The notes under the pieces: generated by a model
Databases searched by the model: none
Told to the model about the DNA's origin: nothing
What the model saw: the letters and a program-made list of their open reading frames with translations, nothing else
Part shown: piece by piece, positions 1 to 43,978 of the stretch
Position numbering within the stretch: position 1 is the stretch's first letter
How the letters are laid out: each line of letters opens with the position of its first letter
Translations under genes and position numbers: made by a program
Virus record (IMG/VR): IMGVR_UViG_3300036778_000070
Span: 1 to 43,978 of that record
DNA from: a virus
Lineage: Duplodnaviria > Caudoviricetes
DNA: 43,978 bases
Reading direction: 5' to 3' (one strand)

Positions 1-393
1 AACGGGGGTAGAACGTTTCGTATCTGTTTCTGAAACGTTGCATCCCGTTTCATGAAACGTTTCAGAAACGTTTCGTTGCCGTTCCCGAAACGCTCGAACC
101 CTTCCTGTTGAGTTGATCCAACCCACTTGCCATTCGTCCCAATCGTGGATGCGATATCCTCCCTTGAGTTTGTCTATAAGCTTTGTTTCTGTAAGATGTT
201 CAAGCGATTTCACGATTTGGTCTTCTGGCGTACGAAGCATAAACGAAATGTCCTCTACGGGGGGCAGCATTCCGTCCTGGTCTCGCCGTGTTGCAAGCAA
301 CATGAGATTGACCCACGTCTTGAAAAGTTCTGGGGAGAGCGACTGGACCTTGCGGTTGTCGAGAGTTGAATGCCACATAGGAAACCAGTCCAT
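1..393 (-). CDS. Phage replication initiator / replisome-organiser-like protein (N-terminal part; runs off the window)
   Basis: Not in the ORF track. Hand translation from ATG 393: MDWFPMWHSTLDNRKVQSLSPELFKTWVNLMLLA...GYRIHDWDEWQ...STGRVRAFRERQRNVSETFHET. The 'W..L....K...L' start and 'I.dW.ewQ...st.Rv.r.Rer' segment are typical of phage replication initiators. Confidence 0.75.
   Translation of the reverse strand, partial: MDWFPMWHSTLDNRKVQSLSPELFKTWVNLMLLATRRDQDGMLPPVEDISFMLRTPEDQIVKSLEHLTETKLIDKLKGGYRIHDWDEWQVGWINSTGRVRAFRERQRNVSETFHETGCNVSETDTKRSTPV
11..92. repeat. Iteron-like GAAACGTT(TC) repeats, putative replication origin inside the initiator gene
   Basis: GAAACGTT at 32, 54 and 65 (palindromic GAAACGTTTC at 54-63 and 65-74); variants at 11 and 87. 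Lambda O-type origins lie inside the initiator gene. Confidence 0.6.
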
Positions 394-463
394 GAATTGC
401 TCGTGATGAAAGTTAGAGGTCCGCGCCGTGATGCGACGTCGCAAACACGGCGCGGCAGTGCGG

Positions 464-886
464 TCAATAGGGCACGTCGTCATCACCTAGGTCGTCGTCG
501 TCGCCAGGCTCTTTCGGGATGATTGGACCGGTTGCTTTCGCGGCCGGCTTGGCTGCCTTGGGATCCTTGGGTGGCTTCGAGCGAACCCGAAGGGCCGGCA
601 CCGAATCCCCTGCGAAGTCAACTTCGGTCACAAACAGTGTGATGCGCTTCCCAAGCCAATCGTCGCTTTCATCACCATATAGCTTGGCGATGGTCTTGCA
701 ATTGGTCTTGTTGGCCAGAAACGGCTTGATTCCCGGCTCTCTGAAGGCGATGCACACCTTGCTCGTTCCGTCTCGCATCTTCTCTTGGGTGATGTTTTTG
801 ATCGTGACGACCAGGTCTTGGTCTTCTTCGAGGTCCGCGGACGCAAGCCATTTGGAAGGATAGAGGTCATCGAGTTTAGGCATCAT
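464..886 (-). CDS. Single-stranded DNA-binding protein (phage type)
   Basis: Has an 'NKTN...I..LYG....W.GKRITL' core and an acidic tail ending in an aromatic residue (DDDDLGDDDVPY); lies next to the initiator. Confidence 0.65.
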   Translation of the reverse strand: MMPKLDDLYPSKWLASADLEEDQDLVVTIKNITQEKMRDGTSKVCIAFREPGIKPFLANKTNCKTIAKLYGDESDDWLGKRITLFVTEVDFAGDSVPALRVRSKPPKDPKAAKPAAKATGPIIPKEPGDDDDLGDDDVPY

Positions 887-910
887 GAGTGTCCTTGAGT
901 GTGAGTGTGG

Positions 911-1069
911 TTAGGCGACCTGGAAATGGTTGACGTGGGCGGCCAATTCCTTGGCCTTCAGTTCCTCCACAAGCTTGGTGTCCCGTTGACGCTCAAGCAT
1001 CTCAATCAGCCGTCTGAGGTCCGGCTGTTGGCGGTGCGCTCGCTCTTGCAAGACTTGTTCAGTTTCCAT
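911..1069 (-). CDS. Small hypothetical protein (52 aa)
   Basis: Hand-translated METEQVLQERAHRQQPDLRRLIEMLERQ...FQVA, with a GGAG SD upstream. Confidence 0.6.
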   Translation of the reverse strand: METEQVLQERAHRQQPDLRRLIEMLERQRDTKLVEELKAKELAAHVNHFQVA

Positions 1070-1098
1070 ATGATTGAATCTCCAGTTAGGCTTTTCGG

Positions 1099-1135
1099 CC
1101 CCCTGTCGTGACGGCTAATCACGGCGGGGGTTTTT
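1099..1135 (+). terminator. Intrinsic terminator-like hairpin
   Basis: Stem CCCCTGTCGTGA/TCACGGCGGGG followed by TTTTT. Confidence 0.5.
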
Positions 1136-1139
1136 CATT

Positions 1140-1313
1140 TCACGCAGTGATAACCGGTGGCCCACCAATCGGTGGCGGCGGTGTTGGCGGGCTCTGATCA
1201 ACCGGGGCAGACTGGCTGCCACCAGGGGCTACGGTGTCGAGCGGCACGACCGTTGACGGTGCGATGCGGCCGGGTAGCGGCTCGAGATGGGGGTAATACT
1301 TACGCGGTCTCAT
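1140..1313 (-). CDS. 57-aa Pro-rich protein with a planctomycete export-signal-like (LEPR/Planc_extracel-like) N-terminus
   Basis: MRPRKYYPHLEPLPGRIAPS followed by a Pro-rich tail; ATGA overlap with the upstream stop at 1310-1312. Confidence 0.6.
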   Translation of the reverse strand: MRPRKYYPHLEPLPGRIAPSTVVPLDTVAPGGSQSAPVDQSPPTPPPPIGGPPVITA

Positions 1314-1555
1314 GGGCGTCTGGTCCTTTCGTGCTCGAGGTCTTCTTGGTAGTTCCTGGCTTCGCATTCCGCTTCGTAGCGGGCTTCGGCTTGTTCCTCA
1401 GTCTCGAGGCGGTAACCGAGCCCTTTGCAGTGGTAGCAACGGGAATCGGAATGCCTGCCCAGCCCCGTAGCCATGCACGGCTGGCATTCGATCCTCTGTC
1501 GTGCCGATCGAACGATGATGTTGTCGGCTTCTAGCTCACGATCACGCCTGGGCAT
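1310..1555 (-). CDS. Small zinc-finger protein (DnaJ-like CxxCxxxG repeats)
   Basis: CQPCMATG and CYHCKGLG motifs; GGAGG SD before ATG 1555. Confidence 0.6.
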   Translation of the reverse strand: MPRRDRELEADNIIVRSARQRIECQPCMATGLGRHSDSRCYHCKGLGYRLETEEQAEARYEAECEARNYQEDLEHERTRRP

Positions 1556-1769
1556 GCTGAGCCTCCGTGGCGTTAGAGTGGTGCAGGCCATCGAGTGGCC
1601 TCGCTGGCGCACAGTCAGGGCACAAATCGGCGAATCCGTCGCAGCGTTTGACAGACTTCCACCCCAGCTCCGCAGCTCTTCTAGCCATCTTCAGAGCTGG
1701 ATAGGCGTCGTATGGCCATCCATCGATCGAGTTGTCACATTCGGAGCAACTGAGAACTAATCGCAACAT
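1542..1769 (-). CDS. Small zinc-binding hypothetical protein
   Basis: CSEC...GW...DLCPDC pattern common in phage early genes. Confidence 0.55.
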   Translation of the reverse strand: MLRLVLSCSECDNSIDGWPYDAYPALKMARRAAELGWKSVKRCDGFADLCPDCAPARPLDGLHHSNATEAQHAQA

Positions 1770-1857
1770 TGCGTTGCCTTTTGTGACTGGGCATTGTCAC
1801 GAGAATAGGTGTTTTGGATAATGATTTCGGGATGGAACCCGAAACAGTGATCTACAG

Positions 1858-2091
1858 TTAGGCAGCGTTGTTGGGTGGCGCAGCGATGCGCTCCACGTCT
1901 TCACGCCAGTAACGGCGGCGACCGCCAACTTTGCGATCTGTGATATGGCCCTTCAGCACCATTCGCCGGAACGCGCTCAGAGAGCATTGAAGAGTGGCCA
2001 CGCACTCATCGCGGGTAAGCCAGTTGAGGGTGGCCGAAGCGACCTCAGCCATGTTTGACTCCGTTAAGCCCATGTGAATCGTTTGAACCAC
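1858..2091 (-). CDS. HTH_17 (MerR/excisionase-like) DNA-binding protein in the Cro position
   Basis: WLTRDECVATLQCSLSAFRRMVLKGHI...VGGRRRYWREDVE; divergent from the repressor. Exact start uncertain. Confidence 0.7.
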   Translation of the reverse strand: MVQTIHMGLTESNMAEVASATLNWLTRDECVATLQCSLSAFRRMVLKGHITDRKVGGRRRYWREDVERIAAPPNNAA

Positions 2092-2097
2092 ATGAGT

Positions 2098-2126
2098 AAT
2101 CTATTGCAGAAAGTGCAATAAAGCAA
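2098..2126 (-). promoter_or_regulatory. Leftward sigma70-type promoter containing a palindromic operator
   Basis: TTGCTT-17 nt-TAGATT on the minus strand; the palindrome TATTGCA-GAAAG-TGCAATA (2102-2120) fills the spacer. Confidence 0.6.
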
Positions 2127-2186
2127 GCAACTACTGCAAATATTTTGGCAGATTGTCATAAGCCTATTGTTAGGAATGACTTATGG

Positions 2187-2215
2187 TTGACAGGAAATGC
2201 AAGAGGGGATATGAT
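2187..2215 (+). promoter_or_regulatory. Rightward promoter for the repressor
   Basis: TTGACA-17 nt-TATGAT. Confidence 0.65.
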
Positions 2216-2254
2216 TCTGGCAGGGACTGCTTACTAAACCCGATAGTAAACCTG

Positions 2255-2623
2255 ATGGCGGAACCAGAAAAAGAAGTGCTGACCAAGCAGGATGCGTGCT
2301 TCCGTGCGCAAGACAAGGTGAGAGAGTTGATACCCTGGCAGAATGCAGCGAGGGTAGCGCGTGAGGCGGGCATCGACAATTCAAGGCTGAACCGATGGCT
2401 GAATGAGAAAGCCGGCCTGTTTTACTGGGAGCTTTTTCGCCTCGCGCGCAGCCTCGATGTCACGATGGATTACCTTTGTGACGACACTCAACCGACGAAG
2501 AATGTCACAAATCCATCTCTAAAGACCGGTAAAGTGATCCGGTCACGCGACACGTCTGATCTGCCGATCCCGCCGAAGGGGTCAGCCAGACCGAAGTCTA
2601 AGGGCATGAATAAGCCTCGGTGA
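2255..2623 (+). CDS. CI-like XRE HTH repressor
   Basis: AARVAREAGIDNSRLNRWLNE...LFRLARSLDVTMDYL is an HTH_3 pattern. Start placed at ATG 2255, downstream of the promoter. No S24 peptidase domain. Confidence 0.8.
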   Translation: MAEPEKEVLTKQDACFRAQDKVRELIPWQNAARVAREAGIDNSRLNRWLNEKAGLFYWELFRLARSLDVTMDYLCDDTQPTKNVTNPSLKTGKVIRSRDTSDLPIPPKGSARPKSKGMNKPR

Positions 2624-2788
2624 TAATGGAGTGACTGACCACGTCGGGTCAGTACTCCATTCGCTTTCCTGCCAAGCCTTCCTAGTCATTACCTTCCACT
2701 CTGCACTCACCAGCTTAGCATCTTCGTCTTCCCCAAACCGTACCAACTCCTCGCGGGCCACTATGCCCGTGGTGCGCACGATCCCCAT
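2582..2788 (-). CDS. Hypothetical protein
   Basis: 68-aa ORF with protein-like composition and an AAGGA SD upstream. Confidence 0.45.
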   Translation of the reverse strand: MGIVRTTGIVAREELVRFGEDEDAKLVSAEWKVMTRKAWQESEWSTDPTWSVTPLSPRLIHALRLRSG

Positions 2789-2952
2789 GCTGCTTATCCT
2801 TGGTTTTAGCCTGTGAGGCTTGCTATGGAATGTTTACGTAAGGTTAAACCATGGCGTGACGGCTCGCAACAGGTGCATGCATAAAACCTGACAGGTTAAA
2901 AATTTTTAATCTTCACATCTCGATCGGTACATAACTGCCATAAGCAACCATG

Positions 2953-2970
2953 ATTGCAGATGCTGCAATA
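2953..2970. promoter_or_regulatory. Second copy of the operator palindrome
   Basis: ATTGCAGA-TGC-TGCAATA matches ATTGCAGA-AAG-TGCAATA at 2103-2120. Confidence 0.6.
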
Positions 2971-2987
2971 ATCGTTGCAGATTCATC

Positions 2988-3539
2988 TTGACAGTACGCG
3001 ACCCTTTCGCGACACTTTATGCAGAGAGGGATGGTGCATCTTTGAGCGAGAAAGTGTCGCGGCCGAAGACGGCCAGGCGGGAGGCAATGTGGCTCAAGGC
3101 GGCGGACGAATACTTTATGACGCCAGCGGAGATAGCGGCGGCGTCTGGTTTATCTCTTCGCCAGGTGCAGAGGGGCCTGAAACGGGCTCGGGGAGCGAAG
3201 CTCGACTTTCTGAGCCAGTTCGACATCGAGTGGGTGATGAATGCAAATCCCTTCACTCAGGAACACCAATGCCGGTGGCATGCGTATGCGGAAATCCCCA
3301 AAGGGGTGAGGCAAGGATGCCTCTTTTGCCTCCGGGCGGGCCTGTCGCACTTAATCAGGTCGGGCAAGCCAATTGCGGGCTCGGAAGCCCAGAAGCCGAA
3401 GGAAGAAGTTCCTTTTGCTCAGCGGATGCATGGGATACCCTCGAAGCCATCGAAACCGGGGCCTTCTCCGGAATCTTCTACCCCCTCGACCAGCAAGCCA
3501 AGCCGTACACCAAAAAAGAAGTCGCGTGGCAAGTCCTGA
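2988..3539 (+). CDS. HTH regulator with Cys/His motif, possible late-gene regulator
   Basis: MTPAEIAAASGLSLRQVQRGLKRAR HTH; C..H and CLFC motifs; first gene of the rightward operon. Confidence 0.55.
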   Translation: MTVRDPFATLYAERDGASLSEKVSRPKTARREAMWLKAADEYFMTPAEIAAASGLSLRQVQRGLKRARGAKLDFLSQFDIEWVMNANPFTQEHQCRWHAYAEIPKGVRQGCLFCLRAGLSHLIRSGKPIAGSEAQKPKEEVPFAQRMHGIPSKPSKPGPSPESSTPSTSKPSRTPKKKSRGKS

Positions 3540-3667
3540 GCTTGGCCACGGTCGCGGTCATTATCGGCACTCTCTTCGGCCTTCACTACCTCGCAACTCA
3601 CACAGAGGCACGGCCAACCATCGCAGCGAAGCGGTGACAATGCCGTCGAATCCCTGGGGCACCATGC

Positions 3668-3880
3668 ATGACAGCTTCAAGCAGGTTGATGAACGCTCTT
3701 ATAGCCGCCCACGAAACCACAAATCCAAGTCTGAAGGCGGCGGTGTCGGCCCAGAGCGTACTCACGATGCTGGAAAACTTCCTGAAGAGAGTGCCCAAAG
3801 CAGCAGCGCTCTTGCTTCAGGTTCTCCAGGCTTTGGAAACCATGTTTCCAGGTGGGTCAGCTACGGAATCCTCGGACTGA
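3668..3880 (+). CDS. Small amphipathic hypothetical protein
   Basis: 70-aa ORF with an amphipathic C-terminal helix; a competing overlapping frame exists. Confidence 0.4.
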   Translation: MTASSRLMNALIAAHETTNPSLKAAVSAQSVLTMLENFLKRVPKAAALLLQVLQALETMFPGGSATESSD

Positions 3881-3935
3881 TTTTCGCGATGCCGTTCCTT
3901 GTTTATTGCCTCTTGAGGCTCTACGGATACCGCGG

Positions 3936-4673
3936 ATGATTCGCAAGCTCGGCAAAAAAGCAGCCCGGCACGACGATCGAACGCTAAAGTTCGCGAAGTA
4001 CGCGCCGCCAGTCCGACCACCAGCCTCAGTGAATTGGACCAACATCGTCAAGTCGTGGGGCATGCTCGGCAACGATCAGTGCGGCGATTGCACGTTTGCC
4101 GCGGTGGCTCACCTGCTTCAGTCGTGGGAGGAGAACAACGGTGTTACCGGTGGTACTCCAACAGAGTCGTCGGTGGTATCGGCTTATGCGTCGGCTACTG
4201 GCTACGATCCGAGGACTGGCGCCAACGACAACGGCGCCAATATGCTGGATGTCCTCAACCGATGGACCGATCCAGGCCTGTTTGGTAACCGACTCGGCGC
4301 CTATGCCAAGGTTGAGACGCAACACGAGGTGCAGTTATCAACTTGGTGGTTCGGTGGTGTTTACGTGGGCATCCAATTGCCCATCTCAGCCAACGACCAA
4401 ATCAATGGTCATATGCCATGGGTACTTCCCTTGGACATCTCACCCAGCAATGAGCCGGGCTCGTGGGGCGGTCATTGCGTGCCAATCGTGGCTTATTCCG
4501 ATTGGGGAGTCACAGTGGTGACATGGGGCCAACTTCAACTGGCTTCGTGGGGCTGGCTCCAGGTTTACATGGATGAAGCGTATGCCTGCTTAGATTTAGC
4601 ATGGACCGTAAGGGGGCATGCGCCAAATACATTCGACTTCGTGACACTACAACAGGATTTGGCGTCACTATGA
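3936..4673 (+). CDS. Papain-like (C1-type) cysteine peptidase
   Basis: MLGNDQCGDCTFAA (catalytic Cys), GGHCV (His) and VTWG motifs. Confidence 0.8.
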   Translation: MIRKLGKKAARHDDRTLKFAKYAPPVRPPASVNWTNIVKSWGMLGNDQCGDCTFAAVAHLLQSWEENNGVTGGTPTESSVVSAYASATGYDPRTGANDNGANMLDVLNRWTDPGLFGNRLGAYAKVETQHEVQLSTWWFGGVYVGIQLPISANDQINGHMPWVLPLDISPSNEPGSWGGHCVPIVAYSDWGVTVVTWGQLQLASWGWLQVYMDEAYACLDLAWTVRGHAPNTFDFVTLQQDLASL

Positions 4674-5767
4674 ATGGAATCCTTCTAGCGCTGGCTATCA
4701 CCGCCCAATCTGGTTCATGCTCCGACGGCGTATGCTATCCCGGCGCTGAGCAGCCTCCCCGCTCGAGTGTCGCTGTCGCGGCCAATCCTGGCTGGCTCAA
4801 GTACAGCGTCCGAATTAAGGCTGACGACCGCCAAGGGACTGGTTGGGGATCAGGGACGATTATTCGGGTCGTGGACGACCGGGCTCTCGTGCTGACCGCT
4901 GCGCATGTTGTCGAGGGATCGACTCGGGTATCTGTCCAGCATCGCAGCGGTTGGTACGGGGCCAGAGTGCTCGGGATGGGTCAAGGGGCGGATCTTGCCG
5001 CGCTGGAGATTGCGGCACCGGCTGGGATCGATGGCCTGAATATCGCCAAAGAGCATCCGACGACCGGGATTCTGTATGGGTTCGGCGGTGATGGACAATT
5101 TCACCGGCACAGCGGGCAGCTCACAACATGGGGAACACGCAGTGGTGATTCTAGCCCAGATTACGGCTTTAGCTTCCATTCCGACTCTGGAGACTCTGGA
5201 GGCACTGTTGTTAATGACCGGGGAGAGTTTGTTGGTGTACTTTGGGGTGGTAACGGCAGTAAATCAATGGTGGTCAGCCTCTCCAAAATCAACACGTTTC
5301 TTGCTACGCCCAATTGTTTTCGGTTCTTCCAGAGGCGACCGAAACAGATCAACGTCGCAGTGACCATGCCGCCAGCGCCGACCAATGTTATTCCGCCCCC
5401 TCCAGTCGAGCCAACGCCAGTTACGCCAGTGCCAGTCGCTCCGATCCAACCGGCTCCGGTAGCGGTGGTAGGGCCTCAAGGCCCCCAGGGGTTGCCGGGG
5501 CCGGCTGGCCCTCCAGGCGTTGGATTGCCTGGTCCAGCGGGTCAGCCTGGTGCGCAAGGCCCTCCCGGTCCAGTTGACCCAACGTTAGCGGCTCGAGTGG
5601 CAGCCCTCGAGGCTGAGATTAAGAAGCCGATCAGTTTTCAGATTCCTCAGGCCGATGGCTCATTGGCGACAGCCGCGGCCAAACTTGGGGACACGGTAGT
5701 TTTGTCTTTGCAGCACGCAGTTAGTCCAGCTCCAATTCCACCTCCACCAACCCCCGCAACGAGGTAA
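4670..5767 (+). CDS. Secreted trypsin-like serine protease with Pro-rich linker and collagen repeat
   Basis: Signal-like N-terminus; LTAAHVV, DLA and GDSGG triad motifs; a GPQGPQGLPGPAGPPG... run; ATGA overlap with the upstream gene. Confidence 0.85.
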   Translation: MNGILLALAITAQSGSCSDGVCYPGAEQPPRSSVAVAANPGWLKYSVRIKADDRQGTGWGSGTIIRVVDDRALVLTAAHVVEGSTRVSVQHRSGWYGARVLGMGQGADLAALEIAAPAGIDGLNIAKEHPTTGILYGFGGDGQFHRHSGQLTTWGTRSGDSSPDYGFSFHSDSGDSGGTVVNDRGEFVGVLWGGNGSKSMVVSLSKINTFLATPNCFRFFQRRPKQINVAVTMPPAPTNVIPPPPVEPTPVTPVPVAPIQPAPVAVVGPQGPQGLPGPAGPPGVGLPGPAGQPGAQGPPGPVDPTLAARVAALEAEIKKPISFQIPQADGSLATAAAKLGDTVVLSLQHAVSPAPIPPPPTPATR

Positions 5768-5770
5768 CAA

Positions 5771-6142
5771 ATGCCAGCCTTAAACACGGCGCCGGCAGCC
5801 CTTGACGATGTTGAAAATGCAGCTCAACGTTCATGGGGCACCGGCAACCAGGTTCTGAATCAGCAACTCCTACGGATGAACGAGGGCGACAACTACATCG
5901 CCAGCACGTCCAGGCAGAATTTCGGCATTGCAAACCAACTCATTAACTACGTTGGCGCTCAAGCGATGCTCGGCAGCGATCCCACGCTCCAGGCCAGCAT
6001 TCTTGCCGCTCGGTCTGCCGGCGCTCAGCCCCAATCAGGCGGGGGCCCTGGTCAGCCAGTTAGCTTCCCAGTTCAGCAGCAATTGCCCACACCAGCCGTA
6101 TACAGCGTCAACCCCACCACCGGCGCCATTACCAAGGCTTGA
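5771..6142 (+). CDS. Hypothetical protein (Gln/Ala/Asn-rich)
   Basis: GAGG SD; tightly packed in the operon. Confidence 0.6.
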   Translation: MPALNTAPAALDDVENAAQRSWGTGNQVLNQQLLRMNEGDNYIASTSRQNFGIANQLINYVGAQAMLGSDPTLQASILAARSAGAQPQSGGGPGQPVSFPVQQQLPTPAVYSVNPTTGAITKA

Positions 6143-6155
6143 TCGGAGCCCAACC

Positions 6156-6389
6156 ATGGTTCGTTTCTCAGCGCCCGATGGGGCGATCATCAAAATCACC
6201 GGCGGCCCGGCAATCGTTCAGATTGAGCCTGATCCGGGCCAAGCCGCTGTTGTTCAGCCGATCGCTACCGCGGCACCGGTGGCTCAACCAAAGATCGAGG
6301 CGCCGGTAACCGGGCATGCGCCGGCGATCACAGCCCCCTTTCTGGTCGACCCTTCGTCGACGGTTACGGCGCAGGTTTTCCAGGGTTGA
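6156..6389 (+). CDS. Hypothetical protein
   Basis: MVRFSAPDGAIIKITGGP..., preceded by GGAG. Confidence 0.5.
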   Translation: MVRFSAPDGAIIKITGGPAIVQIEPDPGQAAVVQPIATAAPVAQPKIEAPVTGHAPAITAPFLVDPSSTVTAQVFQG

Positions 6390-6886
6390 AAAACGCGATT
6401 GACGGGACGATCCGAGACCGCATGGAATTGCCCTTCCTTGTAGGGCTCCAGGATCATCACTCTCTCTTGCGTAGGGTAACCAAGAACACGCAGCGCGGCA
6501 TCGAACGAATGATGGAAAACGGCATGCCTGCTCAAGCTTCAACAACTGGAACGAATGCCGCGGCATCGGAAGAGGATGCAGCGATCCTCAATCGTTGCAG
6601 GATCATCCATAACCACAACTACACCAAAGAGCAGGCGCCAACCACTCCGTGCGGCCCGGTCGTCATTGAGCCGTTTCCCGTGCCACCTCCCCAATACCCT
6701 CAAGCTCGGGGCGTTCCAGTATGGATGGTGGTTGTTCTTATCCTATTAGCGCTATCTCTTGCGGGGGTAGCTGCCGGGGCGACCTGGTGGCTAGCCGCCC
6801 GACCGACCCCGGCAACTCCCACGCCAGCACCAAGTGGCATTCAGCCGGGCGACGATCTTCACATTAAGGTGATACCCGGCACTTGA
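6386..6886 (+). CDS. Membrane protein (single TM, Pro-rich flanks)
   Basis: Hydrophobic segment VWMVVVLILLALSLAGVAAGATWWL; TTGA overlap with the upstream stop. Confidence 0.6.
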   Translation: MKNAIDGTIRDRMELPFLVGLQDHHSLLRRVTKNTQRGIERMMENGMPAQASTTGTNAAASEEDAAILNRCRIIHNHNYTKEQAPTTPCGPVVIEPFPVPPPQYPQARGVPVWMVVVLILLALSLAGVAAGATWWLAARPTPATPTPAPSGIQPGDDLHIKVIPGT

Positions 6887-6887
6887 G

Positions 6888-7091
6888 ATGCCTCACAACT
6901 GGCGCAAGAAACGGCGAAAGATTCATGCCCACGCACTGAGCAGGTGCGAGAGCTGTAACCGGGATTGCCTGACGGCGTTTTGTGATGGATGTGCACCGCC
7001 AGTGAAGTATGAGCGGTATGACATGCGAGACGAAAGCCACTTTCCCAGCCGATGGAACGGCGAATCGATCGAGGTAACCACGAAGAGATGA
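6888..7091 (+). CDS. Small Cys-rich protein
   Basis: CESC...FCDGC; translationally coupled to the next gene. Confidence 0.5.
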   Translation: MPHNWRKKRRKIHAHALSRCESCNRDCLTAFCDGCAPPVKYERYDMRDESHFPSRWNGESIEVTTKR

Positions 7092-7531
7092 AACGGATTG
7101 CAACAATCATCTTGGCGCTCGGAGCGCTCAACGGATCAGTTCAGGCCCAATGCGTTAAGTGCGGAAGGAAGTGCGAGGCATGCCCTGGAATTTCACAGTC
7201 TATCGCGACTGCGGCTTCAGACCCTACCGGCTACCAATCCTTTCTGAATCAGACACGATTGAGCCACGGCCTTCGACCGCTCGCTTACGATCCAAACCTA
7301 GCCCGGTCCGCCCAGGCAAACAACACGTGGCAGGCGAGCTACGGGATGGGGCATCACCTCCAGTGCGGAGCGAGCCAATGTGTGGCAATGGGGCAGCCGA
7401 CAGTTCAGGCGGTCCACCAAGCGTGGCTGAACTCCCCCCCTCACCTTGCCATTATTTTGGCCCCGACGGCGAGATTTTTTGGCGTCGCGTTTGACCCGGC
7501 CTCGCGTTCATGGACGCTCAACATCCGGTGA
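7088..7531 (+). CDS. Secreted CAP (SCP) domain protein
   Basis: Signal peptide; LNQTRLSHGLRPLAYDPNLARSAQ and AWLNSPPHLAIIL are CAP signatures. Confidence 0.8.
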   Translation: MKRIATIILALGALNGSVQAQCVKCGRKCEACPGISQSIATAASDPTGYQSFLNQTRLSHGLRPLAYDPNLARSAQANNTWQASYGMGHHLQCGASQCVAMGQPTVQAVHQAWLNSPPHLAIILAPTARFFGVAFDPASRSWTLNIR

Positions 7532-7684
7532 ACATAACCCACACGGTCCATCATCACCTTGTTTTCGACTATCACCAGATCCTGCTTCTGTTCGGCTTCC
7601 TTTTCTGTGCCATGTTCCTTTTGGCAGTGGCTCTTAGGTTTGCTTTCGGGATGCTCGATCGATTCTTTTCCAAATGAGGTTCCC

Positions 7685-7930
7685 ATGCCAGCGACCGCAG
7701 CTCAGTTCGCAGCGCTTCTGACGGCTGAAGCCCAGGTTACCACCGACCAGGCGACTTTGCTCGCCGACACGACAACCCAGACAACCGCTCAGTCAACTTT
7801 CGCCAGCGGCTTGACTCCTGGCCAGGTCGTGGTGTTCATTCCCACGCCACCCGACGGCACTGTCTCGATCATCACCCAGGACACGAGCGCCCAAGGGTTC
7901 ACCGTCACGACGGCTACCGTTCTTTCTTGA
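7685..7930 (+). CDS. Thr/Ala-rich hypothetical protein
   Basis: GAGG SD before ATG 7685. Confidence 0.6.
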   Translation: MPATAAQFAALLTAEAQVTTDQATLLADTTTQTTAQSTFASGLTPGQVVVFIPTPPDGTVSIITQDTSAQGFTVTTATVLS

Positions 7931-7939
7931 TCCACGGAC

Positions 7940-8053
7940 GGCGGGGCGGCAGCTATCGACACGGCTGGCCGCCCCACTAACCAACCGAGCCTCTCAGGTG
8001 CTAGAAACACCTGAGAGGCCCGTAACGACACCCGGGGTCAACCGGGCGCCGCC
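7940..8053 (+). ncRNA. Candidate structured RNA (three hairpins)
   Basis: Stems at 7943-7975, 7989-8019 (perfect 12 bp) and 8031-8046 in an intergenic gap. Confidence 0.3.
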
Positions 8054-8140
8054 TACCAAGATGATCAGCACGGTGGAGGAAAACCCGAAGATAATCGATG
8101 TCGCATTCCATTTTAAACGCAAACCGGAAGGATATGCGAC

Positions 8141-8500
8141 ATGATTGCGTGGAAAATTCATGGGGTGGGCGCGATCATTTCAGGCATGGGCACCATGTTT
8201 GCGATGGTTAGCACCAGTGATTTTGCCCTCGCAGGAACGGGACTTACGACAATGGGCCTTGCAGGCCTGGCTATTTACGGGATGTACCGACAGAAGAAGA
8301 CTGACGCCGACGTCATAGAAGCGAAAGCATTTGAGGCTTTGTGGAAAACCAAGTGCGAAAAGGCGTTAGCGGATCTTCTCGAATCGCAAGAAAGGGCATC
8401 CCAGTGGGAGAATCTCTACAAGGCAGTCCGCAGACCACCTTCTATCCCTGGTCAAGAGACTTCGGGTGGAAGCGATATGCCGAAATTGGCGCAGCAGTGA
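8141..8500 (+). CDS. Holin-like membrane protein
   Basis: Two N-terminal hydrophobic segments followed by a charged helical tail. Confidence 0.5.
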   Translation: MIAWKIHGVGAIISGMGTMFAMVSTSDFALAGTGLTTMGLAGLAIYGMYRQKKTDADVIEAKAFEALWKTKCEKALADLLESQERASQWENLYKAVRRPPSIPGQETSGGSDMPKLAQQ

Positions 8501-8901
8501 CGCTCATGCTCTTTGGACTGTCGTCACTGATGGCCATCTCCAAGACCATGAGCGCGTACTACGAGCAACACCAAGTCGACCGCTCTGCCCTCCAGCATGT
8601 GGAACGGCTCGAGACTCACATTGAGGCGATACGAGCCCAGGTCGATAAGGCCCCGGTCATCGCGACAACCGCAGTCGTCAAAGCTGTCGAGCCGCAGATT
8701 CAAACGTTGACTGGGCAGAACCATGAATCGGCTTCCGATAGGGCTCACATCAACACCGAGGTCAACGATCTCAAGGCTGATCTCGCTGAGCTGAAGAAGT
8801 CTCAGGATGAGATGGTTAAGTCCTTCAACGGCACCAAGGCCAGCTTCAACGAGGCCAAGAGCATTCTGAAGCAGATCTTGGAAAAGCAGGTGAAGCCATG
8901 A
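8341..8901 (+). CDS. Membrane-anchored coiled-coil protein (spanin-like topology; start uncertain)
   Basis: One TM followed by heptad-rich helices. Confidence 0.45.
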   Translation: MENQVRKGVSGSSRIARKGIPVGESLQGSPQTTFYPWSRDFGWKRYAEIGAAVTLMLFGLSSLMAISKTMSAYYEQHQVDRSALQHVERLETHIEAIRAQVDKAPVIATTAVVKAVEPQIQTLTGQNHESASDRAHINTEVNDLKADLAELKKSQDEMVKSFNGTKASFNEAKSILKQILEKQVKP

Positions 8902-9107
8902 TTAGCCTTAGTGCAGCTGTAACCGTTGTGGTCTACCTGCTCATCGCCGGCCTGGTGTTCTGGCTGCTCTACTGGCTCTTGGGCGTGATTAATCCGCCAG
9001 AGCCGTTCAACAAGATTGCCACTGTTGTTCTGGCGGTGTTGGCTGTGCTTGTGATCATTGGTATCCTTTTGAGCCTCGTCAGTGGGCAGCCGGTGTTTAG
9101 AGCATGA
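8898..9107 (+). CDS. Two-TM holin-like membrane protein
   Basis: 69 aa, two TMs joined by an INPPEPF loop. Confidence 0.6.
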   Translation: MISLSAAVTVVVYLLIAGLVFWLLYWLLGVINPPEPFNKIATVVLAVLAVLVIIGILLSLVSGQPVFRA

Positions 9108-9262
9108 TCAACGTCAACGAGCGGCCACAGCTTCCAGTGGAAGTTGAGGCGCAGCACATTAGAGCCATGCGTCAAATGCTGATCGAGCAGGCTGAAGCGA
9201 TAGCCAAGCTCGCTGACGAACTACTTCGGATTGTCACTGCTGACCAGAAAACCAGTATTTAG
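9104..9262 (+). CDS. Small hypothetical protein
   Basis: Hand-translated MINVNERPQLPVEVEAQHIRAMRQMLIEQAE...; ATGA overlap. Confidence 0.5.
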   Translation: MINVNERPQLPVEVEAQHIRAMRQMLIEQAEAIAKLADELLRIVTADQKTSI

Positions 9263-9265
9263 GGC

Positions 9266-9382
9266 ATGAATACCAAGGATTTATCCCCTACGGCTGAGCG
9301 GCTATTCAACATCCTGACGGTGGTGATTCTGGTGTGCGTGGGGGTGGGAGCGGTGGTGGAATTATTGAGGGCAATACTATGA
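9266..9382 (+). CDS. Small single-TM protein
   Basis: MNTKDLSPTAERLFNILTVVILVCVGVGAVVELLRAIL; its stop overlaps the next ATG. Confidence 0.45.
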   Translation: MNTKDLSPTAERLFNILTVVILVCVGVGAVVELLRAIL

Positions 9383-9582
9383 CAATGGAAGAAGCATCCG
9401 CCTTTCTGGCTGAAGCAAGCGCCGAATTTGCACAGGCGTCAGCGGCTATGAAAAAAGCTGTCGACGCAGATGCGACGGCAAAAGAGGCGTTGGACGATGC
9501 TACGAAGGTTTACAACAACGCCAAGGATCGGGTGACCGAGGCTGTATCGAACATGCACCTGAGCGCGGCAAGGCCGGGGTGA
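9379..9582 (+). CDS. Small coiled-coil protein
   Basis: Ala-rich helical ORF with an ATGA overlap. Confidence 0.55.
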   Translation: MTMEEASAFLAEASAEFAQASAAMKKAVDADATAKEALDDATKVYNNAKDRVTEAVSNMHLSAARPG

Positions 9583-9586
9583 GTAA

Positions 9587-10072
9587 GTGGGTAACGTCGG
9601 ATCAATTTCCGAAAATCCGACCGACAAAAAACGTCGCGGACGACCACGAAAAGATGAGCTTTACGGTGGTCATATCCGGGCGGCGGAAGATCAGATTGCG
9701 AATCAGCTTCCGCGATTTATCGACAATCTCATGCGGCTTGCGGATGGCGTGACAGTTCAAGAGGAAGATGCTAACGGCCAAGTACGGATCTATTCTCGCC
9801 CACCGGACCGCGCCAGCAACGAATATCTCGTCAATCGAATCATGGGCAAGCCAACCGAAACGCGAGAGATTAGTGGCCCAGACGGCGAAGCCATCCCGAT
9901 CAGCGGAATCAGCGAAGACCTCACGCTAGCACTCAAAGCATTCGGCTATGTCGGACCTGGAGAGATTGTGGGCACGGCAGAGCCCAGCACACTTTGCAAC
10001 ACTGGCGAGCAAGGGTCAGTGGCGGATAGCGGGAGCCAGACACCTCCAGCTCCTGAACGGGAAGCTACTTGA
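9587..10072 (+). CDS. terS: Terminase small subunit
   Basis: RGRPRK, 'YLVNRIMGKP' and 'EISGPDGEAI' motifs; directly upstream of terL. Confidence 0.7.
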   Translation: MGNVGSISENPTDKKRRGRPRKDELYGGHIRAAEDQIANQLPRFIDNLMRLADGVTVQEEDANGQVRIYSRPPDRASNEYLVNRIMGKPTETREISGPDGEAIPISGISEDLTLALKAFGYVGPGEIVGTAEPSTLCNTGEQGSVADSGSQTPPAPEREAT

Positions 10073-11474
10073 CGTTGCATATGGACGCTGTCCACGACTC
10101 ATCATCACGATGCCACCTAGACATGGCAAAAGTGAATTCACCTCGAAATATACGCCAGCGTGGTTCATCGGCCTCTGGCCGCACAAGCGGGTTATCCTCG
10201 CAAGCTACGCGGCAGAATTCGCTTCCGAGTGGGGAGGCAAAGCCAGAGACCTGCTCGAGCAGTGCGGGGAACGGCTCTTTGATATCAGGGTCAAACACAA
10301 CAGCAAAGCGGCAGACCGATGGGTTGTCGATCCTCATGGCGGCGGAATGCAAACGTGCGGCGTTGGTGGTCCGCTCACTGGCAAGGGTGCCGAACTTCTC
10401 ATTGTCGACGATCCGGTTAAGAATGCTGAAGAAGCGAATAGCGAAGTCTACCGCAAGAAGACTTGGGAGTGGTTCACATCCACGGCCTATACCCGACTTG
10501 AGCCTGGCGGGGCTTGCATTATCATCCAGACCCGCTGGCACGAAGATGACCTCACGGGAAGAGTCTTAGCCCATGCAAAAGAGACTGGAGACAAGTGGGA
10601 CATCATCAACCTGCCAGCCATCGCAGAGCCTGGTGATGCCCTCGGACGTGCACCTGGTGAGCCCCTCTGGCCTGAGCGTTATGACCTCAACGCTTTGCAT
10701 GAGCGAAAGCGGTTCCTTGGGTCATACCAGTTTTCAGCACTCTACCAGCAGTCCCCTGTCCCACCGGAGGGTGGACTCTTTAAGAAGTCTTGGTTCCGTT
10801 ATTACACCAACGACAATGGGCTTTATCGTCTCGGGTCTGGTGGGGGAACAGTTCGAGTTGACCATTGCCGACGCTTCGGGATCATGGACCTCGCGTTCTC
10901 ACTCAAGAAGGAAGCTGACTACACCGTCATCATCGGATGGGCAGTGACCCCGCGGTGTGAATTGCTTTTGCTCGACATGACCAGAGCCAGAATGGATGCA
11001 CCTGAGTTCCCCAAGGTCATCAAGCGGATGATCGAAGGGTTAGACCTCGCATACCTCGGTATCGAGAAGATGTTGGGCGCTTCCATGGTCGCTCATGGTG
11101 TGCGGATGGACGGCTTCTCAATCAGGATGTTGCCGGCAGATACCGACAAGGTGACACGGGCGTTACCTGCTGCTGTGCGTTTTGAAGCCGGGCAGGTTTA
11201 CATTCCATTGCACCATCCAGAGCGTGAGACGATCGAGCATGAGCTACTGACTTTCCCGCACGGTGCCCATGATGACATCGTGGACTGCTTTAGCTATGCG
11301 GCCGTTGATGTGCAGCGGTATGGTGGCCCAGCAAGGCCGCAAGAAGATATCGACGCAGAGCGTGAGGCTGACAAGATTGCTGGTCTAGCTAGCCGCGAAG
11401 AGATAGAGCAGTTAGCCCGTAACGATCCATTCGACGATCGCCTATTTGGAGGGAGTTTTGACAATGATGGTTAG
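9948..11474 (+). CDS. terL: Terminase large subunit
   Basis: Walker A MPPRHGKS, Walker B LLIVDDP, QTRWHEDDL and C-terminal nuclease motif FPHGAHDDIVD. Confidence 0.95.
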   Translation: MSDLERLWARQSPAHFATLASKGQWRIAGARHLQLLNGKLLDVAYGRCPRLIITMPPRHGKSEFTSKYTPAWFIGLWPHKRVILASYAAEFASEWGGKARDLLEQCGERLFDIRVKHNSKAADRWVVDPHGGGMQTCGVGGPLTGKGAELLIVDDPVKNAEEANSEVYRKKTWEWFTSTAYTRLEPGGACIIIQTRWHEDDLTGRVLAHAKETGDKWDIINLPAIAEPGDALGRAPGEPLWPERYDLNALHERKRFLGSYQFSALYQQSPVPPEGGLFKKSWFRYYTNDNGLYRLGSGGGTVRVDHCRRFGIMDLAFSLKKEADYTVIIGWAVTPRCELLLLDMTRARMDAPEFPKVIKRMIEGLDLAYLGIEKMLGASMVAHGVRMDGFSIRMLPADTDKVTRALPAAVRFEAGQVYIPLHHPERETIEHELLTFPHGAHDDIVDCFSYAAVDVQRYGGPARPQEDIDAEREADKIAGLASREEIEQLARNDPFDDRLFGGSFDNDG

Positions 11475-11718
11475 TCGTGGTGGTACATGTGCGGAAAGCG
11501 GATGGTCACATCCTAAGAAAGAGTTGGTGTCATTTAGCACGCTTATTACCAGCTTGGTTGGGGCCACAGTAGAAGACGTGCAACGAGTGGATAGTGACGA
11601 AGGAGTTAAGCTAGTATTTTCTAATGGATGCATTTTGGATGTTGGTTATTCATCCATGTACGGTGATGCAACACTGAACGGTGAGCACGTGGAAGTAGAG
11701 GGACGGCCGCGTGATTAG
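11446..11718 (+). CDS. Hypothetical protein
   Basis: ORF between terL and portal; start uncertain. Confidence 0.45.
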   Translation: MEGVLTMMVSRGGTCAESGWSHPKKELVSFSTLITSLVGATVEDVQRVDSDEGVKLVFSNGCILDVGYSSMYGDATLNGEHVEVEGRPRD

Positions 11719-11802
11719 TTGGAAGTTCAGCACAATTTGTTGGTATGTCTGCGAAGGCATGTATCCCGATGTGCCATTCTTTGAGATGCACTCTACCCGC
11801 GA

Positions 11803-12102
11803 ATGGGAACGGGCTCAGTGGACGCCACGCCAAACTCCTTTCGTGGTGATAGTGTGACTAACTGCCCTTCCTGCAATCTCCCTGTTCAGGTCAGCACGCG
11901 CATCGTCGAAGGCTATCCAGTCTACGCATGCCGTTCATGCCGTTCATGGTGGGTCGAGGGCCATCCCGATCCTATTCCGCCCGGGCCAGATTTGGCTAAG
12001 GCAATCCGGTTGATTGTGGGGATTACGGAAGGGAAGAAAGCGGCTTACCAGCAGATGATGGAATCAGACATCTCCGATCCAAGGTGGACCCAATTAGCAT
12101 GA
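11803..12102 (+). CDS. Zinc-ribbon hypothetical protein
   Basis: CPSC...CRSC; start uncertain. Confidence 0.5.
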   Translation: MGTGSVDATPNSFRGDSVTNCPSCNLPVQVSTRIVEGYPVYACRSCRSWWVEGHPDPIPPGPDLAKAIRLIVGITEGKKAAYQQMMESDISDPRWTQLA

Positions 12103-12299
12103 TGACCGAAGAACAGAAAGAATTGAACGATCGCCGATGGAATGAGCTTATGGCTGCTGCTCAAGCATGGATAGACGTCGAGATCTTTTCTTCTAGTGGC
12201 CAGCGGCTATACAAGCGGGTTGATACCGATGTCTTTATATCGGCGTTTCCTCCTGCGTATTACGAGAAAGACCGCAAAGGCGGATCGCCGGTTAACTAA
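12084..12299 (+). CDS. Hypothetical protein
   Basis: Abuts the portal start. Confidence 0.5.
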   Translation: MDPISMMTEEQKELNDRRWNELMAAAQAWIDVEIFSSSGQRLYKRVDTDVFISAFPPAYYEKDRKGGSPVN

Positions 12300-13865
12300 T
12301 TGCCATTCTTCGACCGCTTACAAGAGGACATGGGCAAACGCTACCCCAAACAGGTTGCGCCCAAAGATGGCCCGAAGCCACCAGGCCGGTTTAGCTTTGG
12401 CACGCAAACATTAGGCGGCCCCTATCGGACAGACGCATTTGGAGCCCGGCCAGCTCCTAGTTTTCTTGGATTAATCGAGAGATATCATGCCCTTATTTAC
12501 GCCATGGTCGGACGATCCCGCGACGGTGTCACCCGAGTCCCCTTGCGACTTATGGCTGACGGAAGTCGTGTCCAAGGGAAACCCAATAGAGCTTGTGATC
12601 CCATTAGAACGTCTCGAAGCACTGGCCGAAGACTGGCTAGGAATGGGTCAATTTCAGCGTCAGCAGTGGATCAAGTGTATGAAATCCGCCAACATCCACT
12701 CCTTGATGTGCTCGATGAGCCCGACCCTTACGGAAACTTCAACCGAAAAAAGCTGCTCGGGCTGATGGTGGCCTTCCAGGATGTTGTCGGCTCAGGCTTC
12801 CTTGTGCCCGAAGGTAGGGGATGGGACTGGCGGAATCCGGGCAAGGGGGCAAAAGGACCTCCAGAAAACCTATGGGTAATTTATCCTCAGTACGCTATAC
12901 CGATTCGTACGACCAACTCTCCCCAGGTGGACCACTTTCAATACTTCGCCGATTGGATCCCGTTCGAGTCGGTCATGTGGTTTCGGCGCAACGTTTCGTT
13001 GAGAGACGCTTACGGCGCTACCTTTTCACCGACCTACGCAAGCGAGCCATATCGCCAACAGGAGCAGGAACTGGTCGCTATCTTGTCCCAAGTGCTGGGT
13101 ATTGGACCAAGACCCAACCTGATGATGACAGCCAAGGACGCGATGATCGGGATCAACCCAACCCAGCGGCAAGCTCTTGAGCAGCAGATGGTAAGTAAGC
13201 ACGCGGCCTATGGGGCTGGCGGTGTCTTGGTCAATGATGGCGCATGGGATGTAACGCCGATCGATTACCCAAAGGCAGACATTGCCGCAAGGGACATAGC
13301 TCAACATGATCGCGATAACATGGCAAGTATCTTCGGCATGCCTCCCACCTACTTCACCGTTGACTCAAACTTGGCGAACCTCCAAGCAGCTGACGTGCAA
13401 TTTGCCCGCGCTAACACTGAGCCCAGGTGCGAAGAAATCGCAGCCCAGTTCACCCGTCTTGCTCGTATGTGCGATCCCCGCTTGTTCTTTGCGTTTGATC
13501 CGGTTGTCCAGGAAGACGAAGTAGCCAATATGACCTGTGTTCAGATGCGACTGGACGCAGGTCTAACCACCCCCAATCAAGAGAACGAAGAGGGTAAATG
13601 GCCAGCGTTCCCCGAAGGCGATGAACACTGGATTCCTGGCACCAAGAAGACGATGAGCATGATTCTGGCTGAAGCCCAACAAGCTCAAGAGCAGCATGAG
13701 ATGGGCCTCGAGCAAGGTGAGGCGAGCATGGAAAACGAGGCCATGCAAACTGACGCCACCTACGGCGAAGATATGGCGCCGGAAGATAAAGGCAGCGAAG
13801 AGGAGCGGTCGTTGATTGCTCGGGCGAGATGGCTGGCCGATCAGATTGAGAGGAGAAGCGCGTAA
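12300..13865 (+). CDS. Portal protein (HK97-like)
   Basis: HPLLDVLDEPDPY, 'ASIFGMPP' and 'GLTTPNQ' portal motifs; position after terL. Confidence 0.9.
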   Translation: MPFFDRLQEDMGKRYPKQVAPKDGPKPPGRFSFGTQTLGGPYRTDAFGARPAPSFLGLIERYHALIYAMVGRSRDGVTRVPLRLMADGSRVQGKPNRACDPIRTSRSTGRRLARNGSISASAVDQVYEIRQHPLLDVLDEPDPYGNFNRKKLLGLMVAFQDVVGSGFLVPEGRGWDWRNPGKGAKGPPENLWVIYPQYAIPIRTTNSPQVDHFQYFADWIPFESVMWFRRNVSLRDAYGATFSPTYASEPYRQQEQELVAILSQVLGIGPRPNLMMTAKDAMIGINPTQRQALEQQMVSKHAAYGAGGVLVNDGAWDVTPIDYPKADIAARDIAQHDRDNMASIFGMPPTYFTVDSNLANLQAADVQFARANTEPRCEEIAAQFTRLARMCDPRLFFAFDPVVQEDEVANMTCVQMRLDAGLTTPNQENEEGKWPAFPEGDEHWIPGTKKTMSMILAEAQQAQEQHEMGLEQGEASMENEAMQTDATYGEDMAPEDKGSEEERSLIARARWLADQIERRSA

Positions 13866-14311
13866 TGGCTGAAGACCAATCTATGCGACCCGCAACGGGC
13901 ACTATCAGGGTTTATCCAGCGGGTCATCCGGAACAAGCGAGAGATTTTCCGGTTGATCAACTTCCTCTGGAATTTGTAGAAGCTTACAACAATCATAAAC
14001 CCGAACATTGGCCGGTTGCCTCTGCGGGATCCGATCAACCCAATCGGTCAACCGATTATTTGGTTGACAATGAAATTATCGATCCTGAGTGGGTCGATAA
14101 AAAGCTGGCTGAATCAATAGAATGGCTTAATGACTTCATCAAGGAACATGAAGCGAAGCCGCCAGCCGTGACCTACGCCCAGATACAGAGCGAGACTGCT
14201 CACACGGTTATCGGCGCCCCAACGGGTGACGCGATCGTTAAAGAATGGTCTGGGGCGCCTGGGTGGCTGCCCGACGAACCCAAGCCTATCAGGTTCCGCG
14301 AATTCCTTTGA
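13865..14311 (+). CDS. Hypothetical protein ending in IRFREFL
   Basis: Coupled to the portal gene (TAATG) with an AGGAG SD. Confidence 0.65.
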   Translation: MAEDQSMRPATGTIRVYPAGHPEQARDFPVDQLPLEFVEAYNNHKPEHWPVASAGSDQPNRSTDYLVDNEIIDPEWVDKKLAESIEWLNDFIKEHEAKPPAVTYAQIQSETAHTVIGAPTGDAIVKEWSGAPGWLPDEPKPIRFREFL

Positions 14312-16566
14312 TTGGCACCCTTGACGAACTCCGAACAACCGTGCGGCATCTCGAAGAGGTGTACCGCGCAGGACATGGCAACCCCAACCACAAGGGCTCA
14401 GGTCCAGGCGGTGGCCAGTTCGCCAGTGGCCCAGGTGGCGGGGGAGCGGCCAGTAAACCTCATGGTAAGCACTGGGCTAAGCGGCAGAGACGCAAGGCCA
14501 AGAAGCTAGTCAAGCTTCGCAAAGAGGGGCACGAGAAGTTCGGCAAGCTCCGGGAGAAACACAGAGCAGAGCGCAAGAGCCTCAGAGAGAAGCACCGGGA
14601 GGGGGGTGATAAATCTACTCAGCAGCGAGAGCGGCAGAGCCAGAGAGAAGCCCACCGCAGCGAACGGCAAGCCGCGCTCAAAGAGCATATGGCCAAGGTC
14701 CACAGCGAGGTTAAGCCAGCCAATCCAGCCAACCCAAAGGTAAAGGACCTCAGGGAAACGCAGGCAAGGGCAACCCGCAACGTCGACAAGATGATTGAGA
14801 AAGACAGAAATGGCTATCGCAACGCAGCTACTAAGCGTCACGCAGAACAGAAGAAAGAGCGAACAGAGTTGCGGCAGTGGTCCAAGGATGAACGGACAGC
14901 GATTCGCAAAGATCACAACGAGCGTGATCAGGCTATCCGTGCAGACGCCTCGAACGAATGGCAGTCTGAACGTGAGTACCTGAGAAAAGAGCATGCTGAC
15001 CGCGAGATAACGACAGAGCAGTATCGGGCCAAAACCAAAGAGTGGCATGCTGACCGGGTGGAGCGCACTCGCAAGGAACTCTCCGAGAACCGGAAGCAGT
15101 ACGGCGAAGAAATCACGGATCACAAAGAAGAATTTCAGGACGCATGGGCCAAGATGGAAAGAGCCCACGCCCGTGACGAACGGTCCTGGGCACGTTCAGA
15201 GAAGAACGCAATCAAGAGCTTCAAGGATATGCGGCGGGATGTGCTGGCCGAATATCGAGATAAGCTCAAAGGTGAACCGAAAGGGGAGGCGGCACGTGGA
15301 ATACTGGGAGGGGTGGAATCCATCTACGCCATACGCACTGGAGATACAGGCGAAAGAAGCGGCGGTACGGCGACGATGGTTTCGCAACGCTTGGGCGCAG
15401 GCCGTATTCACAAAGCCAGCTCAGCCGAGAGCATCCTCAAGCACTGCCTCAGATTCCGCGGCTGGTCCCGACAATGGCGAGATGGCGGATTGACCGGCCG
15501 GCAGCACCTGCAGCTCTTGGAGGACGTCAGACGGTACGCACGGGCGTGGTTGCGGCATGAGGCGGAAGGGTTTTGGAGGCAGTATGGGAGAACTAGCGTA
15601 TCCCAATATGCGGGACGAAGTATGGGTGTTGGATCTTGCTCAACCGATGAGTCGCCGGGAGATGATGCAAGAGATCGAGAACTTTCTGGACGAACATTGG
15701 GACGGGAAAGTTCGGATTGGATTGCTCGTTCCCTGGGTTCCGCTATCGCCTCCCACCTTGGTCGGTTCTTCGCCCGAGCCAAGCAGTTTATCCGAGAAAG
15801 CATTCTCGCCGGAGTGATGGCCCTGCGCGGCCCAGATGAACTGACAGCAGACGAAGTCCATGCTGTCGACGTACAGGTCAAAGCCCAAGAAGAATACCTC
15901 GATCGATTTCATCGGGAAGTGGTGGCTAATCCGCCACAGGAGATTGTCGAGCCCAGTATATTTCAGGTCACTACCGAGCCGGCGACAATGACACCGGGGC
16001 AGTTTATTGCCAGAGCAGAGCTTTACGGAAACTCGGTTTGGACTGGGGGTCAAAACGTAGCTCGGGCGATCATGGCTCAAGCTCTCGTGTTTGGCTCAGA
16101 GAGGCGGGTGCATAAAAAGGCCCCAGGGCACCACGAATGTAATACATGCATTAAGCAAACCCTTTTGGGTTGGCAAGAAATGGGAGTACTAAGGGAGATT
16201 GGGGACTCGGAATGCATGGGGAATTGCGATTGCTATTTTGAGTGGCAAGATTCGCATGGCAATATTTTTGTAGCTCCCCAAGGCAGACATAATCCGAAAG
16301 GGTTCAATACGACCGGCAAGCGGCTTCCGGGGTGGGCGGTTGATAAGGATGAAACAATCGACTTGGTTGCTGAGCCTCCCAAGCAGCCATTGCCTCCACC
16401 AAACGACGAACATGGTGGATCGCTGATACCAGGCGAGAAAGAGAAAGGCGGCAATCCTCCCGAGCCACCCAAGAAGGGTTGGAAAGACGCGAAGGGCAAG
16501 CTAACCGGACTTGAACTTGGGCCTATTACCCCGCCAGAAACGCCGGAAGGATACGAGCGGCTCTAG
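14308..16566 (+). CDS. MuF-like head morphogenesis protein with a long charged helical region
   Basis: N-terminal NPNH...GGQFAS motif and C-terminal ECNTC...GW...IG.SECMGNCDC Cys cluster; TTG start overlaps the upstream TGA. Confidence 0.65.
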   Translation: MIGTLDELRTTVRHLEEVYRAGHGNPNHKGSGPGGGQFASGPGGGGAASKPHGKHWAKRQRRKAKKLVKLRKEGHEKFGKLREKHRAERKSLREKHREGGDKSTQQRERQSQREAHRSERQAALKEHMAKVHSEVKPANPANPKVKDLRETQARATRNVDKMIEKDRNGYRNAATKRHAEQKKERTELRQWSKDERTAIRKDHNERDQAIRADASNEWQSEREYLRKEHADREITTEQYRAKTKEWHADRVERTRKELSENRKQYGEEITDHKEEFQDAWAKMERAHARDERSWARSEKNAIKSFKDMRRDVLAEYRDKLKGEPKGEAARGILGGVESIYAIRTGDTGERSGGTATMVSQRLGAGRIHKASSAESILKHCLRFRGWSRQWRDGGLTGRQHLQLLEDVRRYARAWLRHEAEGFWRQYGRTSVSQYAGRSMGVGSCSTDESPGDDARDRELSGRTLGRESSDWIARSLGSAIASHLGRFFARAKQFIRESILAGVMALRGPDELTADEVHAVDVQVKAQEEYLDRFHREVVANPPQEIVEPSIFQVTTEPATMTPGQFIARAELYGNSVWTGGQNVARAIMAQALVFGSERRVHKKAPGHHECNTCIKQTLLGWQEMGVLREIGDSECMGNCDCYFEWQDSHGNIFVAPQGRHNPKGFNTTGKRLPGWAVDKDETIDLVAEPPKQPLPPPNDEHGGSLIPGEKEKGGNPPEPPKKGWKDAKGKLTGLELGPITPPETPEGYERL
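15296..15493 (+). CDS. Nested +1-frame small ORF inside the MuF-like gene
   Basis: AAGGGGAGG SD before GTG; MEYWEGWNPSTPYALEIQAKEAAVRRRWF... Confidence 0.35.
   Translation: MEYWEGWNPSTPYALEIQAKEAAVRRRWFRNAWAQAVFTKPAQPRASSSTASDSAAGPDNGEMAD
15584..15817 (+). CDS. Nested +1-frame small ORF inside the MuF-like gene
   Basis: GGAGG SD before ATG; MGELAYPNMRDEVWVLDLAQPMSRREMMQEIENFLDEHWDGKVRIGLLVPW... Confidence 0.4.
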   Translation: MGELAYPNMRDEVWVLDLAQPMSRREMMQEIENFLDEHWDGKVRIGLLVPWVPLSPPTLVGSSPEPSSLSEKAFSPE

Positions 16567-17063
16567 TGGCTCTCGGCTCATTCTCACAATCGTTCAGTGA
16601 TGCTGTGCACGCCAGTATCACCAAGCAGATGCGTCAGTTCGGCACAGTCATCGTTGATAAAGCTGTGCAATTAGCGCCAAAGAGAACGGGCGCGCTCGCA
16701 ACGTCTATCCACTACGAATACAATGAGCAAACCTACGCGCTGGCCATCCTGGTAGGTGTGCCGTATGGCATCTTCCAAGAATATGGCACGCGCAATATGC
16801 ACGCCCATCCGTATATTCGGCCAGCCTTAAACCAGGTGGCTCCGATCTATGGAATCGACGTGCATATGGGATTCAACACGCCTGAGTATGCGAATCCAGT
16901 GTTGGCGCAGGGGCCAACATTTGATGTGCCAAAGACGCTAACACACAAGCAGCGCGAGCACATCAGGCAAAACCTGAAGCCGATCTCGGAGCATCACTTT
17001 AATCATCGCAGTGGCAACGTTCGTCACGCCACGCTGCACGCACGTCATAGGAGATCGCACTAA
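16566..17063 (+). CDS. HK97 gp10-like morphogenesis protein
   Basis: APKRTGALATSI and YGIFQEYGTRNMHAHPYIRPA signatures. Confidence 0.8.
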   Translation: MALGSFSQSFSDAVHASITKQMRQFGTVIVDKAVQLAPKRTGALATSIHYEYNEQTYALAILVGVPYGIFQEYGTRNMHAHPYIRPALNQVAPIYGIDVHMGFNTPEYANPVLAQGPTFDVPKTLTHKQREHIRQNLKPISEHHFNHRSGNVRHATLHARHRRSH

Positions 17064-17875
17064 TGGAAACCATCATCCGGGCCTTTGAGGCTCAGATCGA
17101 CAGCGTGCAGGACGGCGAGCGATCTGTGGTTGCCAGGATTAACACGGACAGTATTGACAGATTTAATACTGTGATCGATCCACTGGGATGCGATACCCGG
17201 GGATTCAACAAGACAGGAAGTGTGCTGTACGAGCATGGAAAGTCAACGGAGCGTGGGACTAAACCGATCGGCCATGGATGGGCTAAAGTTCGTCAAGCTG
17301 AACGGGACATGATCGGCAAGACCAAGTTCGCCAAGGATGACTTTAGTCAATCGCTGTTCGAGTTAGCCCGCGACGGGGACATTAAGTCTTGGTCAATAAG
17401 TGCTCTTGTGCGTGATGCCAGCCCTCCCACTAAAGACGAAATTGCTCGACGGCCTGAGCTAGCAGAGTGCGAGAAGATTTACCGCAAGTGGGAGCTCACC
17501 GAATACTCGTTGGTGTCGGTCGCTGGCAATGCTGACTGCACATCAATCCTGGTTAGCCGCGGGTTGATTGCTCCCCCTGAAGGCTACATTGTGCCTGAGC
17601 CAGCAAAAGAAGAAGCCAAGCCGGAACTGGTCATCCGCACGGAACGCTACATCGATTCGGACGGCAGCCTATGGCGGATCTTTGAACCTAATGGGCAGCC
17701 GATCGCAAGCTTCTCAGATCCCGAGCTAGCCGAAGAATGTCTAAGGATGATGGCGGTTCGGTCCACTCTGAACCATCAAACCACGCTCTTGTTCACCGAA
17801 ATGCGGGCACTCCAAGAAGAGCATTATCGCGAAATCAAGGAATATATCGACTTGTACACCACGGGAAGGATCTGA
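17063..17875 (+). CDS. Prohead maturation protease (HK97 type)
   Basis: DSIDR...VLYEH...PIG, SWSI and LTEYSLVSVAGN motifs. Confidence 0.85.
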   Translation: METIIRAFEAQIDSVQDGERSVVARINTDSIDRFNTVIDPLGCDTRGFNKTGSVLYEHGKSTERGTKPIGHGWAKVRQAERDMIGKTKFAKDDFSQSLFELARDGDIKSWSISALVRDASPPTKDEIARRPELAECEKIYRKWELTEYSLVSVAGNADCTSILVSRGLIAPPEGYIVPEPAKEEAKPELVIRTERYIDSDGSLWRIFEPNGQPIASFSDPELAEECLRMMAVRSTLNHQTTLLFTEMRALQEEHYREIKEYIDLYTTGRI

Positions 17876-18153
17876 TGGGCCAGCGGCTTTTAAGGATAAC
17901 GAGCTGCTTTCTTCGCGGCATCCTCGAAGACGGCGAGCGGAATTACATAGTCGAAGATGGTCTTCCGGCAGACACCCGAATAGTCAATGCGCAATTCGAT
18001 ATAAGTCGCCGCGAAACAATATTTGTTCTTGAAAGCGCGGAGTGGCCGGAAGTCCTTGAGGGACGATCACTGGTGGCCTGGGAACCAAACCTTAAAGTGA
18101 AAGTTACTCCGCAACTCCCACGCGAGCTTATTCGGTTCCGGGAGTTCTTTTGA
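17875..18153 (+). CDS. Hypothetical protein ending in IRFREFF
   Basis: TGATG coupling to the protease gene. Confidence 0.65.
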   Translation: MGQRLLRITSCFLRGILEDGERNYIVEDGLPADTRIVNAQFDISRRETIFVLESAEWPEVLEGRSLVAWEPNLKVKVTPQLPRELIRFREFF

Positions 18154-18290
18154 AGCACCGCAATGTTTGCAGTGTCAGATGAGATTGCACAGATAGAACG
18201 CGCGGGACCATCCATCGAGAGCGTACGCGCGGCAACTGGGGCAGATCCTACCTGTGATTGAGAGCCATTCTCGGTCATGGGATCAAGTAA

Positions 18291-19820
18291 ATGCTACTTG
18301 AATTCTTAAAGCCGGTAGGGGAATACAAGGTCGGTGACATCACCGACAAGTTCTCCGATGGGGTTGGGCAGGTCCTCATTCAAGAGGGCAGCGCTCAAGT
18401 CTCTAGCGACATGGCGCAGACCAGGAAATTGCTCCTGGATGACGCCGACAGACGTCACAAAGCGTTGCTCGAGGAAACTCGGGCATTGCTCCAAGGTAAC
18501 CGCACGGCTACCCAGGGGCCTCCCGATGGTGGCGGCAAGCTTAATAGTGCACTCCAAGCCAACCTCGTGGACGGCAAAGGCGAGCCGGTCTATGAGCAAG
18601 GCAAGAAGGCGTTCAGCGATGTTCTCCGTTGTATCCACGCCGTAGGTGCCAAGGGCGCCCCACGCGAAATCGTGGAGTTTGCCTCGAATCGCTTACGCCA
18701 CGTTTACAGCGATGAGCGGGCTGAATACAAGCTCAACCCGCAAACCGGCAAGATGGACTCGATTGTTGAGCGTCGTCTTGATGATGGCGGTATTGAGACG
18801 GTTACTCGAACCGGCACGGACAGCTTGGGTGGTGGTGCGACCTATGGGTTCACGATCAAGCCTAACTATCTCGGCGATCTGTTCCGGATCGCTCGTGAGC
18901 GAGAGGTTTTCGCCAGCTCTTGCCGCGCTATTCCGGTCGTTCAAGGCATCGAGACGAAGTATCCGGCCTTAGGCCAGTATTCGCCTCCTACTGTCGTGAA
19001 CGGCATTCCTCAACCGGCTGTCTTCGGCGGGATCACTCTCGCATACAAAAACGAAGTCGCGGCTCGTGTTGAGAGCGATTCCACCACGGAAGAGATCGAC
19101 TTTAAGATCGTCGACTTGACGGGGGCAACCTCGTACAGCCGCGATTACATCGTTGACAACTTCATCGCGATGGATAGCATCGTCACCTCCCTCTTTGGCG
19201 ACGCGATGGCGTGGGAAGAGGATTGGATCACGATTCATGGCAACGGCAGTGGGCAGCCGCAAGGCTACTTCGCTTCCAATGCCCTGATTCAGATCACTCG
19301 CAAAAACGCTAACAAGATTGCATCCGAAGATCTTGGCGCGATGCTGTCTCAGCTGGCTGGACAGTGCGAACGGAGCGCTCGATGGATCGCCCATCGGTCA
19401 ACCATTCCGCAATTGTTCATCCTGAACAACGCGGCTGGCACACCTGTGTTCCAACCGAATGCCTTGATCATGCAGTCCGATCCGCTGTCGATCATGGCGA
19501 CGGGATCGAGCGACCAAGTGACGTTTCAGTCGTCTGGCAGCTTGCTGGGCTATCCGATCTTTTTCACCGAAAAAGTGCCGCAGTTGGGAACCCCAGGTGA
19601 TCTGACCTTGGTGTGCCCGAATCAGTATGGCTTGGCCGAACGGCTGGGCATGGAGATCGGGGTCAGCGAGCACTTCTACTTCTCGACTGACAAGATCGCC
19701 TATCGCTTCAAGAAGCGGCACGACGGTCGTTCGCTTTGGCGTGCACCTTACCAGGATGCCAGCGCTGTTGCCACTGGTGGCGCGGCGTGGCTTACCTCTC
19801 CCTTTTTAATGCTCAAGTGA
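18291..19820 (+). CDS. Major capsid protein (HK97 fold)
   Basis: GGATYGFTI, IHGNGSGQPQG, LLGYPIFFTE and YFSTDKIAYRFKKRHDG motifs. Confidence 0.92.
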   Translation: MLLEFLKPVGEYKVGDITDKFSDGVGQVLIQEGSAQVSSDMAQTRKLLLDDADRRHKALLEETRALLQGNRTATQGPPDGGGKLNSALQANLVDGKGEPVYEQGKKAFSDVLRCIHAVGAKGAPREIVEFASNRLRHVYSDERAEYKLNPQTGKMDSIVERRLDDGGIETVTRTGTDSLGGGATYGFTIKPNYLGDLFRIAREREVFASSCRAIPVVQGIETKYPALGQYSPPTVVNGIPQPAVFGGITLAYKNEVAARVESDSTTEEIDFKIVDLTGATSYSRDYIVDNFIAMDSIVTSLFGDAMAWEEDWITIHGNGSGQPQGYFASNALIQITRKNANKIASEDLGAMLSQLAGQCERSARWIAHRSTIPQLFILNNAAGTPVFQPNALIMQSDPLSIMATGSSDQVTFQSSGSLLGYPIFFTEKVPQLGTPGDLTLVCPNQYGLAERLGMEIGVSEHFYFSTDKIAYRFKKRHDGRSLWRAPYQDASAVATGGAAWLTSPFLMLK

Positions 19821-19834
19821 AAGGAGGCTGAACC

Positions 19835-20365
19835 ATGTTTGCAAGTAAAAAGTTCCGCGACGTGTTCACCTTCCCAGCTTTGGGCATTCCGCCAGCACTG
19901 TACGCAACTGGTTCTGTGGCCGGCACGGCAGTACAAATTGCAGCGGTGGGAAGCGGGTCGGGCAACATCGGCGGCTTCAAGAAGTGGGTGTTCATCGGCC
20001 AGACGGGCAGCGGTGGCGCCACCACGACTTGGAACGCATGGATCAATGGCGGGTCTGGCTCGGCCGGTTCCGCTTCGGTCATCTTGCCAGCTTCGTCAAC
20101 CAGCACGTTTTCCGGATCGAACAGCTTCGCAGCGACAACGCTGGGAAGCGTCGTGTTCGGATCTCAGTGCAATATCGTCATGGAAATCCGCGGTGAGTAC
20201 ATTGCTGGGCTCGGGTCCAACTTTACATGGATTCGGCCTGTGATGTCCATCACTGGCGCTTCGGCCTACGCAGCTCTGCTCTCACTTGGGTTCTTGTCCG
20301 GTTCTGAACCGGCCTCGAACTACGACGTGACCGGGGCTGTGTTCGCGGAGACGGATGCGTTTTGA
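19835..20365 (+). CDS. Putative capsid decoration / structural protein
   Basis: Strong AAGGAGG SD; directly after the capsid gene; beta-rich Gly/Ser/Thr sequence. Confidence 0.55.
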   Translation: MFASKKFRDVFTFPALGIPPALYATGSVAGTAVQIAAVGSGSGNIGGFKKWVFIGQTGSGGATTTWNAWINGGSGSAGSASVILPASSTSTFSGSNSFAATTLGSVVFGSQCNIVMEIRGEYIAGLGSNFTWIRPVMSITGASAYAALLSLGFLSGSEPASNYDVTGAVFAETDAF

Positions 20366-20685
20366 GGAATGAAATCCTCGAGGGCCAGAATGGTCATCGT
20401 CAGGAATGCTGGAGGTGGCCATTCTGTCCTTGCTTCATCGGTGTGCAGCCATTTCAACCAAGTAAGTGCACTGAACCTTAAATCTTCAAGGATCGGATGA
20501 ATCTGTTGCTCTGGCCCGTAAAGGATCGTCATTCCATGTTCTGGGTCTGCCCAGCTTGGTCTGGGGAGTGCGCACAGAAGATTATGGGCGGCATCTCTTG
20601 CGGGGCCACGCTTCTTCTCTTCGGCGGCAATCAGGAGCGCTTCAGCTTCCTTGATAATCGGAACAAGATCAACTCTCAATGACAT
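20320..20685 (-). CDS. Hypothetical protein, antisense within the late operon
   Basis: MSLRVDLVPIIKEAEALLIAAEEKK... fills the gap and looks more protein-like than the plus-strand alternatives. Confidence 0.5.
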   Translation of the reverse strand: MSLRVDLVPIIKEAEALLIAAEEKKRGPARDAAHNLLCALPRPSWADPEHGMTILYGPEQQIHPILEDLRFSALTWLKWLHTDEARTEWPPPAFLTMTILALEDFIPQNASVSANTAPVTS

Positions 20686-21683
20686 CCCCCAGATTAACAA
20701 TAGGCATCCCAACCCTCGATAGAGCTGAGATGCTCTCCACGGCTATCGACTCATGTTTAGCCCAGCGAACACCGCTAGGCAAGCCGGTTCCGGTGCATGT
20801 GATTGTAGCCGATCAAGGCGGAACTGATAAGGTCGCTGAAGTGATGCGGCGGTACAGCGAGCATCCCAATGTTGAACACCTTGAGACTTCGGCCAGATGC
20901 CTCTGGGAGAACTGGGATGCCGCAGCGAGAGCGTGTGACACCGAATTCTTCATGTGGCTTCAGGACGATGACGAGATTGCCAAAGGTATAGCGGCCCGGG
21001 TTATTGGCAGCTTCGATGTATTCCCGAAGGCGCTTCACTGGCAAGCCCGGCTTTGTGCTGGTCTCTCTGGGCAGGCCATGGCATGGTGGGGCACCTCGGG
21101 TCCCATGGTGTTGCTCGACATGATCGGGCACAAGCCTCTTCAATACCCAGGCGAAGTGATCCCGCCGTGCATGTATCTAGGCTCTTGGGCCATGTCGCCC
21201 GCGGTGGCGTTCAGGTGCGGTGAGCAGTTCAATCGGGCTCTTGACTGTATGCCGTCCGATGCGGACCTATGGGCAGAGCGAACAATCCTGGCCCTAATGG
21301 GCATGCAAGGGCCATGGATCGCTGATCCGGTCATTGTTGGGCCGTGGATTCATCATGGCGGCAACGAGAGCTATAAGCAGCACCACGACCAAGAACGGCA
21401 GAAGCTGGTGACGCTTGAGGTGCTCGATGATGTCCTTGATCACACGGACTGGCGCGACATTTTTGAGCAATGGTTGCTTTCCATGCGCAACGCGGCCGAC
21501 GTGATGGGCTACCTCAAGGAGTTTCCGGCCGAAGAGTCACGTCATGCTGAAGCACTCAAGGAGGTTATGCGGAAGAGCCTATCAGGTCGCGTGGAGCCAG
21601 TTCTGGAACCCGCTCCCACAGTTGGCGGTCAAGATCTGGTTTGGTCGCAAGAAGCTCTTGATACCATGCGAGCCGCTTCCTGA
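20679..21683 (+). CDS. Glycosyltransferase, GT2-like (GT-A fold)
   Basis: LTIGIPTLDRAEML..AIDSCLAQ, VIVADQG and FMWLQDDD motifs. Confidence 0.88.
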   Translation: MTSPRLTIGIPTLDRAEMLSTAIDSCLAQRTPLGKPVPVHVIVADQGGTDKVAEVMRRYSEHPNVEHLETSARCLWENWDAAARACDTEFFMWLQDDDEIAKGIAARVIGSFDVFPKALHWQARLCAGLSGQAMAWWGTSGPMVLLDMIGHKPLQYPGEVIPPCMYLGSWAMSPAVAFRCGEQFNRALDCMPSDADLWAERTILALMGMQGPWIADPVIVGPWIHHGGNESYKQHHDQERQKLVTLEVLDDVLDHTDWRDIFEQWLLSMRNAADVMGYLKEFPAEESRHAEALKEVMRKSLSGRVEPVLEPAPTVGGQDLVWSQEALDTMRAAS

Positions 21684-23232
21684 AATGCTGACTCAAAAGG
21701 CGATTATTTTTGACGTACGTGTAGGCCAGTTTGGCAAGCTGACCGCGATAGCCGCTGTCGTTGATCATGTATCGCAGGCCAACCTCGAATTCGGTCGGAC
21801 TGCTAATAAGGGCTCTGTCCAGGCGCCAGTCGGGCTCAATGACGGTCTTTCCGTAGACGGTCGGACTTGCCAGCACAGCCACCCCTTCCGCCGCACATTC
21901 CAGGAACTTCAGATCCGATTTACACTCGTTGAATTGGCCGGGCTCGAGGGGGAGCAGGGCGATATTGCATTCTCTGAGCAATCCACGGTAGCGAGCGTAA
22001 TCACAGAATGGGAAGAAGTGCTTGTCGGTCTTGTCGCTGAGAGCGTCGTAGAACTCCCGATCGTGGACGACGATAACCGAGATCCGATTGCCGTATTCGT
22101 CCAAGACGCGATTGAGAGCCGGCATGATCGGCTTCCAATCGTCTTGGCGGTTTTGGGCACCGTAGAAGATATGGATATTGCTGTCGCTGTCCATGTCTCC
22201 CCATGGCGGCAGCTCCGCAATCTGATTCGGGAACACCATCACGTTAGGGTTCCACTGCCGCACGATCTCGGCGAGGGGTTCAGTGCTGACTTGGACGGCA
22301 TGGACGGCTTTCAACGCCATGGGATCAACGCCGATAGCTTCAGGTTCGTCGTCGAGTTCGGCTATCAGCAACAACCTTCTGGCAAGGTTGCGTTGCCAGC
22401 CCAGATCGATAGTACGAAATCGCTGCTGAATGCAAATCCCACCATCGCCAACGTATGCCAGATCGGACAGTGGCCCAGTCGTACACCTCGCGCCGGGGAT
22501 TGTCCCCAGCATCGCGAACGGCTCGAGGATCCGCGGGCGGGCGCAGCACTCTTCGGCCAAGACGGCGTGGATGTGGAGTGGCTTGATTTCAGCAGGCGGT
22601 TTGATCGCTCTTGCCAAGTACTGATAAGCGCGCATCTCCTTGGTCGGCTTGATGCCAGAATCGGCAACCCAGGACTCGAACCCCTCGTTGCAAATATTCC
22701 TGCCGCGAATCTCGAAGACCTGCAACCCAGCCTGCCCGAACATCTCCTGGATCGAGTCGAGGGCGAAGAAGCGGAGATGGGTTTTATCGAGCAGTCCTTC
22801 GTCGGTGTAGGTCCACTTGCCGTTGAGCAAGTCGCGGATAACGGTCCAGTGCCCGACGTTGGGGATGCAGGCGAGGACTTGAGCGCCACACTTCGTACTT
22901 GCGGCGAGATTTTTCAATACGAGCCAAGGATTTCGGAGGTGTTCAAGAACATCTCCAAGAATTACGCAGTCAAAACAATCCTTAACGAAGTGGTCGGAAT
23001 CAACATCGATATCCAATGGATCAAACGATGTCATCCGCGTAAGAGCAATGTCTCTGCATTCCTTATTTGTGTCGACTCCATTCCATTCGACCCTCGGATT
23101 GATCCGCCGATAAGCATCCGCCAGCGCCCCAGCCCCACAGCCGATCTCAAGCACAGTCTTCGCGTCTGGCGGGATGAGGGCCAACAGGTCGGGATTGACT
23201 CTCGAATAGTAAGGGGAAATCTCTTTGCTCAT
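21565..23232 (-). CDS. SAM-dependent methyltransferase fused to a GT-B-like glycosyltransferase
   Basis: VLEIGCGAG, FDCVILGDVLEHL and GLLDKTHLRFF in the N-terminal half; C-terminal IALLPLE...FNECKSDLKFLE; AGGAGG SD before ATG 23232. Confidence 0.88.
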   Translation of the reverse strand: MSKEISPYYSRVNPDLLALIPPDAKTVLEIGCGAGALADAYRRINPRVEWNGVDTNKECRDIALTRMTSFDPLDIDVDSDHFVKDCFDCVILGDVLEHLRNPWLVLKNLAASTKCGAQVLACIPNVGHWTVIRDLLNGKWTYTDEGLLDKTHLRFFALDSIQEMFGQAGLQVFEIRGRNICNEGFESWVADSGIKPTKEMRAYQYLARAIKPPAEIKPLHIHAVLAEECCARPRILEPFAMLGTIPGARCTTGPLSDLAYVGDGGICIQQRFRTIDLGWQRNLARRLLLIAELDDEPEAIGVDPMALKAVHAVQVSTEPLAEIVRQWNPNVMVFPNQIAELPPWGDMDSDSNIHIFYGAQNRQDDWKPIMPALNRVLDEYGNRISVIVVHDREFYDALSDKTDKHFFPFCDYARYRGLLRECNIALLPLEPGQFNECKSDLKFLECAAEGVAVLASPTVYGKTVIEPDWRLDRALISSPTEFEVGLRYMINDSGYRGQLAKLAYTYVKNNRLLSQHFRKRLAWYQELLATKPDLDRQLWERVPELAPRDLIGSSA

Positions 23233-23809
23233 CGGAAACTGGCCTCCTAGAAACCTGAAACTGCGTTTTACCTCTAAGGTTTTCATCGTAGCTGCGAGCG
23301 GCTTTGAGAGCGATTCTAAGTGATTCAAATTCTTGGCGGTTGTCTTCTGTCCAACAGCAGGCTTGGCCAAGCCGATATCCTCGGGATCGTTTGGGCTTTT
23401 GTGATACTTCCTTCAAAAGGTGAACGCCCTGTTTCCATATATGGAAGTCGCGACTCTTTTTGGCCAAAAGTGGATAACGCTCGAAATGTGGAACGACAAC
23501 AGCATTAAGATCTCTGATTTTATTCACTATGTAATCTGCTGACGGATTCGCATTTAATCGTGTGGACGGATAGTTGAAACATCGCACGACGCCAACCTTG
23601 AAATACGACGCAATTGTATCCAGCACAGGACGGTCATCTAGTCTTAGCCTTATGTTGAAACGCGCGTGTGCAATAGGAAGTCTATTCTTTCTTGTCATCC
23701 AAACGAGATTGAAACTTCCTTCGCCGTCCGTAAAGCCAGACAGCCAAGAACCGAAATGATTTCGATCTATATGATCAGGAAATGGTGCGATAGACTGATG
23801 ACTAGCCAT
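23147..23809 (-). CDS. Free-standing LAGLIDADG homing endonuclease
   Basis: WLSGFTDGEGSF motif and 'VVPHFERYPLLAKKSRDFHIW'. Confidence 0.9.
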   Translation of the reverse strand: MASHQSIAPFPDHIDRNHFGSWLSGFTDGEGSFNLVWMTRKNRLPIAHARFNIRLRLDDRPVLDTIASYFKVGVVRCFNYPSTRLNANPSADYIVNKIRDLNAVVVPHFERYPLLAKKSRDFHIWKQGVHLLKEVSQKPKRSRGYRLGQACCWTEDNRQEFESLRIALKAARSYDENLRGKTQFQVSRRPVSDEQRDFPLLFESQSRPVGPHPARREDCA

Positions 23810-23914
23810 GACTTGCTATCTCCTGAGGATAGTGGTTGTGGTCAGGGCCAGCGGATGTTCCACCATCCGTTCGGCCCGCCTCATTATCATATCTTTTATC
23901 ATTCCAAATCGCAA
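23807..23914 (-). promoter_or_regulatory. Promoter plus structured 5' leader (copy A) of the LAGLIDADG gene
   Basis: TTGCGA-17-TATGAT, then a hairpin, TGACCACAAC, an SD-sequestering hairpin and GTCATGGCTA; paralogous to 41854-41937. Confidence 0.7.
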
Positions 23915-23944
23915 GTATCACGTTTTGTTGCGAGGGCCGCATAA

Positions 23945-26329
23945 ATGCGATTCCAGGCAGGGCAACCAGAGATACCGCTTGTTCCCGCTCGAGGCGGGAC
24001 GCTTGTTGAGCCAGAAGTTACGGTTTCCACGCTGCTTGATGCTGCGTTTGGTACTACTCCCGGCGTATTCCTCACGAGAACAACGACCGGATGGAACGCT
24101 TCCGCTGTAGGCTCGGGCACTGGCTCAGTAACATCGATCACCACTGGAACCGGTTTGGCTGGTGGACCTATTACGGTTAGTGGCACCATCTCGATCTCAC
24201 CGGGTGGCATCGGCACGACGCAGCTATCCTCATCAGCGGTAACCTATGCCAAGATTCAAAACGTGTCGGCTAGCAGCTTGCTAGGCAACCCCACGGGCGG
24301 CGGTAGCGCACCACAAGAAATCACGCTTGGTGCTGGGTTGTCGTTCAGTGGCTCAACGCTCGTATCGGTTGGCGGCGGCGGCACGATCACCTCGCTAGCC
24401 GCTGGCACTGGCTTGTCTGGCGGAACGATCACCACGTCCGGCACAATTGCGATCGCCGCGGGCGGAGTGGGGACGACTCAGCTTGCGAACTCTGGTGTCA
24501 CTTATGCCAAGCTCCAAAACGTCTCTGCGGCGGCTCTGTTGGGCAGCCCAACGGGTGGAGCGGCACCAGTAGAAATTACTATTGGTACCGGCCTCTCATT
24601 CTCGGGCTCAACGCTTGTATCCACCAGCAGTGGCGGCACAGTCACCTCGCTCACCACCGGTACCGGCTTAACGGGCGGTCCGATCACCTCAACGGGCACG
24701 ATCGCGATTGCAGCGGGCGGAATAGGCGCGACGCAGCTTGCCACCAGCGCGGTGCAGTACGGCAACATCCAAAACGTCAACGCATCTAGGATTCTGGGCA
24801 ACCCAGGCGTAACGTCTGCCGCGCCATCCGAGATCACGCTAGGTGCCGGCCTATCGTTCAGCGGCAGTGCGTTGACGGCAACCGGCACTGTTGCTTCGGT
24901 GACTGCCGGCACCGGCTTATCTGGAGGGACGATCACGACCAGCGGCACGGTCGCAATTGCCGCGGGAGGCGTGGGAACAACGCAGCTCGCAGCCAGTGCG
25001 GTTCAGTACGCCAATATCCAGAATGTGAGCGCTTCCAAACTTCTTGGCAATCCAACCGGCTCGGGGGCTTCACCCTCTGAAATCACGATTGGCACCGGGC
25101 TATCATTCTCTGGCTCGACGCTAAACGCAACCAGCGGCGGCGGCACCGTGACCTCTCTGTCGGCTGGCACTGGCTTGACTGGTGGCACCATCACCACCTC
25201 GGGCACTGTCGCACTGGCGGCAACTGGCCTGACGATTACTCAGTCTGCCGGGTCGGTGAGCACAGCAACCCAATCGGCAGGGACAGCTACGGTAGATTGG
25301 AGCCTGTCGAACAACTGGCAAGTGACGCTCAACGCCAACCTGACGATCGCGTTCAGCAATGTGCCATCCAGCCAGAGCCAGAAGCTCAAACTTAAGCTAA
25401 TCCAGGCAGCGTCAGGCGGCCCGTTCACGATCGCCGCGTTTCCATCGGGAACCACATGGGTAGGCTCGTCAGGCCCTCCGGGGATGCCAGCTACTGCGTC
25501 AAGCTATATGACGGTCGTGTTTGAATCGACGTCCTCCACCACCTGGGACGCGTACTTCCTCGGTGTCAATGGCGTGAGCAGTGGCGGTGGAACTGCGGTC
25601 ACCGAGACTTCCGAAACCGCAAGCTTCTCGGCGGCTGCCGGGAATCTCTACGCAATCTCGGGCTCATCGGCGGTAACCGCAACCCTGCCAACGGCTGTCG
25701 GCATCACTGGCCAGACCATCCGCCTGCGATGCGCTAACGGTTATACGGGGCTTCTGACGATCGCCACAACCTCGAGCCAGACACTAGGCCCAAGTGGGGC
25801 CACAAGCCAGATCCTCTATGCGGGCGAGTCGGCGCTAGTGCAATCCGATGGCTCGAACTGGGTGCGCACGGGGGGCACGATCATTCCGGCCTCGTGCACT
25901 ATTACGCCCGCAGGCACGCAGTCCATCCCGGATCTAACTAGTACTAAAGTTGCATTTGATACGCTCGCTTACGACAACACCGGCCAGATGGCGGTTACTG
26001 CGTCGAACGAAATCCAGATTCTTCGGCCGGGCCGTTACGCTATTTCTGCGTCGGCATATTTTGATTCGCTGTCAGCACAAGAATACTCAATACTGGCTGA
26101 CGTCTTCACGAACGGCAGCCCAAACGGGCTTACGTTTCGCACCTTGATTCCGATAGCAACCGGATCGCTGCCCACGAACGTTATTCTAGTTCCGCAAGGT
26201 TCTATTACCTGTGCGGCTGGCGATGTCATAACCCTGAATATCAGTCAGGTTAACACGGCAGCTAGCGCGGAAACGCTTTTCCAAGGGCCGTACACGTTTC
26301 TGACCGTCACAGAAATCCCACGGTGGTGA
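23945..26329 (+). CDS. Fibre-like structural protein with tandem repeats and a C1q/BclA-like C-terminal domain
   Basis: Gly/Thr/Ser-rich with ~85-aa repeats; C-terminus KVAFDTLAYDN...ILRPGRYAISASAYF. Confidence 0.75.
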   Translation: MRFQAGQPEIPLVPARGGTLVEPEVTVSTLLDAAFGTTPGVFLTRTTTGWNASAVGSGTGSVTSITTGTGLAGGPITVSGTISISPGGIGTTQLSSSAVTYAKIQNVSASSLLGNPTGGGSAPQEITLGAGLSFSGSTLVSVGGGGTITSLAAGTGLSGGTITTSGTIAIAAGGVGTTQLANSGVTYAKLQNVSAAALLGSPTGGAAPVEITIGTGLSFSGSTLVSTSSGGTVTSLTTGTGLTGGPITSTGTIAIAAGGIGATQLATSAVQYGNIQNVNASRILGNPGVTSAAPSEITLGAGLSFSGSALTATGTVASVTAGTGLSGGTITTSGTVAIAAGGVGTTQLAASAVQYANIQNVSASKLLGNPTGSGASPSEITIGTGLSFSGSTLNATSGGGTVTSLSAGTGLTGGTITTSGTVALAATGLTITQSAGSVSTATQSAGTATVDWSLSNNWQVTLNANLTIAFSNVPSSQSQKLKLKLIQAASGGPFTIAAFPSGTTWVGSSGPPGMPATASSYMTVVFESTSSTTWDAYFLGVNGVSSGGGTAVTETSETASFSAAAGNLYAISGSSAVTATLPTAVGITGQTIRLRCANGYTGLLTIATTSSQTLGPSGATSQILYAGESALVQSDGSNWVRTGGTIIPASCTITPAGTQSIPDLTSTKVAFDTLAYDNTGQMAVTASNEIQILRPGRYAISASAYFDSLSAQEYSILADVFTNGSPNGLTFRTLIPIATGSLPTNVILVPQGSITCAAGDVITLNISQVNTAASAETLFQGPYTFLTVTEIPRW
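24115..25220 (+). repeat. Four-plus degenerate ~255-nt coding repeats
   Basis: Unit G.VTS...GTGL.GG.IT.SGT...GG.GTTQLA...YA.IQNVSA..LLG.P....EIT.G.GLSFSGS; boundaries approximate. Confidence 0.85.
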
Positions 26330-26339
26330 CATACTTCTA

Positions 26340-29300
26340 ATGGCATTCTCATTAGTACAGGTCGCGCATGGCACGACCAACGGCATTCAGGCGGGCAGTT
26401 TCAGCGCCACGTTTGGCAGTGCGGTTACTGCCGGTAATCTACTTGTCGTAATTCCAAACACATATAATGGCGCCAACATTGTTGTCAATCCAGTAATCAC
26501 CGACAACGCAAGCGGGGGCAGCAACAGCTACGTAGGGTCTAATTCCAATTCGACCACCCAGGCATTCCCTGGCAGTAGCAACGTAATGACCACAAATTTG
26601 TGGTTTGCTATTGCTGGGTCTGGCGGGGCAACCGTAGTTACTGGCGAATTTAACCCTGAGCTTGGCGGGGCGTTCGGAACAATTACGGTATTCGAGATAT
26701 CAGGCGCCGGCAGCACGTTCAGCCTGTCGACGCCTACCGCAATTGGAGCGGCAGGCACAGGCGGCACTGCGGCACCTGGGAGCATTCCGGTTGTCGGCTC
26801 GTGCATGGCATTCTCGGTTGTTAATCAGATCAACGTTACGTCCGGCTCATGGACGCCAGGCGCCGGTTATACGACAGCCGTTGACCTGCCTTTCGTGGGA
26901 AGCCCTCTCCAGCTCGGCACCAACGTAAGCTATTTATTCAACACCACGACCACGCCCACTGTACCAACAGCAACTATCTCGGGGCTTGGTGTCTGGACGG
27001 CAGCCGGATTTGTGCTCACCACGTTGGCGCCGATCGTTGTCGGTCCAGCAATCACCAAGTCCGGCACGATAGCCTTGTTCGTGGCGGCATCTCAGTCTGG
27101 TCTGTCCAACAACAACTGGCCGCTGGCTCAAATCACGGCAGTCAACGCCAATCCCACCTTTAAGGTTAACGGCTCCACAGCATCATTTGGCCCTCCGGTC
27201 TGGCATGACTCGGCACACGATATCTCTCAGGTGGCTTACCGGGTTCAGTGTGGCCATGTGGATTCGATCCCCATGTCCTCGGGCGGCCACGGCTATACGG
27301 CTCCCACTGCCGTCTGGAACAACGACGGCGGCGGCTCTGGGCATACCGTAGGCACGCCAGCGCTTGCAACCGGGGTGACCTCGTACACGATCACCGCGCC
27401 GGGCAGCGGGCTCGACAATGGAAGTTTTTACTGGAATCCCGGTGGCACTCGTACAGGATTCGAGGCGATAGCATGGGTCACTGTCGCGGGTAACGTGGTA
27501 ACGGCTATCGTCCCCCTGTCTGGCTCGCCGATCTCTTACGGCGCGGGCTACAGCGGTTCATTTACTTCGTCATACGGCAACTCGACGATTGAATGCAATG
27601 TCTCAAACTACATCAGCGGAATCCCGCCCACGAATCCCGGCACCGGCTTTACCTCTCGGCCAACCTACACGATCACGGATTCGACCGGCTCGGGCGCGGT
27701 GGCGGCTCCCCAGATGGCGCTTTCTGCCAGCGACGTTGTGACCTATTCTGTCGCCAACAATTGGCTCTCGACAACCCTTGGCAGTTCTGGTCCAGCGACC
27801 GATGAGATAATCCCTAATTTCGTCGGTGTGCTCGAAGGGCCAACAGGGCATGTCTCAGGATTCCGCGACACACCCACAACGCTATTCGGCGGCGAATACA
27901 CGGGCCAATCGAATCAGTCGTCATTCGAGTGTTGGGCCAAGAACAAGATGTTTACATCGCTGCCGTTTGGTGGCAGCTCGGTAATCCTCGATAGCAATTA
28001 TTTCCCGGTCTCGTGGACACCAGGCGGGACGATCACCTGTCAGTTTGGTGGCTCCGCGCAGGGCGTGCAGGCGTTTCCATATGGGATTTACACTGTCGTA
28101 TACGATGATCCGGGAACAGACACCACGAGCGTCACGCTCAACACTCCGGATTTCACGTTCCAAACTCAGACTCAGGTCGGCACCACGATCACGCAAACTT
28201 GGCGCTGGAACCCGAACGTTTTTGCGGCCGGCAGATTAAGCATCACGTCATCGTCGGGAACGATGAAGATTTCGATGCCGTGGATATTTGCGCCCGGCAA
28301 TACGATTGACCGATCGAACAAGTTTGCGGTTGATGATGCCTTGGTGGCCAATTTCACCAATTCGGCTGGAACTGGTCCGAGCCATTTCCGATTCATGACG
28401 CAGATCGGCGGAACCGGCTTCAATTCGATGGTGGATGTGAGTGACTTGACCCAGCTAGACAACCTGTTTGCCGGCAACAACATTCCCTACAATGCGTCGT
28501 CTCTCACGTTGACCACTTTAGTTGCGGCTCGATTCCTCAACACAAATCCGGCCAAATCCTCGACGGGCGATAATACCTATCCATGGCCAGCATCGACACG
28601 GCTATATAGTAATGCACCGTGGGCAGTGTCCGGCACTGACAGCTTCGGCCACTACCTCGACATGACTGCCGGCCCATTTGGGGCCAGCGATAACGGGAAT
28701 ATTTTCGGTTTGGGTGGTGCAACCCAGGGTGACCACGGGGTTGTTGAGTTTCGTACGTCATCCCCGCACGGACTCAAGACGGGTCAGATTGTCGCTCTGT
28801 TTACTCAAACCTCAAAGACTCTGCCGTGGGTGTCCGGTGGAAATGTGCCTATACCTAATGGGGCCACGGTCAACCCTTTTGTCACTGGCGCGAACACGTT
28901 TTGCGTGTTGATCGGCACCAATGGCACAACAACCCTTGTGGACAAAATCAACTCCACTGCCGAAATAGCACTGTCTACGTCGCCGCTGGACGCATACCTG
29001 TCTGGAACGAACGTCCCCAACACGCCGAATTGGACCCCTTACGAACTGCAAGCCGAGATAGTCAAGAGGTTTCCCGGCTCTAACTTGTGGCTCACAGTTA
29101 CCCCAACGATGAGCCATGCTCTCGTTACCGAGATCGCCAACCGTGTTGCGGCTCGCCTGGGCCCTACGAACGGCATTATTTTCGAGCTGGGTGACGAACA
29201 CTGGAATACGGCGTTCCCATACATCCAGAATGTTTTATATCTGCGACAACTCACCAACTTTGTTCAGTATGCACCATCAGGACAGCCATTCCTCACTTAC

Positions 29301-30221
29301 GGCACTGGCGGTCAAACTTGGTTCTTGAATAGCGGTGTCGCGGATATCGCTAACTCGGTCTTATCTGCCGATTATTTTAATGTGTTTAAGACCGCATGGG
29401 TTGCCGCTGGCCGCAGCCCATCTCTGCTCATTCCAACTTACGGCGCCTGGTGGACCAATGCGTCTGTCGCACAATCGGTAGCCGCTGCGGTCGTGAATTT
29501 CGGGCTACCCCAGACTAACGCGATCGTAACCGGCGCGCCTTACGTTACGCCCACGTTGGCGCAGCCCAGCAAAATCACGGCCTATACCGACGCTGGCAAT
29601 GCTGCCGTTAGTTCGCCTGGCAACTGGCCGTGCGATGCCATCAACGATTTTGAGCGCCACGCGATGTTCTACAATTTCAACTTTTGGGGTGAGTGGGCCC
29701 TCGAATCAGCACAGCTCGCGGGCACTTCGCTCCGGATGGGCTGTTACGAAGGCGGCGTTACTCAAATCCTCGACGTAAATCAGGGCGGCCCAACCCTTAC
29801 CGGTCTTGGCGGTGTTATATCGGTATCTTCTCTGGTCCAGGAAGACTGCATGAACAGTCCTTCATGGGCGGATTTCGTCTACGCCTGGGGGCTCCTGGTC
29901 CAGCGCGGTTACCCGTTGGTTGCCCACAGCGGAGCACCTCGTGCGAGTTGGCTGAACCTTTGGGGCGGCGGTCAAATCGGTGGCGTAAATGATTGGTACA
30001 TTGCTCAGTCGCCAGTGATGCCACATGGGCTCAGTGCGCCGAACTCGTTCATGACCCCGCAAGGCGGATTCCTCGGGTCGTCCGTGGGGACGGGCATCTT
30101 CGGCTATTCGCAGGTAAACAAGGCGCCGGGCTTCCAGGGATTACTCACGTTTAACGCGGCGGCATCAACTCCAGCGCAGCCCGCAACGGCAGCACCGGCA
30201 GCCATAATGATATTGTTCTAA
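26340..30221 (+). CDS. Large virion protein with a putative glycoside-hydrolase-like domain
   Basis: 1293 aa, beta-rich; FRFM, LWLTV...IIFELGDEHWN and CYEGG motifs resemble clan GH-A-like enzymes. Confidence 0.6.
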   Translation: MAFSLVQVAHGTTNGIQAGSFSATFGSAVTAGNLLVVIPNTYNGANIVVNPVITDNASGGSNSYVGSNSNSTTQAFPGSSNVMTTNLWFAIAGSGGATVVTGEFNPELGGAFGTITVFEISGAGSTFSLSTPTAIGAAGTGGTAAPGSIPVVGSCMAFSVVNQINVTSGSWTPGAGYTTAVDLPFVGSPLQLGTNVSYLFNTTTTPTVPTATISGLGVWTAAGFVLTTLAPIVVGPAITKSGTIALFVAASQSGLSNNNWPLAQITAVNANPTFKVNGSTASFGPPVWHDSAHDISQVAYRVQCGHVDSIPMSSGGHGYTAPTAVWNNDGGGSGHTVGTPALATGVTSYTITAPGSGLDNGSFYWNPGGTRTGFEAIAWVTVAGNVVTAIVPLSGSPISYGAGYSGSFTSSYGNSTIECNVSNYISGIPPTNPGTGFTSRPTYTITDSTGSGAVAAPQMALSASDVVTYSVANNWLSTTLGSSGPATDEIIPNFVGVLEGPTGHVSGFRDTPTTLFGGEYTGQSNQSSFECWAKNKMFTSLPFGGSSVILDSNYFPVSWTPGGTITCQFGGSAQGVQAFPYGIYTVVYDDPGTDTTSVTLNTPDFTFQTQTQVGTTITQTWRWNPNVFAAGRLSITSSSGTMKISMPWIFAPGNTIDRSNKFAVDDALVANFTNSAGTGPSHFRFMTQIGGTGFNSMVDVSDLTQLDNLFAGNNIPYNASSLTLTTLVAARFLNTNPAKSSTGDNTYPWPASTRLYSNAPWAVSGTDSFGHYLDMTAGPFGASDNGNIFGLGGATQGDHGVVEFRTSSPHGLKTGQIVALFTQTSKTLPWVSGGNVPIPNGATVNPFVTGANTFCVLIGTNGTTTLVDKINSTAEIALSTSPLDAYLSGTNVPNTPNWTPYELQAEIVKRFPGSNLWLTVTPTMSHALVTEIANRVAARLGPTNGIIFELGDEHWNTAFPYIQNVLYLRQLTNFVQYAPSGQPFLTYGTGGQTWFLNSGVADIANSVLSADYFNVFKTAWVAAGRSPSLLIPTYGAWWTNASVAQSVAAAVVNFGLPQTNAIVTGAPYVTPTLAQPSKITAYTDAGNAAVSSPGNWPCDAINDFERHAMFYNFNFWGEWALESAQLAGTSLRMGCYEGGVTQILDVNQGGPTLTGLGGVISVSSLVQEDCMNSPSWADFVYAWGLLVQRGYPLVAHSGAPRASWLNLWGGGQIGGVNDWYIAQSPVMPHGLSAPNSFMTPQGGFLGSSVGTGIFGYSQVNKAPGFQGLLTFNAAASTPAQPATAAPAAIMILF

Positions 30222-30223
30222 TC

Positions 30224-31183
30224 ATGGCACCAGACCTTATTACCCTCGATTACTGCACGGCTCAGCTCAGCGTTTTGAATCTTTCGAGCGCTCAGCTAGC
30301 TCTGCTCCCCACGCTCATCACGGCGGCCTCCCAGGCTGTCCGGCTCGAGTGCGGCAACCGCTATTTTGATCTGCGGACCCTGACCGAATGGCACGAGGTC
30401 TATCAAGATGGCTATTGCCGATTGTGGCAGGAACCCATCCAGATAGTTACGCGGGTTCAGGGCAACCCGCTCCAGCAGGCGTTGACGATTAGCAATACGG
30501 CCGGCTCAGTCCAGACAGCTCAGGTCTACTTTATCTACACGGGATTTGATGGCGGCTATAACACTGACGCCAAAACGGCTACCGGAATTTACCTCAACTG
30601 GGTTAGTAACGGAGCAGCCAGTAATGCGACTTTTCTTTACGCCACCTATCCGACCCTCACTCAAATCGCGACGGCCATCAATGCCGCCGGCTCAGGCTGG
30701 TCAGCCCGAGTTACTTCGGGTTTCGGCTCGTGGCTGTGCTCGGAGCTTACAGGCGGATTTGTGGCCCAGGGGTGTGGGATCACTTCATCCCAAAACGGTG
30801 GTGCTCAGTTCAACGTGTTGACTGATCTGTCTATCCCTAAACTCCGCCCACGCAGCCCAATGCTCTGGGTGGGCAATCAATACGGTGGCAACCAGTTTGC
30901 CCAGCAATGGGGGCCAGGCGGTTATGAGATGTTCGCGAATGACCAGATGGACCTTGGTTTGGTCCGCGTGACATATGTTGCCGGCTTTTCGACGATACCG
31001 CCTGACGTGCAATTCCAGACGGCTCAGCTCGTGAAATGGCGGCTTGAGCTTGGCATTCAAGATTTGCTGCTCAAGTCTGAAAACGCTGACGATTACAACT
31101 ACACTTTGGCAGAACAACTCGTACATAAGATGCCGTCCCCAATCCGCGAAGCGCTGGGCCAGTTCAAATTCCACTATGCGTAG
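30224..31183 (+). CDS. Head-tail connector (adaptor) with an inserted domain
   Basis: DLITLD...LITAASQAVRLECGNRYF start and VRVTYVAGFSTIPPDV near the C-terminus. Confidence 0.8.
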   Translation: MAPDLITLDYCTAQLSVLNLSSAQLALLPTLITAASQAVRLECGNRYFDLRTLTEWHEVYQDGYCRLWQEPIQIVTRVQGNPLQQALTISNTAGSVQTAQVYFIYTGFDGGYNTDAKTATGIYLNWVSNGAASNATFLYATYPTLTQIATAINAAGSGWSARVTSGFGSWLCSELTGGFVAQGCGITSSQNGGAQFNVLTDLSIPKLRPRSPMLWVGNQYGGNQFAQQWGPGGYEMFANDQMDLGLVRVTYVAGFSTIPPDVQFQTAQLVKWRLELGIQDLLLKSENADDYNYTLAEQLVHKMPSPIREALGQFKFHYA

Positions 31184-31526
31184 CCCGTCCGCCAAGGTCT
31201 TGAAAAACACATGCAACATCTTCGTTGCCGCGGCTGGCCGTGATGCTGAGGGCGGCGTGCAGTTTCCGTATCCGCCTACGCCAGCGTTTGCCAATGTCTC
31301 ATGCTCGATTCAGCCGAAGGCCACCGAGGTCTTTGATGAGCAGAAGCGCATCACGCAACTCACGGTTTATCACATCATCTTCGGCCAGGTCTACCCGCTC
31401 AATCCAAGAGACATGATTCAGTATACGGATGCTTCGGGTGTGTTGCGGACCATTTTCGTTGAGTCAATCGAAGACCAAGCCGGACGCGGCGCAGCGTTCA
31501 GGGTCTATGCTCAGGAGCGGCTGTAA
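31176..31526 (+). CDS. Head closure protein
   Basis: Size, synteny and 'CSIQP' / 'DQAGRG' motifs. Confidence 0.7.
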   Translation: MRSPSAKVLKNTCNIFVAAAGRDAEGGVQFPYPPTPAFANVSCSIQPKATEVFDEQKRITQLTVYHIIFGQVYPLNPRDMIQYTDASGVLRTIFVESIEDQAGRGAAFRVYAQERL

Positions 31527-32008
31527 TGGCAGTCGGCTTTGATCTAATCCAGGCTGTCATTGCCCAGCTCGAGGCGAACACGGCGATCCAAGCGTTGTTC
31601 GGCGACACATGGAATCAGGCTGCCCAGACTGGCACATCCAAGTTCTTCGCTGATCTTGTGGATCAGGTGCCATTGCCCTATTGCCAGATTGAAGAGGGTG
31701 GCGAGTCGTATGAATTTATGACAGCCTCTCCACGTGGAACAATCAATTTCACTTCGCCCGGCCAGATGATGTTTAACATTTGGGCCTCAAGTAGAGCGTC
31801 GGCTCGGCTTCTTGGGTTTGCTGTTGCTCAGGCTCTTAACGACGCCCCACTTCAGTGGCCAGCCCAAAACAACACGATGGTGTTCCGGATGTCCAAATCC
31901 TGGTTCATCCCGGTGAACAATCCGTCTGGCCCAGGTGTTCCGATTGTCTTTCACCGCGCTTTCGTCTTTGACTACGAATATTCCGCAAGCCTTCAAATCT
32001 TTTCATAG
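31526..32008 (+). CDS. Tail terminator/completion protein
   Basis: Synteny; 'LPYC.I' and 'FNIWASSRASAR.L...V..AL' pattern. Confidence 0.65.
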   Translation: MAVGFDLIQAVIAQLEANTAIQALFGDTWNQAAQTGTSKFFADLVDQVPLPYCQIEEGGESYEFMTASPRGTINFTSPGQMMFNIWASSRASARLLGFAVAQALNDAPLQWPAQNNTMVFRMSKSWFIPVNNPSGPGVPIVFHRAFVFDYEYSASLQIFS

Positions 32009-32017
32009 GAGTTCAGT

Positions 32018-32545
32018 ATGGCAGCTCAAAATGTCGGCGGAAGTGTGACTGTCAATGTTCAACTCAATCAAACGGATATCGCTGGGCTTGTGGCGCCTAT
32101 TGTGGGCTCGGGCAATGCTCAGCTTGTCAATCAGTTTATAGCCCAAGGAACTGGCGTGGCGAACGGAATTGATTGTCTCTACGCCAAACAGCTCACGCTG
32201 TCGGCGGCAGCCACTCACATCAACCTGAACTCGTTCACGGACATTCTTGGCAACACTGTGGCTGCTGCCCGTGTGCGTCTCTGGTATCTCCAGGTTGTCA
32301 CGCTGACGGCTGGCAGCATCGTCAACGTTTACACGCGAACTGGCACCAACCCGGTTACGTGGCTGCCCATAACGACAAGCGGTGCCCTATGGGCCACTCC
32401 AGGTGGCATCCTTCTCGGGGTTGATCAGAACAGCACAACGACCAACGGGTGGGTGGTCGGCTCTAGCGCAAACGATTTTACGGTTGATCCGGGGGCAAAC
32501 ACTGTTGTCTGCAACTTGATCATCGCTGGCAATACCGCGGCCTAA
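32018..32545 (+). CDS. Structural protein of unknown function
   Basis: AGGAG SD; lies between terminator and tube genes. Confidence 0.6.
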   Translation: MAAQNVGGSVTVNVQLNQTDIAGLVAPIVGSGNAQLVNQFIAQGTGVANGIDCLYAKQLTLSAAATHINLNSFTDILGNTVAAARVRLWYLQVVTLTAGSIVNVYTRTGTNPVTWLPITTSGALWATPGGILLGVDQNSTTTNGWVVGSSANDFTVDPGANTVVCNLIIAGNTAA

Positions 32546-32567
32546 CGGCCCGAAAGGAGGAGGTCTG

Positions 32568-32972
32568 ATGGCCAACAACTTCATTCATGGCAAGCTCTCG
32601 ACGATCAACTTCAACTCCCAGTATTTCGCTGGGATCTCGATAGCGTACAACGAGGACTTGAGCGATCTCACGGACATCACGTACACACAGATATCCGGGG
32701 CAACGTTCGCGATCCTGCTGCCTGGCTACAACAAAGCCACCGGAACATTGACATTCGTCTACGACACGCTTAATCAGCCGACAGTCGCTCCGAATAATCT
32801 GACGCCAGGCACGCTGATCAACAGCTTTATCATCAGTCCGGACGGCACCAAGCTTTACACGCTGACCGTCTACTCAGCCGGCTTGTCGTGGACCGGCGGA
32901 CCAAAGAGCGGGCCCGTCATGGTTACCGTGCCCTGGCAGTCCACTGGTCCATTCACGAGGCCAACCAGCTAA
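32568..32972 (+). CDS. Tail tube protein
   Basis: Strong AAGGAGGAGG SD; 134 aa; 'DITY', 'GTLTFVYD' and terminal 'QSTGP'. Confidence 0.65.
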   Translation: MANNFIHGKLSTINFNSQYFAGISIAYNEDLSDLTDITYTQISGATFAILLPGYNKATGTLTFVYDTLNQPTVAPNNLTPGTLINSFIISPDGTKLYTLTVYSAGLSWTGGPKSGPVMVTVPWQSTGPFTRPTS

Positions 32973-32973
32973 A

Positions 32974-33570
32974 GTGCATATACCTGACGTATTCGGTGCT
33001 GAGCGGCTTTGCTTCTTGGGAGGCAAGCCGTTTTGGATCAAGAAGCTGACGGCTCAAGGATGGGCCACGCTTCTCGCTTGGCTCGACGACCGCCAGCCGG
33101 GCCGGGATGATCCTCGGAAACTTCCCAAGTTCAACAGCGACGAATCTAAGGCCCTTCTATTGGATGGCAGTGGGCAGGCTGTTTTGGCATGGCTGGCACT
33201 GCGCGATCAAGGGCTTGATTACCTCACAGCGTCCAATGTGTGGTTCTCGGCAAGCGAAGCGGAAATAGCGGCGGCAATGACAGCGCTCTTGGGTCGACGT
33301 AAGACCTACGAACCCGACGACGACAACGAGTCTGATATCTCCGACACATGGCTGTCCAAGGGCATGGCACAGATGGCCATGGAGTATGGCCTCGCTGAGC
33401 TTGGTCAACTCAACTTCGATCAGATCGATTGGCTCATGAGTAGCGGTGAGTGTGACTCAGAGTACAGCCGGAAAGAACTAGAGGCGATGCATGCCAGTTT
33501 GCCCGAGCGGATAGCGCTGATCGAGCGATTGAGAGCTGAACAGGAGGCAGCCGAAAATGGAACCACTTAA
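32974..33570 (+). CDS. Tail assembly chaperone
   Basis: Lies between tube and tape-measure genes; 'ELGQLNFDQI' chaperone-like motif. Confidence 0.6.
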   Translation: MHIPDVFGAERLCFLGGKPFWIKKLTAQGWATLLAWLDDRQPGRDDPRKLPKFNSDESKALLLDGSGQAVLAWLALRDQGLDYLTASNVWFSASEAEIAAAMTALLGRRKTYEPDDDNESDISDTWLSKGMAQMAMEYGLAELGQLNFDQIDWLMSSGECDSEYSRKELEAMHASLPERIALIERLRAEQEAAENGTT

Positions 33571-34852
33571 AGTTGAAGTTCAAGCTGACAGCAAGCCGCT
33601 TGACGAGTTGAAGCAAAAAGCGGCAGCGGCCGAAGCGCAAATTGAAAAGCTGTTCAATCAAGGTGATATCACTTCGGCGATCAAGTACGAGAAACAGCTT
33701 GCAAATATTCAACAGCAGATGACAAAGCTTGGGGCTGCGGCAGCAACAGCCGGAACCACGAGTTCAAGAGGAATACTTCAAGCGGCATACGCCATAGATG
33801 ATCTTCAGTACGGATTCCGGTCAATTGTTAATAATATTCCTCAGGTGGCGCTGGCGATCGGTGGCCCTCATGCAGCCGCTATCGCTGGAGCGGCCGGGAT
33901 TGCGGCAGTAGCCATCAGTCAGCTTATGAATCACTGGAGCGACCTATCAAGTCTCTGGAGTGAAGACACGTCAGGAAAACTTCCCAAGCTTAGAGAAGGC
34001 ATTGAGGGATTGGTCGAATCTCTCAAGAAGATTTCCACGGAAGTCGAGCATCTCCAATCATTGCAAGAAGCGCGTAAAGCGGGCGAGACTGGCCCAAGTT
34101 TCTGGGGAGTAGTTACAGGATCGGACATCAAGGGTGACCAACGTCTAGAGAAGCTTAAAGAACTTTCCAGAGAAGCCAAAGAGCGACTCGATGACGAGAA
34201 GGCAATAGCGTCAATTCGGTCCAAGGAAGAACAAGAAACAGAATCGGCAGTCAGAAAAGCGCTTGAAAATTTGCCAGGCGGTACAGCCGATGTTTTAGGC
34301 CAACTGCGTGGGAGTGGTTTTGGCGAAAATGATGCTAAGAAGGTTTTAGGACGAGCCATCCGCGGTGATGCATCTGCTCTTGACGACGTCTTATTTAATC
34401 TCGAAGGCGGTGCAACTGGGCGATTCAAAGAGCTGTTTCAAGCCATGCCAGCCGCAAGAGCAGAAAAGAAAGAATGGGACTTGAAAGCCAAGGAAGGGGA
34501 AGCTGAGCAGCACCAGTTGAAAGAGGAACGCAAGGAAGCCGAGAAGCTTCGCAAGGAAAGGCTCAAGGAAGAACAGAAGAATCGAATCGCGATTCTCGAA
34601 GATCAACGCGACTCGGTCAAGAAACAAATGGACGATGCCAACGAGCAAGCATGGCAAGCCCGTCATCGTGGGGGCCAGCCACAGATCCTCCAAGGCGCTA
34701 AGGCTGTCGTGGACATGTATCAGCAAGCTGCTGGCGGCAATCGCTTAGAGCAGATCGCCAAACAGCAGCACGCGGCTCAATTGCAGGGCAACAAGAAGCT
34801 TGACGAGATCGCCAAGGAAATCAAGAAGGAGCGGGCAGTAGTCCTCAAATAA
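33557..34852 (+). CDS. Tape measure protein (short, 431 aa)
   Basis: Helical and Ala-rich with a central hydrophobic segment; synteny. Confidence 0.7.
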   Translation: MEPLKVEVQADSKPLDELKQKAAAAEAQIEKLFNQGDITSAIKYEKQLANIQQQMTKLGAAAATAGTTSSRGILQAAYAIDDLQYGFRSIVNNIPQVALAIGGPHAAAIAGAAGIAAVAISQLMNHWSDLSSLWSEDTSGKLPKLREGIEGLVESLKKISTEVEHLQSLQEARKAGETGPSFWGVVTGSDIKGDQRLEKLKELSREAKERLDDEKAIASIRSKEEQETESAVRKALENLPGGTADVLGQLRGSGFGENDAKKVLGRAIRGDASALDDVLFNLEGGATGRFKELFQAMPAARAEKKEWDLKAKEGEAEQHQLKEERKEAEKLRKERLKEEQKNRIAILEDQRDSVKKQMDDANEQAWQARHRGGQPQILQGAKAVVDMYQQAAGGNRLEQIAKQQHAAQLQGNKKLDEIAKEIKKERAVVLK

Positions 34853-35709
34853 TGGCAGTAGTTATAAACGGAATTACATGTCAGGAACTCGTTAACGATT
34901 ACACTGAGAGCTATGACCTCCAGGAAGGCCCAGGATGCGTTAAAGGCTACCTGTGTGATTGGAATAGCCGATTCGCTGTTGTCCATGGAATTCTTGGCCT
35001 GTCATCCTCGATTTCAGTGGGTGGCCTAATCACCCTGAACGCACCGCTGCCATTTCCAGAGCTAGCCGCTGAATCGACCAACCTTCTTGCGTCAATGTAC
35101 GCAAGGCGATGCGATATCAAGGGGCACGGCTCCCCAGTTCAGGGCACCAAAAACATCACGTTTGTGAAAGCAGAAGTCTACGTGACGTTCGGTAATTTCC
35201 CGTGGACTTTTCAAGGAATCGATTTTTTCCAGCTCGATCCAACACATCCATACATATGGGCTGAACAGCACTTTGATTTTGCGGCCGAGTTCATAACAAT
35301 CCCAGGGCGGCAGCTCAAATATGCAACCTCCGGCAAGTTCGTCCAAGGCGACTGGGGGTTCTTCTCGCCGATGATGGACTTCTCGATCAGCTTGAAAGGC
35401 TTTCCGTATCTTCCAGCGGCGCAAATCTTGGCAGCGCTAGCCAAACCAATTAACAGTGTGCCTTACCTTAACGTGCCAGCCGGACAGTTGATGTTTAAGG
35501 GCGCCCAGGACCACCGCACAAAAGCTAGCGATGGCACGCAAACGGCGGACTTAACACTTGCGTTTTCTTATCGCAATATCGCCCCATGGGATTACAACTT
35601 TGATGGCTCTACTGGCCTATGGGACCAGGTTGTAACGTTTGTTGGAGGCAATCCCGTCCTACAACGATCTGACCTCACGCCAATCATTCCTCTCTCGTAC
35701 ACGGCCTGA
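34852..35709 (+). CDS. Tail tip/hub protein
   Basis: Follows the tape measure with TAATG coupling; beta-rich. Confidence 0.55.
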   Translation: MAVVINGITCQELVNDYTESYDLQEGPGCVKGYLCDWNSRFAVVHGILGLSSSISVGGLITLNAPLPFPELAAESTNLLASMYARRCDIKGHGSPVQGTKNITFVKAEVYVTFGNFPWTFQGIDFFQLDPTHPYIWAEQHFDFAAEFITIPGRQLKYATSGKFVQGDWGFFSPMMDFSISLKGFPYLPAAQILAALAKPINSVPYLNVPAGQLMFKGAQDHRTKASDGTQTADLTLAFSYRNIAPWDYNFDGSTGLWDQVVTFVGGNPVLQRSDLTPIIPLSYTA

Positions 35710-36170
35710 TGCTCCATTTCCCCAAAGAGCCCAAGCCAGGCATGCTGCTCACGGCAGAGTGGATGCGTAAACTCTGGCGGGCCGTGCGTCGTTCGCAAAT
35801 CAGGTTAGGCGTCAACAGCGGCCTCGCCATGATTCAAAACGACGACGTGGGAACCCTGCTTTGGGTCACTAAGAACTCAGGCGGTGCACAGCTTGCCCTC
35901 ACGGCATCAGGCGGCATTACGGCAGCCGTTGACAACGCTGGCTCGTGCACCAACTCGGGGACTCTGGTAAAGAGCACACCGGGCACGGGCAGCGTTTACC
36001 CGATGGCGTATGACGGCACTTGCCTCGTTGCGGACACGTCGGTAACCGCAATCAGTGTACTCAGCTTCTCGACGACGACTGGCGGTATTCCGGCTAACGT
36101 CAAGGTGTGGATCACACAGAATGATAATGATGGGCAGTTCTATGTGACGTCAGTTGACTGCGGAAATTGA
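35709..36170 (+). CDS. Tail-associated protein
   Basis: Coupled ORF in the tail operon. Confidence 0.55.
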   Translation: MLHFPKEPKPGMLLTAEWMRKLWRAVRRSQIRLGVNSGLAMIQNDDVGTLLWVTKNSGGAQLALTASGGITAAVDNAGSCTNSGTLVKSTPGTGSVYPMAYDGTCLVADTSVTAISVLSFSTTTGGIPANVKVWITQNDNDGQFYVTSVDCGN

Positions 36171-36179
36171 CATATTCTG

Positions 36180-36800
36180 ATGGCTCAGAATAAAGCTTTT
36201 AAGCAGGGGGGCGTGGGCTCGAAATGTTGTTGTGCTGGCTGCACTTGTCCAACAACTATTTGCGTAACCTCTTGCAGTAACACTCTCGGTGGCGTCGGGC
36301 TCAGTGGTGCCGTGGTAACAGTCGGCACGCTTCCATCTCAAACGGTCGACTCAACGGGATGTGCAACCTTTTGTCTCGATTCGATCGGCGGTCCTGGGAA
36401 TTACACGGTAACTGTTGTTGCCGGCTCGACAACGTGTTTTAGCGGCACAAAAGCTCTCACGTGTCACGGGACTACAAACATAACCGCTGATCCTACGTGC
36501 TTATGTGACCCTGGGGCGACCACCTTCCACGGTAGCTGGACGTTCACTTTTAACGGCGGGGCGCCAACTCATTGCGCGTTTGTGATAACAGCAGGTGCGG
36601 GCACTTGCTTCGCAATAGCAAGTTTTCAATTTAATTTGACCAGCGGTTTTTGTTTTGTAAATGTGAATGGTTGCGGAAGTTTCCCATTGAAAAACACATC
36701 AACATGCAGTCCGTTTAATCTCGTGTACGATGTAGTAATCACTGGGTGTGGTGCTTTTCCTGGCGACACAATCGTAGGAACACTGACGGTGACTCCATGA
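36180..36800 (+). CDS. Cys-rich tail-tip protein
   Basis: KCCCAGCTCP N-terminus and many further Cys residues. Confidence 0.55.
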   Translation: MAQNKAFKQGGVGSKCCCAGCTCPTTICVTSCSNTLGGVGLSGAVVTVGTLPSQTVDSTGCATFCLDSIGGPGNYTVTVVAGSTTCFSGTKALTCHGTTNITADPTCLCDPGATTFHGSWTFTFNGGAPTHCAFVITAGAGTCFAIASFQFNLTSGFCFVNVNGCGSFPLKNTSTCSPFNLVYDVVITGCGAFPGDTIVGTLTVTP

Positions 36801-37174
36801 ACTGGACTGAGGCTCTTGAAATCGTGGTTAGTCGTACCAGCGTGGAGCGGTATCACTTCTTATGTTCGGACCAGTATCCAGATCACACAAGGTGGCGACA
36901 AGCCATGGTTCGCATGGCGTCGGAAACCACAGACTTCCCTCCATTGGTCACGCAGGCTCAGAACCTCTTCCGCTCGGCCCGCGGCTTCGTCCGGTCTGGG
37001 TTCAAGCTGGCCAGCAAATTAGAACGGGCACGGCGGCTAGAGATATGCCGCGTATGCCCGAAGTACGTCGGTAATCGGTGCTCTGTTTGTGGCTGTGCGA
37101 GTGCCGCAAAAACTTGGGTGGCATCAGACCGATGTCCGCTCGATCCACCCAAGTGGTCAGCCGTGACCGACTAG
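36797..37174 (+). CDS. Cys-rich (DUF6171-like) protein
   Basis: RLEICRVCP...CSVCGC...K.......CPLDPPKW pattern. Confidence 0.6.
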   Translation: MNWTEALEIVVSRTSVERYHFLCSDQYPDHTRWRQAMVRMASETTDFPPLVTQAQNLFRSARGFVRSGFKLASKLERARRLEICRVCPKYVGNRCSVCGCASAAKTWVASDRCPLDPPKWSAVTD

Positions 37175-38307
37175 TTTCCTTGCATCATCCTGGCGAAGTC
37201 GCCAGTCGGCGAGCTGTTCTCGGACGATGACACCTGGCCTGTCTTTGAGAATAACGCCACCAGCCAGCTAGAATTAGTCGGCACGGCGCCAACGTCGGCG
37301 CGATTGCCGAGCCAGAAAAACAGCACGCCAGAACTCAGGCCGATTGAGCTAGGCGTTGAATAGATCGTGGTAGGCACCACGGTTCCATCCGGGTTGACGA
37401 TGATGTCAACGTTCCCGGTCGTCTGATTGACCGGCAGCCGGCTCCGGTTGGTTCTCAGGTCGACAACGACGCTCTGGGGCAGCACGGTTGTTCTGGCCGC
37501 ATTAGCAGGCGCAGGACGGCGTCGAATCGCGTAGCTCGCGCCGATGGTGTTCTGCGAGGCTAGCACGCCAAGCCATGTCTCTGGCTCCCACTCGGCTGAT
37601 TCGTCGGTCGTGTTGTTGGCGTTGTTGTCCACTCCGTCAAAACCCTCGTCTACCCAGCCGTTGGCGTTGTCGTCCTTGCCGTTGACGAGTAGCAGGTAAT
37701 CGAGGGTCCTGGTAACCGTCTGGCCGTCTGGCGAGGTGAACACGCGGCTTACCGGGCTGGTTGTGCCAGGATCGCCGACACCGACAAACTGTTCAGCGTT
37801 CGCGGTGACCACAGGGCCGCATACCGTGTACCACGGGCCAGCGTTGTTGATCTGAACCTTATCGCCAACACGGACGTTCCAAAACCACGACGTGGGAGAA
37901 TTGGGAACCCAGGCCCATATTCCTGTTTTGGGATCCTGCACCCAAGAGCCGGGCAACTCCTCGAGCACAAGGGCTGACGTGCCCAGCATCACGCCCGCGG
38001 TATAGGCTTGCGTCGGATAGATCGACACAAGCCCATCCTGATAAGCAGGCGGCATGGCCAGAGGGATTATCTGACTGGAGGTTAACGGCAGTAACGGATC
38101 GGCCAACAGCCGTATTCCGCTCGGCGAGTTATCCCGAATGGCGGCATCCCTGGCGCCGGCGAGGGCTGCCTGAAGAATGCGGGCGCTCTCGCTCATCTGA
38201 CGGTCGCCTATCCCGGTCAAGAGCGTGGGCAGCGTCACGGCGCTTATCAGGATGATGATGGTGATCACAACCAACAGTTCGATCAGCGTGAAGCCATGTC
38301 GACGCAT
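37171..38307 (-). CDS. Prepilin-type N-terminal cleavage/methylation protein (FimT/GspH-like, planctomycete style)
   Basis: MRRHG|FTLIELLVVITIIILISAVTLP class III signal with E5; acidic DxDxN repeats; AGGAG SD. Confidence 0.9.
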   Translation of the reverse strand: MRRHGFTLIELLVVITIIILISAVTLPTLLTGIGDRQMSESARILQAALAGARDAAIRDNSPSGIRLLADPLLPLTSSQIIPLAMPPAYQDGLVSIYPTQAYTAGVMLGTSALVLEELPGSWVQDPKTGIWAWVPNSPTSWFWNVRVGDKVQINNAGPWYTVCGPVVTANAEQFVGVGDPGTTSPVSRVFTSPDGQTVTRTLDYLLLVNGKDDNANGWVDEGFDGVDNNANNTTDESAEWEPETWLGVLASQNTIGASYAIRRRPAPANAARTTVLPQSVVVDLRTNRSRLPVNQTTGNVDIIVNPDGTVVPTTIYSTPSSIGLSSGVLFFWLGNRADVGAVPTNSSWLVALFSKTGQVSSSENSSPTGDFARMMQGN

Positions 38308-38722
38308 CGGGCGATCTCCTCATATATGCGGTACAGGTCGTGACGGTAGGGGTAAACGATCGCCGCATTCCAGGCAGCGAGAAGGCCGACGGCGCAGCAT
38401 AGGGTGTTGATGATCAAGGCTCGACTGATACGCATGTTTAATCCTTATCTGTTGGGGCTGGAAATATGTACGACAACACAACCAAAATCAGCATGATCGA
38501 AATCGACGTTATCGCTCCGAACACGGCCGCGTTGACGCTCAGGTCGGTGGTCACGTAGTTGCTCCTTCGCGGTTGATGGCTTCCCACGCTCAAACATAGG
38601 GCGCGGATTGCCGGGGTGGTCTTTGCGTCTACAGAACGACATATTCGCTTCCGTAGTTAAGTGCTTTGGCACCATTCAATCGTTTTGGGCGGCCCCTTTT
38701 CCCTTCTTATGCGGTTTGCGAC

Positions 38723-38821
38723 AGGGGTTTTACCCCTATTTCTAGAGGGTTTCATGGTTTGGGCAACATCTTCATGAGATATTGCCCTGGATGCGGTTGG
38801 GCCTATGAAACAAGGGGTTTT
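38723..38821. other. Candidate attP / symmetric recombination site
   Basis: Inverted repeat GGGCAACATC-7 nt-GATATTGCCC (38761-38787), outer IR GTTTCAT/ATGAAAC and direct repeats AGGGGTTTT, all in non-coding DNA. Confidence 0.3.
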
Positions 38822-38884
38822 CGGTGATCGAATCAGACATTGGCACTCTATTCGGTACTATATCCTTTTTTGGCTGAACGAACG

Positions 38885-39121
38885 TTAATTAACGGAGGCA
38901 GCCCTATTCTCTCTCAGTGCGGCCAGATAGGCTTCCATCTCCTCGACTTCAAGAGGATCCATTTCATCGGCGCTGTAATTGCCGAGATCATTGAATTCCG
39001 CCGTCATCTCGGCGGCATCCTCGTCTCCAGTCAGATTGTTGTCAGGGTCAAAGTGGCCCTCGATCATCTGGGCCAGGCTTGAGCAGCATCGGCAATGTGC
39101 GGGCTGGTTTTTCAGGCTCAT
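38885..39121 (-). CDS. Small acidic hypothetical protein
   Basis: MSLKNQPAHCRCC...; preceded by GGAGAGATGAG. Confidence 0.55.
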   Translation of the reverse strand: MSLKNQPAHCRCCSSLAQMIEGHFDPDNNLTGDEDAAEMTAEFNDLGNYSADEMDPLEVEEMEAYLAALRENRAASVN

Positions 39122-39161
39122 CTCATCTCTCCCATGTTTGGCCGTCCCTGGCCAGGTTGGT

Positions 39162-39341
39162 TCAGCGGGCGGGTTCAATTTCGTCTAGCCGATCGAGAAC
39201 TGCGTTCCTTCTGCAAATCAGTGCGTCTTTACGCATAACCTGGAAGTCATACGTATAACGCATTGCCGACTCGATTCTGAGAAAGAGACACATTAGGCGG
39301 TCGGAATAGTTGCGATCTCTGTTTTTCATTGTGGTCTTCAT
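39162..39341 (-). CDS. Small hypothetical protein
   Basis: MKTTMKNRDRNY...; preceded by GAGGAGAGACGAG. Confidence 0.55.
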   Translation of the reverse strand: MKTTMKNRDRNYSDRLMCLFLRIESAMRYTYDFQVMRKDALICRRNAVLDRLDEIEPAR

Positions 39342-39367
39342 CTCGTCTCTCCTCGGTTGGGGTTGGT

Positions 39368-39601
39368 TCAGCGGGCGGCGTGGCGGCGTTCGAGTTCGGC
39401 GCGGACTTGGCGGCGTTCTTCGGACAGATAGTGCGCTTCTTCCATTGCTGAGCCGTTCGGATCGCCCTGGTAGCGTGCGTAACTCGCATCGTCGTGCCAT
39501 CCGGGTGGTACAAACTCCTGTTGTATCGTCGCTAGTCTGCCGTCGATCGAGACGAGTTGCTGTTCTAATTCGGCAATGTGGAAATCGTCAAAGGTCTTCA
39601 T
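39368..39601 (-). CDS. Small hypothetical protein
   Basis: Preceded by TAAGGAGCCCGACG. Confidence 0.6.
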   Translation of the reverse strand: MKTFDDFHIAELEQQLVSIDGRLATIQQEFVPPGWHDDASYARYQGDPNGSAMEEAHYLSEERRQVRAELERRHAAR

Positions 39602-39612
39602 CGTCGGGCTCC

Positions 39613-39783
39613 TTATTTGGTCGACTTGTAAAGTGACACCAGGCCGGCTCTCTTTGCCTTCGCGGCTGCGATGTCTTCCTTCGTCCGCCGCAGGTCTTCC
39701 CGGTAGCCGATCAGTTCGGCGTCGATCTCTTCGATCTCATCCTTGATGTCGCTTCTCATGTCTCTGATCTCGGTTCGGGTCAT
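39613..39783 (-). CDS. Small coiled-coil protein (56 aa)
   Basis: Hand-translated MTRTEIRDMRSDIKDEIEEIDAELIGYREDL...; preceded by AGGAGCCCGACCG. Confidence 0.6.
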   Translation of the reverse strand: MTRTEIRDMRSDIKDEIEEIDAELIGYREDLRRTKEDIAAAKAKRAGLVSLYKSTK

Positions 39784-39825
39784 CGGTCGGGCTCCTGTTG
39801 GGGGCGTCCTTGCCCCGTGGGTGGC

Positions 39826-40008
39826 TCAGAATGAAATCGTCAGCTCTTGGGTGTAATGCAGGTATGGCCCTTTACCGCTGCCGCCGTGTCTCTTCTTCTC
39901 GCTGCGAATAAACTTGACTGCCGTGATGACGCCACTTTGGCCCGTCTTCATGTTGGTGATTTTGTCGCCAAGCTTTGCAGGTGTCGTGCAGGTCTGGGTG
40001 ATCGTCAT
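39826..40008 (-). CDS. Small SH3/KOW-like beta protein
   Basis: KLGDKITNMKTGQSGVITAV; preceded by GGAGACGAGACG. Confidence 0.55.
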   Translation of the reverse strand: MTITQTCTTPAKLGDKITNMKTGQSGVITAVKFIRSEKKRHGGSGKGPYLHYTQELTISF

Positions 40009-40056
40009 CGTCTCGTCTCCCGTTCGGCGTTTCGTTTGTCTCATCCCTACATCTAA

Positions 40057-40085
40057 ACTATATCCCGCGGATATCTCGCTGTCAA
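40057..40085 (-). promoter_or_regulatory. Near-consensus sigma70 promoter for the small-gene cassette
   Basis: TTGACA-17-TATAGT, with the near-palindrome ATATCCCGCGGATAT overlapping the spacer. Confidence 0.7.
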
Positions 40086-40273
40086 GCGTTCTGACGAGAT
40101 TTTTTCGGAATTCTTTTCCGACGAATGAATTCACTACGGACCAGATCGCGCACGGTGGCCGATCGGTCTTTGTTGCGGTCAAGCCGCTCGGCATCGTCCT
40201 GGGCCAGTTCGTCAAGCAAGCCAATGGTCTCTGGGCTCATCGTGACTAGGATCTTGTTCGGGTCGGCTGCCAT
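40082..40273 (-). CDS. Ribbon-helix-helix (CopG-like) regulator
   Basis: KILVTMSPETIGLLDELA...RSATVRDLV pattern. Confidence 0.7.
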   Translation of the reverse strand: MAADPNKILVTMSPETIGLLDELAQDDAERLDRNKDRSATVRDLVRSEFIRRKRIPKKSRQNA

Positions 40274-40340
40274 ATGGTATCTCCTTTCGTGAGATGTTCT
40301 CAGGATGTCTCAAGTATATCCTTCCCACGAAAGGAGTCAA

Positions 40341-41339
40341 ATGCCCCGACCAGCGAAAATATGGGCGCGCAAGAACCGGCCCGGTTTCTACGCCACGATC
40401 GGCAAACAGAAGGTGTTTCTAGGGCTGGACCGCGCGCACGCTGAGCGTGAATTTCACAGATTAAAAGCCGCTACCAAGCCCATCCCACGATCCAAGCAGC
40501 GCGTGGATACTTTGGTGGATTTGTATCTCGATCACGCCTCACGCGAGGTCAGGGAGAGCACGTTCATCAATTACAAATGGTTCCTTCAATCGTGGTGCGA
40601 CCACGCCGGCAGCCGGATAGCCTCGGAACTAAAACCGCTCGACGTGGCGGCGTGGGTGGCAGGGCAGCAGTGGAACCCGACCACGCGGCACCAGGCGATC
40701 TCGATCGCCATCCGGTGGTCGCGGTGGTGCAAACGTATGGGTCACTTGGACCGGCATGTGCTAGAGGATACACCCAGGCCGAAGCAGCTCGTCAGGGAGG
40801 CGGCTCCCCCAGAAGAGATCGACCAATTGCTAGCGGCCATCCCAGACCAGCAATTGCGCGACATCGCGACGGTGATATTCGACAGCGGTGCCCGCCCAGG
40901 CGAGATTCGCACGTTGACGGCGGCTCAGATCAACTGGGAAGCCCGCTCGGCCGTGGTGACTGGTAAGCGTGGATCGCGGATCATCAGCCTGACGGAACGG
41001 TCGATAGCGATACTCGAGCGCTGCGCTATCACGGTGAAGGATGGGCCACTGCTCCTCAACATGGAGGGCAGGCCCTGGTCAAAGACTATGTTGCCCAAGC
41101 GGTTTAACAGGTTATGCAAACGGCTTGGAATCCACGTAGTTCCCTATATGTTGAGACATGACCTGTATCGACGCGCCAGTAAAGCAGGAGCCTCTGATTT
41201 GGCGATCGCCAAACAATTAGGACATGCAGACTTGAAGATGTTGGCGGCTCATTACGCTCATATAGATACTACACAAACGAGAGATGTAGTAGACGCGGCT
41301 GCCGCTAAGCCACGTGAGCCCAAGTCCGACGATCCCTGA
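40341..41339 (+). CDS. int: Tyrosine integrase
   Basis: SGARPGEI (R), GKRG (K), YMLRH, LGH and HYAH catalytic motifs; AAGGAG SD. Confidence 0.92.
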   Translation: MPRPAKIWARKNRPGFYATIGKQKVFLGLDRAHAEREFHRLKAATKPIPRSKQRVDTLVDLYLDHASREVRESTFINYKWFLQSWCDHAGSRIASELKPLDVAAWVAGQQWNPTTRHQAISIAIRWSRWCKRMGHLDRHVLEDTPRPKQLVREAAPPEEIDQLLAAIPDQQLRDIATVIFDSGARPGEIRTLTAAQINWEARSAVVTGKRGSRIISLTERSIAILERCAITVKDGPLLLNMEGRPWSKTMLPKRFNRLCKRLGIHVVPYMLRHDLYRRASKAGASDLAIAKQLGHADLKMLAAHYAHIDTTQTRDVVDAAAAKPREPKSDDP

Positions 41340-41856
41340 TATCCATTATCGCGGGACAATGGACTCCATACTTTCGTCCGATTGCACGTAAGGACATCAA
41401 TCCACAGGCAATGTCTTTGCGGATTTCTATGACCTGTGCTTCTGTGAGTTTAGCCGAACCCATTTTTTCACCACGTGCACCACGGCCATTCCGTTTTCTG
41501 TCCGCAAAGTTTTCACGCACTGTTCCGTATCGAATATTTGACGGATAGTTATTCCGTTTATTGTCATCCATATGGCGAGTTTCCAGGTTATCAGGTCGCT
41601 CCCCATACATTAATTCTGCAATCACCTGATGCAAATAAACGTATCGATGTTTTCCGTTAAGCTTCCAGTGGAAAGCCTCGTAGCCTGCCTTTAGGAAATG
41701 CGTTTTGATGATACGCCACTTTGATGACGTTTTGTTCTTCTTTCCACCCTTAACGCTGAAGCTGCGTATCCGCCAGTCACTGCTGATCTGGTGATGAGGG
41801 AGCGAAGGAATCTGATACCAAACTTCGCCGGGCGTGGTAGGATCGATGATAGCCAT
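41305..41856 (-). CDS. HNH homing endonuclease (NUMOD4-like N-terminus, C-terminal HTH)
   Basis: EVWYQIP...QISS..RIRS, LHQVI..., RHMDDNKRNNYPSNIRYGT and AKLTEAQV motifs. Confidence 0.9.
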   Translation of the reverse strand: MAIIDPTTPGEVWYQIPSLPHHQISSDWRIRSFSVKGGKKNKTSSKWRIIKTHFLKAGYEAFHWKLNGKHRYVYLHQVIAELMYGERPDNLETRHMDDNKRNNYPSNIRYGTVRENFADRKRNGRGARGEKMGSAKLTEAQVIEIRKDIACGLMSLRAIGRKYGVHCPAIMDIRDRRTWAHVA

Positions 41857-41937
41857 GACGTGTTCCTTGCACAAAAGGAATGTTGTGGTCAGAGCCGGGC
41901 GGGTGGTAACAACACCTGTTCGGCTCGTTCTATTATA
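41854..41937 (-). promoter_or_regulatory. -10 box plus structured 5' leader (copy B) of the HNH gene
   Basis: TATAAT, hairpin, TGACCACAAC, SD-sequestering hairpin and GTCATGGCTA; paralogous to 23807-23891. Confidence 0.7.
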
Positions 41938-41957
41938 TCAATCATATGCTCGTAAGT

Positions 41958-42224
41958 CTAGACGACCCGTCGTGATTTCCTCTCTTCCCGTGTCTTGATC
42001 CACTTCAAGTTCGGCACCGCCGCAACCCGCCGCTCCACCCGCACCGGCTCGTCAACCTGATAGCGCGACGCCTCGAGGTAAGCGGCGAGATCCGACTCAG
42101 TGAACAGGATGCGCCTACCTAGCTGCCGGCACGGGATCTTGCCCGCTTTGGCGTGGCGGCGCACACTGTCCGGCGAGATTCGCAGGATGGCGGCGGCATC
42201 GGCGATGGTTAGGAGGGGGGTCAC
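41958..42224 (-). CDS. xis: Excisionase-family HTH_17 protein
   Basis: LLTIADAAAILRISPDSVRRHAKAGKIP...GRRILFTESDL; close to the integrase. Confidence 0.8.
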   Translation of the reverse strand: MTPLLTIADAAAILRISPDSVRRHAKAGKIPCRQLGRRILFTESDLAAYLEASRYQVDEPVRVERRVAAVPNLKWIKTREERKSRRVV

Positions 42225-42445
42225 GGCGCGGGCGGCTCCGTGGGAGTAATGATGACGGTTTTACGAAAATCTGGATGTTCGCCGCACCAGTCGTAGTTTC
42301 CGGACACGATCGCCCAAGAAGGATAAAAATCCTTATCTACTTCGATCAATTTCGGGGAAGGTGCGTGCCGCCTGCATTGTCCCTCGTTGTCATCATTGTT
42401 CCACTCCGCGAAATATGGGCACGTTGTACATGTAGGCTTATTCAT
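42221..42445 (-). CDS. Small Cys-rich protein
   Basis: CTTCPYF...GQCRRHAP...DWCGEH pattern. Confidence 0.6.
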   Translation of the reverse strand: MNKPTCTTCPYFAEWNNDDNEGQCRRHAPSPKLIEVDKDFYPSWAIVSGNYDWCGEHPDFRKTVIITPTEPPAP

Positions 42446-42459
42446 CTCGTGTTCTCCTT

Positions 42460-42720
42460 TCACCCCGGCCCTACAGGCCCGCTCGGGCCCGGTATCGGTA
42501 ACGGCCCGCTATACGGCGGCCACAGCGGGCCGTTGTCGGACGGAAGCGGCGGAAGCGGGCCAGGCTCGGGCTCGGGCAGTGTGCCGTCGTCCGGATCGCC
42601 TGGCACTGGCTCATCGAGCGACACGACGACGGACACCGCTGGGAACGTTTGCGCCAGTGCGGATAGGCTGATCAGGCGCTCGATGTGCTCGATTTGGGGC
42701 AAGAATCGGCGGGGGCTCAT
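42460..42720 (-). CDS. 86-aa Pro-rich protein with a planctomycete export-signal-like N-terminus
   Basis: MSPRRFLPQIEHIERLISLS followed by a Pro/Gly/Asp-rich tail; ATGA overlap. Confidence 0.6.
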   Translation of the reverse strand: MSPRRFLPQIEHIERLISLSALAQTFPAVSVVVSLDEPVPGDPDDGTLPEPEPGPLPPLPSDNGPLWPPYSGPLPIPGPSGPVGPG

Positions 42721-42929
42721 GATGTTCCTTCCGTGGGGTTAAGGGCGGCTTTAGCGCTATCAAGGCCACATGTGCACGGCAGACCTTGGGAGTAATCACA
42801 GTTATCCAGATGTAGCCCGTTTCCTCCATCAGCCTCGGTCCACGCTCGAAGCGCCTTCTCCAGTTCAGCGATGCGGTCCTGGAGGTGATCGTGGAGTTCT
42901 TTCCAGGTCCAAGTGGGGTCAACTTTCAT
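42717..42929 (-). CDS. Hypothetical protein
   Basis: RIAELEKALR...H..NC.....CTCGL..AKAAL; resembles the next ORF. Confidence 0.6.
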   Translation of the reverse strand: MKVDPTWTWKELHDHLQDRIAELEKALRAWTEADGGNGLHLDNCDYSQGLPCTCGLDSAKAALNPTEGTS

Positions 42930-43180
42930 AATGTTCCTTCCGTGGGTGGTTTTAGAACGGCCAGAGCAGCCATATAGGGGCAATACTCACTGTGTTTGAC
43001 GTCCCATTTGGCATGACTGACACGTTTATACTGTGCGCCGCACCAGTGGCAGCACTGTTCGAGATTGCATTGAGCGCCGCTGTCTAACAGGTTTTCGAGA
43101 GCTTCCGTGAGCTCGGCGATGCGGGCTTCCCTCTGTGCGACAATAACGTTCAGCGCTGTTACGGAGCCTCGTAAACTCAT
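42926..43180 (-). CDS. Hypothetical protein
   Basis: RIAELTEALE...CHWC...HSEYCP..AALAVL. Confidence 0.6.
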   Translation of the reverse strand: MSLRGSVTALNVIVAQREARIAELTEALENLLDSGAQCNLEQCCHWCGAQYKRVSHAKWDVKHSEYCPYMAALAVLKPPTEGTL

Positions 43181-43422
43181 CTCTTAGCCTCCTCTTCCAG
43201 TCCGCTGATCAGGCTGTCAACGATCCGCCACTGCTGCTGCTCGAATGCAAGCTCCAAGATCACCATTGTCGTGTGCCAGTACAGCCGCTCAGCACTCTTG
43301 CGTGGCAGTGTCCGGCACTTCTCAGTGCAGTGATCTAGCCAATAGTCAACAGCCGGTAATCGGCTCTCGAAGCCTGTGATGATCTTGGTCAGGTTGATGG
43401 TGTCATTCTGCTTCGATTGCAT
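43177..43422 (-). CDS. Hypothetical protein
   Basis: Coupled ORF in the leftward operon. Confidence 0.5.
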   Translation of the reverse strand: MQSKQNDTINLTKIITGFESRLPAVDYWLDHCTEKCRTLPRKSAERLYWHTTMVILELAFEQQQWRIVDSLISGLEEEAKR

Positions 43423-43594
43423 CGCAAAGCCTTTCTCTCAAGTTGGTCAATCCAGCTTCGTGTGCGTTGAGTAATGCTTGGTAAACATGCCACCATGCGT
43501 CTTCGGCGAACTTGTTGGGGCCATGCCTTGCTTTGGGAAGGCACTTACGTAGACATGCGGCGACACGTTCCTTGTTACACGAGGTCGTATTCAT
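43403..43594 (-). CDS. Hypothetical protein
   Basis: Coupled ORF in the leftward operon. Confidence 0.45.
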   Translation of the reverse strand: MNTTSCNKERVAACLRKCLPKARHGPNKFAEDAWWHVYQALLNAHEAGLTNLRERLCDAIEAE

Positions 43595-43978
43595 ACGACG
43601 GCCCCCATACTTTGCCGTAACGGGATTGAGTGGAGTGGTAACGCACGTGGTTACCTTTAATCAGTGCGTCAATGACGCCAGCGAACACTACAGAAGCGTC
43701 TACCCAAAACGCACAGCCGTTGTCGTTCATGTTGTGCAGCCATGTAATTTGGTCGTGAGTGGGGAGTTTACCCAGCCTTTTGACCTCGCACTCAAAATGC
43801 TGGCCATTGGGTAGCACTCCCCATAGGTCCGATTGTCCCTTCTCGCTGAACCTAATGAATCGATCCTCGATCGCAATTGCTCCCACGTTTCGCCGATAGC
43901 ACTTCACGCCGATGGTTCGTGCGTACTTCATGCAGTTGAGTTGCACTGCACTCTCAAGCGGGCCGGGGTCGCGTTTGG
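43575..43978 (-). CDS. VRR-NUC domain nuclease (N-terminus probably beyond the window)
   Basis: LESAVQ...RRNVG...GQSDLWG...ECEVKR...PT.DQ..WL is a PD-(D/E)xK pattern; the frame is open to the window edge. Confidence 0.85.
   Translation of the reverse strand, partial: KRDPGPLESAVQLNCMKYARTIGVKCYRRNVGAIAIEDRFIRFSEKGQSDLWGVLPNGQHFECEVKRLGKLPTHDQITWLHNMNDNGCAFWVDASVVFAGVIDALIKGNHVRYHSTQSRYGKVWGPSYEYDLV

Follow-up and report, generated by a model that had tools for sequence, protein, structure and literature searches.

A phage mini-protein related to a cassette-linked mini-protein family of Isosphaeraceae as a candidate mimic of a host kinase ligand

We find that a 57-aa protein encoded by a temperate soil phage, Mini-protein 1 (MP1), has its relatives in an undescribed chromosomal mini-protein family of the Isosphaeraceae (class A), whose members consist, as read from their sequences, of a leader and a variable Pro/Thr tail. 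In the host chromosomes these mini-proteins accompany two genes, one for an ECF sigma factor and one for a one-pass Ser/Thr kinase that carries a TPR region. The reading we favor, with a probability somewhat below one half (roughly 0.45), is that MP1 would be an exported peptide, one mimicking or perturbing what we predict to be the ligand of this host kinase.

The window, that is, the whole stretch of 43,978 bases that was analysed, is the record of a temperate phage with terminase, portal, capsid, integrase and repressor-like genes. Its completeness is estimated at 65%, and that of the related phage G001 at 100%. The features referred to in the text are as follows.

1..486, minus strand: replication initiation protein, truncated by the window end
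464..886, minus strand: phrog_21613 protein of the leftward operon
911..1069, minus strand: 52-aa gene, immediately 3' of MP1 in the window phage and in G001
1140..1313, minus strand: MP1, 57 aa, top match of the host mini-protein models, with homologues and dN/dS values given below
1143..1253, minus strand: MP1 residues 21-57, the conserved Pro-rich tail (core DTVAPGG), predicted to be the mature peptide
1254..1313, minus strand: MP1 residues 1-20, basic start and P-x-L-E-x-L-P-x-R-I-x-P-S, predicted export signal
1310..1561, minus strand: small gene with Cys pairs, its stop overlapping the MP1 start; DnaJ zinc-finger-like at E 0.01, below the cut-off
1858..2091, minus strand: excisionase-like HTH gene, head of the leftward operon
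2255..2623, plus strand: repressor-like HTH gene, divergent
37171..38307, minus strand: pilin-like N-methyl protein, adjoining the integrase region
40305..41339, plus strand: integrase (temperate phage)
42460..42720, minus strand: Mini-protein 2 (MP2), 86 aa, MP1-like architecture; dN/dS 0.14, class B match at E 7.7e-4

MP1 lies in a leftward series of small genes, with the excisionase-like gene on one side and the replication initiator on the other, and from this position we infer that the operon is an early one. No function was found for the 52-aa gene. G001 has an extra gene between MP1 and the counterpart of the 1310..1561 gene, the upstream genes differ between the two phages, and the DNA 3' of the MP1 stop diverges. 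The host is very probably a member of the Isosphaeraceae, because the pilin-like protein matches 67 of 301 genomes of the class, 65 of them Isosphaeraceae (best identity 55%), which is evidence separate from that of the mini-proteins. Scans with the integrase and the phrog_21613 protein recovered only G001 and an unrelated phage (L004), in which no mini-protein was found. We also note a phrog_19005 protein, a trypsin-like protease with a collagen repeat and a CAP-domain protein 5' of the terminase (3936-7531, plus strand). The two ends of G001 (L001:7600-11975 and L002:1-4000) carry gene runs that are alike but not identical, and this assembly possibly combines two variants.

The MP1 reading frame is a genuine gene, given its ribosome-binding site, its two close homologues and the purifying selection on it. 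The translation of 1140-1313 (minus strand) agrees with the preliminary description, which had reported a 57-aa protein with an N-terminal motif and a Pro-rich tail; proline makes up 16 of the 57 residues and 11 of those 37 that follow the motif. The MP1 start codon (1313) and the stop codon of the preceding gene share bases (ATGA), and AAAGGA lies just 5' as ribosome-binding site. Both homologues (P0002, 85% identity, and phage G001, 83%) start at about the same position, and a 75-aa frame starting at 1367 is for this reason unlikely. Between MP1 and its G001 counterpart, 18 of 27 base changes fall at third positions, and residues 8-57 have a dN/dS of 0.16 (Nei-Gojobori, this single pair; Fisher p 9e-6) at a synonymous divergence of about 0.4 differences per site. 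The other reading frames gave no comparable signal, with the exception of the antisense frame that shares the third positions. G001 carries an MP2 homologue as well, and MP2 against this copy gives a dN/dS of 0.14.

MP1 matched nothing in Pfam, NCBIfam or PHROGs; the ESM Atlas returned three unnamed clusters at 0.85-0.86, below the useful mark, and genome and metagenome scans with the mini-protein alignments recovered no relative. A further candidate relative, P0005, proved to be a repeat artefact. That just three close copies are known could mean that MP1 is a passenger taken from the host with no role for the phage. We regard this as the least probable of the explanations considered here, as MP1 has been kept while its neighbours changed, and purifying selection is seen at the synonymous divergence given above.

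A model built from 13 non-window mini-proteins matches 102 of 121 Isosphaeraceae genomes at E<=0.01, the weaker matches including long proteins; the 121 genomes are the family of G005, a Paludisphaera MAG. We inspected 58 loci (57 from the best 59, and one that ranked lower), and at 56 of them an ECF sigma gene and the start of a Ser/Thr kinase gene come directly downstream of the mini-protein gene. These 56 comprise all 30 top loci, with the 11 training loci among them, and all 26 loci from further genomes; at one of the 56 (L328) the mini-protein itself was not recovered. The remaining two loci are orphan copies in one genome, G049 (L285:1787-2005 and L286:1566-1811), with the same core as the cassette peptide of that genome. 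The cassette kinase consists of a Ser/Thr kinase, one hydrophobic segment and a C-terminal TPR region, and the sigma factor has DSTD in place of DAED at 60 of 70 loci, some genomes being counted twice. Within the sample searched the cassette is confined to one family, and it is single-copy in nearly all genomes matched. The host mini-proteins had no match in PHROGs.

Upstream of the cassette, 29 of the first 30 loci have a conserved 200-aa gene with invariant Cys and Trp (L169:1492-2106, alignment A13). Among 301 genomes sampled from the class it matches 71, all of them Isosphaeraceae, at one place per genome except for two adjoining pieces in G029, and it had no match in PHROGs or the ESM Atlas and none to a known family. 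Several genomes (L169:7017-7964, L282:589-1776, L272 and L273) have a gene for a Xer-like recombinase within a few kb of the cassette, pointing to a stable chromosomal site.

A search with a DNA pattern derived from the MP1 motif is circular for the motif itself, and hence we started from the sigma factor in the 34 genomes with a weak mini-protein match or none. This gave 29 places, of which 25 are cassettes and 4 are paralogues without the upstream gene or a mini-protein. A mini-protein gene stands beside 24 of the 25 cassettes: in 17 it precedes the sigma gene, in 7 it lies convergent just behind the kinase, and one cassette has none. Fifteen of the 17 upstream mini-proteins agree with a motif-free rule, but they were chosen among candidate frames with the help of the leader model. 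As the gene has moved behind the kinase in seven genomes, the linkage survives rearrangement. When a model of the 17 was run on 1,067 frames, the top rank went to MP1 (E 1.7e-4) and the next to MP2 (E 0.038), and none of 2000 shuffles scored as high.

This arrangement bears on the idea that MP1 is a cis-acting leader peptide, on whose proline runs ribosomes stall until export relieves them, so that the next gene is controlled. SecM and VemP are stalling leader peptides relieved by export. The proline runs, the fact that most hosts have the mini-protein gene ahead of the sigma gene, and the same 52-aa gene after MP1 in both phages would all suit such a function. We nevertheless consider it very unlikely, as seven cassettes have the mini-protein gene convergent behind the kinase, the G049 copies are orphans, 300-500 bp separate the mini-protein from the sigma gene in the hosts, and the DNA past the MP1 stop has diverged between the phages.

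The N-terminus of MP1 is, on the score of host-derived models, a variant of the planctomycete leader. Its score on the host-derived leader model was reached by none of 2000 shuffles, its motif is the sole match to the stricter motif pattern across the six frames of the window, and basic residues precede the motif in a PF07595-like placement. The preliminary description had taken this motif for a planctomycete export signal; that stands insofar as it is such a variant, but the named library models miss MP1. Neither the Planc_extracel nor the LEPR-XLL models detected it; PF07595 (Planc_extracel, cut-off 25.5 bits) gave no match at E<=10, and NF012209 (LEPR-8K) stayed below its 17-bit cut-off. 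PF07595 exceeds its own cut-off in only one of five Isosphaeraceae genomes, and its failure on MP1 therefore says little. On a profile of large-protein leaders (35 leaders, anchored out of 40 fetched) MP1 scores -7.4 bits against 12-51 for the members, with 12 of 5000 shuffles as high. Because this profile rejects it, we assign the MP1 leader to a mini-protein subtype distinct from the canonical large-protein form. The canonical LE-x-R leader is found in 6 of the 17 mini-proteins from the sigma-first search (L261-L266), which ties the mini-protein leader to the known planctomycete family.

The DNA pattern from the MP1 motif found 117 genome loci, 24 of them with planctomycete record titles and 21 of these leader-like. 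Sixteen of the 21 carry an acidic residue, Glu or Asp, at the key position, and 14 of these reach the locus end; the other five are on proteins of less than 90 aa. Among these pattern loci a Pro at the second Glu appeared to mark short proteins (5/5 against 1/16, p 0.0003), but this mark fails for L261-L266. A phage-derived profile also matches the N-termini of host frames of 500-3,000 aa. A contig labelled Alcaligenaceae (L064) encodes a protein with a planctomycete-type leader and may be mis-binned. Residues 1-20 of MP1 have no hydrophobic core of a classical Sec signal, the best 11-residue hydropathy being 0.91 at residue 22. According to the accessible text of PMC8567305, which gives consensus motifs, the planctomycete leader is no more than a presumed export signal, and 8 of 20 detected leader carriers were confined to the SDS-soluble fraction.

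The preliminary description had raised the possibility that MP1 is a signal with almost no cargo, a decoy that blocks the export route of the host or competes for it; on such a reading the tail would be filler. It is true that the leader sits on a tiny protein, that there are two such genes per phage, and that a second class of mini-proteins (class B, described below) occurs in three other phage lineages. However, the tail of MP1 (residues 21-57) has a dN/dS of 0.07 against 0.79 for the leader motif, in the one pair with G001 and over only 13 codons for the motif. On this comparison the conserved part of MP1 is the tail and not the leader, which argues against a decoy without cargo. Furthermore, in the hosts this architecture is part of a conserved chromosomal cassette, so that MP1 is no device that the phage invented to block export, and the leader is of the mini-protein subtype, far from the large-protein profile in score. 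We thus find the decoy improbable. The other proposal made there, that MP1 is the precursor of a signalling peptide destined for export, agrees with the gene context in the hosts, and it is this line that we develop here.

We suggest that the host mini-protein is likely an exported signal for the cassette kinase. Across 30 cassettes, identity is 0.59 for the leader, 0.31 for the tail, 0.62 for the kinase and 0.29 for the TPR region; a conserved leader with a variable tail, beside a kinase whose outer region is equally variable, reads as ligand and receptor. In the mechanism we propose, the leader would route the peptide out of the cytoplasm and then be removed, the host tail would bind the periplasmic TPR region of the kinase, and the kinase would turn on the sigma regulon by phosphorylating the Ser/Thr of DSTD in the sigma factor. 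From its early operon the phage would make its own version and push or block this host switch. The DSTD at the DAED site leads us to expect sigma activation by phosphorylation; EcfP, which is without DAED, is switched on in this way (PMC8999054, accessible text). The TPR domains of planctomycete kinases are, in the part of PMC11032199 available, mostly predicted to be periplasmic and mostly without a known role. Neither the window nor G001 has a match at E<0.05 to the kinase, the ECF factor, the TPR region or the gene upstream of the cassette, and MP1 would therefore act via a host receptor. No intracellular TPR receptor was present next to MP1 among the phage neighbours scanned, and in the host kinase the TPR region follows the membrane segment.

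The host mini-proteins are 51-134 aa in total length, with low-complexity and very diverse tails, and this suits another explanation, namely that they are the output of the cassette, structural envelope peptides rich in Pro/Ser/Thr and perhaps glycosylated, and that the phage uses its copy to change the cell surface, for instance for superinfection exclusion. Low-complexity tails of variable length are what a non-specific surface peptide could have. ECF-controlled genes often adjoin the ECF gene, which would account for the neighbourhood, and the phage has, besides its pilin-like gene, a family 2 glycosyltransferase (20679-21683). On the other side, the linkage persists after the move to the far side of the kinase, and a promoter search upstream of the host mini-proteins found no conserved ECF-type or shared promoter. 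The cassette, orphan and Sec-led copies of one genome also have short cores in common. The Sec-led copy is found in G090, where a core similar to the cassette peptide stands behind a classical Sec-type signal directly behind the kinase (L282:2782-3123, minus strand; one case, judged by eye); this single case suggests that the leader can be replaced by an export signal. We therefore consider the surface peptide somewhat unlikely, though to be taken seriously. In many host tails a short motif, PMDP or PMNP, occurs twice (L303, L308-L310, L314 and L317), as in multi-copy peptide precursors.

The same anatomy would also be seen if the mini-protein were a sentinel of the export route, with the kinase sensing the accumulation of precursor or tail in the periplasm at overload and the phage copy skewing the reading of envelope stress within the infected cell. 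The hosts do have many large leader-bearing proteins to monitor (20-41 PF07595 matches at E<=10 per genome). Lineage-specific cores and orphan copies, however, fit specific recognition better than a load gauge, and a Sec-led copy would bypass the monitored route, so we judge a sentinel to be unlikely.

Three proteins from the profile searches (P0004, P0008 and P0009), which are known without gene context, have the same leader as MP1 and, like it, a DTxAPGG core. In pairwise comparison the MP1 tail gives z scores of 8.0 with P0004, 7.3 with P0008, 6.4 with P0009 and 5.3 with L221, a chromosomal mini-protein within a cassette, these being the best of 50 comparisons. The tails of P0004 and P0008 score 28.3 and 18.4 bits on the host core profile; on a profile of 16 host cores the MP1 tail alone was not significant, since 147 of 2000 shuffles did as well. 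Its tie to a cassette-linked core is thus pairwise, and partly transitive through P0004, P0008 and P0009. MP1 has neither the PII motif nor the terminal Cys found in 22 of 47 host mini-proteins, and such an altered tail could make it an agonist or an antagonist. The partial correlation between tail and TPR region was 0.35, against 0.33 for leader and TPR region and 0.26 for tail and kinase, and so gives no sign of specific co-variation. The profile result for the tail and the co-variation count against the ligand reading, as do the promoter search, the diversity of the low-complexity host tails and the separate location of class B described below. Complex prediction for the G090 TPR region with its own peptide scored 0.06, the mark being 0.32, and is weighed on neither side.

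MP1 is not the only protein of its kind in phages. A pattern scan led to an 81-aa leader-plus-tail gene between the terminase and portal genes of another phage, and from this entry point to class B, a second mini-protein family with 19 proteins, which is found in 25 of the 121 Isosphaeraceae genomes. It occurs in five viral contigs (L375-L379) of three phage lineages, always within head operons. Of the viral loci in two pattern scans, 5 of 6 and 7 of 9 were chance matches. The best class B match in the window is MP2, at the E value given in the feature list; the MP2 tail alone is not significant. MP2, which has no match in Pfam or PHROGs, is probably a member of this host family by its profile match. 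No class A cassette was found within 1.5 kb of class B at 30 host loci (L345-L374), one of which has another ECF gene. A pentapeptide-repeat gene adjoins class B at 5 of these 30, and the Pro-rich tail of class B is strongly conserved. An identical 16-base ribosome-binding block precedes MP2 (42721-42737, minus strand), the gene before it (42930-42946, minus strand) and the G001 MP2, and may mark points of gene shuffling. As judged by these profile matches, phages of the Isosphaeraceae have repeatedly kept leader-bearing mini-proteins, with class A established only in the window phage and the related G001.

We can extend the ligand reading to the host as a whole: the Isosphaeraceae would use a peptide hormone, a receptor kinase and a phosphorylated ECF sigma factor for cell-to-cell signalling that is lineage-specific yet spread over the whole family, with the planctomycete leader as the way out of the cell; ligand-only phage copies would jam or spoof it, perhaps counting infections by means of the host receptor. 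This wider picture is tentative, and we would not give it better than about one chance in three. ECF-kinase pairs are already known in planctomycetes, and the gene contexts of ECF217s1 include a Planc_extracel protein and TPR (PMC7826278 and its supplement, in the parts available). For the kinase-linked ECFs of planctomycetes the accessible literature names no ligand, and the mini-protein offers a concrete single-gene candidate. The openly accessible literature searched held no description of the mini-protein family or of a ligand for such a kinase. With a natural substrate of 57-80 aa, the planctomycete export leader would also be far easier to study than with proteins that run to thousands of residues. 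Should the phage copy act on the host kinase, a bacterial virus would here mimic a receptor-kinase pathway with the ligand alone.

Several known systems resemble parts of this arrangement. MP1 has in common with the PF07595/NF012209 leader an N-terminal basic stretch followed by L-E-x-L-x-x-R; it differs in having Pro at the second Glu and in leading 37 residues instead of a large surface protein, and by score it is a member neither of PF07595 or NF012209 nor of RRNPP. The host cassette is like PknT/EcfP, PknS/EcfK (ECF43) and the planctomycete groups ECF59, 61, 62 and 217 in having an ECF gene followed by a membrane Ser/Thr kinase, and like the phosphorylation-activated ECFs in having Ser/Thr at the DAED site. 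In the accessible parts of the sources those systems are described with no peptide ligand or linked mini-protein; in our case, moreover, the ECF and kinase are host genes, absent from the phage. With RRNPP and arbitrium the cassette shares, as far as the accessible sources go, a small precursor with an export leader and a variable core beside a gene for a TPR-bearing receptor, and the phage shares the carriage of peptide genes. The RRNPP receptors are intracellular and belong to Gram-positive bacteria, whereas the candidate receptor here is a membrane kinase of a diderm, and phages with such systems carry both peptide and receptor, whereas the window phage carries the peptide alone. Phage phiCDHM1 has agr genes, homologues of a host gene for a peptide signal, but lacks part of the response pathway. 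In the agr system a histidine kinase reads AgrD after AgrB has cyclised it, and MP1 differs in having no processing enzyme linked to it, but the two cases are alike in that a phage has a homologue of a host peptide signal, in our case a predicted one, without a complete path for the response.

Follow-up and report, generated by a model that had tools for sequence, protein, structure and literature searches.

Two unrelated nuclease genes of a virus genome carry predicted antisense RNA cassettes homologous to those of SymR and RepX

The regions heading two nuclease genes of a virus (copies A and B) are homologous to the control region of E. coli symE/symR and very probably work alike, with an antisense RNA of about 80 nt predicted from sequence comparison to block translation of the nuclease. 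Both reside in a 43,978-base linear virus record, the whole of which is referred to here as the window, along with genes for terminase, portal, capsid, integrase and excisionase; one further product, encoded at 37171-38307 (minus strand), is a prepilin-type N-terminal methylation protein and may, we presume, point to a Planctomycetota/PVC host. The two sequences quoted in the original prediction, which was made from the DNA alone, were both recovered on the minus strand as given, and its identical linker was confirmed: the linker 10-mer and the start-codon 10-mer are each unique to copies A and B in the 43,978-base window and are equally spaced. The nuclease genes are unrelated, as had been stated, a LAGLIDADG_1 ORF following A and an HNH_3 ORF following B according to Pfam. 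Taken alone, the pair is weak evidence. The best blastn E value between the copies is 0.014, a weak sequence likeness on its own, and the folding z-scores of the single strands are only about -2. With 226 non-identical homologues, across which hairpin 1 covaries strongly, a chance likeness can be dismissed.

At locus A, a promoter-like site for the mRNA, TTGCGA-17-TATGAT, was found at 23886..23914 on the minus strand; its function is inferred, and although it matches 9 of 12 consensus positions it is weak by itself, since shuffled sequences yield 0.6 such sites per region. The predicted SymR-family antisense RNA of about 80 nt occupies 23804..23885 on the plus strand, where Rfam symR matches 23804-23880 (38.4 bits) and our model R1 gives 57.1 bits. 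It would comprise a 5' stem-loop over the start codon and Shine-Dalgarno (SD) sequence, followed by a 3' hairpin (23845-23877) with a weak U tail; no terminator was called here by a simple terminator scan. The antisense strand folds with -39.7 kcal/mol, compared to -27.4 kcal/mol for the sense strand. The putative antisense -10 box TAGACT (23791..23796, plus strand) lies within nuclease codons 5-7, 7 nt upstream of the predicted +1, as in E. coli symR, and a search for its -35 element gave no good match. The ATG at 23809 opens a free-standing, single-motif LAGLIDADG endonuclease gene of 220 aa (23147..23809, minus strand; LAGLIDADG_1, PF00961, E 1.6e-17), the product of which has 16 relatives of 39-47% identity. 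Its 3' end overlaps the start of the next gene by 86 nt in a different frame (23147-23232), and this tail may be run-on sequence, the nearest homologue (L023) being devoid of most of it. The downstream gene (21565..23232, minus strand), assigned to Methyltransf_23 by Pfam and to a glycosyltransferase PHROG, is possibly co-transcribed from the promoter of the copy A cassette.

At locus B, the forward promoter-like site TAGACT-17-TG.TATAAT (41932..41960, minus strand) matches 10 of 12 consensus positions and has an extended -10. The predicted antisense RNA, again of about 80 nt (41851..41934, plus strand; R1 74.5 bits), ends in an intrinsic-terminator-like hairpin, which the terminator scan placed at 41892-41926 with 14 pairs and a U-rich tail. 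Both R1 scores, 57.1 bits for A and 74.5 bits for B, refer to members of the training set. The antisense strand of copy B folds with -43.6 versus -24.1 kcal/mol for the sense strand, and a putative extended antisense -10, TG.TAGGAT (41835..41843, plus strand; box at 41838), is located in codons 5-8, 7 nt upstream of the predicted +1. From the ATG at 41856 runs a free-standing HNH endonuclease gene of 183 aa (41305..41856, minus strand; HNH_3, E 4.5e-12; PHROG HNH families). It is flanked by an excisionase-like HTH gene upstream of copy B (41958..42224, minus strand) and by a convergent tyrosine integrase gene (40305..41339, plus strand), which overlaps its 3' end. In both copies the forward promoters are sigma-70-like and lie directly upstream of hairpin 1. 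Upstream of A and B no SOS box of the E. coli type or of the other patterns tried was found; the LexA motif of the host may differ. Elsewhere in the window, a partial R1 match of 21 bits at 7987-8021 (minus strand) covers the hairpin only and is probably an ordinary terminator-like hairpin.

Homologues were collected by pattern scans, which returned at least 396 loci (2 + 44 viral, 110 from GTDB, and at least 120 plus at least 120 further viral ones). When these loci were filtered for the core motif, an upstream hairpin and a start codon, 239 non-identical elements remained, copies A and B and E. coli symE among them. Nine failed a more stringent hairpin test and 4 more were removed by eye as chance (L020, L065, L069, L358), which brought the set to 226. 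One of the viral scans produced mostly chance matches, only 11 of its 120 listed loci passing the first filter. The GTDB matches belong mostly to Proteobacteria, with several in Planctomycetota and a few in other phyla. As the search patterns fix the linker and start-codon columns, conservation there is circular, and hairpin 1 and the positions after codon 2 were left free. Among 101 genomes of the phylum of genome G001, at least 5 have R1 matches, with 46 candidates scored per genome. Multiple copies occur in single genomes: 16 in Pelagibius, 17 in Dyella and 4 in Burkholderia lata. The search for homologues that had been proposed together with the original prediction delivered further ones with covariation, and their downstream genes were tabulated.

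Judging by these sequences, the conserved structure belongs to the strand opposite the mRNA. Hairpin 1, though selected by its sense fold, is more stable on the antisense strand in 198 of the 226 members, with a mean gain of 6.1 kcal/mol, compared to 1.6 kcal/mol and 156/226 in a shuffled control, and G-U pairs number 447 on the antisense strand versus 90 on the sense strand. The linker and the anti-start-codon segment form an outer helix, which is complete (8 of 8 pairs) on the antisense strand in 209/225 members and reaches 6 of 8 pairs at most on the sense strand; the antisense pairing explains the conservation of the linker. A U-rich tail (at least 4 U in 9 nt) follows hairpin 1 on the antisense strand in 133/225. 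In 102 model-aligned matches, the alignment being model-fitted, 95.4% of the cells pair and 468 two-sided changes were counted, against 149 in shuffled sequences, and slid controls showed 33-49% pairing. Because the search patterns fixed most outer-helix columns and alignment A2 was made to fit the model, the outer-helix and A2 counts lean toward structure. The sense strand also forms two hairpins, which hide the SD sequence by pairing most of it in 146/199 members, and a cis effect of this fold probably adds to the antisense control. The SD sequence had been described as buried in both copies, which holds for B; in A it lies half in the loop.

A second line of evidence is a -10 element concealed in the first codons of the cargo gene. 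The antisense motif TAnnnT occurs at ORF positions +12..+15 in 139 of 229 elements (counted before the last 4 were dropped), as opposed to 8 of 203 other SD-bearing starts at the same loci and 2 of 37 starts beginning with ATGGC; a strict antisense -10 is absent from 90 of the 229. Of the pyrimidine-ending codons at position 6, 122 of 134 have T as their last base; the share is 69% at codon 5 and 19-44% at codons 3, 4 and 7-19. The 87 such starts encode 46 different tripeptides, and this combination of synonymous bias and varied tripeptides indicates selection on the DNA and not on the protein. Conservation of the antisense -35 is modest (TT in 50/140, versus 12-23 well off register). The antisense -10 takes a common place in A, B, symR, RepX and one PtaRNA1 locus. 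It is present in 21 of 23 distinct R1 matches at loci chosen by the LAGLIDADG protein alone, and in 27 of 38 held-out new loci found with RNA models, many of them paralogues; 7 of the 11 misses come from one alphaproteobacterium and keep TA, only the last T being absent. In Pelagibius litoralis (G002 loci, L400-L427), the antisense -10 boxes of the 16 copies keep TA without the final T, and the cargo includes paralogous HTH-like proteins and proteins with twin-arginine-like N-termini, a label assigned by eye. In E. coli, the symR promoter is embedded in symE and a -10 mutation abolishes SymR, according to the part of Kawano, Aravind & Storz 2007 (PMC1891008) available here; SymE rises seven-fold in the symR -10 mutant, as given in an excerpt of a review (PMC4147584).

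Comparison with known RNA families was undertaken at several levels. No Rfam family matches any part of the window at its gathering threshold, but the element is homologous to the characterised SymR and RepX, which partly refutes the original prediction on its own terms. Against the plus strand of copy A, Rfam symR (RF01809) gave a full-length match at 23804-23880 with 38.4 bits (E 5.3e-6; cut-off 61), and copy B gave no match to it at E<=10. At a relaxed threshold, Plasmid_R1162 (RF00043, cut-off 55) weakly matches the mRNA strand of both A and B (24.1 and 20.5 bits), and neither window copy matches PtaRNA1 (RF01811, cut-off 47 bits). Homology to CHARACTERISED RNAs is most evident in copy A, which among the 225 members gives the best score with E. 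coli symR and in which 48 of the 60 aligned bases, from the linker to codon 9, are identical to E. coli symE/symR. The model R1, trained on 60 members with symE loci excluded, found a single match in the 4.64 Mb E. coli K-12 chromosome (4579835-4579916, plus strand, 43 bits) in a run with stricter filters and 3 candidates scored, and this match begins at the first base of the annotated symR (4579835-4579911). Eleven other symE-type loci scored 52-67 bits, versus at most 28 bits for pattern-only chance loci. R1 also matches the antisense of the pRSF1010 repA start (43.6 bits), which is the RepX site. The PtaRNA1 locus above the Rfam cut-off reaches just 26.9 bits, on the correct strand and span, so the link made by R1 to PtaRNA1 is weak; seven sub-cut-off PtaRNA1 matches reach 46-64 bits. 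One member (L272), among 20 loci scanned, has below-cut-off matches to all three Rfam families.

The Rfam Plasmid_R1162 model matches the mRNA strand and ends in the start codon (L429:2822-2901), whereas RepX itself is said to be antisense to repA. Apparently, the wrong strand was used to build the model, a choice that would mask its kinship with symR. By blastn, copy A yielded short partial matches only in 50,697 phage records, as did copy B in 72,556 plasmid records, and the E. coli symR region matched three Salmonella records among those of phages. No Rfam or Pfam match to IscB/HEARO or to a TnpB-type RNA-guided nuclease was obtained for the window elements, and HDV-like and hammerhead ribozymes and the kink-turn were dropped because of a topology misfit, judged by eye against consensus structures, and no Rfam match.

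The window cassette shares with E. coli SymR/symE (RF01809; PMC1891008) a colinear sequence, a +1 opposite codon 2, a -10 in codons 5-7, and a length of about 77-80 nt with two stem-loops spanning the SD sequence and start codon. It differs in its phage location and in its cargo, a LAGLIDADG or HNH nuclease instead of the AbrB-fold SymE, as well as in having no LexA-type box found at A or B and a score of 38.4 bits versus the cut-off of 61. RepX, the 75-nt R1162 RNA of IncQ plasmids (RF00043), is likewise antisense to the repA ribosome-binding site and start codon, with the -10 in the same place, but governs a replication helicase and copy number and is bound by FinO, as far as the part consulted of PMC8136791 describes. 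PtaRNA1/XCV2162 (RF01811) resembles the window cassette in the strand and span of the R1 match and in the -10 position, and differs in that its true locus scores only 26.9 bits and the window copies have no RF01811 match. The A/B cassette is homologous to SymR and RepX and probably works like them, but it falls outside the SymE systems and, in the strict sense, outside every Rfam family.

The cargo of the cassette is diverse. The 195 downstream ORFs of at least 40 aa fall into at least 104 single-linkage protein families, and 31 members have shorter ORFs. Naming was attempted with Pfam for 172 representatives and with PHROGs for 29 proteins, most of them being without a match; the named cargo includes nucleases of the HNH types, EndoVII, GIY-YIG and LAGLIDADG, as well as SymE, Rha, Bro-N, AntA, DUF2924, RadC, ParB, serine and tyrosine recombinases and a trypsin-like protease. 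At least 50 of 225 members carry nuclease cargo (47/129 viral and 3/96 cellular), a lower bound because short flanks left some proteins incomplete. The module is not, as had been supposed, specific to nucleases, and a guide or mobility role of the leader finds no support, the element being common to non-nuclease genes. A forward -10 adjoins the hairpin in 42/50 nuclease members versus 31/175 others, so nuclease cassettes are usually self-contained units. The unit, comprising a forward promoter, two hairpins, the SD sequence and the first ~7 codons, appears to be portable and joined to many unrelated mobile-element genes. The cassette precedes DUF2924 and large serine recombinase-like genes (L059, L074, L104, L126, L159, L213, L215, L534, L535, L540), several of them in Planctomycetota, which suggests antisense control of recombinase modules. 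In Dyella marensis (G004), 8 of the 17 copies precede near-identical ORFs of a 33-aa basic peptide (L413, L416, L418, L420, L422, L424, L426, L428), which may represent an unannotated multi-copy family of peptides controlled by antisense RNA.

Among 80 loci selected by LAGLIDADG similarity, an R1 match over the start codon was observed in 26 of the closest 35 and in 1 of the other 45; ten of these matches are under 30 bits and one is a training locus. A free-standing LAGLIDADG clade thus has the cassette, which 44 of 45 distant relatives lack; in several of these relatives (L489-L527) the upstream motifs resemble what we take to be group I intron core elements. In a complete related phage (G105), whose integrase is 90% identical, the HNH gene and cassette B are absent from the equivalent site; their slot is filled by a 284-aa gene (L438:3505-4359), which overlaps the excisionase stop, has no NCBIfam match and is unrelated to the HNH gene. 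No full-length element was found anywhere in this phage. The portable promoter-plus-riboregulator with interchangeable nucleases, as originally envisaged, is thus upheld in its portability by the four nuclease families and by the other, cassette-free gene at site B; its choice of strand and mechanism is not borne out. Viral contigs yielded no relatives of the methyltransferase gene with which to look for an empty site of A, and G105 was rejected as such a site, its whole region corresponding to 20000-24374 being missing.

The reading on which the original prediction was based, namely a purely cis-acting leader of the T4 type, in which two hairpins of the mRNA bury the ribosome site with no antisense RNA, is improbable. 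It draws on the two sense hairpins described above and on the forward -10 beside the hairpin in most nuclease members, and it has a precedent in the T4 hairpins of I-TevI, segB and mobE, which also silence endonuclease translation by RNA structure at the ribosome site (in the sections consulted of PMC2988022). Those hairpins, however, act in cis and are removed by promoter choice, the T4 late promoter excluding the hairpin from the transcript, and a dedicated antisense RNA gene is not named in the same sections; the promoter at A and B, by contrast, precedes both hairpins. Folding energy and G-U pairs favour the antisense strand, as does the U-rich tail, and the conserved antisense -10 inside the ORF would be left without a role. 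The TGAC:GTCA pairing proposed at the start codon was also rejected, because the register is broken in 95 of the 99 members whose linker is the CTAACC variant, all four pairs being kept in the other 4.

Still less probable is the explanation that hairpin 1 mainly terminates opposing read-through, from the late operon at A and from the integrase gene at B, with the antisense promoter causing transcriptional interference and not pairing. Copy A does abut structural genes on the plus strand, copy B converges with the integrase gene, and the B hairpin is a terminator-like site of the plus strand; on the other hand, the conserved 5' stem-loop of the antisense strand (the outer helix) is unneeded for termination or interference, and SymR represses in trans (PMC1891008, in the part available). 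It is scarcely credible that the hairpin, as RNA or DNA, serves as a guide bound by the nuclease or as a mobility end in a new RNA/DNA-nuclease element: enrichment before nucleases in viral contigs and confinement to the free-standing LAGLIDADG clade are what this would lead one to expect, but the element also heads SymE, RepA, Rha, Bro-N, AntA, RadC, ParB, recombinase and protease genes, it is common to four structurally unrelated nuclease families, no second shared end was found between regions A and B, and no HEARO or similar family of Rfam matches.

For the SymR-like antisense mechanism preferred here, we infer transcription, repression, the trigger of release and the route of transfer. 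Forward transcripts would, by homology, begin at hairpin 1, and a predicted promoter in nuclease codons 5-7 would give rise to an ~80-nt two-hairpin RNA off the opposite strand, starting opposite codon 2 and ending after hairpin 1. Both predicted RNAs span the SD sequence and the start (+23804-23885 versus ATG 23809; +41851-41934 versus ATG 41856). Their mirrored loops may initiate pairing with the RNA's own mRNA, and the duplex over the ribosome site and start codon would block translation. The calculated duplex energies are -184 and -174 kcal/mol for the cognate pairs and -79 and -89 kcal/mol for the A/B cross pairs. The LAGLIDADG and HNH nucleases would then stay silent until mRNA outnumbers antisense RNA, the sense fold that hides the SD sequence probably serving as an additional cis brake. 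The mechanism has been demonstrated for SymR (PMC1891008) and for RepX, the 75-nt R1162 RNA antisense at repA, which is also reported to be very stable (both RepX statements from the part consulted of PMC8136791); by analogy, this stability seems to make addiction-type killing less likely.

Cis-antisense block of the ribosome site is a textbook mechanism. What is new here, as far as sequence comparison indicates, is the presence of nuclease cargo on an antisense cassette of the SymR/RepX family. In a literature search from which subscription journals were largely absent, no paper was found that joins SymR with RepX or PtaRNA1, links SymR to nucleases or describes the breadth of the cassette, and the motif was not matched in the text or the 6 supplementary files of PMC10690425. 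In the portions of the sources available, Kawano et al. (PMC1891008) describe conservation upstream of some symE genes only, the antitoxins of Serratia symE are called unidentified (PMC7725324), and type I antisense systems are regarded as toxin-bound and narrow in distribution (PMC5367252).

We lean towards the view that SymR, RepX (R1162 RNA) and PtaRNA1, so far treated as three families unrelated to one another and narrow in range, belong to one large superfamily. Its members would be portable antisense cassettes of ~130 bp with two promoters, which include the first ~7 codons of the cargo and which mobile elements attach to any gene that is risky to express (more than 100 protein families, with as many as 17 copies in a genome). 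On the same view, capture of the cassette gives homing endonucleases of four families a promoter and a brake of their own, and may have enabled a LAGLIDADG lineage to persist outside introns as free-standing genes. The data suggest that the RNA module rather than the protein is the conserved, mobile unit, hidden by the Rfam cut-offs. Unannotated sRNAs would be predicted ahead of Rha, Bro-N, AntA, recombinase and orphan symE genes, and the cassette is a possible answer to how free-standing homing endonucleases are controlled outside T4-like phages.
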